The position numbers and the translations under genes were made by a program. A stretch of 63,911 bases of DNA, the filler included, from Reticulomyxa filosa (lineage: Eukaryota; Protista; Foraminifera), in NCBI GenBank assembly GCA_000512085.1. It is 20 parts of 20 records of this genome, joined end to end, with 100 filler letters (N's around TTAATTAATTAA, not from the genome) between each part and the next. Parts side by side here need not be neighbours in the genome. Positions count along the whole stretch, not along the records: positions 13,340 to 21,009 come from ASPP01019337.1; 19 more parts are not named here. One strand, written 5' to 3'. Positions 1 through 63,911 of this stretch are shown piece after piece (the stretch's first letter is position 1; each line of letters opens with the position of its first letter). The notes beneath the pieces are model-generated. The model was not told the DNA's origin, did no database searches, and saw nothing but the letters and a program-made list of their open reading frames with translations.

Positions 1-447
1 ATGACGATAAAATCAAATGTGATGATATAAATGAGTAGAGGTTTTTACAAATTAATTTTCAAATATAACACTTTTTGTTATAAGAAATCTTTTAATGAAA
101 AGACTTTTTTTGTGGTAATGCATGACTATTTTTCTTTCCTACAAAGTTTGAATTTTATTTGAATTTTTTTCATCATATGATTAGTGTTTGTGATAATCGT
201 TTTTACATTTAAATCACTCATACTGAAGATCCTCTTATCAAATGAGTTTTTCTTTCTACCACTGCATTCCATATTCGAATAGTTCCATCTAATAAAAATA
301 ATACAATTTTGAAAAAATTTTACACGAAATGATTCGTATACGCAACCTTTGAATAATTTATTGTAGTGTAAAATACCCTTTCTGCTTTTTGTTTAAAGAG
401 TCACGCCACATCATTCCGTTTTTTAAAAAAAACTACACATTAACAAC

Positions 448-1623
448 ATGGGTAATCGAACTACAACACAAAAACCTCCTGAAAGACAAACCGAGCAAAC
501 TGAACAAAGTCAACATCTTAATACCATCTTTCAAACTTTGAAGGAGTTGCCCACTTCATTTCGTCAGTCTCAATGTGTGGTACACAGACACGAAATCCTC
601 ATTTGTGGAGGTAGATATCAAAGAGCTTGTTATTCTTATCATACACTCAAAAATGAATACATGTTTATTTGTGAATATCCAAGTGATATCATATTGGATG
701 GATACTGTGTAGTGAAACTGGAAGATAACAACAACAATAACAGAAATGAAATCACTTTATTGTCTTTTGGTGGTGTATATAACCACACATCAGTAATGAA
801 ATATGTAAGCGTTTGGGATAATATATCAAAAAAATTAAATAAATTCAACAATTACAATAAATGGACTCCTTTTACAGACAATCAAAATAATCCAATTATC
901 ATTGGGAAAAATAATAGTTATTATTGGGGAGTGCGTGCAGTGATTGGTGGAAGCAACAATCATTTGTTATTTATCACTTGTCGGAAAAATAATATTAGTG
1001 TGTTTGATTTAAATACATTTCAATTTATTAAATATGACATTTTACCAACTGATTATTATATTGAATATCATTGCTTTGTATTAAAATCAAAAAATGGACA
1101 AGGACAAGAAATGATGAAAATAAATCAACAAAATTATCAAATGCTGTTGTTTTATAAAAATACAGGATTATCAATTGAATATAATGAAAATGACAACACT
1201 TTTCAATTTCATAAACTAACTGTTTGTGATGATTTTAAATCACTTATTGCATATGCATATGTGTGTATCAATGATGACATCTTGTTCTTTGGTGGATCTA
1301 ATGATAAGAATGTTGTTTCAAAATCAGTATACAAGTATTCAATTCGAGAAAAGAAATGGATGATATTTGAAAATACTTTGCCTAGTCCATTGAAAGATTG
1401 TACTGCAATATTGAATAAAGAAGACGATCATATATACATCATTGGAGGATTGGATGATAAAAATAAAACTATATCAGTCCACATGAGGACAAAAGTATGT
1501 GTATGGGATGTTTCACAGTTGGTAATTATTATTCATTATTGGATTCGAACTTTAAAGATAAAATTAGGATGGATTGATGATTTTGATAAAATTGTTGTCA
1601 TGTACAGTATAAATGAGATTTAA
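448..1623 (+). CDS. Kelch-like beta-propeller protein of a lineage-expanded family, with C-terminal WIRTLKIKLGWIDDFDKI module
   Basis: 391-aa ORF with repeated Kelch-type GG motifs (ILICGG, LLSFGG, AVIGG, ILFFGG, IYIIGG) and Y..W spacing; close paralog at 13340-14357. Confidence 0.85.
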   Translation: MGNRTTTQKPPERQTEQTEQSQHLNTIFQTLKELPTSFRQSQCVVHRHEILICGGRYQRACYSYHTLKNEYMFICEYPSDIILDGYCVVKLEDNNNNNRNEITLLSFGGVYNHTSVMKYVSVWDNISKKLNKFNNYNKWTPFTDNQNNPIIIGKNNSYYWGVRAVIGGSNNHLLFITCRKNNISVFDLNTFQFIKYDILPTDYYIEYHCFVLKSKNGQGQEMMKINQQNYQMLLFYKNTGLSIEYNENDNTFQFHKLTVCDDFKSLIAYAYVCINDDILFFGGSNDKNVVSKSVYKYSIREKKWMIFENTLPSPLKDCTAILNKEDDHIYIIGGLDDKNKTISVHMRTKVCVWDVSQLVIIIHYWIRTLKIKLGWIDDFDKIVVMYSINEI

Positions 1624-2802
1624 TGTAGATGTATATAGATAAATTTTTAAATATCTATAATCATGTCATCTTTAAATATGGATTTAATTTTTGTAAATTT
1701 TTAAAAATTTGACAGTTATGTTTGTCTTACAATTATAAAATTTGCCAACTTTTTTTAAGTATTTCCAAAAAATATTCATTTAATACTTTTAGTCTAAATA
1801 AGAGGATTTAACAAAATTGCTTGTGAAACAACGTGGTGGAATATTTTATTTTCAATTTAAGTGAATTTATTCACAAATATAAAAAAATATTTACTGAGAG
1901 AAGAGGTATCATCTCTAGTTTGAAAAGTAAAAATATAAATGGGAGAAAAAATTTTGATTTTTATGAATGTAATTTAGTTCAATTTGTTAAATAAATTTAC
2001 GTATACTAAAGAAGTTAAAAAAAAACAGGTCGAACACTGCATATCTGGTTTAAAATAGCAGAATCCACAGAAACAGGCAATGTTGTCGCTTTTTTAGCTG
2101 CAATGCTGACAATGTGGATCTTGCAATATTCTCTTACCAAATTAAAAAACAACTTTTCTATGTAGATCATGACGCTTTCCATTTGTTACTCTACATGATG
2201 ATTGGCAAACAATGATTTCTTGCATCAGTGTTGTTTTTAATGATATGAAACGCCTGTGTCCAATGTTTTGACTCATAGTTTGAATCGTACTATTTTACCT
2301 TTACATAAAATAGCAATCAGCAAAAGAAAGTAAAAAATTTTTGATAAACAGTCACAAAGCAACAATATGGCAATCCGTTTAATTGAGCAAATATTGTAAA
2401 CTCTGATTGGAATCATAATAGAAAAGAGATCACACATTACAGCCAAAAACCTCTTTACAAAGTTATCACATTATATGTCACACCAAATTTCCTTAAAAAT
2501 GCTTGTCATATTTGTAGAAATGTTTTTGCATTGAAAGTCCACAAAATGAAATTAAGTACTAAAGTTCAAAAATCTCGACAAAAATGAGACATTTCAATAG
2601 ATAAATATTGATTTAAAAATATTTTTGTTAATGTGCTTATTTCTGAGATGTATCAACATATTCAAAATAAAAGAATTGAATGTGTTGTGTTAAATGAATT
2701 TTGTACTTTATTATGTCAAAAATGAATTGTCTTGCTTAACATATATTCAAAATATTATCCATACCTAAAGGCACTATATGAAGAGAATCGATTTTCTCCA
2801 TG

Positions 2803-2902
2803 NNNNNNNNNNNNNNNNNNNNNNNNNNNNNNNNNNNNNNNNNNNNTTAATTAATTAANNNNNNNNNNNNNNNNNNNNNNNNNNNNNNNNNNNNNNNNNN
2901 NN
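2803..2902. other. Artificial contig-joining spacer (N44-TTAATTAATTAA-N44), first of 19
   Basis: Identical 100-bp spacers start at 2803, 4097, 11554, 13240, 21010, 22849, 25988, 28375, 31904, 33593, 40475, 44866, 46409, 48198, 50114, 51605, 56824, 61378 and 62564; TTAATTAATTAA gives stops in all six frames. Confidence 0.98.
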
Positions 2903-3088
2903 ATTCGATTTTGGGATATTCGATCAAATAAGAATGAATTGTATGTTATGAAAGTAAATGAAAAAGGAGATGATGAAGTGTGCTGTATTAGATTCGTGTC
3001 ATTAAAAAATAATAGAAGTAATATAAATAATTATGGACTTCATTTATGTTATGGTTCATGGAAAGGGCAAGTTCATGTTTGGGGATGA
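2903..3088 (+). CDS. C-terminal fragment of a WD40-repeat protein (5' end cut by contig edge)
   Basis: Reads IRFWDIRSNKNELYVMK...LHLCYGSWKGQVHVWG*; the IRFWDIRSNKN tail is nearly identical to the WD40 copy at ~13090-13239. Confidence 0.8.
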   Translation: MRFWDIRSNKNELYVMKVNEKGDDEVCCIRFVSLKNNRSNINNYGLHLCYGSWKGQVHVWG

Positions 3089-3296
3089 ATATAATTATTA
3101 AATTTTTTTGTCTTTTTTTTTTCAAAACAGTTTTTTGTCAAATAATTTTTTTTATAATTTTATTTTACTTTTTCCAAAGACATAAAATATCAAAAAATCG
3201 AATAATCAAATTTAAAAAAAAAAGTCAAAACAGACTTATTCTTGCTTTGATCTTTTTATGTATTTTCAATATATCACTTCAATATAATTTGACTAA

Positions 3297-3341
3297 TAAG
3301 ATATCGTTTTAGACAATCAGTTTTTTGTGCAACATACTGTA
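3297..3341. repeat. Diverged copy of a Tc1/mariner-like terminal inverted repeat end
   Basis: TAAGATATCGTTTTAGACAATCAGTTTTTTGTGCAACATACTG-TA resembles the copies at 22949-22992 and 53792-53836. Confidence 0.6.
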
Positions 3342-4199
3342 TTTTGAATATCAATTGTTTGTAAATTACTTTATGGATTTAAATCATCTTATTATTTTTT
3401 TCATTTTATCAAAGATTGACATAGTGAATTTGTTATGAAACGTCATTTTGACAATAGTACTTTTAATGCATTAAGACCACAAAGAAAGGGTTAAAAAATA
3501 AATGAAACACAATTTGTAGATATTTTTCTTATATGAAAAAAATAATTTTCACAAAGAATCACAATTATCTCTATAGGTAAAGTTTTAGGTATCAACTTTC
3601 TTTTTTATTCTACTGTGAAAAAAGAAAAGAGTTTTGTTTGGTGTTGATTGAAATAAGGAAAAAGATTATTATTGTTTAAGTCAAAAAATGCATTGACAGA
3701 CAGTGCGGGATATTTTGTCGGTCATGTAAGTGCCACTAATGTTTTGCAAGATACACAAACATCTCAAACTGATCAACGATGCATTTTACATTTTCATCCT
3801 TCCATGAGACAGGCCGAAGGGATATTTAGTTGTAATGTGTCATGGGTACTCCCCTTTAGACATTTCCATATTATATTCTCAAGACCTTACACTAATGTCA
3901 CGAACGCATGTAAAATGGTCCCCTGATGGTATTCTAGAATCGAGAGCGAAGATAACAATACCTAGGTTATATTATTAACATCGATGGTCTATGGTAGAGT
4001 GATTCGACCGGCTATGAGAATTTGTAAATTGTGGAATTATTCCATTGATATCAATTTTATTGGTTTACTGCTGAGAGTAATCGGTAATATTGGTATNNNN
4101 NNNNNNNNNNNNNNNNNNNNNNNNNNNNNNNNNNNNNNNNTTAATTAATTAANNNNNNNNNNNNNNNNNNNNNNNNNNNNNNNNNNNNNNNNNNNNTTT

Positions 4200-4230
<31 letters not shown>

Positions 4231-4241
4231 TTAAAAAAAAG

Positions 4242-6069
4242 TGTCATTAATGTGCATTCGACCGCATTAGTGGTGTTAGTGTTATCATTTTTCTTCACAA
4301 TCATGGACACGTGCCATTTCTGTTTTGTAAACATTGTATTTGTATTACCTTTTATTTTTCTGTTCCCACCCCTTTTTTTTTTTTTTTTTTTTGGATAGAA
4401 AATATATGTTGCCAATATTTTCTTTTCTTATTTTATATTATCCACTTCAATCAATAGTATGTCATACCAAAAAAAAAAAAAAAAAAAAAAAAGTGTTGAC
4501 GCGGCCATTGCAAGCATTGCTATGGGAAGTGACGATAGGGAATACGCAATCATATGTAGAGACGTTGCGGACGTGGACAGTGGTGCAAGGCTTGTCGCGT
4601 ATGTTAGGATATGCGGTGGTGGGCATATGGTTGGAATGGGACATCTTTGGTGACCGACTGAGCAATATAATTTGGATCTTTACCATTGGGAGCGTGATCG
4701 TGTTACTATCGGCTTGCATTTGCTTGTCATTGTCACCCAATCCAAGTGAAATCGCGTATTACTATGAAGACATCCCCACTTTGGAAACGCTCACGCACAC
4801 ACACGAGGCGTCGAAGAAATACGCCACAGGGATCACATTTCTCAAAAGCATCGATGATGACCCCGACCAGTACTCGGACGCCGAAATCAAAAACTTGCTT
4901 CTGAAAAAAGACGCCGTTGGCTCGCATCTGACACAGACACCAGAAGACGAAGAGCTTGTCGATGTCGCTCCTCCTTCCCACACCAATGAAAGCGAATACC
5001 AAGAAATCGGTCTCGATGACATCACACCTGTTCGAGAACACTCACAAGCCGAGGCTGAAGAAGAGTTTAGGAGTTATCTAAGCAAATTCTTTTTCAAATT
5101 TTATTATCAAACTTAATTTTTTTTTTTTTTAATTGCTAATATATGTACGTTTATATAATATATTAATTTATATATGTGTATGTGCATATACATATACATA
5201 TACTTATATAATCAACAGAGAACCACAAGATGAGTTTTATAAAGATTATATGAATAGCAGCAGCTTGACAGCAGTGTATTTGTTGTGGGCGAGCCACATC
5301 TTTGGATGGATTACTATGTGCAGCGTGGTGCTGTTTTGGACTTCGTTTTGTGCCATTGATGTGTACAATGGCGGCCCTAAGGCCGATACTAATTCCGACT
5401 CGTTTCACGACTTTGAGTCGGGTCTCACCTTTGGCGTCTTTGGCCTGCTGCTCATGGCCTTGGTACAAATCAACGCAAGCTTGTTATTCGATTCCCTTCA
5501 TTCCATTTCCAATACACGCAGCTTGTTTCTTGTAGGTCAGTTTTGTCTGCATTTCATTGGATAATATGCATATTATTCACATACACATATTCATATTACA
5601 TATAAATAAATATATATGTACATATATAATATTTGTATTTATATTTATATTTATATGTAACACGTGCACAGGAGAAATTGGAATGGGTTTGATTTGCGTA
5701 TCATTATGGGTAACGACAAGCAAAGTTGCATTATTAATCCTCATTGCAGTCTTTGGATTTTTTATTGAATTGCACTTACAAACATCTCAACGTTTAAGTC
5801 AAAATGAATTCCAACCATTGGTTATTGAATATAATAAGAGCTCTAATAAAAAAGTAATGCTCAACTATCTGATGGAATTGGAAAGTGCCCTTGGCCCTTT
5901 GTTTGTTAGTGCTTTTGGAGGACCTACTGTTTATTTTTGTCATAAGGATTTCAGTTATGCTTTCCTCGTCCCCGGCATTTTCATGCTCGTTTTGAATTTT
6001 ATCGTTCTTTGCATTTTTTGTGATTGCCTACCATGGAAGCTGCCCCCTTCGCGACAATCATATTACTGA
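4242..6069 (+). CDS. SLC45 / sucrose-H+ symporter-like MFS transporter, multi-exon, 5' partial
   Basis: Spliced reading DTCHFLLTRPLQALLWEV, WTVVQGLSRMLGY, HIFGWITMCSVVLFWTSFCAIDVYNGGP...FESGLTFGVFGLLL matches the SUT/SLC45 pattern; many TM segments and an acidic central loop; GT-AG introns near 4322-4493, ~5080-5218 and ~5536-5671. Confidence 0.75.
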
Positions 6070-6488
6070 TTTTGCAACATTCTCATTTCCAATTAAAAAT
6101 AGAATATATTATCATTTTGTTGATGTGTGTTGCAATGTTAGTGGAGTTACATAATTGTGAACAAGTAAAAGAAGGGAGGGAAGAGGTTAAGATACTTTTC
6201 TTGAGAAATTCATTTGCCAAAACAGAAAAACAATATTGGAAAAAATTTTGCTGTAGAACTAACAGGGAAGAGGTGTGTCCAGTTTATAAAAAAAAAAAAA
6301 TCAATTTTTTTCCCTTTTCGCACTTTTGTTTATTCCTCATGAATCTGTATTATTAAATTCTTTTCAACCATGTAACGAAAAAAAATACAAAACAAAATTG
6401 CAAAGGAAAAAAAAATGTGTGATTTGTGCAGATACAATATTTTTGTAAACACTACACAAATTGTCCAGTTTGATTGATTCTTAAAAAA

Positions 6489-7098
6489 TTATTCAACCAC
6501 GAGTCGAGTGTATTTTTTCATTAAATTCACATCTACTTCTTTGTGCTGTTTCATCATATTTTGAGCAGCCACTTCAGTGAAACCCTCCATTGCTTTACTT
6601 TTCCATTCTTCTGGGGTCATCGAGATTCGTTCTGATCGGACAAAGTCCAAATATCTTTGTCCTGCTCTTGCTCCTCTCCAGGTGCTAAACAATGCCCCAA
6701 ATCCTTTTCATTATTTTTGTTTTTGTTTTTGGTTTAATGATTTACTCATCTTCAAGCAAGAAGAAAGGGCCAAAAAAATAAGCAACAAACAAACCAAAAG
6801 TGGTATAAAGGTGAATGGTTGGATGAAATCCCGGGAATTTTCTATAAATGAGGAATGATAATCCACTCCCTACTGCAAATCCTTGCAAAAAACCAATCAT
6901 TTTGCCTCGTTTTATGTAACCATTCTTTTGAGATGCTACAAAGGCATCGTCCATGCGTACTGCACGACGGATTGGGTCAAAAGGATGACTCTCGCGTAAG
7001 ACTTCTTCTGCAGACACTTCTTTTTGTGTTGATGTTGTTCCTTCAGCATTCTCGTTCTTTGTCAAAGCCTCCCAGGCCGTTGGAGTACTTTGCAACAT
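6489..7098 (-). CDS. Small two-exon membrane protein of unknown function
   Basis: ORFs 6742-7098 and 6489-6692 join in frame via a GT-AG intron (LYTTFG/FGALFSTWRG); two Gly-rich hydrophobic segments. Confidence 0.55.
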
Positions 7099-8498
7099 TT
7101 ATAATTTTTTCTCTTCTTAAAGGTGTACCTTTTTTCTGTCTTTTAAGGTGAGGTTTTACTTAGCTTTTTTACTGGACAGTATCAATAAATAATCTTTTTC
7201 AGCCGCGTAGTAATCTCTACGTAAAGACAAGATCTTGCTAAGCGACGCTGAAACACTGAATTTCGTAAGAACATAACTCACTGTGTCTTTTGTCAAAATA
7301 AAAAACGAAATATTTGAAAATTTTTTAAGTTTGATATTAAAATGTTTACAATTGAAAATGTACAACAAAATCTGGTGTGATAATAAAAATACACCACAAA
7401 TGAGAATGGAGCAAAAGCTAAGCAATGCTTTGTTTAAGGATTTGGGCCACAACAAATGTATATATATCTTTTCAGGGCAACTAAACGCCAGACTTTCGCA
7501 ACTGAAAGTGCTGCCATTACGTGAAGAGGTAATAACAATAATCGCTCATTTCGCAATTACTATTTCTAATAATATCTCAGCATTTAATTTGAAAACGTTT
7601 AAATACTTAAACGTAACATTGTTTTTATTAATGACAGAAATTATAAATAGTTATTAAAAAATATATTCAAATGTGCTACATATGAATTTACTTTTCGCCG
7701 ATGAAATTGAATGGTTCCAAAACAAAATTGGCGATTACATGATATTATTTGTTCATTGATTGTCCTGGACAAATTTAGCTTTACAGTCAAGTCTTTTTTT
7801 TTTGCGAAGTTGTGATCCTTTTTTTTTATTACTTACGAAAAAGAGACTGGCTAAGCTAGCAACGCAATCATAACAACTAGTCACATCCCAGTGATGCCAA
7901 CGTTAGTGAAACTGTTAGGAAAAATGGGCTACCGAATGTGTTCACTGTGTTTACTGGGTTGCAATGTCCATAAAATATAATGGTGTGATCCACTTATAAC
8001 AGAATTGTTTGGATATAATTATCATTAATTTTTTTACAAAAGATACAAGATTGTTTAAAGTTTTGATAAATTTGCAATATCAAAAAGATTCAGTTTTGAA
8101 CAATGATAGTTTTATTTTCCACAACGAGATAGCAAAAAGAATAATAAAATAAAGCATTTCTTTACACTGGTTTATAAAGGTTTGCTTTGTTTATAGTTGT
8201 AAGTTTTCAAGAGTTTAATCTCCAGCTTGAATGATAGTTTACAATTTTTACTTGCTATTTCAAAACAAGTTATCAAAACGAACGACATCTTTTTGGAACA
8301 AAATCAGTACATTATATATGCTAAATCGAAATTATATAATGAATATTTAACAAAATTATATTATATAATTTATATTTTATATTCAACATAAAGTGGATAA
8401 TTGACTTTTGATTATTAACAACTTCAAAAAAAAATAAAACAAAAAAAAGTTTATTCAAAAACTTGGATAAAAAAAAGCAAAAGTTTTGTAAAACTTAC

Positions 8499-9433
8499 AT
8501 TTAAATATATCAACGTCGTAAACGCGACACCAAGTATATATTGCTTAAATGTTATAGTCACTAAATGTTCTTTAATCTTCAAATTGTTTTCAGTCAAATA
8601 TTAGTCGTTGTTGTTATTGAAGAATATATTAATTATATTGGATTTTATCTTTCAAATTTTGGATCGTGTCATTTTGTTCAACGTCCAATGTGATTGCTTA
8701 TCAGTTATAGTTTTCACAAAGATACATAAGAATATAATTTTATTTTGAACAAACAAATAAATAAGATTGAAAATAAAAAAAGATAAAAATAAACAACTTA
8801 CATTTAAATATAACCAATTATTAATCGCAACACTAAATGCAACACTACTTTCATTTTAGGTGTTGTAATCACTTAGGGTCCTTATATCTTCTAATTGCTT
8901 TCCAGCAAAGGTTAATTGTTGTTGTTATTGTATTATGCCTTCATTGTATTGAATCTTTGCATTGACGTTTTGGATCTTGTCATTGTGCTAAAAGTCTAAT
9001 GTAATATTTTTGACTGTCAATGTCTTTACGAAGCTATACGTTGTTTGTTTTTTTGCAAGTGTTTGGATTATATAAAATTCAACATCTTTTATGACAAACA
9101 AAAATTATTTATAAAAATATATACAATTTACATTTGCATGGCAATGCATCGTAATTGTAACACTAAATGCAATTTGCTTTCCTTTTGGATATTGTAATCA
9201 CTCAATGTTCAGCCATTATATAATTGATTTCCTGCAAAGATCAATCGTTGCTGCTCTGGTGGGATGCTTTCATTGTCTTGGATTTTGGCTTTCACGTTCT
9301 GGATCGTGTTGTTGGGCTCAAAGTCCCTGATTGTTTTTCGTGTTAAGGTTTTCACGAAGCTGTTCAGAATAAATGCAAATAATCATGTTCGTATTAAGAT
9401 ACGTTGCACAACATAATATACGCACATTTGCGT
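8499..9433 (-). pseudogene. Polyubiquitin pseudogene with three degenerate monomers, each with an intron in codon 3
   Basis: Exon 9359-9132 reads [74 protein letters not shown]; further monomers at ~9033-8802 and ~8721-8499; start codon is ACG at 9433; stops and frameshifts present. Confidence 0.92.
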
Positions 9434-9982
9434 CGATATTTTTTACTTTTCTTTTTTTTTGAACTAAGATGATCTTAAAAGCACAACAGACTTTTTTTTT
9501 AGAAAAATTTTCACCTCTTGGTCCCCTGTTTTTTTTCCCAGCAAAAATGTGTCGAAGAGTTGCAACATAAAAAGTAAAAAACTTTTTTGTTGATTCAATT
9601 AATTTAGCGACATTCATCACAAATTTCATAACGATTTTATAGTCGTTTGTTTTGTTTTTTTTTGTTTGTTTGAATTGCTGGAGTATATGAAAAAAAAAAT
9701 GGAACAAAAATGTGATGTTATCTAGCGTTCATGTTTATACAATAACTCTTTGACAAATAACATGTGAAAAAGAATACCCGACTATGAAGTAGTTTCAAGT
9801 CGCTAAAATTAGATGACATTCCACAATGCGTTCTTTCGCAAAGACAGAGAGACGAATATGATGAGAGCTCTCTCTATCTCTCTCTGATGAACACGTACAG
9901 AATAAAATTTAAAAAATAAATAAATTGTATATCTTTATGACTCCTTTTTTTGTTTTGTTTTTTGTTTTGTTTTTTTTTTGAA

Positions 9983-11490
9983 TCAACGGCGACTATATCT
10001 TGCCCGTCTATTCCATGACTGGTTGCTGTCACTGCATACTTGGCTCCAATTTCGTTTTCTCGAATCTTTTGTTGCATCGACTTTTTTAGAATCTTTGAAA
10101 TGAACAACGCCAGGCTTTTCAGCTCTATAATGCATAAGGACGGGGCGCCTCGGCATGTCTTTGTCAGTGCCATCGAACATTTCGTGATAGCCGCAATAAG
10201 CAGAGATTCGCATGGAGTACTCCAAAAGTACTTGAATTTCGTTATACGTCAGCTCATCAAATCCACAAAAAACAAAGTACTGATTCCAGCCGCGACTGCC
10301 ATCGTGCAATATGTAATCGCACGTTTGTCTGAGTTGCTGCTTGAGTTGCAAAGTCGGTCTTCCCAATCTGCGATGGAAGGAATTGAGTTGTCTCAAAAAA
10401 TTGTCCTTACTTTCGCCAGCGATGCCACCGACCGCAACGTCTTCGCATGGTTCATTGACGTGAGTCATGAACCACACTTGAAACATGATCAGTCGACGAC
10501 TGACAGTGGTTGCATCCAGGGACCTTTCCAATCGATCAACGATCCTTGAGCAAGTGTTCAATTGATTGAATCTCTTAGTGATCCATAAGGCATTCCTCGA
10601 GAGTGACTCCAAAATTAACTCTCGTCCCACATCGTTCCAAGTGAAATCACTTATCAAAATATAGATAAGAAACACGCCTAAATCCGAAACATGTCCTTTG
10701 AGACGACAATTTGGATCTTTAATGAATGCACCAACTTTTTTATTTGCCAATTGCTTCATGCCAGGATTTCGATATACCAACCACAATAACAGATGATACA
10801 AGCTCACATAGCCAAGCAAAGCTTTTTCACAAAGTTGCAACGAGATTGAATTCGTCGTCGCTATATTCGAATTACTACTACCTTCAGTTTGCTCAAACAC
10901 AAATTCCACTACCATTGAATTCATTATAGTGGCAATGCATTCGATCATTGACTCTTCTTTTTTCCACTTTCCTTCGTTTACGGAATTCAACCACAATTTC
11001 TTCAAATATGTTTCGATTATATCACTAATCCTGGCTCCATGTTCTTTGTTTATCACCAATGGCAGAAAGTGGGTCAATGTCTCCCCCCACACCCCCGTTC
11101 GCACGCCGTCGTTCATCCACGCATTCAAAGACATAAAGTCCATTTGACTTTTGAATTGCATCCGTCCATTCTTCTTGTCTTCGATGCGTTCGAAACCAAC
11201 GCCTAAAATAACATCTGGATGGGACAGCCTTTGCTTTGTGAAAAAGCAAGCAATTTCATTTCTTTCGAATATGTTGTAATCGAGTATTATGCTGTGCCAT
11301 CGACGGCATACTTGGAACATCTTATGCATCTCTGGCACTTCCAAGAGCTCAAATATCATTACGTATATCTCGTCAATTATTTTCTTATCTTTATCAAATG
11401 CATCTTTGCTTTTTTCGTCCTTTTTCTCGTCTTTTTCTTTGTTTTTGTTGTTTTCGGACTGTTCTTGTGTCTTGGATTCCTGATTTGGTT
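9983..11490 (-). CDS. F-box-like protein with the conserved C-terminal domain seen in fungal/protist UBC-fusion proteins (5' end unclear at contig edge)
   Basis: IIDEIYVMIFELLEVPEMHKMFQVCRRWHSII fits the F-box consensus; downstream motifs CFFTK..LGVG, FLPLVI, EKALLGY..YHLLL, DLGVFL, ESLSRNALW, SRRLIMFQ, GYH. Confidence 0.65.
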
Positions 11491-12235
11491 TTCATTTGAT
11501 TTTGTCAGTTGGTTCAATGTCCAAAAGCCTTTTTTTGTTTGTTTGTTTGTTTGNNNNNNNNNNNNNNNNNNNNNNNNNNNNNNNNNNNNNNNNNNNNTTA
11601 ATTAATTAANNNNNNNNNNNNNNNNNNNNNNNNNNNNNNNNNNNNNNNNNNNNTGAAATGAAGTGCGGCCGAGTGGTAATACAACAGATGAACATTCCAG
11701 AAATGCATTCAGTGAAAGTTGATTTATCTAGCCGTAAGGCTACGATTGAGATTATTCCACTTTCTGCAGACCCGCAAAAGGGACTAGAAAAAGTACATAT
11801 AATAATTGAATTACGTACTTCACAGCATTTGTTTATATAATAAATCAGTTTGCACAATGCACTACAAAAAAAATTAAAAATAATCAATTATGGAGGCATC
11901 TCCAAGAAAAGGTGACGATCTAAAAGTTCAACCGCAATTTGTAGACAACGAACGGCATCCAAAAAACTTGGAGTCATTGCTTTATCACATTGTGACGAAT
12001 AAAGTGTTAAAGTAAGAGTTTGCATTTTGTGTTTGACAGACGACAAATAGAAGATGTTCCACTTTCTGGAAGCGTCACGCAAGCATTGGAAGAGTTTAAC
12101 CATGACAATCAAGCTTTACATAATATGAACAGCTTCGTATCTTTGAATGCTAACGAAGATAAAAAAGATAATACCAAAAATACTCAATTATCAGAATACA
12201 AATTATCTACAGTCGACTTTCCTTCATTTACATCA

Positions 12236-13239
12236 TCAACCAAATTACTCAGTACATTCATTGGACATACTGATCGGATATCTAGTATTGATTACTCAAC
12301 ACTTGATTGTTTTCATTTCTTTGTTGATCATATGATAAAACAGTTCGTGTATGGGACATTGAAAACAATAAACAAGTTCAATCATTCAATCGACATTCAA
12401 ATAAAGTATTTTGTGTGAAATTTTCATTATACTATTATCATAATAATGATCAAAATGTCATTTGCTCTTCATCATTTGACAGTATCATTCGTTTTGGGAT
12501 TTCAAAAATAATAAAGAATTACAAGTATTAAAAGAACATAAAGAATGTGTTTCTAGTCTTGCATTTTCACTATTTAACGGTGGTCGATATTTATGCTATG
12601 GATCATATGACCATACTACTCGTTTATGGGATATCAAGGAATCAAGGACATTAGTGTTTTCAATGCGCATAAAGATGGTGTTACATGTATTGATATTTCA
12701 CCATTGCAAAATAATAGCAAAAATAATAATATTGGTGTAATTGGTGGCAATGGATATACACTTTGTTCTGTATCATTTAATCAAACTATTTGCACATATG
12801 ATATTGAAACGAACAAATTATTAAATACATTCAAAAAGCATACAAAATATATACTTAATGTAAAATATAGACCAAATGAATTAGTGAATATTGGTTGTGC
12901 AGATACAATATTATCCCGATCATATGATTGCAGTGTTATTTTGTAGGATATTCGATCAGGTCAACAAATTCAAGTTTTTAGATTACATAAGTCTCCGGTG
13001 TATGCTGTTGAATATTCACCATTTGTAATACCTAATAATATTGGTGGTAATTCAAATGTGATATGTTCTGGATCATGTGACAATACAATTCAGTTTTGGG
13101 ATATTCGATCAAATAAGAATCAATTGTATATAATCAAAGGACGATAGCAAGATAATGGAATATCTTGTCTTACATTTGCATCATTGAAAAAGAATAGAGT
13201 AAAAGATGATCATAATGTTCATTTATGTTATGCTTCAAA
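12236..13239 (+). pseudogene. WD40-repeat pseudogene
   Basis: FIGHTDRISSIDYS, SYDHTTRLWDI, IGVIGGNGYTLCS, ICSGSCDNTIQFWDIRSNKN; several frameshifts and in-frame stops (e.g. TAG at ~12944). Confidence 0.85.
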
Positions 13240-13339
13240 NNNNNNNNNNNNNNNNNNNNNNNNNNNNNNNNNNNNNNNNNNNNTTAATTAATTAANNNNN
13301 NNNNNNNNNNNNNNNNNNNNNNNNNNNNNNNNNNNNNNN

Positions 13340-14357
13340 TGATGTTGAATTATGTGGACACTGTGTAGTGAAACTGATAGATAACAACAATAAAAACAAT
13401 CAAATCACTTTATTATCTTTTGGTGGACAACATAAACATACACTAATAATGAAATATGTAAGTGTTTGGAATGATATATTAAACAACTACAATGAATGGA
13501 TTCCTTTCACAGACAATCACAATCATCCAATTATCATTGGAAGAGATGAACATCAATATTATGAAGGAGTGCGTGCAGTGATTGGTGGAAGAAACAATAA
13601 TTTGTTATTTATTACTTATTATTTACAGAATATAAGTATATTTGATTTAAATACATTTCGGTTTATTAAACATGATACTTTACCTACTAATGATTCAATA
13701 TGGTTTCATTGCTTTGTATCAAATTCAGAAAATGGACAAGGACAACAAATGATGAAAATAAACCAAGAAATAAATAAACAAAATTATCAAATGTTGTTGT
13801 TTTGTAACAACACAGGACTATCAATTGAATATGATGAAGATAACAACACTTTTCAATTTCATCAACTACCTGTTTGTGACGATATTGCACCATTCAATTG
13901 TTATGCATATGTGTGTATCAATGATGTCATCTTATTCTTTGGTGGATGTAGTTGGGATGAAATTTATTTCGTTGTTGTTTCAAAATCAGCGCATAAGTAT
14001 TCAATTCGAGAAAACAAATGGATAACATTTCAAAACGCTTTACCCAATCCATTGCATTATTGTGTTGCAATATTGAGTGAAGAAAACAATCATATACACA
14101 TCATTGGAGGGTCATATGAAACTCACAGGAAGACAAAGGTGCGTATATGGGATCCTTTACTATTGGTTATGATTTATTTATTTATTACTTTAATAAAACG
14201 CAAATGAATTGTACTGTATGAAACTGATTAACAAATAATAAATATTAAACAGTCAAAAAATGAAATAAAATATATAATTGAACATTGGATTCAAACTTTG
14301 AAGATAAAGTTAGGATGGATCGATGATTTTAATAAAATTATTTTTAAATACAGATAA
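13340..14357 (+). CDS. Kelch-like beta-propeller protein (5' partial) with terminal exon carrying the WIQTLKIKLGWIDDFNKII module
   Basis: Paralog of 448-1623; intron 14166-14252 (GT...AG); last exon SKNEIKYIIEHWIQTLKIKLGWIDDFNKIIFKYR*. Confidence 0.85.
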
Positions 14358-15909
14358 TTGATTTTTTTGGCGAAGAAGCAACTAAAAAATTTTTTTTTCA
14401 ATATTGCCTTAATTATGGCTTTTACTTTTCTATATTGCTTTGTTGCTATAAACACGTTTTTATTATTTGTTCAAGCAAACACGACTATCAGGTTTCTACA
14501 CATTTGTTAATAATAAAGTAAAAAATTCAGTCAGTACCTTAGATACTATCAGTACAAAAGGATATCTACATTATTGTATCAACAGAGGGTTCGATGTTTG
14601 CAAGTTTCTCTATGCTACTGTCACGGGAGCGTTGCTTACATAGTTCAGTCAATATATTTATTACAAGCTGCATTTTTTTGCAATAAAAAATTACAATGAA
14701 ACTGCTTGCAATTGTTCAATCTAATTAAGACAAACAACTTAAACAAAGTTATTTACGATCATTAAATTAAATAATACTTTATATCAATGTTTGTTCTAGA
14801 ACCTTTTGTATTTCAATTGGATGCAATTTTGGATAGTTATACATCGAGACTCTTTTTGAATGTTATTCATAACAGTGTTGTTGTGTGTTGTTCAATAACT
14901 ATCAGTTGATTATAAACAAATGCGCCTCTTTAAATAGAACAATCAAAAACAATGATTCAAACAACTTTTCTTTTTCTGCTATTTTCAACAAAATTGTAAA
15001 AATGAAAAACTTTAAAATTGCACACTTTTTACTGCTTAGACGTAGTCATTAAAAGCTCTTTGTTTTTGACCTTTTTTTCGTTGTTTCTACTATTAATGAG
15101 GACTCTTTTCTTAGAAGAGGAAGGAGCACATGAAGCAGAGAAGATGGTAATTGAATCTTCAGATAAAGGATTGATAAGTTTTAAGTCCAGAAATAGTTCA
15201 GTGTGAGAATTTTCTAACTCTCGCAAATGTGATCATTATTTAGGTGTTTCACAAAGAATATCCAGCAGGCTAATTTTTATATTTCATGATGTGATTTTCT
15301 CAAGGAGATCAATCACAAACAATTTTTTGAACAGTGGTTATTTAGTATTGGCATTTTGATTATTGTCTTGTTGTTCACACAACATATACTTGGACTTAAT
15401 TTTCATAAAATTCAGTATCATGTGTATTTTTTTATCACTCAGAAATTTTAATCTTTCAAAGAAAAAATTAAAGCGTTATAGCAAATTTGCAATTCTCAAA
15501 AAAAAGACAAAAGTAGATTTTAAAAAAGCAGAAAAAACATAAAGAAAATTTTAAAAAGGATATCAGTTATAAAGAATGGTGAACGAACGTATGCGATCAA
15601 GCGAGCTCACCATCATCCTAGTTTTGATGAGACTAAGCACTAATTAAGAGTATCTCATGCCGTGAGAAAGTAGCGACGAAGCATAGTGATATTAAACAAT
15701 TCGATCGGTGATTGCAGAGAAGAAATACACAAAATAATATAATCAACTCGTTCGTTAGTCCGCTGATAACTTCGTTTCTTTTTGGAAGAGTCTTTTGTGC
15801 AAGAATGCTTAATGAAAGCCTCAGAGCTTCAATAGACCATTTTTGACAGCAAACAGTTAACAAATCTTTGTTGTTTGTTCTCGAAACACATACATTACAA
15901 AGGGCAAAA

Positions 15910-16103
15910 TAAAAAAAATTGAACTACATCCCCCCATCGAACACTTTTGAAAATTTTTTTAAAAAAAAGCAGTTATTTTTAAAAAATTGGTTCAAAAAAT
16001 ATGAAATGACCCACAATTTGGAAAAAATGACACAAATCTGAAAAATTCAAGAATGTTTCGTACTAATTAATGCCATTCATTTTTCATTTTTTAGAAAAAA
16101 AAG
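15910..16103. repeat. Dispersed repeat A, probable transposon terminus
   Basis: GAACTA(C/A)ATCCCCCCATCGAACACTTTTG...AATTGGTTCAAAAA..ATGACCCAC...CTGAAAAATTCAAGAA is shared with 48670-48848 on another contig. Confidence 0.8.
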
Positions 16104-16940
16104 TTGGTGTGCCATTTGACCGGTACTGATTAAACTGATTCAAATCCAATTCTTTTCTACATTTATTGGTTGAATTACTTTGCTGTTTGCCTTTCAAACT
16201 TTTTCTATACTTTGAAAAGATTCAATGAATGGCAATATTTCAAAGATTTAAATAAAACATTAAAGCTGCTATGTAATTGCATAAATTATATGCCTCATCA
16301 ATTAATTTGAAATAGCTTAATGATTAAGTTTTTTGTTATTTTTAAAATAGAAACTACAAATTATTTGTACTCAAAGAGTCAATTTTAATCCTAGTTTTTA
16401 AAATTGGAGTAGATCCACTTACAAACAATTTTTAAATTGGACATTAATTCATCCTTCTATTTTTGATTTGAAAAACTTGGAAAAAAAAAAGGGTTGATTA
16501 AATCAACATATAATAAAAGGAACTTGGTTGCATTAAGTAATAGTCCATTGATTATTTTATTCAGAACAATACTGATTTTCCAAAGAGTTCAACACTCAAA
16601 TACGTATCAAAAATAAACAGATGAGATATAAAAAAAACAAGGAATATTTGGATAACATATCTCATTCCTTTTTCAGAATCTACAGTAAATTGAAAATTCT
16701 CTTCAAAAAAATCTTTATGCGAAGATAATGTGATGTTTCCGAAAATAACAAAATGAAGATCTTCTTTTGAATCTAACAGTTTTTTGGAAAAATTGAAAAT
16801 GTTCAAATCTATTAAATTGTGCAAATTAATCTTTGCACAATTCATTTAAGAGATTTGATAATCTATTTGTTTGTAAAAATGAAATTATGTCATATTTATC
16901 ATTTTATCTGAATGAAATTAATATATAACACGTCACACCC

Positions 16941-17456
16941 AAAAACAGTCATGTAGAATTTTCTTTTAGGAAAAAAAAGCATAGTTGGTGGATGCATTCT
17001 TTGGAAAGATTTTAAGAAAGTTCTATGTATTAAATCTATAAATAAAACTTTGCAATATACCTTAAATGCTTGTTGTAAATACAAATAAATCAAAAATTAG
17101 TTTCTTTCACACGTTTTTACTGACAAAGAAACACAGCAAAACATTTTCTTTACTGAATTATATTTTAAAGGAAAAAATTCCTAAGATGCTGGTGATTATG
17201 AAAGTATAATAGAAAATTATCTATTTTATTTTCTTTTATTGTTCACCAAATTGCGACAAAATCCTTACTAGTTTTTCTTGAATGTATTTATGGACTAATT
17301 GCATATTTGCAAAAAAAGGAATTTTGAAGAGAACTCTTTGCCATAAAAAAATTAAAAATTAATGGAAAAACATTGGGCAAAGAATGGCTCTAAATTCAAT
17401 GATTCGGTCCTGAAATGACTTGTAAACCATTGATAGGGATTGTTTGGAATGAGTTT
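16941..17456. repeat. Dispersed repeat B
   Basis: Collinear similarity with indels to 31430-31868 on another contig (AAAACAGTCATGTAGAA..., TTATTGTTCACCAA.TTGCGACAAAATC, TTTTGAAGAGAACTCTTTG). Confidence 0.85.
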
Positions 17457-17976
17457 ACCCATTCCTATAATTTTGAGTAAACTAGAAATTAAACAAAAAA
17501 ATTCTTGTTGACTCCAAGAAAAGTTTTTTTAAAGAGAAATAAAACCTCCTTTGCTAGTAAAGAAGCAAAAATAATAAGAAATTAGAATTAGTTCAGTCCT
17601 TCATTTTCTTTCATCAATTATATTCATATTCTCTTTGTATAGTTTAGAGGTTTGTTAATTGTTTGCAATGATAAAAAAAAGAACTCTTTCCTATAGAAAA
17701 AAAAATGTATTCATGTGTATGTATAAATAATGGATGTTAATACTACAAAATAAAACACTTATTTCTCATACAAAGTTTATATTTATTAAATAAAAGAATT
17801 TTTTATTGACCCTTAGTGGGCTTTAAAAAAAAAGTTGAAAAGCATTATTTTCATTATCTTTGCATCATCAAAGATCATCTCAAGATACTTTAGATTAGTA
17901 ATGAAAGTTTCGTTTAAGTTGTTTTTTACGTTTTTCTTCTTCTTATTTTTCTCATTTTACTTTATGATTAAAACAG

Positions 17977-18388
17977 TCAAAAGAAGAAGAGATCCAAATC
18001 ATTATTCATCATTGGATTCGAACATTAAACATTAAACTAGGATGGATCAAAGATTTTGACAAATTTGTCGTCAATTATGTTAGTCCATTTATTTTTCTTT
18101 TTTAAAATACTAATAAAAATATTCAAATGTTTATTTAACATAGATATCTACTGTCTTCATGTTTGAAACATTTCGTTCATCATCCAAATTAATCAATACA
18201 TTTACTGGACATACAGATGTTGTGTGGAGCATTGATTATTCAACATTTGATAATTGTCAATTCATTTGTTCTGGGTCAGGTGATAAAACAGTTTGTGTAT
18301 GGGATGTTGATAACAACAAACAAATTCAATTGTTCAATGGACATTCAGATTATGTGAGATGTGTGAAATTTTCATTATATCATTATCA
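17977..18388 (+). pseudogene. WD40 gene interrupted by a retrotransposon
   Basis: Exon 17977-18078 SKEEEIQIIIHHWIRTLNIKLGWIKDFDKFVVNY, intron, exon from 18144 ...FTGHTDVVWSIDYS...SGSGDKTVCVWD...GHSDYVRCVKFSLYHYH, then an abrupt switch to unrelated GC-richer sequence. Confidence 0.85.
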
Positions 18389-21009
18389 CCTGTTCTCTCG
18401 AATTGATGCCACCAACGATTTCAAGCAAAGAATTTCCAATGGTCACACCTCTCATTCCTAATCGCATTGCAAAAACGAATATTGATCCAGATGTTATTCA
18501 TTCAGACAGTAAGGGGATACTGCCACCCCAATTGGGGATGCAAAAAGGCAAAGCGGTTAAGACGCATGCATTAATAACGGACGCTGTGCTAACCAACAAA
18601 AAGGAGCAATACGTCAAGGTTGTCAAGAATTTAATATTGACGAGAGCGGGAACCACCACGAGGTGAGGCAATTATTACCCTTTCGACAAAATTTTTGACT
18701 CACCTACAGTGATTAAGGAGGTTATTCCGGCAATTGTAGACTCAATCATTGGACGTGCACTCGATGGAAATTCAGATTTCTTCTGTTTGTATGGACAGCC
18801 ATCTCCAGTAGACTCCACTCAATCGTCAAATATCATCACTGCTGCATTGAAATATATCGTGGACAGTTTGAAGGGGGAATCCCAAGCAACGAACATTTCA
18901 ATAAAATTATCGGCCATGGAATATTACGGCACGAATATATCCAAGATCCGTGTATATGACTTGTTGGATAGTGTCAACGTTCGGGCAGCCTCCAATCACC
19001 AGAAGAAGGGATATTCGACAATCAACTTTTCGAAACAATACAAAAGAATTATTGATAATGGTATCGACATCGAGAACGCACTGACGGATATCAGAAAGGC
19101 ACCCCATATTCATTTGCAAGGTCAAGGTCAAGACCTTGGACAGTTACTCCCACCTGGGCACATAATTCTTAATATTGTAATTCGTCAAACATATATTAAA
19201 AATGGTATTGGTGTGGTGCAAGTAAAAAGCAATATTTTTGTTTTCGTTCTAGCGTATGAGACTTCATACAATGTAGTAAATTTTTGTACTCATTTTAAGA
19301 ATTTGTCGCATGATCATAATGAAATTCTTCATACTTTAGAGTCTTCATGTAATGCATTGATGACAAAACAATTTTGTGACATCCTTAAAAATTATAACAA
19401 GCTCAAAGTCAATTACTGTGATCAACATGGGTGTAGTGAATGGATAAAAGCTATATTATCGTGTTTGGTGAGATCTTCTAAGTTTTGGTATTTTTCCTGA
19501 TTAATCCTTCGGTAACGGTAGCAGCATCGACGGACGACCTCTTGCAATTCGCAGCGGATATATCACACGTAGTAATCCCTCGGAGAGAGCCCAATATAGT
19601 GTCATGTGAATTGCCATCGGAAGAGTCACCAATGAATTCATCCAACGTAATGATTACCAACACAGATTGCAAAGATTGTAGTGGGATGCCTCATGGTGCA
19701 CCTCCATCATCACAAGCGCAACAAGCAAGCCACACCATCGCAAGTGCGGAGCAGCGGTCAGCGGATGCCTGCCAGCAAAGCCGACATTCGTCGGAGACGT
19801 CATCGTCACGTGAGCTGTTGCTACAGCAAGAACTTCCCAACGACATCAACATACCCGATATCAATAAAAATATTAGTAATGATACAACTAGCAATACGAA
19901 CCAGCGGCTAGAGGAGGTTTCCGGGGACAAAGACCCTGATGAGCACCAGAAATATGATGATGATACCTTTCCCTTGAACAGCAATTTCGTCCCAGAGAGG
20001 AACAACGTTGAGGCAGAGCCACCCGACGACATCACCAACCAACATCATTTATTCCAACATTCCTTTGATCAGGATGAGCTTTTCACAGATGTTGCAATGC
20101 CACCTCCAAGTCCACCCCCACAATAGATAACATGCATATGAAGTGTCGCGATGAGTGGATCAATCAACAAAACGCACAACACGACAGCATATCCAGGCAG
20201 CAGCAGGCGGAACAAAAATATTCGGAAGATATGGGAACATGGCAATTCCCAATTATAGAAGTAATCATCAATAAGCCTACTAAAATTATTGCTCGCGTCC
20301 CTAAAGCCGCGTGTAGCGTATTTGCTTCTATTGTGGCATGGACACTACGGGATATATCGGATAATAATAATACCGCTTCATGGACTAAGTGGCTATTATT
20401 AAGTAGGCTTATTTTATGGGACCCAGTGAGATGTGGGATCAAACATGCTAACGCCACAACAAAAACCATCATCAACAGAATTAAGATGTGGAAAGAAGAT
20501 AATATCAATAAATAATGGGAAGACTTTTGTGAATATTCTGCGGCATTAACAAAACTGCCCGTCGTAAAAAGAGCGGAGTCATCTTCTGCAGCAAGGCTAA
20601 ACGCAACACATTCAAAGGCCATCAAGCTCTATGCTTTAGGTTAGTTGTCAAAAGCATTCAAGGCGTTAACCCCAAGCCAGACCGTATGCTACGATAACAA
20701 CACAATCAATCAATTACAAGAAAAGCATCCATTCGAGACACCACCTACTGCGACACTGCAATCAATTCAAAGAGATGAGACACCCGTAGACTAGACCATG
20801 ATGACCTAACAATAGCATCACTATCTTCCGCATCAATAATATTGGCATTAACATCTTTAGAAGCGCTAAAGGACACTCATGGAATTCAAATCAATTATGC
20901 AAAGACAGAATGGATTTCCAATTTATCAAGAGCGCTTCCAAGCCAATTCATTGGTATTACACACAATACAACATTTGATACATCATTAGTTAGTATCCCC
21001 ATCGGACGA
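18389..21009 (+). mobile_element. Degenerate CRE-like non-LTR retrotransposon with an N-terminal kinesin motor-like domain; internally deleted and cut by the contig end
   Basis: 20132-20790 has CRE-type pre-RT motifs (ARVPKA, SWTKWLLLSRLILWDP, NRIKMWKE, KAIKLYALG*LSKAFKAL, INQLQEKHP); 20794-21009 has RT motifs DHDDLTI, GIQINYAKTEW, LVSIPIG; 18403-19570 is kinesin-like; no introns evident. Confidence 0.8.
18403..19570 (+). pseudogene. Kinesin motor-like domain with degenerate P-loop and switch motifs, inside the retroelement
   Basis: Collinear with the kinesin consensus: YPFDKIFD, RALDGNSDFFCLYGQ, NIITAALKYI, IKLSAMEYY, VYDLL, GHIILNIVIRQ, SNIFVFVLAYE, VFFLINPS, DLLQFAADIS; one in-frame TGA at 18664 and a frameshift near 19480. 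Confidence 0.75.
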
Positions 21010-21182
21010 NNNNNNNNNNNNNNNNNNNNNNNNNNNNNNNNNNNNNNNNNNNNTTAATTAATTAANNNNNNNNNNNNNNNNNNNNNNNNNNNNNNNNNNN
21101 NNNNNNNNNTTTTTTAAATTACTCGTTTTCAAGAATTTGTCAAAGGTTTTGAACAATCTCAAAAAACATAAAATACACATCT

Positions 21183-21479
21183 TCAAACATTTTTTTTTAA
21201 CTCTTCATTTTCTCCTCTTTTCTGACACACTAATTTGTTTTCGTCGTTGTATTTTCTCCACATCCATGGCAAACTCGTGCAACGATGTCGGGTCAGGTAT
21301 CGGGTCATCCGTTTCCCACTCTTGTGGTCGACTGTAACGAGAGTTTGGTTGATGAAATGATTCCATTTGCTTTCCTCCAGCTTCCTTAGGTACCACTCTG
21401 TTAATACCGTTTTTGTGTATTCCACTGCTATCTCCACCTTTTTTTCCTCTTCTTTTTTTTCTTCACTTGATGAGCTCAT
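21183..21479 (-). CDS. Hypothetical protein, first exon (probably continues to the contig edge)
   Basis: ATG-initiated ORF in locally GC-richer sequence; no recognisable motif. Confidence 0.35.
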   Translation of the reverse strand: MSSSSEEKKEEEKKVEIAVEYTKTVLTEWYLRKLEESKWNHFINQTLVTVDHKSGKRMTRYLTRHRCTSLPWMWRKYNDENKLVCQKRGENEELKKNV

Positions 21480-22272
21480 TTTCGCAAGTTTCGCCCCTTT
21501 TTTTTTTAATTTCCCCTCCCAAAAAAAAGTAAATTGATGATCGAAAGGTCAAGTTTATTTTATTTGTTGGTTGATTGATTAATGTTGGTAGATTATTCGT
21601 GTAATTAACTCATTTTGTTGTTTGGCTTCGCTCAAAAATTTCACAATGGAGTCCCATTGGTTGTAGTCTGCAAATTTTGGATTTTCCAAAAACTTTCATT
21701 GATATCTCTGAGATTGAAAGAGAATCTTTGTTTTCTGTATAATCGTACTTACAATCTCACTTCGCAAATCTTGCCAAATCCCAAACACAAGCTCAAAGAA
21801 AACAAAACAAGCAAACATGGCGGCAATTGATTTAGTTATAAAGCGTGTAATGAAAAAAAACACTATTCGTCTTTTCAATATAGTAAAATGAATTTTTGAT
21901 ATTACACAAAGTTTTTTTAAAAGCAAAAATTAAATTGTTTTATATTAAACATTGATATTGGATATTTATTAAGATTTTTTCAGGAATTTTTACGTATGAA
22001 CTTATATTTCTCCAACAAATATTTCTAAAAGGATACAATAAAATAATTGATAACTTGTGCATCATTTAACTTTTCAAGCTTGTTTGTCATGTCAAAAAAA
22101 TAGCTGTTTTATCACATAAAATAATATCTATTTATCATCACATACTCACAGGGAATAATTTTCTGCTGTTATTTTGAGATCAAAAACTAGTACAAAATAT
22201 TATCTTAATTTTTTGTGGTAGTTTTCATGGTACCAGGGACCTACGAAAAAAGCGCAAAACATAACGCAAACA

Positions 22273-22848
22273 ATGTACAATCAAAGAACACGCTCGTACG
22301 AGCAATTAAGCGATCCCAACTCCCAAACTCAAGAAAAATCGTGTTTAGATTATGATTTTAAGCTATTTTCAGTCTTTGGGATACCTATTCACGTCCGTTA
22401 CTTGCTTCCGGCTTTTTTTTGCTATCATTCCTTTTTTGGGCTCGAGTTTCACACTTTTATTTTGTTGTTATCATTGGCATATTGGTTGTTAAAGATTTAA
22501 TCTCATTGAACTTATGTCCCATCGCCTTTTGTTTGGAGTTAAAAATGGGTATTTCAAGCAGATCCAGATCATTTTTTATACTACATAGCACTGATTGTGT
22601 TGTATAACTTGGTACTGTGGGAAACTGTGTTAGTTCATAAATTAGGGCATTGTCTGGCCGGCGAACTGACAAAGTATTGTTGTGGCCTCTTGGAGGCCTG
22701 GCGCTCACACAACCTCCACCCACTACGGGCGCACGACAGAGAACAAATCAAATCATTATTGCGCTTGGTGGTCCCTTGATTCATATTCCACACGCAATAT
22801 TTTGGGACCTCTTGTTTTACTATGAAGGACAACAATCTGAATGTTGGC
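22273..22848 (+). pseudogene. Peptidase M50 (site-2 protease-like) gene, probably pseudogenised
   Basis: LFSVFGIPIHV, ETVLVHKLGH (HExxH with E>K), frameshift, then VLLWPLGGLA and IIIALGGPLIHIP. Confidence 0.75.
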
Positions 22849-22948
22849 NNNNNNNNNNNNNNNNNNNNNNNNNNNNNNNNNNNNNNNNNNNNTTAATTAA
22901 TTAANNNNNNNNNNNNNNNNNNNNNNNNNNNNNNNNNNNNNNNNNNNN

Positions 22949-22992
22949 TAAGATATGTTTTAGACGTTCAGTTTTCTTTGCAACCTACTGTA
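22949..22992. repeat. Tc1/mariner-like TIR end at a contig start
   Basis: TAAGATATGTTTTAGACGTTCAGTTTTCTTTGCAACCTACTG-TA is nearly identical to 53792-53836. Confidence 0.75.
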
Positions 22993-23103
22993 AAAAAGAA
23001 TGCTTACTGGAGATACCACCAATACAAAATTAAAATTAGATTCTTTAAGTCATCAGAGTGGCTCTAAACTTACAACTGCAAAAAAAAAGAAAAAAAGAGG
23101 GAC

Positions 23104-23955
23104 TCATGTTTCAAAATTTTCGTACCAAGGAACAGACATGGCTGTATTTTTAAGGAGTCTGAAATCTCCAGCAGTGAAAGCGACAATATGAGAGATACAA
23201 TCCTTATTGAGCCATGGATTGAGCAAAGAGTGGAGCAAAGCTTTAGTCGAGACAAAGTAAGAGACAATGGCATGGTAACACTCAAAACACAGTCCATGAC
23301 GTTGCAAAGTGCAAGAAATGACCAATTCATTGTCGTATATATACCGAAAGCATAACATGCAAGCCATTTTGCCGTACCATTCATCATCGTACAATAAACT
23401 ATCTCGATAAAACCGAACACGTTCGAATATCCATTGTCGTGTGAACCGTATTAGTAACATGCTCTGTTTTGCATTTTCATTATGGATCGGTCGTCGGCAA
23501 AATAGGCATGGTACTTTCCATATACATGTTGGTGGGTATACGTACACCAAGATTTGCGTAGTGACCATTGAGGTTGTATTATTGCAATAATTGCCCTCAA
23601 AGTATTCTTCTCCATCGTAATCATGAAATATGTCTAAATATTCGCTGAGCAACGTCTGCATCATAGCTGCAAATATCTTCTTCAAATTCGTCTTGTCGTT
23701 GCCATTGAATAAAATATATGACAATTCCTTTGTCAAGTCCTTTGTGTCTTTGTGGATCGAGTTTTTCCTTATCTCACCCATCGACACGATCGTCGTCAGA
23801 ATACGGTCCTTCGAAATGTACATAACTCTGTACGTGTTATCTTCCAATACTTGAATTATCTTTCCGTCGATCCACATATCCTCCCCTTCCACCAGTATCA
23901 GTGGATGCTCCCCGACATCATATTTCACTTTTTCTACAGGATGCATAAATTTCAA
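23104..23955 (-). CDS. Hypothetical protein with a Tudor/Agenet-like N-terminus and a Cys-rich RING-like C-terminal region
   Basis: 283-aa intact ORF; YDVGE...MWIDGKIIQVLEDNTYRVMY; CLFC, CMLC, CTLQRHGLCFEC. Confidence 0.55.
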   Translation of the reverse strand: MKFMHPVEKVKYDVGEHPLILVEGEDMWIDGKIIQVLEDNTYRVMYISKDRILTTIVSMGEIRKNSIHKDTKDLTKELSYILFNGNDKTNLKKIFAAMMQTLLSEYLDIFHDYDGEEYFEGNYCNNTTSMVTTQILVYVYPPTCIWKVPCLFCRRPIHNENAKQSMLLIRFTRQWIFERVRFYRDSLLYDDEWYGKMACMLCFRYIYDNELVISCTLQRHGLCFECYHAIVSYFVSTKALLHSLLNPWLNKDCISHIVAFTAGDFRLLKNTAMSVPWYENFET

Positions 23956-24330
23956 TTGACTCTTGCAAGAAGGGGTTTTTTTTTTTGTTGCAAATAAAGA
24001 TAAATGACTTTGTTTTATTCTCCAACAATCTGATTAAAACATGCTGAGTTGAAAGTATTTAAAAGTTTGCATGAGCTTATTTTAACATCGCAAACAGTTC
24101 ACATTTTGAACCACTTGTTTAGTGATGCAAAAATTTGTTTGGAAATGTAAAAACTTCCTGCAAAGAGTGCATACATTAATTTAATTCCTTTTTTTTTAAA
24201 AAAAGAAAAACACATTTTTAAACTTGGTATCTTGGTCAGATTTTCCCTGCTTTCTTGATTCTCTCGACCCTAAACTTTTTTTTTCTCCTCTTCAAAACAA
24301 AAAAAAAAAACAAGTAGTGGTCAAAAGAGA

Positions 24331-25890
24331 CTAAAGTCCCCTTCGTCGAATATTTCTCGTGGTGTGGTTACGATTATTATATTGCACACCAGACGAATGT
24401 GTTAATTTGTGGATGGTGTACGAATAGTTGCCATATTCAAACGGAATCTATGGACAAAAAGGGAAAAAAAGAAAGCATCCATTGATCACTTTTTTTTTTT
24501 TTTTAAAAAAAAAGATTAAATAAAATAGCAAAAGTGTTTGCAATCGGTACAAACAGACCTTGGCCAATACAAGTGCACTTTCCAACATTGCACTAGTTAT
24601 GTCATCATAAGCATTGAACTCGCCATCTCCACCGTCCCATTCTATCGTTATCACGATGTTTTTAAGGCTTTGTTTTGCCATTGGGGGAAAAAAAAAAAAA
24701 AAAAAAGCAAGACAATGCAACGTACCCCAAACAACAGGTGTACGAACTTGAGTCCCTTTCGATCTTGAGGTGTCTGTGCAAGAAAAATAAGAAAGCGAGG
24801 AAAGGAAAACAAAAAAACAATGTTTGCGTATTTTTTTTTTTGTAAAATGTATAAAGTACAACACCGTAAACATATAAATATATATATGTACATATATATT
24901 TATATGTACATACATATATATATGTATATATAAACTTATAACCCAGAGTGATGGAATCGGATTGCTTGGTGGATTGAGATTTGCCAGATGAAACATGTCG
25001 TTGAATGAGTATCTTTCTGTTGTCCCGGCGGACTTGAAACCCAATGCCGGCGTCCAATTTTTCAAATCTCAGCTTATCATTCCCATTTCTATAATCGAAC
25101 TTTGGAATTTTTCAACGACGTTGTGGATGTGTTGTTGTTGTTGTTGTGTTGTAGTAGTTTGTTTGTTTGTTTACTCTATGTTCTACTCTACTCTACTCTA
25201 CTCTCCTCCTTTCCCCTTTATCAAACCATTCCTCCAAAAAAAAAATAAAAAATAAAAAAATAAACAAAACACAAAAAAGAATCACTTCACTGCTTCGCCA
25301 ATCTGAGCACGTTCAATCGTTTCGGAAATCTTTTGATTAAATGGGGCGAATGTTCCGTTGTCTTGAATGTATTCCTGTTCCATTTGAGAACGAGAGACAG
25401 ATAGATAGATTGATAGATAAATATATATACATATATATATATGTATATATATAGAGAGAGAAAAAAAAAAAAAAAAAAAAAAAAAAACGAGAAAGAAAAC
25501 AAGACTAAATAAAACAAAATAAAGTTTGGTTAACCCAAAGGACATATGAAGTATCTTGATCGCTATTTGACGTTGATTTGTCTTGTTTGCTGCGATTGTT
25601 CACTATGCATACCATTTACAAGCACGTAAACTTTTCCAAAAAAGCATGTGCGCATACACATATGTATATACATATATGTATGTGGTATATGAAGTGCTGT
25701 TGGAAGAAACAAGGACAATAGTAATGACAAAAATACCAGAAGTGCTGAAAAATCTCTCCGTGTCTTGTAATTGCAGGCGTTTTACCCTTCGAACATTTCG
25801 CACTTGTTTGCCCTGTTCATTGGCCTGCAGAGCAGTGTCTCGTGTAAATTTTACCCAAAAATATCTTTGATTTTCAATTTCCACTGTCGT
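24331..25890 (-). CDS. Multi-WWE-domain protein, multi-exon, 5' partial
   Basis: Exons read YFWVKF...QANEQGKQVRNVRR; W/EYIQDNGTFAPFNQKISETIERA; IEWDGGDGEFNAYDDITSAMLESA; YSYTIHK...VQYNNRNHTTRNIRRRGL*. Confidence 0.65.
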
Positions 25891-26319
25891 CTGTTATATA
25901 TATATATATATATATATGTATATGCATATACATATATGTATATATATATATACGTATACATATACATATACATATATATGTATATGTNNNNNNNNNNNNN
26001 NNNNNNNNNNNNNNNNNNNNNNNNNNNNNNNTTAATTAATTAANNNNNNNNNNNNNNNNNNNNNNNNNNNNNNNNNNNNNNNNNNNNCATATCTTAATAA
26101 TTATTTATTATTATCCATTTACTCTATTTATTTTTAAATTATTGGATATTTACTAAATTATAAGTAAAATGAAATATATTTTATAACATACATCACTTTA
26201 ACTTATAATTTTAAAATAAATGCTTTTCAAATAATAATAACAATAACATATCAACAAAAGTAAGATAACAAGTTTTTTAGATTAACTCCCAAACTGTTTG
26301 TAAAAATTAAAAAGATGAT

Positions 26320-26993
26320 TAGTTATGATTAGTGATATTAATGATATAAAAAATGAATAATTCTTTTAAATATTACTTTAAAAGTAATGTAAGAAATGTT
26401 GAAATTATTATATAATAAATTTTGAATAAAAGAAAGAACAAATATTAAAAAAAAGAAATACTTTCAATACTTTATCTCCAAGAAAGATCCATCAGGATCA
26501 GGTTTATTCAATTAAATATTTAAATGAAAAAAAGTATATATAATTAACTTGTTAGTGGACTCACTAACACGATTAATCCAAAAAAAATCGATAACATCGT
26601 AATACAAATCATCGCAGTTGGATCTTTACTAAAATTGACGACATATAACATCGCATCAACACTTACACTTTGTACAAGTATAATTCCACAATAATAAAAG
26701 AAATTTGAACGCTGACATTTAGCGACCATTTCCGATAAATATGTATTAGTTTGCATATCAACGATCTAAAAAAATTCGTGAAAATCTATCAAAAAATTCA
26801 TTTTTTGAACTTCAAAAAAATTTTATTTAATATCATTGTAAAGTATTGAAAGTATTTCTTTTTTTTAATATTTGTTCTTTCTTTTATTCAAAATTTATTA
26901 TATAATAATTTCAACATTTCTTACATTACTTTTAAAGTAATATTTAAAAGAATTATTCATTTTTTATATCATTAATATAACTAATCATAACTA
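26320..26993. repeat. Long inverted repeat: 155-bp arms (26320-26474 and 26839-26993) around a 364-bp spacer
   Basis: The arms are reverse complements with about one mismatch seen; both outer ends are TA. Confidence 0.9.
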
Positions 26994-27202
26994 GTTCCAA
27001 ATGTTATGGCATTATGCTTTTTATGTGGATAAAGTAACATAGTCATCTACTAACAATCTCTTTTCTTCAGCAAGCTAAGAAATTTCAAATTGGAATTTTT
27101 TAATCGAATGACTAGAGTTTTTTAAATAAAAATTAGGTGTTTATTATTATTAATACTTTATAATTAAAAAATAATTCAACTTTTTTTTACATTTTTACTC
27201 GA

Positions 27203-27345
27203 GTGCAAGTAACACGAGAAGGCCTAAGTTTCGGTGCCACTTCACGAGGCAAACAGTATCAATTAGAAATCAAATTTCGATTTCCAGTGAATCCAAAGAC
27301 AGTCCAGTATTCGATCAACGATTGTATCTTTTTTCAAAAAAGAAA
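27203..27345 (+). CDS. CS/p23-like domain fragment
   Basis: VTREGLSFGATSRGKQYQLEIKFRFPVNPKTVQYSIN resembles the p23/CS beta-sandwich; may be a relic. Confidence 0.4.
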
Positions 27346-27544
27346 CCTCGAATGCATGGCGACTTCATTGATTGGCCAAAAAAGCATAAATTTTTTTGTT
27401 TGTGTCCACATATATATTCACAATTCAATGTTTAAAAAAAAAAAGGGGACTTTTTTTTATTGAACGAGTCGTTTATAAAGAGTGTCAATGTCCTTATCGA
27501 CTAATCTCATTCATAGCATTGAATAATCATTACCAAACGCATGA

Positions 27545-28283
27545 AATGAAAGAAGAAAATGATATACTGACAATGCACTCGCAGAATAACAAAACCTCCA
27601 AAGTTGAGCCAAGGACAGAGCTAAGATACCGGGTATGCTGTCCCAGTTCCAATAAACAGTTGGACGAAGGACCATTTACAATGATAATAGACAAAAACAT
27701 GACCATGCTTGACTGGAAAAAAGCAGTAGCAAAGAAACACGAAATTGCCTATGATTCTCTAGTATTTGAAGAAAAAGAGGATATGGAAGATAATGAGCAG
27801 ATCGAATCCGAAAAGGAGTTTTGGAATCATTGCGCCTGTGCTACTGCAAAAGCTTCGTCTGCAAAGTTGGTTTCACAGACTCTACGTTTTAAAACAGTGA
27901 GAAAAAAAAACAACTGATTTTCAAAAACTGAGTTTGTTTTAATAATTAAAAAAAACTATAGATGTCCACCGGAGGCGTACGTAGACCGAAGAGAGTTATC
28001 AGAATGTGAGCAAAATGACAAGCCTCCTTCTCCTAAAGTGTCTAATAAAATACAAGATGCGATACAAAAGAGTGATGCAGATAAGATCAATACAGCGCTG
28101 TTGTGTGGAATGTGTCACAAGGATTTGCGTCTTCCTTGCGCTTCGTGTCACTCGCAAGAGCGGGCATTACAGGAATGTCCAATTACACAAGGTGATTGTA
28201 AGCATATGTTCCATGTCCATTGTCTGGAACAAGTGCTGCGATCTCGTTTTCGATGTCCAATTTGTGTGGCACAGTTGAGTTAA
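27545..28283 (+). CDS. Protein with a possible ubiquitin-like domain and a C-terminal RBX1/APC11-type RING-H2
   Basis: CGMCHKDLRLPCASC...CPITQGDCKHMFHVHCLEQVLRSRFRCPIC; upstream exon PFTMIIDKNMTMLDWKKAVAKKHEI; acceptor at 27961. Confidence 0.7.
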
Positions 28284-28330
28284 TACATTTTTTTTTATAA
28301 AGAAGACAGACTCTGATTTTTTTTTTTTTT

Positions 28331-28368
28331 GGATGGGGACTGGGGGATGGGGACTGGGGGATGGGGAC
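28331..28368 (+). repeat. G-rich 14-bp tandem repeat (GGGGGATGGGGACT) x ~2.7
   Basis: Directly visible; five runs of 4-5 G. Confidence 0.8.
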
Positions 28369-29529
28369 AAAAAANNNNNNNNNNNNNNNNNNNNNNNNNN
28401 NNNNNNNNNNNNNNNNNNTTAATTAATTAANNNNNNNNNNNNNNNNNNNNNNNNNNNNNNNNNNNNNNNNNNNNCTTTTTTGCTTTTCCCTTCCTTTGCT
28501 TTTTTTTTAAATTTGTTTCAGTACCCTTTATTTGCATTGACAATTTTTTTTTATGTGTTATTAACTTGTGCAAATTTTACGTTTATTTTTAGTTTTTCGT
28601 TTAATTTGAATTTTATTTTTAAAGATTTGTTCATTTAATGAAATTAGGTTATTTTTTGAATCGTTTCATTTTTTTTTTCATTTGCAAACTTTCCGCTCAT
28701 TGTCAATTTTTTTTTATTTATTATCACCTGTTCAGTCTGTTATTTTATACCTTTGTTTTTTATTTAATCAAACGTACAATTTAAATAGTTACTCAATTCA
28801 TTCATTTTCCCTTTATTGCCTTTAGTTTGTATTTTTTTTTAATTCTATTCAACAAAGTTCAAACATTTTCTGTGTTTTTTTATTTTTTTATAGCTTTTCT
28901 AAATTTTATTTTTTTAAAATTCAAGAGCTTTAAGTTTACAAATGTTTACACAAAAAAAATTGTCAGTATGGAACAGTTGTTTAATATTTAAAAAATTCTT
29001 GCTGTTATTTTTCTGATTGTGAAATAATTAGCACTTTTTTTAAAGATTTAAATAAAGCAAGCAAATCCAATTTTCTTGACGCAATTCAATATCGTAGTAT
29101 TTTTACTGCTTTAAAGGATTTACACGTGAAAGACATGTGTTAAAATTTTTATTTTTGCAAAAGGAAAAAAATCTTGGACGGAATACCTTTTTAAGCTGTC
29201 TCACAACCAGAAATAAACATCTTTTGGGTATAATTAAGACATGACGAATTGAATTCGCCGAGGTTGTATGCGATACACGCCGCCTCGGCGTCGTAATAGT
29301 CAGAGTACGTGTAGATGATGTTGTCACGGGCTAGCGAAACGATTGATTCAGCTCTGCGCTCATTCCTCGCATATGCAAGTCGGAGGAAATGACCAAATGA
29401 GTTCGACTACAAATTGCTTTTTTTTCCACTCGTTCCCTCCCCTTTTTTTGGCAACCACTTGCTCTTTTCTATAATCAAACTAGTACTAAACTGCATGTTT
29501 AATATACCATCAATTCCTTCGTGGAGGCT

Positions 29530-30814
29530 ATCTTTGCAAATCTTTTGTCAACTCGTCATTCGCTTTTTCGGTCGAATTGTTTTTTTTGTCGTCAACTGAC
29601 TTGCAAGAATAAAGATCGACGTCCACAACAGTCAATGATCAGATCGTACTTAACCGTCTGTTCCGCTTGGCGCGGTGAACACAAAGTTTGTCAAGTTGAA
29701 AAGTTCCAGACCATAGAGGAACTTGGAGTAGACATACTGCAACAAAAATTTGATGCTTTGTTGCGCCAATGACATTATGCAGGTGCAGCAGAATTTGCCG
29801 CTATTGCTGCCTTAAAAAAAATTCAATCCTCACCAGATTTACAGTATTACCAACTGCTGTTGAAACAAGGACTATTGAACAAATTGAAAAGTGTTGCGCA
29901 TTTTGCAATTTAAACCAGTTATTGACCGTAACGATGTTAAAGAATTTGCCCAAAGCTTAATGGATTAAAACTTTTTGTCTGCCAATGATGTTATGACTGT
30001 ATGCTTGTGAAGTGGCCAAAACGATGTCGAAAAAACAACTGAATTTTTGCTTGATTACTTGAGAAATCGTGGTAATCGAAAAGAAAATGCCGAATTGCAA
30101 ACAAATTATTGGAAGTCAATTTGCAAGTTCCCAAAGCTATTTTAGAATCCGAAGATTACAAATTTACTCATTACGATAAGACTTATATTGCAAGGTTATG
30201 CGAATCCTCTCGCTTATTTGATTGCGCTTTGGAATTTTACAAAGTTTAGTCAAATTAATTGTTGTATTTTTTTTTCGTATCGTTTTTGAAATCTAAATAT
30301 TTAATTGATATAACATAATTTGGACGGCATTAAGCGTGTTTTGCAAATTGGATTGATCAGACTTTTTGTTGAAATTCTTTGTGATTTGACACCATAAGAT
30401 GCATTGAATGTGTTGAAATATTCAAACAAACTTGTAGTTTGTTGTCCAAGTTGCCAAACGATATTCTAAACAATTGACAATTGAAAAATTGATGTAATTG
30501 TTTGAAGACTTTAAATGACTTGTGTTAACACTTTACTTATTTTCCCTTTTTTTCGATAATTAATGTTTGTTTTAAATTGTAATCAATAAATAGACTGTCC
30601 GTGCTTTACTTGTATTTGGGAAGTATGGTAAATTCCACCGAAAATGCTGATGTAGTTTTCAAATATATACAAGCTGCTGCTTAAGTGGATAAGTGGTACT
30701 AATTGAATTAATATGACGAGAAAATAGCCACTATAATCCTGAGAAAGTAAAAGCATTTTTATTTGAATAAAACAAAATCAAAGACCCTAGACTTTAATTC
30801 ACGTTTGTGATCGT
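29530..30814 (+). pseudogene. CHC: Clathrin heavy chain pseudogene (N-terminal to proximal fragments, with introns and deletions)
   Basis: QQKFDALLRQ*HYAGAAE, LQYYQLLLKQGLLNK, FLLDYLRNRGNRKENAELQT, AILESEDYKFTHYDKTYIARLCE, VVQVAKRYSKQLTIEKLM*LFEDFK, LYLYLGSMVNSTENADVVFKYIQAA, RENSHYNPEKVKAFL, LIHVCDR; many stops and frameshifts. Confidence 0.9.
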
Positions 30815-31429
30815 ACCCATGCATACAAAAGAATACGAAAACGTTAGAAGTTTTACAAATAGTTGGCAAATGTCCTAACGAAAAACTTTTTAAAAAGTGG
30901 TTTTTAGATAAAAAAATCCTACCAGTGGTCACGAATACAACTAAAGTTTTTTCCTTAACAATGACTCGAAAAGGGACCGGTGGCATTGACAATCATACTT
31001 TTTCATAAAAGGGCATGAACGAATCAGATACGATTTGTGACAACAATGTCGAGTAATCCTAATACTTGGGACCATTAAGTGTGTTGCCAAAAACAGTTTA
31101 AATCATATTCTTGTGAATATCCGACAAATGTCAAAGTATATCTAATATTTACTTTTCTTTGCAAGTTGTCATTACTTTTATCTTTGCTACTTTCACTTTC
31201 TCTTTTCGTTCATACAAAAATCTTTTTTTTTATAACAACGTAATTGATCCTTTGTCATTAGCAACTCTCGATTGTTGTTTTTCACTTAATTGATTATTGG
31301 AATTTTCAAACAACTCGTTTTTTACTGTTCAGTTAATCATATCACAAATTCTATTTTTATATGCAGTTACTTGTAGCTTTACATTTTATCTTAGAGTTCA
31401 ACAATGAAGTTATATAAACATGTTAAACT

Positions 31430-31868
31430 AAAAACAGTCATGTAGAACTTTTTAGGAGAAAAAAAAACATAGTTGACAGATGCACTCTTTAGAAAGATTT
31501 TATAAAAAGCTTTGCAATATGTCTTAAATGCTTGTTGTAAATCAAAAATTAGTTTCTTATTGGGAGTATAAAGTGGATTAAAATGATAACATTTTGTACT
31601 TTTGATAGACCGGACGAACAATGGAAAATTATCCATTTATTTTCTTTTATTGTTCACCAATTTGCGACAAAATCATTAATACCTTTTTCTGACGTATTTA
31701 TGTGCTAACTGCATATTTGCAAAAAAATTAATTTTGAAGAGAACTCTTTGTCATAAAAAAATTTTAAAAAACAATGAAAAAACATTGAACAAAGAATGAC
31801 TCTAAATTCAATGATTCAATCCAGAAATGATTCGTAAACTATTGACTGGAATTGTTTGAAATGAGTTT
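31430..31868. repeat. Dispersed repeat B, second copy
   Basis: Matches 16941-17456. Confidence 0.85.
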
Positions 31869-34187
31869 TCAAAAAAAATAATTATTATATATAATTGTAC
31901 ATTNNNNNNNNNNNNNNNNNNNNNNNNNNNNNNNNNNNNNNNNNNNNTTAATTAATTAANNNNNNNNNNNNNNNNNNNNNNNNNNNNNNNNNNNNNNNNN
32001 NNNTTACTTTGAAAAATTTTTGGCACAATGTCTTTCTCATTTTCCAATATGACTTTTCCTCAATCGTCGCATTGCTTTTCATCGTCGGACGATGACCATT
32101 TTCTAGTGTTGTTCCCATCACTTCCTTTATGTGCGTGTATGTGTACGTGTTTTCAAATATCCCATTGTCTTTATATATATGTATATCATATGTACATGTA
32201 TATATATATTATGTATATATAAAGGGACTTGCAATGATGCAACCAAGGTCTTTCCAATCGTTTCTAAACAGATTTAAGGGATACTTAAACAATGATGCGT
32301 TGCTTTTGGAACTGTATCTCACACACCCTTCCCAAAAGCAGTTTGGGTTTCCTCAGTTTGTTTTTCCCTTGATCAACACAAAGCCAAGCCAATGTTTGTC
32401 TTGCATGTTCTGCAACATTTTGGCATTGGCATTTGCAAATTTAAATCACACCCGAACACCATCTTTGACAACGGAATCAATATCACTTAATTCGCAAAAA
32501 TGCAAGCACTTTCTTTTCGATTTTTCGCAATGAGTGCAATTGAATTTTGAATTGAGTTTGGATTCTGTTGCACTTGAGATTGAAATTGACATTGAAATCG
32601 AAATTGAGATGGGTGTTTTGAATTCAAATTGGACAAAAATTCCAAAAACAGGACGATATTGATTCACCATTTGTGAAAGGCCAAAATGTTGCGTTGTTCA
32701 TCTACTGAAGGACACATCCGACCATAACACATATTTGGCCATGAAGACATTGATGAGCCAATCCAAGTGTTCTTTTGGACATGAGAAGATCTAAATTAGA
32801 ACGACGTTGAACATTTCTTCCATCCGTCGGCATGTCATTGATATTGCCATCATCAATAATCTCATTATCTAAACTATAACTACTGCCAATTCTACTATTC
32901 CCACGACTACTAATAGTAGCATTGCTTGCAAACATCTTGCAGCACAATTCTTTTAACGAGTTCAAGTCTCTTCGACTCAATATAAGCGACAGCCCATGAA
33001 ACCACAAATCGAATATAGTGCTACTCAGAGTCTTGCTTGACAAGTGAATCACAATGGTCTTTACACAAATGGGTAAGTCTTTCGCGCTTTCAAACTCCAA
33101 GATTTACTCACTATGTTCAGCACATTCGAGATCTTCACTTTGTCCAATCGATCCTACTGGTAGCACTTTACGTTTTTCAAATGTCTTCTGCCATTGTAAT
33201 GCATTTCACGAATAATCTTGGACTTAATTGGTATTGGTATACTTGCCATTGGGCAACTTCGTCTTTTGATCCTCTGTTGTGATCGTGGTCGTATGAATTA
33301 GAGTTGATAATACAGACCCTGCGACGGACTTAGACATTGATTGTTCATATACACGTGTGTGTTTGTCCATATCGAATTGAAGCCCATGGAATTACTTGTG
33401 TTCATCCCGCTCGCGTTTTGTTTATTCGCATTGTCTTTCATTAACTTGTGTTGTTCGTCTACAAGTTTTGACCAACGTTATGGTCAACATTTCTTTTCTT
33501 TTAAATTTTTTTTTTAAAACAAGTAACTTTGAGGATAGAAAAAGGTATTAACATGATGATTATGTATGACATAATTGTAAGCAAATGACTGGNNNNNNNN
33601 NNNNNNNNNNNNNNNNNNNNNNNNNNNNNNNNNNNNTTAATTAATTAANNNNNNNNNNNNNNNNNNNNNNNNNNNNNNNNNNNNNNNNNNNNTATTTAAA
33701 AAGTACACGATTTGTAGATATTTTTTAAAAAATTAGTCTGAATGTTGTTTTTTCATGTAGAAAATCAATCATATATATAATGTGCCGTTTTATGTGTCAA
33801 CTTTACTTTGCATTCGACTGTATAATCTTTTATTAAAATGATAATACAGTACAACAATACAAAGCTACAAATAGATTAAATTTCTCACATGTTTATTTTC
33901 GAAATAATATTTGCATATTGCAGTTCCACAGTAATGTTCTCAAATACTATTGCTATTGAAGTCAATTGTTTAAATCTTAAAGATCATATTCCAATGTCTA
34001 CAGTAATTGTCATATTATAACTGTGACACATACATTCATTATAAACTTTGCAAAAAAATTAAACACATCAATAACTGTTGGAAGCTTAATGATGTACTGT
34101 AGCACAACTCAAGGTAAATTTAAAAAATACGTAAATCGATACGCTGAGTTTTTTGTTTAGCACGAGTAGAGAGACGGGGGAAAAAAA

Positions 34188-36477
34188 ATGTTTTTTTTAG
34201 AATTATCAACATGTGTTTGTTTGTTTTGGAGACAAATTCATTTTCTTATTGGTGTTCAGTTTCTGTTCTTATGCACTTCATCATCGCTTTTTTTAATTGA
34301 CAATACAAACTATCATTCCTTTGTCGTACATGACGACAGTAACGGTCAAGTATCAGAACTGATTCATGTGGCAAATACATCATTAATATATTATGAATTG
34401 CAGAAGTTTCCAAATGGTAACGTGTATTGGTCTGAAGCAATTTATTGGCAAAGGCACTCTTCGAAAGAAGGCGTGTCATTATGGTCGTCATCAACGCCAT
34501 TGTCAAAGAGAAAAGAATTGGACTTGTTGTACCCTCCATCGTCAAGCGAGTGTAAAAAATTGAAGGGAATAAAAAGAAGCGAAAATGCGCACCAGCAAAA
34601 AATGTGGGGCTGTGTATCCTCAATGGGTTTGTGGTCCTCATCTTTGAAAACAGAATGGAAGAAGCAAAGACAAGGACGTGTGGAACTGCATTGCAAGAGC
34701 AATGATGACAATAGTGTATGCAATAGTACGTATAGCGCAATGGAGTTTGTATTGCTGCCTTATCCATCGATAGGACAAGCAAGGAAAGATAAGAGATCGC
34801 AGAAAGAAAAAGAGCGCTATTATTTGCAAAGAAGAAAAAAAAAGGAAGGATGGATTGTAGAAGTGAATGTAAGTAATAGTGAAGTTATAAACGAGCGATT
34901 GTATTCAATGTGGGTGATGACGTCATGGCCGAAGAACATGAAAGACGGATACGTACAAGCAAGTGGAAAACATGACCCTTTGGCAACGACATTGATATAT
35001 GCAGGAGAACATGTGACATTGAATCAATTGCAACGCGTGTTTGTAATGATTTTTCAAAAGCGTGATGCGAACAAATGGCAATTGCAATTGCAATGGACTT
35101 GGTTAAGCACGATGCAAGAAACAAGACTGTCAACTCAACAACAAACGCAATGGAAAGAGATTGCCGATGCAGATGCCGCAAACACGATGATCAAGACGAG
35201 GACAATTGAATTCGTACAATGGGACGAGCGATGGATCGCAAGTGTGGTCTACAAGAACTTGAATGGACAAGAGGAAATTGAATCGATGCAATGGTGGAGG
35301 TTTGAAGACTTGTTTTTTTATTGGTTCAATCACAATGCTTACAATGACTATAGTGATCATAGTGACCACCTCACTTTCACTTTTTTTGATGTCAATCCCA
35401 ATTCCATTTTTAGCGGCTGGCCGGATGCCAGGCGTCAATTGCAACAACAAAATGACACTACTTTGTTCACCACAACCAATTCTCCCGTCTGTGTAGATGT
35501 CATCGACGTCCACACTTGTTATTTTCAAGGGTGTAATCCCACACAGTATTTGTGCGACGAAACCAGTTTTCAAGACGTCTGTTGCCATACTTGTAGTGTT
35601 TGTGGTTGAGTCATAATTCCTTTTCAATTTTTTTTTTTTTTTTTTTTGGCAAACTATTTTTGTGTTGGGCAAAATTTTATCAAATAACAACATTCACATT
35701 CGCTCAGATCAATTCCAATACCAGAGCTCTTCCACTGCTCCTGCTCTCAATTGCAAAGATGAAAATACTACTGATTTATGCTCTTATGCTACCAATGGAC
35801 CTGAAAGTAGCTTTTGCAAATCAAAAGACTTTATGCAACGATGTCCGCAAACATGCGCAAATCCACGATGTACATTTACCTCGCCACCTGCTTCCGATAA
35901 TACAACAGTCTCCAATGAACTCAAAACAGCCAGTTTTGAATTAGTTCACACGGAGTGGGATTTGTGGCTGGTTGTGTTGATTATCATTGTGCTGGCATTG
36001 AACATCTGCTTGGGGTGCGCATGCTTGTTGTTGCTACACAAAAGCAACCAATTGATGTCAAGGAAGGCCCCTCTCAATATCGATGATGGGGAAGTTAGTC
36101 CCGATCAACTCTCCAACGCTTCCCACGGAGATTATGTTGTTCCTAGCTACAAAAAAATTCATTTGAATGGAATTCACGAAGAAAATGAAGAAAACACTCT
36201 CCAAGATAACAATGATGGCAAAAGAGAGAGCGATCATGATGGTGGTAATGGTAACAATGATAATGATGATGATGATGATGACGATGATGATGACGATGAT
36301 GACGACGATGATGATGATAACAATGATGAGAAGGAGGATAATAACGAAAATGCTTATCATGTCTATTCAAACCAAGGGCATGATAGAGCCATTGGCAAAG
36401 TTGTTGCTACACATACACCACAAGAGGATGCACATATGTATTATAAAAGTTCATTAAATCATTATCCTAATCACTGA
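34188..36477 (+). CDS. Membrane protein with Cys-rich ShK-like domains, a TM helix and a poly-Asp cytoplasmic tail
   Basis: N-terminal hydrophobic segment; CVDVIDVHTC...CCHTCSVC and CKDENTTDLC...CKSKDFMQRCPQTCANPRC; intron ~35605-35707; TM LWLVVLIIIVLALNICLGCACLLLL; D-rich run. Confidence 0.65.
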
Positions 36478-37134
36478 CTTCTTTTCATGTCTCATTACTC
36501 CAATCCAAAAGAGGATGATTTTTGTTTGTCTTACGTTTGTGGCTTGTTCCTTTCTTTTTATTTTATTTTATTTTTTTCTCTCTTCAAACAAAATAAAACT
36601 CTCGTTTTTGTTTGAATGGTTTTGGTTTTTAATATTTTGACTTTTTTTTCCCTCTTTCCCAATGTCTAAGACAAAAATAAGTGTTATGGTTGTGGAAATA
36701 GATTGTTTTTTGTTTTTCTCTCATTTTTGTTTCTTCAAAACTGGACTTCAAATCTTTGGAGCAATTTTTTAAAAAATAAGTTATATAAAAAAGATTCCCA
36801 ACTTTAAATTGTTATGATTTGAGACGACGCAGAATAAAAAAAATTTCAAACGAGAGACAAACAACGCAGATCTATAATTAGTTGATAATTAACGTGATCA
36901 AAGTAACTTCAACCTATGAAGAAAAACTGAACAATTAGGTAGCTATTCGAAAAAAATCCAAGATTGCATTTTTGTTTTTTTTTTTTACTTTCTTCTATCT
37001 GCAAAAAATGAAAGAAATATTGAAAAGGTGGGCTAAATCACTGGGTTTGTTCAGCAACTCAATTGAGAATTCGCTCAAATGTATGAGCAAACAAATGGTC
37101 CTGTTTTACATTGTATGAATAATTCCATGTCATA

Positions 37135-38555
37135 TTATTGAGATTTTTCTTTACTTTCCACAGGTACTGGGACAGCAACTCCAACTCGAGCAGGTCTCAA
37201 CACATAAGTATATAACATGTACCCTTCCGACAACACTTGAACAATGGTTCCTTCGGCATGTTCATTGGTTGCCACTTGAAACAGCGCTTGATGATGATTC
37301 GGATTAAACTCCATACCTTCACATTGAATCTTATAACAATGGGATATCACAAAACAAATAGCAATATATTTAATAATAGTAATAATAATAATAATTATTA
37401 CAACTGATTATCATTTTTTTTTTTTTTTGAAAAAAACACACCGAAGCGAGGAGAAGGGAAAAATATGCTAAACTTTTTGAATGCATGTCTTTCAAAAGTT
37501 TCAAGCAAAGTCTTTTGAGTATCGCGCATGCCTTGGACCAAAGCTTTCAATTGAGGATCAGTATCCAAATTGGCCTTGGTATCAAGCATACGTAATGCGC
37601 TTTGTACCGAATCAGCAACTGCAAGAATATCCAATGAAAATTTGCGTATTGCCAAGTTTCGAGCACTTTCTTCATCTTTTTTTGACATATTTGTTAAAGT
37701 ATTTAAATCTTCTTTTCTCTTTGCGCAAGCTTCTTGATATCTCGCCATTTTTTCTTCCCACATCCGTAGCTTTTGATTTATTGTTATACGTTAAATTTGT
37801 ACTCTCCACACGTATTAATGATGACTCATGCCTCCCCTCTCTCATTTTCTTTGCAAAAAAAAAAAAAAAAAAAAAAATAATGCCTGTCTCTCACTTTCCA
37901 AAATGCTTTCTGATTGATCAGAAGATGCTGTTTGAGCTTGATTGGAATTATCCTCTTCTTGTTTATCGGTATCACCATTGGACCGATTTTTTGTCACGAA
38001 TGCAATAACGCGACTAAAATAGCTACCTTTTGAGGTTGTTTTTTTATTCTATTGTTTCAAGTATCAAATCAAACGAGACATTGATAGAAGGTAGTTAAAA
38101 AAAAAAAATATATATATATACATATATATGTCTACATATGTACACATATTCCTTATTACTGATTGGATCCAAACTTTTTCAAAATTTTGAATCTTTTCAT
38201 TTTTGTATTTTTTTTGCACTCGGTAGTTTTGCATGTTATTGGCTTATCCTAACTAAACTTTTGCTCCATCTTCTACATTTTGTTCGATTTTTATTTCATC
38301 CTGTCCGGTACTTGTGGGGTTCTTTGCAGCTTCGGTGTTGCCTTCTTGCTCGTCGACTTTTTCTTTTTCTTGCTGTGTTGAAAATTCCCGGAATTTCATG
38401 AGCTGGAAAAGAGGATATTCTTTTCTGACACACGGCTGGTTGATTATCGTTTTTATAGTGCATATTTTCTGAAAATGTTGTTTATTCAATCCCACAGTCG
38501 GATATAGAGCGCTTGCACGAAATAGATTAGGGCGAAACATTTTCAACTTTTCCAT
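37135..38555 (-). CDS. grpE: Mitochondrial GrpE (Mge1) nucleotide-exchange factor, multi-exon
   Basis: Basic presequence MFRPNLFRASALY; AIRKFSLDILAVADSV; LVQGMRDTQKTLLETFERH; FNPNHHQALFQV; GTIVQVLSEGYMLYTYVLRPARVGV. Confidence 0.9.
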
Positions 38556-39004
38556 CGTTCAAGTCAAGTCGTGAAAAGTACATTTTCATTTTATTATCTC
38601 TTTTTGGGCACAGTTTTGTGTATGCAAAAAAACTTTGTTCTTTTCTTATTCACTGTTTCAAGACATTCCCAAAGAAGGCTATACTTTAGCCATAATTGTG
38701 TTCTCTGTTTATTAATCAGCAATATCAGTGTCGAAAAAAAAAAGTGACGGAAATAATACTTGAAAAAAACTTGTGAAAAAGGTATGGTTACATTTTGAGC
38801 AAGCAATAAATTTCACCCGTAAATAACAAAACCTGTGAAGCAAATTGAGGCTATATAGCCGTTTCATTACCTCCAAAAAAAAAAAAAAGACGATAATTTC
38901 GAGAAATTTCAAGTTGAACGTTGTTACAAAGGAGAGGAAACAAAAGAAAAAAAAGGACTGGCATTGATTAAAATTTTGGTTATAGAGCTGATGACAGTTT
39001 TTAG

Positions 39005-40405
39005 ATGTCAACACGTCATAAAACATCTTGTTCCTCATCCTCACTCTCTTGTGACCTGCCTGTGGATGAGAATTTTGAAGAAAAGTGGGGCGAGTGGCTT
39101 CGTACGCTGTCGCAATGGGAATACATAAAAGTTCAGAAACGGTTGCGACAGCCGTTAGTTCCGCCATTTCTGTTTGGAATAGTCCAGCAATCGGTGGCGG
39201 AAACAACAGAGCAAATGAACATGGAATCAATTTACCGTGGGGCATACCCAACGTTGGTGAACTTTACATTTTTGAAGAGATTGCATTTGAAGAGTATGAT
39301 ATCGATAATCCCGGAGACAGTGACAAGAGACTTGCAATCGTTTTGCAAAGACAATAACATTCGCAATTACGTATTCAAAGTGAAGCAGTACGACGAAGCG
39401 CAACTACATTTGACGTATGAGATTGTGAGTCAAGTGTTGTCCCTGTTGATGAACAGCGACAATTTGCCAGCGTATTTGCATTGTTTGGACGGGGCTCACT
39501 ACACGGGCTTAATTATCGCCTGTTTGCGACGTTTGCAGCATTGGAATTTCCACACCTGCATTTGGCCCGAGTACTTGTCTTACATTAGCGAAATCGACAA
39601 TGGAGAAGTGGAAATGCACGAGACGTGGTGCCAACGCTACCAAGGATGCGTCACGTTCCCATGGAATTTGCAAAACGTACCCTCCTGGTTTTTTCCTTCG
39701 TGGATACGTTCCGAACAGGCCAAGTTGCGACACCAGTCTTCTTCTTCTTCTTCTTCTTCTTCTTCTTCTTTTTCTTCTTCTTCTTTTGATGCTGAGAAAA
39801 ATCATGGGAGTGTTGCTAGTACTACTACTACTACTACTACTGCTGTTGCTGACATACAGTATACGTATCAATTGCCCATACATCCGACTATTACGCTGAG
39901 CAAACAAGACCCTCCCAAATTTTCTCCCCCACTTATTTCTTACAATGCAACTCTTGACGAACATGAACCACCATTGAAACTAGCTGATCTATCCTCTTCC
40001 ACTCCAATACCCATTTTGGCCTCGGCTTTAACTTCCAAACTCAAAGACTCTACCCATTCTCAATACTATGCGCTCGCCACACCAAAACCATCGCTCATGC
40101 AAACGTCCACACTCGCACTCACACCCACACCGACACCAACGTCAACTCCTCTGCCCACTCCCACCACCACACCAACGTCCACGTCCACGTCCATGTCCAT
40201 ACTCACCCATATCGCACACTCACAAATGTGCACGCCAAATCCTTCTTGCAATACCACGGCCAAACCCGACGGTGTCTCAAAACCCTCTTCGCACACTCCC
40301 TTTCGCATGTCCAAAATACATCTGTTCGTCAACAACAAAGATAACATTGAAACGGATGCCGATTTTTTTCAAGTTGTTTTATTATTATTATTATTATTAT
40401 TATAA
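39005..40405 (+). CDS. Siw14/OCA-family (OCA6-like) atypical phosphatase with a low-complexity C-terminus (3' end uncertain)
   Basis: PLVPPFLFGIV, IYRGAYPTLVNFTFLKRLHLKSMISI, NLPAYLHCLDGAHYTGLIIACLRRLQHW. Confidence 0.85.
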   Translation: MSTRHKTSCSSSSLSCDLPVDENFEEKWGEWLRTLSQWEYIKVQKRLRQPLVPPFLFGIVQQSVAETTEQMNMESIYRGAYPTLVNFTFLKRLHLKSMISIIPETVTRDLQSFCKDNNIRNYVFKVKQYDEAQLHLTYEIVSQVLSLLMNSDNLPAYLHCLDGAHYTGLIIACLRRLQHWNFHTCIWPEYLSYISEIDNGEVEMHETWCQRYQGCVTFPWNLQNVPSWFFPSWIRSEQAKLRHQSSSSSSSSSSSFSSSSFDAEKNHGSVASTTTTTTTAVADIQYTYQLPIHPTITLSKQDPPKFSPPLISYNATLDEHEPPLKLADLSSSTPIPILASALTSKLKDSTHSQYYALATPKPSLMQTSTLALTPTPTPTSTPLPTPTTTPTSTSTSMSILTHIAHSQMCTPNPSCNTTAKPDGVSKPSSHTPFRMSKIHLFVNNKDNIETDADFFQVVLLLLLLLL

Positions 40406-41053
40406 CATATAAATATAAATATATATACATATACATATATACATTTATTATTATTATCATTATTAATGTTTTTTNNNNNNNNNNNNNNNNNNNNNNNNNN
40501 NNNNNNNNNNNNNNNNNNTTAATTAATTAANNNNNNNNNNNNNNNNNNNNNNNNNNNNNNNNNNNNNNNNNNNNAAAATAACAATAACAATAACACTCAT
40601 CTTGACTCAGATCAAGAAATGGAAATTGTATCTGATGTCGAGATTGAAGATCGAGTTGATTGATTGGTCGATTGATTTTTATTTGTTTGCTTTCTTTTTT
40701 CTCCTCTTTGTTGTTTTTCTTGCTCATTGTTTTTTTTGTTGTTGGAAGGGAAGAGCTTGCTTTTTGTATAGATGCTTTTTTTTGATAGGCTTCCCTTTTT
40801 TTTCATGTGTCTTTTTTTAAAAAAAAACAAAGTTTGGAAAGCTTGATCACATGGAAAGTGAGGCTGCCACACTTGCTGGAACCTTTGCTTTGTGAAAATG
40901 ATGTCGCACTGTGTTTTTATTTCATTTCGTTCCCATTGCATCTCACACAAAATTTCTTGGCCACATTTTGAATTTCAATATTTAAGCGCCAATTTGAAAC
41001 GAAAATTATTCAAACAGTGAAATCATAAAGCCTTTTTTTCTTCAAAAAAAAAA

Positions 41054-42466
41054 ATGAATGCCGGTCGATATCGACAAAAAATAAATGAATTGGATATTCA
41101 TGATAATCTATTAAAACATAACGAATATGTGAGTCAAGTGCTGAGTCGAATTGTAACAAATGCAACGTGGCCTCTTGCCTGTACCGGCAAAAATGGGCTT
41201 TGTGGGGGAATGAATGTCGACAATGATAATGACACCGCAAATACGCAGCCACAAGAAGTGGACAATGACAAGAATGTAATCGAATTGGTAATTAAAAATG
41301 CATTTATAATGTCTGTATATCCTCCAATTTTTTTCAGTTTCAGATGCAACAATAAGAAAAAGTATCTCTCCTCCCAAAAAAAAAAACAGACTAAAGAACT
41401 AATCGAATTGGTTATAAGCAATTGGCTGCGGGCTTTGGGAATTGAGTGGGGTTGGATCAAAGACTTTGACCAAATCATTGCGAATAAAGTTAAAAAGTGA
41501 TCACATACACACACATATATACACAGAAATAAAAGAATGACATGCATAATTAGTTGAATACATTTGACAATGTTTCACTAGCTCAAGCGCTTCAAAGTGT
41601 TAAAAATGTTCATTGGACATTCTCTCAGAGTTACTTGTGTTGAATTTTCACCTGACGGGAAGACCATTGTGTCCTCTTCGTACGATCCTGTAGTCCGACT
41701 ATGGGACGTAGACACAGGCATTGAAATTCAAAAATTTGAAGGCCATACGAGTTGGGTGAATGGGGTCCAATTTGCACCTAATGGCTGTATGATCGCGTCC
41801 TATTCAAGCGAGGGCGATATTCGATTGTGGGATATGAAATCAGGTCATGAAATGAAAAAATTGAGGGGGCATTCTGCCGGTGTCACAAAAATACATTTTT
41901 CATCAGATGGCTGTGCAATTGTATCTTCTTCATATGATAAAACAATTCGAATATGGGATGTTGCATCAGGAAAAGAAACAAAGAAATTGGAAGGACATTC
42001 TGGTTTTGTTATGGGAACACAATTTTCATCAGATGGGAAAAATGTATTGTCATGTTCATGGGATAAAACAATTCGAATATGGAATTTGTCAACAGGAGAA
42101 AATACTCACATTTTTGTTGGACATTTAGATACCATTAAAGCAGCTCAATTCTCTGTGGATAATCAAAGTATTGTTTCATGCTCATTTGATAGAACAATTC
42201 GAATATGGGATGTGAACTCAAGAAAGGAACTACAAAAATTAGAAGGACATTCAAAGTTTATTAACAATGTTCAATTTTCACCAGATTGTCGGATCATTGT
42301 GTCTTGTTCATTGGATTGCTCCATTCGATTGTGGGATGTCACATTAGGGAGAGAAGTTGAGAGACTTGAGGATCATTTAGGAGCAGTAACTTATGCACAA
42401 TTTTCACCAGACGGTACTACCATTGTATCAGCTTCTACTGAAGGGATAATTCGTCTGTGGAAATGA
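41054..42466 (+). CDS. WD40-repeat protein (7 repeats) with an N-terminal WLRALGIEWGWIKDFDQII module
   Basis: Seven GH/DH...WD-type repeats in 41597-42466; exon 41390-41488 spliced in phase 0 to the exon starting at 41582. Confidence 0.9.
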
Positions 42467-43130
42467 AAATGCAAACTTACTTGTGCGTGAATCGGACATC
42501 TTGCACAAATAGACAATTCATCTTTGAAAATGAACATGCTGTATGATGCTGAACTTTGTTCATACTCCAATTTGAAACAGATATTATATGCTCGTTGAAT
42601 GCACTATTGTTTATTCTCAAATATTTCTCATTTGATGCTTTTGCAAAAAAAAAAAAAAACAACAACAACTTGCTTTTAAAAATACCAATATCAAGAAAGT
42701 GCATTTTAATACCAATTATAATGCATTTCAATTTGGTGCGTTGCATTTTGTGATCCAATGACACAAGTTGTTTGGACTTGCCTTTTTTAATATTCCAAAA
42801 AAAGACAACAAAAAAATGCTTGAACTTTTGTTTGTGAAATCACATCGTAAGAAATGATGGTTGGGGTTTATCAACGCACCCACTCCAAATTCAACGATTT
42901 TTTGAAATATTTAGATTTTGTGTTTTTGTTTCTAAACACGATAACATGTACAAAATATTTACCCGAATATTTGTTGTGACTTTGCTAAATATTTCAGCTT
43001 TTTTTGTGTAAAATAAAAATTTTGCTTGCGATTTTCATGATCAAACTTTGCAATATTTTTACAACAAAAGGAACAAAGTAAAAAAATTTCAATCCTAAAA
43101 AACTTAGAGATAAAGGAGAGGCAAATAGAT

Positions 43131-44865
43131 ATGGAAGAGCCAGAGGAAAAGAAGGATACAGGAAAAAATGTGAGATGCTATGACGAAGGGTGGTTAAAAT
43201 TGTGTGCGAAGCTAGAGCCAGTGGCAACAGACGTGTGTTTAGTATGTAAGCAAATTGCAAAAAATGCGGTGGAATTGACGTGCGAAGGACATATAGAAGG
43301 TGACAGCGTGTTAATAGTTGGAGAAGAATGCCTAAACAAGTATTTGCAAGAGAATGATGGAGAATGTCCATCAAAAAACGGCCACAGTAATTGTACGTAT
43401 ACAAAAAGCAGAGTCGTACGAAAGCGGATTGAGAATTTGGAAGTGATTGTCCACAGCAATACCAAATATTTCAAACAAAATCGAGAAAGGTAATGACTTT
43501 TCTTGCAAGCAATGCTGAGTGTCAATACAAAGGTAAAATAAAAGACATCCAAGAGCATTTGGAAAAAATGTGTCCATTGTATCCGATCGATTGTCCATTT
43601 CGCAAATGCGGATGTAAAGAGGTTATATTTCGTTGCAATGCAAATAACCACGGTCGAGAAAAGATGGAGTACATTTGGATTTAGTCAGCAAACATGCTGA
43701 ACAATTGCAAATCGAACTGGTGACATGTGAAGCAAAGCTAGAGCAATCCAACGTTCAATATCAAGAGCACATAACCTTGCTCCAAGTTGAAATTTGGAGA
43801 GTGTCTGTAAATTTGAGAGCCAATTATCGATTGTAATTCCAATACACGAACACACTTTTTAAAAAAAAAGGAAAAAATAAAGAAATTAGAGCCAGCCGCA
43901 AATGTTGGAAACAAAAAGACTTTTTATTTTCCATTTTTTTGTTTTTGAAAAAGTACTTTACTGCAAATATGTCACTTTTGATTGATAACAAAACTAGGAA
44001 GACGAAGATAAAAAGGAACTAGATGCTGTTCAAGTTAATCGTTATTTTTTTTGAGGAATCGCAAAATACATATGTGCAAAGTGTTATATGTTTTGATATA
44101 TGTCGGTAAGGGGAAGAAAGAGCCTTTTAGAAATTTTGGGAGTAATAATGTTCGAGTGATCAGTAATGCATTGGTGGTAATGATTGGAATTAGTAAGTAT
44201 CACGACAACAAAGTATGGCCAAATCTCCCTAACATTAAGACAAAAGACTTGGTGAATTTCAAAGAGCTATTTGAAAAGAAATTCAATTATGACTTTGTGT
44301 GCAATCATGAACCTAGCATGGCAAAAGATGACGTACACGAATTTTTTGCCAATTTAATGATCAATTACAAATTGTGTAAAAACTCCAGGCATTACGATGC
44401 TTTGATTGTTATTTTATGTGCACATGGAGAGGAGGGAGATATGTTGGTCACAAGTGATGGGAAAAAAGTACCTGTTGATAAAATACGCACACTTTTTGAT
44501 TGTCATAAGCTTAAAGCTTTCAAAGACTGTCCGAAAATATTTATTGTGGACATAGATCGTGGAAGAAATATCCCAACGGATTATAAAATGGTTATGCGGG
44601 GCAGAGAAAAGCACAAACGTGAACACAGTGGTGATGGATTCTTCACCATTTGGTCGACCACAAAGGGTAGTCAGGTTACAGATGCTTCGCTCTTGAGTGC
44701 AAGCATTAAAGACGTGCTTTCAACGTCCAATGGTAACTCTTCATTACACCGGATGCTGCATCAAGTTCGAAATGATATTCGAAGCAGAAAGTGGGGAGAA
44801 TACTATTGTATTGAGACACAAGAGACTACTCCCTATGATATTGTCCTTGCTCCAAAAATAAGCTT
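43131..44865 (+). pseudogene. RING-like + TRAF zinc finger + coiled coil + caspase-like domain gene, frameshifted
   Basis: CLVCKQIAKNAVELTC...ECPSKNGH; CQYKGKIKDIQEHLEKMCP...CPFRKCGC; NALVVMIGISKY, ILCAHGEEG, PKIFIVDIDRG; apparent 1-nt frameshifts near 43448 and 43672. Confidence 0.75.
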
Positions 44866-44965
44866 NNNNNNNNNNNNNNNNNNNNNNNNNNNNNNNNNNN
44901 NNNNNNNNNTTAATTAATTAANNNNNNNNNNNNNNNNNNNNNNNNNNNNNNNNNNNNNNNNNNNN

Positions 44966-46324
44966 CCAAGGTGTTTGAATCCATTGATATCACGACTGGA
45001 AAGTAAGTGCGAAGGCATCTTTTTTCTATCTGTTTATCTCTTTTTTTTTTTTTGAATTGGTTGCAAAAAAAAAAAAAAATGCAATACAATGGGAAGGCAT
45101 GTCGCATTGAAGGTGATCCGAAACTCGAGTCGATACATCGAGGCAGCAAAAACAGAGCTGAAGATATTGCAGCATATCACCAACTCAGATGATGGAGGAA
45201 GGTAAGAGGTAATTTTGTGACACTCGATACCACTCCCCTCTCCCCCCCCCCCCCTCCACTACCGGTCACAAACAGACAAATAACATACTATTATTTTCGT
45301 AGTTTTGGAACTCGATTCCAACACTTGTGTCCGTTTGTGTACATATATGTATGTGTGTATGTGTTGTTTTGCATTGCATGGTTCCAGCAACATTTTAAAA
45401 TAACAATAAATGATAAATTAATAACAATGAAACATTTGACTCATAGTTGCTGCGTTCACTTGAAGGAATATTTCACATGGAATGAGCACCCATGTCTAGT
45501 GTTCAGATTGTACGGACCTTCGATATATTCCATCATGTCCAAGAATCGTTATCGCCCTTTTCCCGATGATATTGTTCGGCATTTATCCGCGCAAATATGC
45601 ACTGCTATTCAATGTTGAGTTGTTGGGTGTGTGTGTATGGTGTGCATATGTGTGAAATCTGCAGAATATGTGTTTACATACAAATGCAAACACGAACAGT
45701 TTTGCATCAAAAAGATATCATATTCACCGATTTGAAGCCAGAAAATATTGTTTTTGTGGATGGAAGAACAAAGGAAGTCACCATTCCTGGAAATGTTTGT
45801 TGTTTTGTTTTTTTTTTTTTTTTGAAGCAGCATTGAGACAGAGAGGATATAAAAATATGTATTGTATGCGTGATGGACAGAAAATTCAGTATTATCCCAT
45901 AGACACAAGAATAAAGATAATCGATTTTGGCAGTGCTGTGTACGAGCCAAAGTATGACCCGAATAATAAAGCGACGTGGAAATTCCGTGATGGCTATACA
46001 TATCTCATTCAAACTCGACACTATCGTGCTCCCGAAGTCGTGCTTGAAATGCACTGGAAAAGACCAGTCGATGTTTGGTCCATTGGCTGTGTGATACTAG
46101 AATTCTTGCACGGCTCGATGGTATTTAATACGCATTGCTCAATAGATCATTTAAATCAAATGCAAACCATGATTGGCCCAATTCCACAAAAATTGATTGA
46201 GTCTGCTCCCTCTCAAACCGCGGGGGAAATGTTTCATCTTGAAACATTAGCTTTGCGAATGGAAAATGCTAAACGAAGTCGTGTTCAAGCCCGAAGCCTT
46301 GAAGTTTTTTTTTCAAAAAAATAA
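44966..46324 (+). CDS. CLK/LAMMER-family CMGC protein kinase, partial, multi-exon
   Basis: VALKVIRN..RYIEAAKTELKIL, IIFTDLKPENI, IKIIDFGSA, IQTRHYRAPEVVL, DVWSIGC, DHLNQMQTMIG. Confidence 0.9.
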
Positions 46325-46369
46325 ATTCTATTCAATAATCACTTCCACATGTGCACATTTCTTTACATT

Positions 46370-46408
<39 letters not shown>

Positions 46409-46558
46409 NNNNNNNNNNNNNNNNNNNNNNNNNNNNNNNNNNNNNNNNNNNNTTAATTAATTAANNNNNNNNNNNNNNNNNNNNNNNNNNNNNNNNNNNN
46501 NNNNNNNNATATATATGTACATGTATGTAAATAATTATTTTGAAAAAAAAAAAAAATA

Positions 46559-48116
46559 GTGACACTCGAACTCTGGAAGATTATTTGACGAACCATAATC
46601 ATGGGATATTGCTGACATTTGATAAGCAGGTGTTGCATGAGTGCGATTCAAACACTCGTGAAAACATTGTAAAAAACTTGTTGCAAAAAAAATCGAACAA
46701 ATTTGTGACGGTTGGGATCTTTCAAGGATACGGGGATCACTCCCACGAATCTTACTTGGATTGGACAGGCCTTTCCATTTCCAACTCCAATCTGTCTTGC
46801 ATGAACTGTAAGAGCCAGTTCCAAAAGTGCCATTGGCTCATTGGAAAATTCGAATCGCAACCGATTTACCTTTGTGGCATGTGCATTGCCACTTCACTTT
46901 TGGAGGTCCTCCATTTTTTTTTTTTGTACAAAAGGGGGGGGGAGGGAGAGAAAGCTCAAACAAAAAGTAATTAACAACATAAAAAAAAAAGCTGTTAGAT
47001 CCTTCACTGAAGAGTGTCGGGGAATATTTTGATCACGTTTTTACCAACATTGAGCAAACAAAAGCGCTGTGCTTAGCTCACAGATTGTTTACTACAACAA
47101 GGTTCGTTTGAAATTGGATTGGAGAAGGGGGGGGGAGGGGGGGAGAGGGAGAGGGAGAAGTGGAGTGAGTTAACTATTCAAGAAGTGTGTGTTGTTTTTT
47201 TTTTTTTTCGCTCCCTCTCTAAGAGAGAAAGGAGCTTGTTGTTTTTTTGTTTTTTTTTTTCCATTCACACCGCTTTTCACAAGTACACATATGTGCACAT
47301 ATTGTGTCGTTGTTGATAGGCGCTTGTTGTCGACAGTTGGCGGTCGAATCGATGCGGCTTACAGGGACCCATATGGCTTCAAGAAAATCCCTGATATGAT
47401 CAGATTGTCTGTTCAACCAACACATTTTATTATTATTATTATTTTTTTCTATCGTACTTTTGTGATAGGATATACATATATATATATATATATATATATG
47501 TATACCTACATATCATATTAACTCATATCCCAAACATGACGGTAGTGTGCGAATATGGGTAAAATTGTTATGGGAGGACGACTTCCCAGAGGATAGCAAG
47601 GAGAGAAAAGACCTAAATGCGGTGATAGCCACATTACTGACTTTGTGTTCGCCAATGGAACAGTCGAACCTAAAAGTATGTCTGTCGACGCACCAAAGCA
47701 CGCAGTTATTGCTGCGGGCCTATCGCAATCAGATCTTGCAAGAAAAGGCGCAGAAGACAAAAACGGCCAGCTTCATCGCGCAGGCGACATTGCTGCCATC
47801 GATGCTCTCTGGCGGTCCTTTGTCCCTATTCAATCAAATCATATCTCGGTTCCAACGTGTCAAAGAATGGCCAAAGCTCGAGGAAGACACTCCGATCAGT
47901 CCATCCAATCTTCGTGATTTCACTGATTCATCCAAGCATCAGCGCAGGTTGACAGACACGCCCATTATATCCTTTATGCGTACCACACTGGTCGGCCAGC
48001 CGGCGCCAAGAGAGGCACCACCCTTCGAAAAAGAGTGCGAAGTCTGTGCCCAGCAGTTGACTTTGATGATGTTTGAAAAAATGAAGGCCATTCGAGCGCC
48101 AGAATTCCTTGGAAAA
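46559..48116 (+). CDS. RasGEF (REM domain and start of CDC25 domain) with an upstream Cys-rich segment, partial
   Basis: CLAHRLFTT, VRIWVKLLWEDDF, CEVCAQQLTLMMFEKMKAIRAPEFL; CMNC...CGMC. Confidence 0.7.
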
Positions 48117-48144
48117 GTTTCCTTTTTTTTTTTGATATATCAAT

Positions 48145-48197
<53 letters not shown>

Positions 48198-48669
48198 NNN
48201 NNNNNNNNNNNNNNNNNNNNNNNNNNNNNNNNNNNNNNNNNTTAATTAATTAANNNNNNNNNNNNNNNNNNNNNNNNNNNNNNNNNNNNNNNNNNNNTTA
48301 TCACCATAGTCCAAAGCAACACAAGACAATTTTTCATTAATGTCTCACACGATTTACTTCTCGACTGTTGTTGTGAATGAATATTAATATTTTTTCAATT
48401 GTCCAATATTGTGTTCGACAATGTGGTCCACACACTTGACTAGCAATCACTGGATTGCTTTTTGATGGTTGAATGAATCACTGATTCATGATTCCTTGTC
48501 CAATTATGTCTTTATTCTTATGTCGTTGAGACGACTTCACTAATGTCTTTTATCACATGTTTACTTGCATGATTTGCTTTCAACACTCTTTCTCTTTTCT
48601 TTTATGTGAGCAAATGTCACTGGAATTGCATTCTTTGTTGTCGAAAAAGAAGAATTACATAAACAAACA

Positions 48670-48848
48670 TAAAAAAACTTGAACTAAATCCCCCCATCGA
48701 ACACTTTTGGAAATTTTTTTTTTTTGACAAAAAGTGCTTTTTTAGTAAAAATTGGTTCAAAAATGACCCACAAACTACAAAAAATGACCCAGTTCTGAAA
48801 AATTCAAGAAAGTCTCGTATTCATTGTTGTCTTTTTTTAGAAAAAAAG
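48670..48848. repeat. Dispersed repeat A, second copy
   Basis: Matches 15910-16103. Confidence 0.8.
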
Positions 48849-49544
48849 AAAACTGGCCAACTATGACGTAATCCAACGAATGACTGCAGACGAAAACGCT
48901 AAGAAAGCATGAACAGATGAATCAAAGAGTTAAAAAGCGCTGAATGATTGTGAAGAACAACTGAAGCGCGACAATGCAGCCTTGGAGATGGATCTGCAAA
49001 AAAAGCGTGCGGAGAAGGAGATCCTGAAGCGCGAGAAGCAGTCCAAAAGCGACTAGAGTATTGCACAAGAAGGAGATTGGTTCCCTGTCGATAAAGATGC
49101 TATTCGTAAGCAATCTTCTTCTTCTTCTTTTTCCAGCAGAAGGGGAGGAAGAGATAGTGGAGAAAATAGTCGTCCATCAATGAGTCGTCGTTCATGGATA
49201 TGTTCGATATGCACATTAATGAACGTTCCTGCTGTATCAATCGTCGAGTGGCTTTGGCGTGATAATGATGGACCACGAAGATGATGGCAGTAGTCAAAAT
49301 GAAAACAAATATCAAAAGGATGTTATGGGCAATAATAATAATAACAAACATCAATCGCAACTGAGTAATGCCAGTGCATATTCAAACCAAAGCAAATCGA
49401 TGATGTCGCCATCGTCAAATAGACGAAAAAGGTCGTTGAGATCCTTATTCGAAGACGACAACCGCAACAGTGGATAGATGCGAGTATCGAACAAGCACAT
49501 GACGAACTACGACATGATGATGTAGCTGTCACAGAACAGAGACA

Positions 49545-50113
49545 GTGGCAACGGTGGTGGTGGTAGTGGCAGCGGTAGCGATTGAATGGAAAAAAAAAGA
49601 CTCATTCGAACGGGCAGTGATTAACATCAGCTGTTACAATGCAAACCCTAAACAGGTGTTCAATACGCTGCAAAGTGTCGCGAAGAAGCTGTTGAAGGAT
49701 GACAAGAGATATCGTACATTAGATACCACCAATCCCAAAGTGGAAAAACGACTTTTTGGATATGAAGGCATCGTCGACTTCTTGCTGCTCTTGGGCTTTG
49801 ATTCTGACGTCATGGGCCAGAGACTCGTCTGCAAAGGGAAGCTCGATCAAGAGGTCATTCGCACTGCCATTCAAGCACTGGACATCCACGAATACAAGAC
49901 CAAAGCTGCTGTAAATACGGATAGCGCCATGCTTGCCTCTGGCATTCAGTCATTGGATCGAAGCATAAAGTAGTGTCGTCGAAAGGTTCACCAGCAATAG
50001 CATCAATGCAAACAATGATGATGACAATGAAAGTGATGGCATCACTATTCAACAAATCGTCTTACTTTGTACACATGAACAACAAAGAGATAATGAAACC
50101 ATGGAAACTTTAC
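49545..50113 (+). CDS. PUB-domain protein fragment (p97/Cdc48 interactor); flanking frames disrupted, possibly a pseudogene
   Basis: VFNTLQSVAKKLLKDDKRYRTLDTTNPKVEKRLFGYEGIVDFLLLLGF. Confidence 0.65.
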
Positions 50114-50271
50114 NNNNNNNNNNNNNNNNNNNNNNNNNNNNNNNNNNNNNNNNNNNNTTAATTAATTAANNNNNNNNNNNNNNNNNNNNNNNNNNNNNNN
50201 NNNNNNNNNNNNNATTTATTCATCTTCTATGTTGTTGTTAACATCACAATTTAAAAAAAAAAAAACATTAG

Positions 50272-51604
50272 ATTCGAGTGTTCTTTGTAAAGTTCAACGA
50301 CGCAGTGTATGTGAAAATGGAGAAGTTGGAAATCCTGATAAAACTTGCGAACAAACGGAACGTCGACCAGGTGCTGCTGGAGCTGAAGGAGTACGCGACC
50401 GAGATCGACGTGGAGTTTGTGCGCAAAGCGGTGCATGCGATCGGGCGCGTGGCGGTGAAGCTGGAAGTGGCGGCGGAGCGATGTGTGCGCGTGTTATCAG
50501 AACTGGTGGCCAACAAGGTGTCGTACGTGGTGCAGGAATCGATCATTGTGATCAAAGACATCTTCCGAAGATATCCGCAGCGCTACGAAAAGATCATTGT
50601 GACACTATGCGAAAATCTGGACGTATTGGACGAGCCTGAGGCCAAAGCCTCGATGATTTGGATCATTGGCGAGTATGCCGAGCGCATCGTGGACGCCGAC
50701 GAGCGCTTGAGCTTCTTCATCCAAAACTTTGGCCAAGAAAACCCGGCCGTGCAATTGCAGCTGTTGACAGCCACGGTCAAACTATTTTTGAAAAAGCCCG
50801 ACAAATCCAAGGCCTTGGTCCAAAAGGTCTTGGATTTGGCCACCGAAAAATCGGACAATCCGGATTTGCGTGACCGCGGTTATGTGTACTGGAGACTGCT
50901 ATCCACCGACCCCGCCACGGCCAAGTCGGTCGTGCTCGCCACTCGGCCCGAAATCAGTCCGGAGACCTTTTCCTTGCCCAAAGACTATCTCACCGAATTG
51001 CTTGACAATGTGTCCACGCTCGCGTCCGTGTATCATCGCATGCCCACCGAGTTTGCCAAAGGCACGTGCAAAGTGATCTTCAAAGCACAAGTGGACCCCG
51101 ACGGCGAGGAGCCCGAAGATGTCAACCCCTCGGATACTCCCGACAGCAGCGAAAAACCCAGCGTGGACGAAGACGAACAAAAGAGCAATGGCCAGGACAA
51201 TCCTAGTCAAAGGGACGCAAAGGAAAACAATGATGTCGATGACGACAATGATGACAACAGCGAGGATAGCACCAAAAGTGACAAAGCCAAAGAAGAAAAG
51301 GAAAAGGAAAAAGCAAAGGCAAAGGAAAAAGAAAAGAAAAAAAAACACCCAAAGCCGAATCCATCGTCATTGAAACCCCCTCGGAGAAAAAAAAAAAAGA
51401 AGACATTGATTTTCTGCTTGATTTTCTTGGCCCTAGTACTACTAGTACTACTAGTACGACGACGACGACGAATGCTATTGGGAATGCTACTGTTGCCAAT
51501 AAATCCAATTCTGCTCTCGCCAAAAACACCACGGACAATATCGATTTCCTAGACTTTACTTTTTCTTCCAACACAAACCAAGCCCTTTCTTCCACTACAA
51601 CCCA
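50272..51604 (+). CDS. AP-1/AP-2 complex beta adaptin, partial
   Basis: [95 protein letters not shown]. Confidence 0.95.
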
Positions 51605-53725
51605 NNNNNNNNNNNNNNNNNNNNNNNNNNNNNNNNNNNNNNNNNNNNTTAATTAATTAANNNNNNNNNNNNNNNNNNNNNNNNNNNNNNNNNNNNNNNN
51701 NNNNTTTTCGTTTTTTTTTTTTTTTTTTTTTGTTTGTATGTGTGGTGTTGTGTGTTTTCAACACCCGAGCATGCATATATGCATACGCCTTTTATTTCAA
51801 TTGTATATTCACTTTCTGATAGTTGTATGGGACAAACAAGAAACATCAAGCGAAACTTTGCCAATTCTGTAAACTTATACGATGTCTGCCATTATTATTT
51901 GTCCTTGATTCCTTTTCATTTTTATTTTTATTACAAAAAAAAAAAGATCAATTTTCTCTCTTCTTCTCCTTTACTTAGCACTTTTTTTTTTTAAACAAAA
52001 CAAAACTATATTTGTTGAATCGTTGTTGTCATCTCTGCGCACACTCATGGCACTACTTTTTTTTGTTTTGATTGGTGTATGTTTTTGTTCTCAATATATT
52101 CATTTCCATTCCTTTATTTCTTTAGTCCCGACAGAACACTATCTTTGCTGAACAGAAGAACCCTGATAGTTCAAGTAACCCTCTATTTTGAACCAACCTT
52201 TGCGGAGGTTGCTTTTGATCCTGCGGACATTGTAAAGGAGGCAGGATTGACTGTTGTGTCCAAGGGTAAGGATTTGGTTTATTATCTTCAGTTTGTGCAA
52301 GAGCTGACATCATGTATTAAATCTGGTATTTTCCTTTAAAAAAAAAAGTCACTGCGTGTCTTTATAGCAATTTTGGATTTCTGTTGATCTATACAACTTA
52401 TTTGGCGGAATCGGAATTTATTTATGTGCTACATTCAATTTTTATGTACTGGCATATCCAAAAATGCAATTAAACCTATTATTGGAAATAATATAATAAA
52501 CAAAAATATATAACATGTTTTTAAGCATATCAACTACAAATGAATGCAAAGCAGAAAAGACAAGAATACGATTAATGTTCAGAATTATTACAGGAATATT
52601 GTATATTCTGGGAAATATCTTCAACATAAAGCAAGACTACAAATTCGATTTAAGAATTTCAAACAATGAAAGTTTTTCTATCTTTTAAAAGTTTACAATT
52701 TAAGATAAAACTAGTAAATTTAATTTTGTAAATCATGTAATAAAATTTAACTTTAAATCTTTTTAAAGATTGTTGCTTTTCGCGCAGTCCAGAAAAATTA
52801 AAAGCACAATTAAGTAACAAAAAACGCACATTAACGCAGCCACTTTTTTTGGGGTCAAGATTATGTGCAATTTGTTTAGTTCTGATTTGCAAATGCAACA
52901 TGTATGCCCGATGACAAACTGTTTATTGAAGATGTATCAACGAATTTAGTGAGCTATGTAGCAGACACTCAAGCAGATATTATGACAATATTTTTTGTTT
53001 ATATTTGCAAGCATTGCTCTGAGTTAATAAGCAAGAAACTTACAAAATCGATAAAGCAATGCAAAAGAATTGAGACCAGGCCATCTAACGTCATATGTTT
53101 GTCGAACAACTTTCAAGAGCAACAGCATATACAAAGGTCAATTCGATCAGGTTTGTTATGTATTGTCAGCCGAAATTATACTGAAATCCGAGAAGATCAA
53201 ACAAATTGGCATATTGAAAAATCCAGTAAGTGTATCTTAAAAAGTATTGTTAAGCTGATGAACACGTTTCACTGGATGAAATGTAGAATTTTTTTCATTA
53301 TTTATGAATGATAAAATGTAATCATTTTGCTATTTATTAAAACTTCAAAAATAGATTTTAAAGAAAGTCAAATAACAGAATTTAATAATTTCATGGGTGA
53401 ATAAGTAAAAGGCATAATTTTCTTTTTCAATACAGTTAATTTTTTCCTATAAAATTAAGCTAATTTAAAATTAAATTGAATTGCTTGATATTATATTGTT
53501 TTGATCAAGTTACTGTAATTGGATATATACATATATATTATATAGTGTTGTAGTTTTCATTGTGTGATAGCAGATATATTATTTGCAATATCTTTATTTA
53601 GTGTAAGTCATGAATAAGGAATTTGTGGATATAATGATATTTCATATTTCTCCATTCAATCAATGCATCAATATCTTTCTATTTTTGTGATATATTTATA
53701 GAATAAACATATCACATATATAAAT

Positions 53726-53836
53726 ACTGAACGCCTAAAACATATCTTATGATGATAATTGATTTTTCATTGAGAAAATCAATTATCATTATAAGATATC
53801 GTTTTAGGCGTTCAGTTTTCTTTGCAACTTACTGTA
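53726..53836. mobile_element. Miniature foldback/MITE relic with a Tc1/mariner-like TIR
   Basis: 53726-53816 is a near-perfect hairpin with ~42-bp arms; the right arm extends to ...TTTGCAACTTACTG-TA. Confidence 0.75.
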
Positions 53837-55218
53837 TATAATCTTCTATTTATTCTTCAGAATAGCATAAATTTACTATTCTTGAACATAGCCCATTGTG
53901 ATAGTAGTCTAATCTTTACTAGTCATCTTGTTGCTAGCTTAACAACTATATGATTATATACAATTACTTAGTGTTTTCACTAATATAAATATTTACATTT
54001 CTAATGGTGCACTTAATCTTCTAAAACGCATTTTGCTGATGTTGTTAATGATAAACTTAAAAAAAAATTTTGAAAAACAAAAAAAGCCCATTAATTCTCT
54101 ATTCTTTCATGCCTAAATGTGAATATGAAAGAATTAACATGAACTAGTGTTTATTTATTATTTTAAAAATAAATTCATAATTTTAGTATTGTTTATTGTG
54201 TATTGCTGTTATTTTTTCTAGCAAGTTTCTGAAATAAAAAATGATAGTCAATTTTCATTTATTGATTGTGTAATTATCAACAAACAAGTGAAAATTATCT
54301 TTCATTTTATTTGTGCTATGTTCAGTTAAGATTGCACAAATTAAACTTGGAAATTGTAAAAAAATTTACAAAAAAGACTTATTTGTCTACCTCAAAGTTA
54401 TTTTGCAATGATACAAATGTTTTATTTCAATTTTACATTAAACTAATTAATTATTTTTCAAAATGTTTTTCATTCAGCAGACTTAGCTATGTCAGTGAGG
54501 ACTGTCGAATCAAAACACGCATTTTTTTTGGACTGCTTTGACAGTCTTTTTTGTAAAACGAATGAGCAGCTACTTATGCATCAAGGAACGCTTTCCATTA
54601 TGCTGGAAGCATACCATATCGGGTTGGTGCAAAAACTTTGGCTCGCTATGGAGTCAGTTAAGCTGCCACTGGTATTAGTGAAACCCTTTTTTTTTGAACT
54701 TGGGAAAACAACATTAATGATTTTTACGCTGTATGTGATGAAAAAGTATTGTTACAAGATAATTTGCAGAATAAAAACGATTATATCAGCGTGTCTGATT
54801 TGATAAATAAGGCTTATCAATCGAATATTGTCATTTTCAAAAAATATTGCGACATCAGCTTTCAACAGCCCAAACAGCTGTAATATAAATAAAACAAGAT
54901 AAGTTTTATTGTTGCGAGGGTGAATAAGTATGAAGGGTCTAAGACGATTATCAGCAATTTTAAAAAACAGTTTCCTGGCAGTGCCTTTGAGTGATTCTTT
55001 TTCTCTTTTCAAAGTGGACAATGATCACACAATAGCATCATGCAACGTCATAAAAAAAAGGGGAAAAAAAAATCAATACAAGCTATTCAATCTCTAAAAA
55101 TACACACTAATTGTCAATGTTCACTCTATTTTGCTCTTTCGGCTTTGATTCTCTTTTATGTTCATACTCTATCTGGAGAGCATTGTCACTGGTACCTGTT
55201 CGAAAGTACCATTACATT

Positions 55219-56740
55219 TCACACGGGGATGACAGTAACCTGTAGTCCACCCCCTGCAGTTTCAATCGTGGTCAGATAATTATCACTTTCCATTGTCCTA
55301 TTTCCAACACTGCTTTGTCCATCATTAATTTTGATAATAAAGTCATGTTCGGCAATGTTCAGTCTTTTTCTAATCTTGTTCTTGAACTCGTTGAAGTTTT
55401 CCTTTTCCACGAACACCTTTGCTCTTTTGTTGTTATACTCTACAATGAGCTTATTTCCTGTGCGTCGTTTATGAGAGACATAAAGTTTCGATTGACACAG
55501 CAAGAAGAATTTTTTTTTTTTTTTTGAGGATAAAAAGAAAAAAACTAGCTCGAAGGTTTTGCATTCGTCTTCGTAGTGGCTCTCACGACAACGTCACTGA
55601 AGTTGATGGTCGAAAGTGAGCTATCGTCAAGTATTTGTTCTGTTGTGTCTCGAACAATTTTGAGTGTCAGTCTGTTTGGGTCACTGTCCAATCCAAACTC
55701 TTTCACAACACGCTCTTGCAGAGAAGCCATCTAAAAGAAAGGAGGAAGGGGGGGGGGAAAAAAAAGAAGCACAGAAGGACATTAGCAAAAAAAGAGCTTC
55801 AAACACAGTTTAAACTAAAAAAAGATACCTTGAGACTGTTTGTTGGAAGGAAAATCTTTCGGACTTGGTTTTCCATTTCCACCAAGACAAAAGACTCAGC
55901 AATGACTTGGTGGGGTTGTCGAACGTGGATGATGCCTAGATCGAGATAGCCCGTAGGAGAGGTTTGTGCGGTGTGGAGAGTGTGTCGCACGAGAGCGGCT
56001 ATCTGAATTGGCATGTTGATCGGGAAGCAATTGCTGGGGATATGAAGCTCAAAGACTCCAGAATTGCCAGAGACGGAGCGGCTCTGTTTGGAGATGGACG
56101 GGAGAGGATGTTGGCACTCGTACGTCTCCGAGTCGCGTTGAGGATCGGTTAGCAACAAGTCCAACTCCCATCCGTCCAAACTTTTCAAGTCGCACGGAGT
56201 CAATACATATTTCAAAGTTACGACGTCCATTCGAGTGTCGTATGCTATTTGCTGAGGTACAAAGTCGATCGTTCGGCTTTGTGCTCTTTCTTTTTTTTTA
56301 TTTTCATATCTTTCATTGTGACTATCACTTCTTCCTTCTTTTTCTTCTCCTTCTTCGCTTCTTTCTCTTTTGCCTCTATTTCTCTCCTCCACATTGTCTC
56401 TAGCATTGCTATCGTCGTAATCGCTATCACTGGTGCAGGCTCCATGCTTGCGCGATAGCTGGTGTGACAATGGAGGGCCAGATTGCAATGCCTTTGGATA
56501 GAGCCACTCTTCGTCAACGGGTCTCCAATGAAACGCCGCTATTTGCTGTCCCTCCTTCAAATCGTCCACCACGATTTTTCCAAACGATGAGCTCGCTCGC
56601 AACAGTCGACTCACGTCTCGATCTTCAAACTGCGCTCCATAGGGGATGTCATACAATATCGGTATCTTCAGCGCTATTCCACGCGCTATTTGCTCACATC
56701 CCATTTCTCGTTCCTCCGTTTCTGCTTTTCTATACTTGTT
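55219..56740 (-). CDS. Hypothetical multi-exon protein with two PB1/ubiquitin-fold-like C-terminal repeats, 5' partial
   Basis: Long ORF 55799-56782 plus exons 55545-55730 and 55219-55503; VLVEMENQVRKIFL...LQERVVKEFGL and LIVEYNNKRAKVFV...FKNKIRKRLNI. Confidence 0.5.
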
Positions 56741-56782
56741 GATGTTTTGACATAACATATCATTTCCATATATGATACACAC

Positions 56783-56823
<41 letters not shown>

Positions 56824-57439
56824 NNNNNNNNNNNNNNNNNNNNNNNNNNNNNNNNNNNNNNNNNNNNTTAATTAATTAANNNNNNNNNNNNNNNNNNNNN
56901 NNNNNNNNNNNNNNNNNNNNNNNAGGAGAATATCAGGCTTGTTTTGTTATCTATTTTTTTTTTTGACATATTTAAATATCTTGTGTTATATTATAGGTTC
57001 CCCCGATGACAAAGATTGCTCCAGTATTGTTGCCCACCCATCTCCACAAAAAAAAAAAATGAAAAAAAAAATCGGGGTTGAAATCCACCCCGTCTCCGGA
57101 AGGAGTAAAAAAAGTATGTCTATGTTATATTTATGTTTTTGTATATGTTTTATCAATAATGTGTTTGTGTTTGTAAAGACATATGAAATAGGAATTTCCC
57201 CTTCCAAAGAAAAAAAAAATGTATATATCTTTATTTTTTCTCTACTCCCTTAAAAAAAAAATTGTAAAGTGTATATACATGACGAAAGATTGTATTCATG
57301 TTTCGTTAGCCAAAGTTATAAATCTATTTTTTTGTTCTTAAAAAATTATAAATATAACTTTGTTTGTATGTGTGTATGTATCAAATAACCAAAAAAAGTT
57401 TGTATTGTGTTTGCTTGAATGGATTTGGGGGAAAAGTAT

Positions 57440-57860
57440 AAAAAAATAATTGTAATCAAAAAAAATGGATAAATAAAAAAATAGTACAATAAATAAAAAG
57501 GAAGAAGGGGAAGAAAAAAAAGAGGACATAAAAAAGAAAAAAGAAAATAAATAGAAAGAATAAGAAAATTGAAAAAAAGAAAGAAAAAGAAAAAGAAAAA
57601 AAAGAAGAAAGAGAAAAAGGAAGATGAAGAAAAATAATAAGAAGAAGAAGAAAAAGAAGAATAATAAGGATAAGAAGAAAAAGAAGAAGAAAAAGAAGGA
57701 ATAAGAAGAATAAGAATAAGAAGAACAAGAAGAAAGACAAGAAGATGAAGAACAAGAAGGATAAAAAGAAGAACAAAAAGAATAGAACAAGAATGAAGAA
57801 CAAGGAGAAGAAGAAAAGGAAAATATCAAGTTAAGGAAAGAGGAAAAAAAAAAAAAATAA
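57440..57860 (+). repeat. Purine-rich (GAA/AAG/TAA) low-complexity tract
   Basis: About 400 bp almost entirely A/G on the + strand. Confidence 0.8.
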
Positions 57861-60800
57861 CGAACAGTATTATTGACGTATTGGTCATGGCAATGAATTG
57901 AAGAAAGGAGTTATGAGAATATGGCCAATACAGCAAATCACTGAAAGATATCAGCATATTCCAATTAAGACTGTGAGCTATTTATGGATGAATTTATGGA
58001 AATGAATGCAAATGTTAATCACAAAGCAGCAATCTGCCTTTCATTCAACTCACTCCAAATCAACAATGCGAATAATCACCAAATATTAGTCATCTTTATT
58101 TGCATGTATTTGTGATTAGTTATTTGTACCATTCCCTCCAGATATCAACACACCAAAGATGCATCAAGGTATTTTCAAGATAAAATTGATGTTAATTTAG
58201 TAGAAAATATTAAAATCGTGATATATTGCCGTCAAGTAAGATTGTCAGGAAAGCATCATTGATGCGAATACTCTTGAAAGAAGATTGAGTTAATAACCTT
58301 TGATATTTGTGTCTTTCTTTCAAGACAATTTGAATTAATTTGTTGTTTATTGTGTTTGTTTTTCGACAACTAGGCTAAGGATATGATAAGTCCACAGATA
58401 GTGAATATAATGGAACCACAAATGAAGAAGAAGGAGAAGATAAGCACAAAAATAATGAAGCAAATATTGCTGTCTTGGCGATAGTTGGAAGCGTTACAAA
58501 GATTATAAAGAATATTTTTTGAAACGATGTCCAGAAAATAATAATATGGCTATCCTTCTATGATAAACAATACCAATAACAGCAAATAGTATCAATGAAA
58601 AAAACACATGAAGAGATCGGACGAGGAAACAATATTGTGGATATCATTTATACTCAATCAAATACAGATTGGCTGATCTCTTCCAAGGCGATATTTGGAT
58701 CAAGAAAGTAATTGTCATCTTTCTCACAATTCATACACACTCAATGCCATGTCTCGTCCTTATGGTAATATAGATATTCTCAATGGTCATTCCATTTTGT
58801 CAAATACACGATCGCTATTCATCGTTCTGCGTCGAAGCAATGCCGATCCCCTTTGCCTTCGTTTATGTCCAGAGACAAAGGATGGCTCAACACATGATAC
58901 AATGATCAAAGCATTGTATTAAATGTGACATAAGTACATTATTATTGGTTTCGTTAGTTGCTGTTTCGTCATGGGCAGTTGATATCATGGCGTAATCTTG
59001 GAGTCACAGTTGTATCAACACACCGCCTCTTTCTTCTTCTTCGTTTATTGCATTTGTTGCTGAAAGGTGCTTTGGATTGTATTATCATCATCGTCATCAT
59101 GAAATGTAATCTGTATTGTAAAGCAAACCAAATTCACGTATTATGGACTTGGAATGCACGCAAACAATACGAAATGAAAGACAATATTACGACAATATAC
59201 AAAATTGTGCAATGCTGCTCGTTCAATCCCATTCGATAATGGAATACGATGCAACAAGAACACATTTGGTTCTTTCATATTTATTTTTTTCTTTTTAGCT
59301 TTTGTTATTTTTTAATAATCTTTTTTTTGCATTTCTCTCTCTATTCCCGCAGTTGAAAATATCTTTTGTCTCCAAGTGTTTCCTTCTTAGCGAGTTTGTT
59401 TATGCATTCATTTTTTTTTATATCACCAAACTTTTGTAATGATCATGTTTTGCTATCTTTTCACTTTTGTTGTTTTCAAAAAGAAAAAGATTATTTGTTT
59501 TTAATGTGGCTCAACTGATTGAAAAATATTGGAGAAAAAAAGAATGAATAATAAGTTAACATAGTTCAAACAACGTATGCAAACATGTAAAAATATACAC
59601 TCATTAAAAAAAAAATTTTTAAAGAAAAGAGGAAAATACTATAAGAGACAATGGCATGCTGTGATGTGGCATCAGTGCCATCAAAGTAGAGTATGAGCTG
59701 GTAAGATGATCCAGACAGGTGGTTCTTTGAACAATGAAATTATAAATGCACTGCATCAGTGCCTTGACAAAGGTCATGAATGTCGTTTGTCCCGATTTCC
59801 CGCAGCGGTAAACGATCCATCACTTTAAGTTACGTATACTTGTGGATCGAAGCAAGTACTGACGTCAACCCGAAAATGCATGTTCGGAGTAAACAAGTTT
59901 GTTTATGTTCGGGCATGTCATGTGTCAATGTGTTGTTGTTGTAAAAACACTGAGCGAAATGTGAGCGTGATTACATTCATCAGCCCTTTCAGCTCATTTC
60001 TCCATTCACAACTCTTCGCTGTGTGCATCCATGTTGTGTCCATTTACTGGTATCGTTCACATACAGTCTTCTGTCGAATAGTTTTGTATTTGGTTACGTC
60101 CAATGCAAGGGTTATTTGACGGACATGTGTTCATAACGCCCCACCACAATGACACACCTTTTTTTCATCATTTTTTTTTTTGTTGGATATTTAATAGCTG
60201 TCCGCGCTTTAAAAGATCATTGACTACAATATCAAAAAAAACTTTTTCTTCTCTCAGAACCCATTTCACTGTATTTGTTTAACTCATTAGTGCCATATTA
60301 AATCAAAAATAATAGATTTTCCAATTTTTATTTATTCATATATTACTAATTTATGTTTCCATACATACACGCAATTGTTATTTGATTAACTTTTTTCTCC
60401 CTTCTCTCTCCCCTTCATGGTTGTGCATGATAATCTTTCTTATATTATACACATTAAAGAAGTTGAGATATTTGCACAACTCACTAACGTTTTACTCACT
60501 TACATGCTTACCCTATTATTCATTCTGCTGACGTGACCTGACAGTTTGTTGACGTCAGTGGCTTATCTCTCATATGATGCGCCTGTGGTGCACAATTTGG
60601 TGCTTTTTCTGAAGACATTGCAATTGATACAAAGATGTGGAGTTCAATATGGATACTCATTCCAACAATATTTTGATCATGCCCGATGAACGCCTCGGGG
60701 CATATCAATGGAGTTTCAATACGCAAATGAGTCATCAAGCAATGGAGCCAATTTATGTTTGTGATTGATGATGTGTGCTTCATTTTTTTTTTGTTTCTGA

Positions 60801-62663
60801 AGTTTCACTTGCATAAATCTTTTTCTTTATTTCTTTGTTTCTCTTGCAGCTTCATATATAGTGACCCTTTCGCCTGTTTTTCCGTTTTCACTTTCTTTTT
60901 CGTCCTCTATTAGAATATTTTTAAGAGTCTAGTGTTTTTGAGAGAAAGAAAAGCTTCATTTTGTATTGAAGTATAATTTTATTTGTCAATGTGGTAATTC
61001 TGAAAAAATATTACTATTTACTTAAAAAAAAAAATTGAAATACATCAACATTGTAATTTTTCCTACATTCGCTTCAAACAAATTTGTTCTTTACTTCAAG
61101 TAATTACGTCGATCTTATGTTTGGTAATGGTGTAGTTATTATTCTCCAAAAGATAATATTGTTATTTTGGAAAAAACAAAACCAATCATTTTAATTTTGT
61201 TTATGAATTTTTTGAGGACTTTATTTTTTATTTATATTCACCACGGTCAAGAGAAAGATTGTTTTTTTTTTTTTTTACGCCAAGATTTATTGAATTGTGC
61301 ATTATCTTTTGTTTTTCTTCCAAATGAAAGCAACAAGAGATAAAAAGTAATTGCTGCCATAACAGAAAATGAAAAACNNNNNNNNNNNNNNNNNNNNNNN
61401 NNNNNNNNNNNNNNNNNNNNNTTAATTAATTAANNNNNNNNNNNNNNNNNNNNNNNNNNNNNNNNNNNNNNNNNNNNCATTGCCGCTTGCCATATTGTGT
61501 ATTAATCTACATTTTTGTCTTTGCTCTTTTATTCCTTTTTTTTTTTTTCCTTCTCTACTTTCTTTAATCTCCTCTTCCTCTTTCTCTCCATCCAAATCTA
61601 AAAGAAGTCACTCCACAGCGAAAGGCTCCATGTTCACACTGCTTTGGTTGATACATATTACAACCACTGACAATATGATACAAAGAACGTATAAATCCAC
61701 ATCGACAGTGAAATACAACACTTTGGTTCATCAAATGGAGCTTTTATCCTTCGCGATACCAATTTTATACGCTTTTTCTGTTGGATTGTTTTGAACTTGA
61801 ACAATGTAGGATTGCATGTTACAAGGGAAGTTTTCTGCGGCATGGCGTCAACTTGGCTGTCTTCACAATTCTCTGCTACCGTTTTCCAATGGTAAAATCA
61901 CATTTACATTCACCGCAATCACGGTAAAAGTTTTCTTATTCTTTTCTTTAATTGCATTTATTGTATGGATTGATTTGTAAACTTATCCACTTTTTGAGAT
62001 GTAATTGCGATATAATACCAAGAAAAAGCAGAGTTGGGAAATAACACAGTTGTAATGCATTCAGTCGATGGATACAGATTCACATCGCTTCCTTCATTCT
62101 TGGTGGTGGTAGCTCGTAACGCGGTTACATTTATGACCGTCGGTGTAGTTGTGACTTTCTCTCGCTGTGGCAACACGAATTTGGAGAGCAAGCCATTTGT
62201 GCAACGCTATTGTCGGAGGTACTCAAGTGTCTTGCGAACAGCACTCAATACCATTTGTTGTCGAAGATAAGGCTTTCAATGCTTGCACAACAACCAAAAG
62301 ACTTAGCCTTCATTATATACGCTGACACGCTGACTTGCTTGCAATCTCTGAGACTTTTTACCTTGGGTGCAATGGAATACAATCTTTTGGATTGCTGTAT
62401 TGATGTGTTCAAATATGCAGCCACAGGAGAAGAGCCAAACAATGACACGTCAATTACCTTTTCGTACATGTCAATGATAACCATGACCACCTCCATTGCG
62501 CCGATTAGACCAACTAGTCCATATATACGATTTTTTATGAGTCGAATGAATCATTTTTCGCATNNNNNNNNNNNNNNNNNNNNNNNNNNNNNNNNNNNNN
62601 NNNNNNNTTAATTAATTAANNNNNNNNNNNNNNNNNNNNNNNNNNNNNNNNNNNNNNNNNNNN

Positions 62664-63215
62664 CTATTGCTCAAGTATTCACTGTATGAAGCACAGCTCA
62701 CATCAAAGCCAAATAATGCCAATACACAACAAGTGACTGCCAAAATCAATGATTTTCCTTCTCCTGTTCCAATTTGAATCAAATGGTTTGTCAACCCATT
62801 TTTGTTTTCCTCAATACCCAACATGCGGAATATAGAAATTACTTGAGCTGGATGTGGTTGTACCAAATAATCATTTTGATCGTCTACGCCTTGTGCATCA
62901 TGATAGTATTGTGCATGTTGAAGATATCAGAAATGTTGCTCCAAATTTTTGCATCCCATCTTTCATCTCTTGGTGTTTGTCTGATACCACAAACATGCAT
63001 TCTTTCATTATTTGCAAATACACTGAGGTTCTTTGGCTCTTCTTTGACTTTGGCCAGATTGTAATTTTCTTTAAATTCTTCATACTCTTTCGTCAATTTT
63101 GATACATTTATTGAATCGCCCTTATTTTTTTTATGTGTTTCAAAACATAATCAATTCCATGTGCTAGGATCTTTTGATTGAATAGCGCAACAGAGAATCC
63201 TTTGGACAGCATTGT
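62664..63215 (-). pseudogene. Eukaryotic SecA-like (DEAD-type) helicase fragment, disrupted
   Basis: QPHPAQVISIFRMLG...NHLIQIGTGEGKSLILAVTCCVLALFGFDVSCASYSEYLS; upstream stops and frameshifts. Confidence 0.75.
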
Positions 63216-63911
63216 AATGTTAGTGATTAATTTATCTTGTCTTGATAAATAACAAAATAATCTCAAATACAAAGGTGTATGACTCAATAATTTTAAACTT
63301 TGATTATTGTTTAATTTCTTGATCAATGTATTTGATTGATTATTATATTTGAAATAAGCATTGATATAATTTTGAATATCTTGTGATTGGAATCCAATGA
63401 CATTCAACATTCTTGGATTGTTTAGATATTCACACATTGCCATTGGATCGACTTATCATAATTATGAAATAATTTTGATTTGAAGCGCAATGTTGCAACC
63501 ATGTTTTTAAGTTTGTATTATTTTCAATTTCATTTGCAATTTCATCAAATCCATCTAGTAATAATAACAATCCATTCATTGAATTAACAATGCATTTGGT
63601 ATCAATTGAATCCCATTGAGGAATATGTAATTCGTTGATAATCATTGACCATAAGTATTCAATGTCACTGGGCTACTTTCATTTTTCTTTTCATCATCAC
63701 TATTGTCATTAATGTGATGAAAAATATTAATAATTTTTCTCAAAAGGAATATATGCAATAGATATTGAAATTGATGATTCCACATTTGATGATTTCCCCA
63801 CAAATGTGCAATTCTTTGAGATAAGACACTTTTTCCACTCCATGCTTCTACTCAAATAATAATGTGACGTACTTTTGATTCATTTTGTTGATCATTCCAA
63901 ATATCTTGCAA
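63216..63911 (-). pseudogene. NACHT NTPase pseudogene fragment
   Basis: HIII*VEAWSGKSVLSQRIAHLW (damaged Walker A), LLLLLDGFDEI (Walker B), IIMISR, LNVIGFQSQDIQNYINAYF, HTPLYLRLFC; frameshifts. Confidence 0.85.

What the first reader, a model, noticed from the sequence alone, without database searches (positions are those of the whole stretch)
18389..21009. CRE-like non-LTR retrotransposon carrying a pseudo-kinesin motor domain ahead of its reverse transcriptase
Seen in the sequence: a WD40 exon stops mid-repeat at 18388. An intronless, GC-richer + strand segment follows, reading in order as a kinesin-like domain (18403-19570), a Ser/Gln/Asp/Pro-rich linker (19570-20126), a CRE-type pre-RT region (G.LSKA..L...L.EKHP) and RT motifs (xHDD, GIQIN..KT, IPIG), broken only by a few stops and frameshifts. 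Established knowledge: CRE/SLACS-type elements encode one ORF with N-terminal zinc fingers, RT and a restriction-like endonuclease; I know of no such element with a kinesin domain. Inference: the element captured a kinesin motor fold, possibly to tether its RNP to microtubules, which could help it reach other nuclei in a multinucleate, microtubule-streaming foraminiferan cell.
Basis: partly seen in the sequence, partly recalled or inferred. Interest (0 to 1): 0.92.

Follow-up and report, generated by a model that had tools for sequence, protein, structure and literature searches.

The report
Dead kinesin-carrying LINE retrotransposon copy
This stretch is a broken copy of a jumping gene (a LINE-type retrotransposon of the foraminiferan Reticulomyxa filosa) whose family really does carry a kinesin motor domain in the same reading frame as its reverse transcriptase, a combination I could not find described anywhere.

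Summary
At about 18389 an AT-rich WD40 exon stops and a GC-richer segment begins. It reads kinesin-like domain, linker, pre-RT region, RT tail.

The order is not chance or mis-assembly. It recurs collinearly on six other contigs: five from R. filosa and one 16-kb ENA contig holding three copies.
- R. filosa contig ASPP01002760 has one uninterrupted 1199-codon ORF with a kinesin motor (Pfam E 2.6e-24), C2H2 and CCHC zinc fingers, and RT motifs.
- An R2-like restriction-like endonuclease, a roughly 300-nt 3'UTR and poly(A) follow.

The element is therefore an RLE-type non-LTR retrotransposon. Assignment to the CRE clade specifically was not tested.

The window copy is dead:
- 5'-truncated at the start of the motor;
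- three in-frame stops and one frameshift;
- a roughly 211-bp deletion that removes the zinc fingers;
- a roughly 724-bp deletion that removes RT motifs 0-4;
- cut by the contig edge.

Its subfamily has lost the P-loop, switch I and switch II. The domain still shows dN/dS of about 0.1 between copies. Another subfamily keeps canonical ATPase motifs. Microtubule tethering of the RNP is plausible but untested. I found no prior description.

The parts
18159..18388 (+). Host WD40-repeat exon. It is the insertion target and stops inside its second repeat.
   Evidence: Pfam WD40 E 3.4e-12. GC 0.27-0.32 against 0.40 or more downstream.
18389..18435 (+). 5' junction zone. The 5'-truncated element begins somewhere in here.
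   Evidence: The GC shift falls here. Homology to the full-length relative L005 starts at about 18436.
18436..19577 (+). Kinesin-derived (pseudo-kinesin) motor domain. It has an in-frame stop at 18664-18666 and a frameshift at about 19485-19500.
   Evidence: tblastn links it to the bona fide kinesin domains of L002 (E 4e-5) and P0009 (E 2e-6).
18787..18819 (+). P-loop remnant (LYGQPSPVDST). About 11 residues, including GSGKT, are missing compared with relatives.
   Evidence: Alignment A3.
19144..19170 (+). Switch I remnant (LLPPGHIIL, where relatives have SSRGH).
   Evidence: Alignment A3.
19237..19266 (+). Switch II remnant (FVFVLAYETS, where relatives have VDCAGSE).
   Evidence: Alignment A3.
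19578..20123 (+). Ser/Gln/Asp/Pro-rich linker, homologous to the linkers of L001, L005 and L006.
20123..20126 (+). Junction of a deletion of about 211 bp. It removed the C2H2 finger and the first half of the CCHC knuckle.
   Evidence: L001 1488 to 1702 corresponds to window 20123 to 20126. The finger motifs are present in P0003, L005 and L007.
20126..20791 (+). Tail of the CCHC knuckle plus the conserved pre-RT domain. In-frame stops lie at 20513-20515, 20642-20644 and 20792-20794.
   Evidence: 67% amino-acid identity to P0002 residues 104-324. phmmer with the homologous L001 ORF finds 218 relatives, many of them RT-bearing.
20780..20815 (+). Junction of a deletion of about 724 bp. It removed RT motifs 0-4 (fingers and most of the palm).
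   Evidence: P0002 residues 325-500 have no counterpart in the window. L007 nt 1117-1856 are missing.
20797..21009 (+). RT motifs 5-7 (HDD, GIQINYAKTEW, IPIG). The contig edge cuts the element here.
   Evidence: 82% identity to P0002 residues 501-571. Pfam RVT_1 profile positions 154-204, E 0.031.

Best explanation
Window 18389-21009 is a dead copy of a Reticulomyxa filosa non-LTR (LINE-type) retrotransposon. It is 5'-truncated and internally deleted, and it landed in a WD40 exon.

Intact family members encode one long protein, in this order:
- a variable low-complexity N-terminus;
- a kinesin motor domain;
- an acidic, Ser/Pro-rich linker;
- a C2H2 finger and a CCHC knuckle;
- a conserved pre-RT domain;
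- the reverse transcriptase;
- a CCHC plus PD-(D/E)XK restriction-like endonuclease.

A 3'UTR of about 300 nt and poly(A) follow.

Shown: the architecture, the multiple copies, the poly(A) tails, the variable 5' truncation points and the R2-like endonuclease fold.

Inferred from established knowledge of R2 and LINE elements: the element moves by target-primed reverse transcription. The endonuclease nicks the target, the RT copies the RNA from its 3' end, and incomplete copying gives 5'-truncated copies such as this one.

Inferred: the kinesin domain was captured once from a host kinesin and kept because it helps the element. The most likely benefit is binding of the element's protein and RNA to microtubules. 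In the subfamily with canonical ATPase motifs it could act as an active motor. In the window's subfamily, which has lost the P-loop and both switches, it could only be an ATP-independent binder or scaffold.

My odds are about 0.9 for the identity and architecture and about 0.4 for the microtubule role. The confidence value of 0.85 refers to identity and architecture only.
For: Kinesin and RT are collinear on independent contigs.
- L001 matches window 18655-20721.
- L005 and L006 match both parts.
- L002 has one uninterrupted 1199-codon ORF with Pfam Kinesin at E 2.6e-24, zinc fingers and RT motifs.
- L006 has an uninterrupted 704-codon ORF, L005 has 1379 open codons and P0009 has 638 codons. 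Each spans kinesin through the pre-RT domain.
- The ENA contig L003 holds three copies. One has Pfam Kinesin at E 2e-41 with GQTGSGKT, SSRGH and DCAGSS.

The RT and endonuclease are of LINE and R2 type.
- Pfam RVT_1 reaches E 3.8e-20.
- An RT profile finds R2 (E 3e-23) and L1 ORF2p as its best PDB hits.
- A model of the C-terminal domain (pLDDT 74.7) has R2 proteins as its top seven Foldseek hits, followed by Prp8 and cap-snatching endonucleases.

The copies behave like retrotransposed LINEs.
- L002 and two L003 copies end in poly(A).
- The 5' truncation points lie at different positions inside the kinesin domain, and the flanks of the window and L006 copies match no other fetched locus.
- The kinesin part shares the element's GC content rather than the host's.

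The kinesin part is under purifying selection.
- dN/dS is 0.105 between L006 and L001 (dS 0.43, Fisher p 2e-19).
- dN/dS is 0.23-0.26 among the L003 copies.

The wider family lacks kinesin. Of 39 long proteins that share the pre-RT domain, 20 have RVT_1. At the E 0.001 cut-off used in that scan, Kinesin appears only in the R. filosa protein P0007 and the ENA-contig protein P0009.
Against: - The window copy itself shows only sub-threshold Pfam matches: Kinesin at 22 bits and RVT_1 at 14 bits.
- It lacks the zinc fingers, the RT core, the endonuclease and the 3' end, so its identity rests on homology to better copies.
- No sequencing run was listed, so neither the 18388 junction nor expression could be checked with reads.
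- One intact relative, L004 (1568-codon ORF), has no kinesin domain, and the tree does not resolve gain from loss.
- No microtubule-binding evidence exists, and the window's subfamily has lost every nucleotide-binding motif.
- No full-length, fully intact kinesin-bearing copy was recovered, so current activity is not shown.
Confidence: 0.85

Rival explanations
1. Target-flank rival. The element inserts site-specifically into, or just after, a family of host kinesin genes, as R2 does in rDNA and CRE/SLACS do in spliced-leader genes. On this view the kinesin part is host flank, not part of the mobile unit.
For: RLE-type LINEs are often target-specific (PMC4640811). In L003 the same sequence follows poly(A) at three places, which hints at some insertion preference.
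Against: - Kinesin, linker, fingers and RT lie in one uninterrupted ORF in L002, L005, L006 and P0009.
- Copies are cut at different points inside the kinesin domain, and the flanks of the window and L006 copies are unrelated to any other fetched locus. The window copy abuts a WD40 exon.
- The kinesin part has the element's GC content.
- L003 copies carry about 1 kb of shared sequence upstream of the kinesin ORF.
Confidence: 0.03
2. Artefact rival. The adjacency of the kinesin-like and RT-like parts in the window is a chimeric assembly or chance nesting of two unrelated pieces.
For: The assembly is very fragmented (contigs of 2-8 kb). No reads could be laid on the junctions.
Against: The same order, with homologous linkers, occurs on at least six further independent contigs in three subfamilies diverged to 20-57% amino-acid identity in the kinesin part. 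One of these contigs comes from a separate ENA assembly.
Confidence: 0.02
3. Passenger rival. The kinesin piece was captured once, for example by template switching onto a kinesin mRNA. It is a functionless hitch-hiker that is decaying, as the lost P-loop and switches in the window's subfamily suggest.
For: All three nucleotide-binding motifs are destroyed in the window subfamily. One intact relative, L004, does without any kinesin domain.
Against: - dN/dS in the degenerate kinesin part is 0.105, lower than in the linker at 0.24.
- Long frames stay open through it in L005 and L006.
- The fold is still predicted as kinesin.
- The domain persists in three deeply diverged subfamilies.
Confidence: 0.08
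4. Domestication rival. The kinesin-RT proteins are host genes co-opted from a retroelement, not active parasites. On this view the selection seen acts for the host.
For: There are long open frames and purifying selection. GenBank annotates one as 'kinesin family member 4, partial'.
Against: There are many diverged copies, several with stops, frameshifts, deletions and 5' truncations. They carry poly(A) tails, and one copy has inserted into a host exon. The endonuclease motifs are retained.
Confidence: 0.04

Closest known systems
R2 and the other RLE-encoding non-LTR retrotransposon clades (CRE, NeSL/Utopia, R4, HERO)
   Same: - One ORF with N-terminal zinc fingers, a LINE-type RT, and a C-terminal CCHC knuckle plus PD-(D/E)XK endonuclease.
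- R2 proteins are the best matches in the PDB for both the RT (by sequence) and the endonuclease (by fold).
- The architecture matches the one described for this group in PMC4640811.
   Different: - It carries a roughly 340-residue kinesin motor domain upstream of the fingers.
- It ends in poly(A).
- The window copy sits in a protein-coding exon rather than a known repeated target.
- Which of the five clades it belongs to was not tested.
NeSL/Utopia elements with an N-terminal Ulp1-like protease, and oomycete Utopia with RNase H upstream of the RT
   Same: They are a precedent for RLE-type LINEs that acquire an extra enzymatic domain N-terminal to the RT within the same ORF (PMC4640811).
   Different: The acquired domain here is a cytoskeletal motor, not a protease or nuclease. 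Seven literature searches found no such case.
Kinesin superfamily motor domains (kinesin-1, KIF4, Eg5 and others)
   Same: - The motor fold spans nearly the whole Pfam profile.
- The L003 subfamily keeps GQTGSGKT, SSRGH and DCAGS(E/S).
- The motor sits at the N-terminus, as in N-kinesins.
   Different: - No coiled-coil stalk or cargo tail follows. The 'tail' is a retrotransposon polyprotein.
- The window subfamily lacks the P-loop, switch I and switch II.
- It could not be assigned to a kinesin family.
Kinesin-less relatives: R. filosa RFI_31151 (L004) and proteins of the dinoflagellates Polarella and Symbiodinium
   Same: They share the zinc fingers and pre-RT domain, and several also carry RT and RLE.
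   Different: They have no kinesin domain. L004 has a low-complexity N-terminus instead, and one relative carries a PHD finger.

Membership tests
Non-LTR (LINE) retrotransposon | LINE-type reverse transcriptase domain | tested here: met
   Family: RVT_1 E 3.8e-20 (P0005), and an RT profile hits R2 and L1 ORF2p at E 1e-20 to 3e-23. Window: only motifs 5-7 survive, at 82% identity to P0002.
Non-LTR (LINE) retrotransposon | No LTRs; 3' end with UTR and poly(A); 5'-truncated copies | tested here: met
   Poly(A) is present in L002 and two L003 copies. Truncation points differ in the window, L006 and P0009. The window's own 3' end lies beyond the contig edge.
RLE-encoding non-LTR group (R2/CRE/NeSL/R4/HERO) | C-terminal CCHC motif plus PD-(D/E)XK restriction-like endonuclease, and no APE domain | tested here: met
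   The invariant residues in alignment A5 (C48, H58, C62, R71, H72, E93, R103, P104, D106, D122, K153) follow a CCHC, RH, E, RPxD, D, K pattern. The AF2 model's top seven Foldseek hits are R2 proteins. No Exo_endo_phos hit appeared in any Pfam scan. This could not be tested on the window copy, which is cut before the endonuclease.
RLE-encoding non-LTR group (R2/CRE/NeSL/R4/HERO) | N-terminal zinc-finger motifs in the single ORF | tested here: met
   C2H2 and CCHC motifs are present in L002, L004, L005, L006, L007 and P0009. In the window they were removed by the roughly 211-bp deletion.
CRE clade (CRE1/CRE2/SLACS/CZAR, Cnl1) | RT phylogeny groups it with CRE reference elements | not tested
   No CRE, SLACS or Cnl1 reference sequences were available from the tools. 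None of the named relatives was a trypanosomatid element.
CRE clade (CRE1/CRE2/SLACS/CZAR, Cnl1) | Target-specific insertion (spliced-leader genes, telomeric repeats) | tested here: inconclusive
   The window copy lies in a WD40 exon. L003 copies are followed by a shared sequence after poly(A). There are too few junctions to judge.
Kinesin superfamily | Motor-domain fold and profile match | tested here: met
   Window: a two-sequence profile against the PDB gives E 2.3e-7 with only kinesins, and Foldseek gives E 1.5e-10. Relatives: Pfam E 2e-41 (L003), 2.6e-24 (L002) and 9.9e-8 (P0001).
Kinesin superfamily | Catalytic motifs: P-loop GQTxxGKT, switch I SSRSH, switch II DLAGSE | tested here: not met
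   In the window subfamily all three are lost. They are met or nearly met in L003 copies (GQTGSGKT, SSRGH, DCAGSE/DCAGSS). L002 is partial (GHSDSGKT, SSRGH, switch II broken).
Kinesin superfamily | Microtubule binding and microtubule-stimulated ATPase | not testable with these tools
   This needs biochemistry. The complex predictor offers no tubulin reference.

The most novel reading that the evidence does not exclude
An RLE-type LINE family in foraminifera encodes a working kinesin motor at the N-terminus of its RT protein, with canonical P-loop and switch motifs in one subfamily. On this reading the retrotransposon's RNP binds, or walks along, the host's microtubules to reach nuclei in the giant multinucleate network. 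That would be the first transposable element found to encode its own cytoskeletal motor. The window's subfamily would be a later form that kept the fold as an ATP-independent microtubule binder.
Probability: 0.35. Interest if true: 0.92.

Novelty: new variant of a known kind. Interest (0 to 1): 0.8.

Why it matters
- LINEs are known to pick up proteases, RNase H, esterases and similar domains. I could not find a captured cytoskeletal motor described. It would point to a new way for a retroelement to solve the problem of getting its RNP to a nucleus. That problem is acute in a metre-scale, multinucleate cell that streams along microtubules.
- It gives a natural series for experiment: a canonical motor, then a form with a P-loop but broken switch II, then a full pseudo-kinesin. 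All are under selection, which helps ask what a kinesin fold does without ATPase activity.
- It has a practical consequence. At least one of these ORFs is deposited as 'kinesin family member 4'. Part of the reported kinesin expansion in R. filosa may therefore be transposon-borne and should be recounted.

Tried and rejected
- The search for homologous proteins with the pre-RT ORF and with the L002 kinesin domain returned nothing. Its length window and word filter are the likely cause. The exhaustive phmmer search did find relatives.
- phmmer of whole P0005 against the PDB found nothing. A nine-sequence RT profile did.
- The look-up of sequencing runs listed no run. Read support for the junctions and expression remain unchecked.
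- The Atlas search of the L003 kinesin domain gave only generic kinesin clusters. No kinesin family could be assigned and no host donor identified.
- A global MAFFT alignment of the window against L007 misplaced the 211-bp deletion. The BLAST segments and the protein motifs are the basis for that deletion.
- The pre-RT tree leaves kinesin-bearing and kinesin-less lineages in a polytomy. A single gain with later loss cannot be separated from other histories.
- Seven literature searches found no description of a kinesin-RT element. The R. filosa genome paper is not in the library.
- Complex prediction was not used, because no tubulin reference is offered.
Full report
**What is in the window.** Only 13340-21009 is real sequence.
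- GC sits at 0.22-0.32 up to about 18390, then jumps to 0.40-0.49 through to the end.
- A WD40 exon at 18159-18388 (Pfam WD40 E 3.4e-12) ends inside its second repeat exactly where the composition changes.
- From there the + strand reads through four frame segments:
  - a kinesin-like stretch (18388-18663 and 18667-19497 in one frame, separated by one stop; its last 30 residues are in another frame, 19482-19577);
  - a Ser/Gln/Asp/Pro-rich linker running to 20123;
  - a segment at 20126-20791 containing two stops, with a third stop at 20792-20794 closing it;
  - a final segment at 20797-21009 with HDD, GIQINYAKTEW and IPIG.
- On their own these give only weak Pfam hits: Kinesin E 7.3e-5 at 22 bits, below the 29.3 cut-off, and RVT_1 E 0.031.

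**Is the kinesin reading real?** Yes.
- The only close protein in the 5.8-billion-protein collection is R. filosa RFI_20893 (P0001), at 46% identity. It passes Pfam's Kinesin threshold over profile positions 43-324.
- A profile of the window piece plus P0001 hits 76 PDB chains, every one a kinesin motor, best E 2.3e-7.
- An AlphaFold2 model of window 18667-19497, built with seven family sequences, has moderate confidence (pLDDT 61.6, pTM 0.65). Its top 50 Foldseek matches in the PDB are all kinesin motor domains (E 1.5e-10, TM about 0.55).
- tblastn links the window stretch directly to the bona fide kinesin domains of L002 (E 4e-5) and P0009 (E 2e-6).

**Is the kinesin-RT adjacency real and repeated?** Yes.
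- The contig of P0001 (L001, ASPP01018238) is collinear with window 18655-20721. It matches at 66% nucleotide identity in the kinesin part and 73.5% downstream, and it carries an open 209-codon frame over the pre-RT region.
- An exhaustive phmmer search with that frame found 218 relatives. The best are R. filosa proteins, and several combine the parts:

| Protein or locus | Content |
|---|---|
| P0007 (GenBank 'kinesin family member 4, partial') | Kinesin E 2.6e-24, pre-RT domain, RVT_1 E 2e-12 |
| P0009 | Kinesin E 9e-25 plus pre-RT domain |
| P0003, P0004 | Match both the window's kinesin-like and pre-RT parts at 45-57% identity |

- At the DNA level, several contigs carry long open frames across these parts:

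| Contig | Open frame |
|---|---|
| L002 | One uninterrupted 1199-codon ORF from N-terminus through kinesin, linker, C2H2 and CCHC fingers, pre-RT domain and RT motifs 1-3 |
| L006 | Uninterrupted 704-codon ORF, kinesin-like through pre-RT; the element runs on to the endonuclease |
| L005 | 1379 open codons, kinesin-like through RT |
| L007 | 879 open codons |

- The ENA contig L003 (16 kb) holds three copies.
- This removes chance nesting and chimeric assembly as explanations, even though no sequencing run could be listed to lay reads on the junctions.

**What kind of element is it?**
- The best-preserved relative, L004, has a 1568-codon ORF. It shows C2H2 and CCHC fingers, the pre-RT domain, RT motifs including YHDD, and a C-terminal domain with a CCHC motif followed by RHD, E, RPGD, DV and K.
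- A nine-sequence RT profile finds R2 proteins (E 3e-23) and LINE-1 ORF2p (E 1e-20) as the best solved relatives.
- An AlphaFold2 model of the C-terminal domain (pLDDT 74.7, pTM 0.78) has R2 retrotransposon proteins as its top seven Foldseek hits (E 7e-5 to 3e-3). Prp8 and viral cap-snatching endonucleases, which are PD-(D/E)XK folds, come next.
- No apurinic-type endonuclease domain appeared in any Pfam scan.
- L002 and two L003 copies end in a 3'UTR of about 300 nt plus poly(A).
- The family is therefore an RLE-encoding non-LTR retrotransposon. Its general layout matches that described for the CRE, R2, R4, NeSL and HERO clades in PMC4640811.
The nearest named relatives outside R. filosa are dinoflagellate proteins from Polarella and Symbiodinium.

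**Is the kinesin domain part of the mobile unit or a target flank?** It is part of the unit.
- It lies in the same uninterrupted ORF as the RT in four copies.
- It has the element's GC content, not the host's.
- Copies are truncated at different points within it. The window copy starts at the beginning of the motor. L006 starts at about residue 128 of P0004. P0009 starts at Pfam position 124. The flanks of the window and L006 copies match no other fetched locus. Variable 5' truncation of this kind is what target-primed reverse transcription produces.
- All three subfamilies share the invariant Gly-His of switch I in alignment A3. L002 and the L003 copies also share SSRGH (canonical SSRSH) and a D-C-A start to switch II (canonical D-L-A). 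This fits a single capture.
- In a tree of the pre-RT domain, the R. filosa and L003 copies form one clade (support 94/94). The window groups with L001/L007, L006 and L005 (100/95).
- Kinesin-bearing and kinesin-less lineages, such as L004, sit in a polytomy, so gain and loss cannot be ordered.
- Of 39 long proteins that share the pre-RT domain, only the R. filosa protein P0007 and the ENA-contig protein P0009 carry Kinesin at the E 0.001 cut-off.

**State of the kinesin domain.** The alignment and raw translations show a series:

| Subfamily | P-loop | Switch I | Switch II |
|---|---|---|---|
| L003 copies (Pfam E 2e-41) | AYGQTGSGKTYTL | SSRGH | VDCAGSS or VDCAGSE |
| L002 | GHSDSGKT | SSRGH | broken |
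| Window, L001, L005, L006 | lost; the window and L001 lack about 11 residues including GSGKT | PPGH or IHGH | LAYET or LVCES |

- The degenerate domain is nevertheless not drifting. Between L006 and L001, dN/dS is 0.105 over 234 codons (dS 0.43, Fisher p 2e-19), lower than the linker's 0.24.
- Among L003 copies the kinesin domain gives 0.23-0.26.
- Inserted copies decay neutrally. These values therefore mean that most of the divergence accumulated in lineages where the domain mattered.

**State of the window copy.** It is dead. Its lesions are:
- 5' truncation at 18389-18436;
- a stop at 18664-18666;
- a frameshift near 19485-19500, inside the last strand and helix of the motor;
- a deletion of about 211 bp at 20123/20126 that removes the C2H2 finger and half of the CCHC knuckle;
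- stops at 20513-20515, 20642-20644 and 20792-20794;
- a deletion of about 724 bp within 20780-20815 that removes P0002 residues 325-500, which are RT motifs 0-4;
- the contig edge at 21009, before the rest of the RT, the endonuclease and the 3' end.

**Mechanism.**
- Shown: the architecture, the copy structure, the poly(A) tails, the truncations, the R2-like endonuclease fold, and selection on the kinesin part.
- Inferred from R2 and LINE biology: cis-preferential RNP formation and target-primed reverse transcription.
- Inferred, at about 0.4: the kinesin domain attaches the RNP to microtubules. The motor sits at the N-terminus, as in N-type kinesins. It could be an active motor where the ATPase motifs are canonical. 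In the window's subfamily it could only be a nucleotide-independent binder or scaffold.

**Novelty.**
- Accessory N-terminal domains in RLE-type LINEs have precedent, namely Ulp1 protease and RNase H (PMC4640811).
- Seven full-text searches found no report of a kinesin domain in a retrotransposon, nor of such elements in R. filosa. The genome paper itself could not be read.
- I rate this a new variant of a known kind, with high interest at the family level. The window copy is only a decayed witness.

**Method notes.**
- Pieces were searched apart, by reference.
- In local scripts the window's pre-RT stretch was read through its stops with X for the HMM search and tree.

Noticed in passing
window 14247-14350 and 17971-18077: Two copies (about 74% nucleotide identity) of a short coding motif, roughly KQSK..I.IIxHWIxTLxIKLGWIxDFxK. 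One lies just after the Kelch ORF and one just upstream of the WD40 exon. It looks like a shared leader exon of R. filosa repeat-protein genes.
   Followed up: partly
window 13368-14207: A 279-codon ORF with Kelch-repeat matches (Pfam Kelch_4, Kelch_1 and KLHDC2-type, E 2e-6 to 1e-3). It is an ordinary host gene at host GC content.
   Followed up: partly
L003 (ENA ERZ25039484 contig_74177) 5764-6129, 10624-10835, 12653-13279: In this three-copy cluster, the same sequence of about 200-350 nt follows a poly(A) run at three places and also lies upstream of full-length copies. This could mean head-to-tail arrays or insertion into a repeated target. The source organism of this contig is unknown, but in the pre-RT tree its copies fall inside the clade otherwise made up of R. 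filosa copies.
   Followed up: partly
L005 333-3644: An 1103-codon Ser/Thr/Pro/Gln-rich ORF with no Pfam match ends where the kinesin-RT frame opens. The two overlap by about 118 nt in different frames. It could be an ORF1, or a long N-terminal extension split by a frameshift. No other fetched copy reaches far enough 5' to tell.
   Followed up: partly
L001 vs L006: The two copies are close in the kinesin part (dS 0.43) but saturated in the pre-RT part (pS 0.82). L001's pre-RT part is 96% identical to L007. This suggests mosaic copies, from recombination or template switching between subfamilies.
   Followed up: no
L002 (ASPP01002760.1), protein ETO34218.1: This transposon ORF is deposited as 'kinesin family member 4, partial'. 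Kinesin counts for R. filosa may include transposon-borne domains.
   Followed up: no
P0039, P0066 and other hits: The zinc-finger and pre-RT module is shared with proteins from the dinoflagellates Polarella glacialis and Symbiodinium necroappetens and with many unnamed metagenomic proteins. One long relative carries a PHD finger instead of any kinesin.
   Followed up: partly
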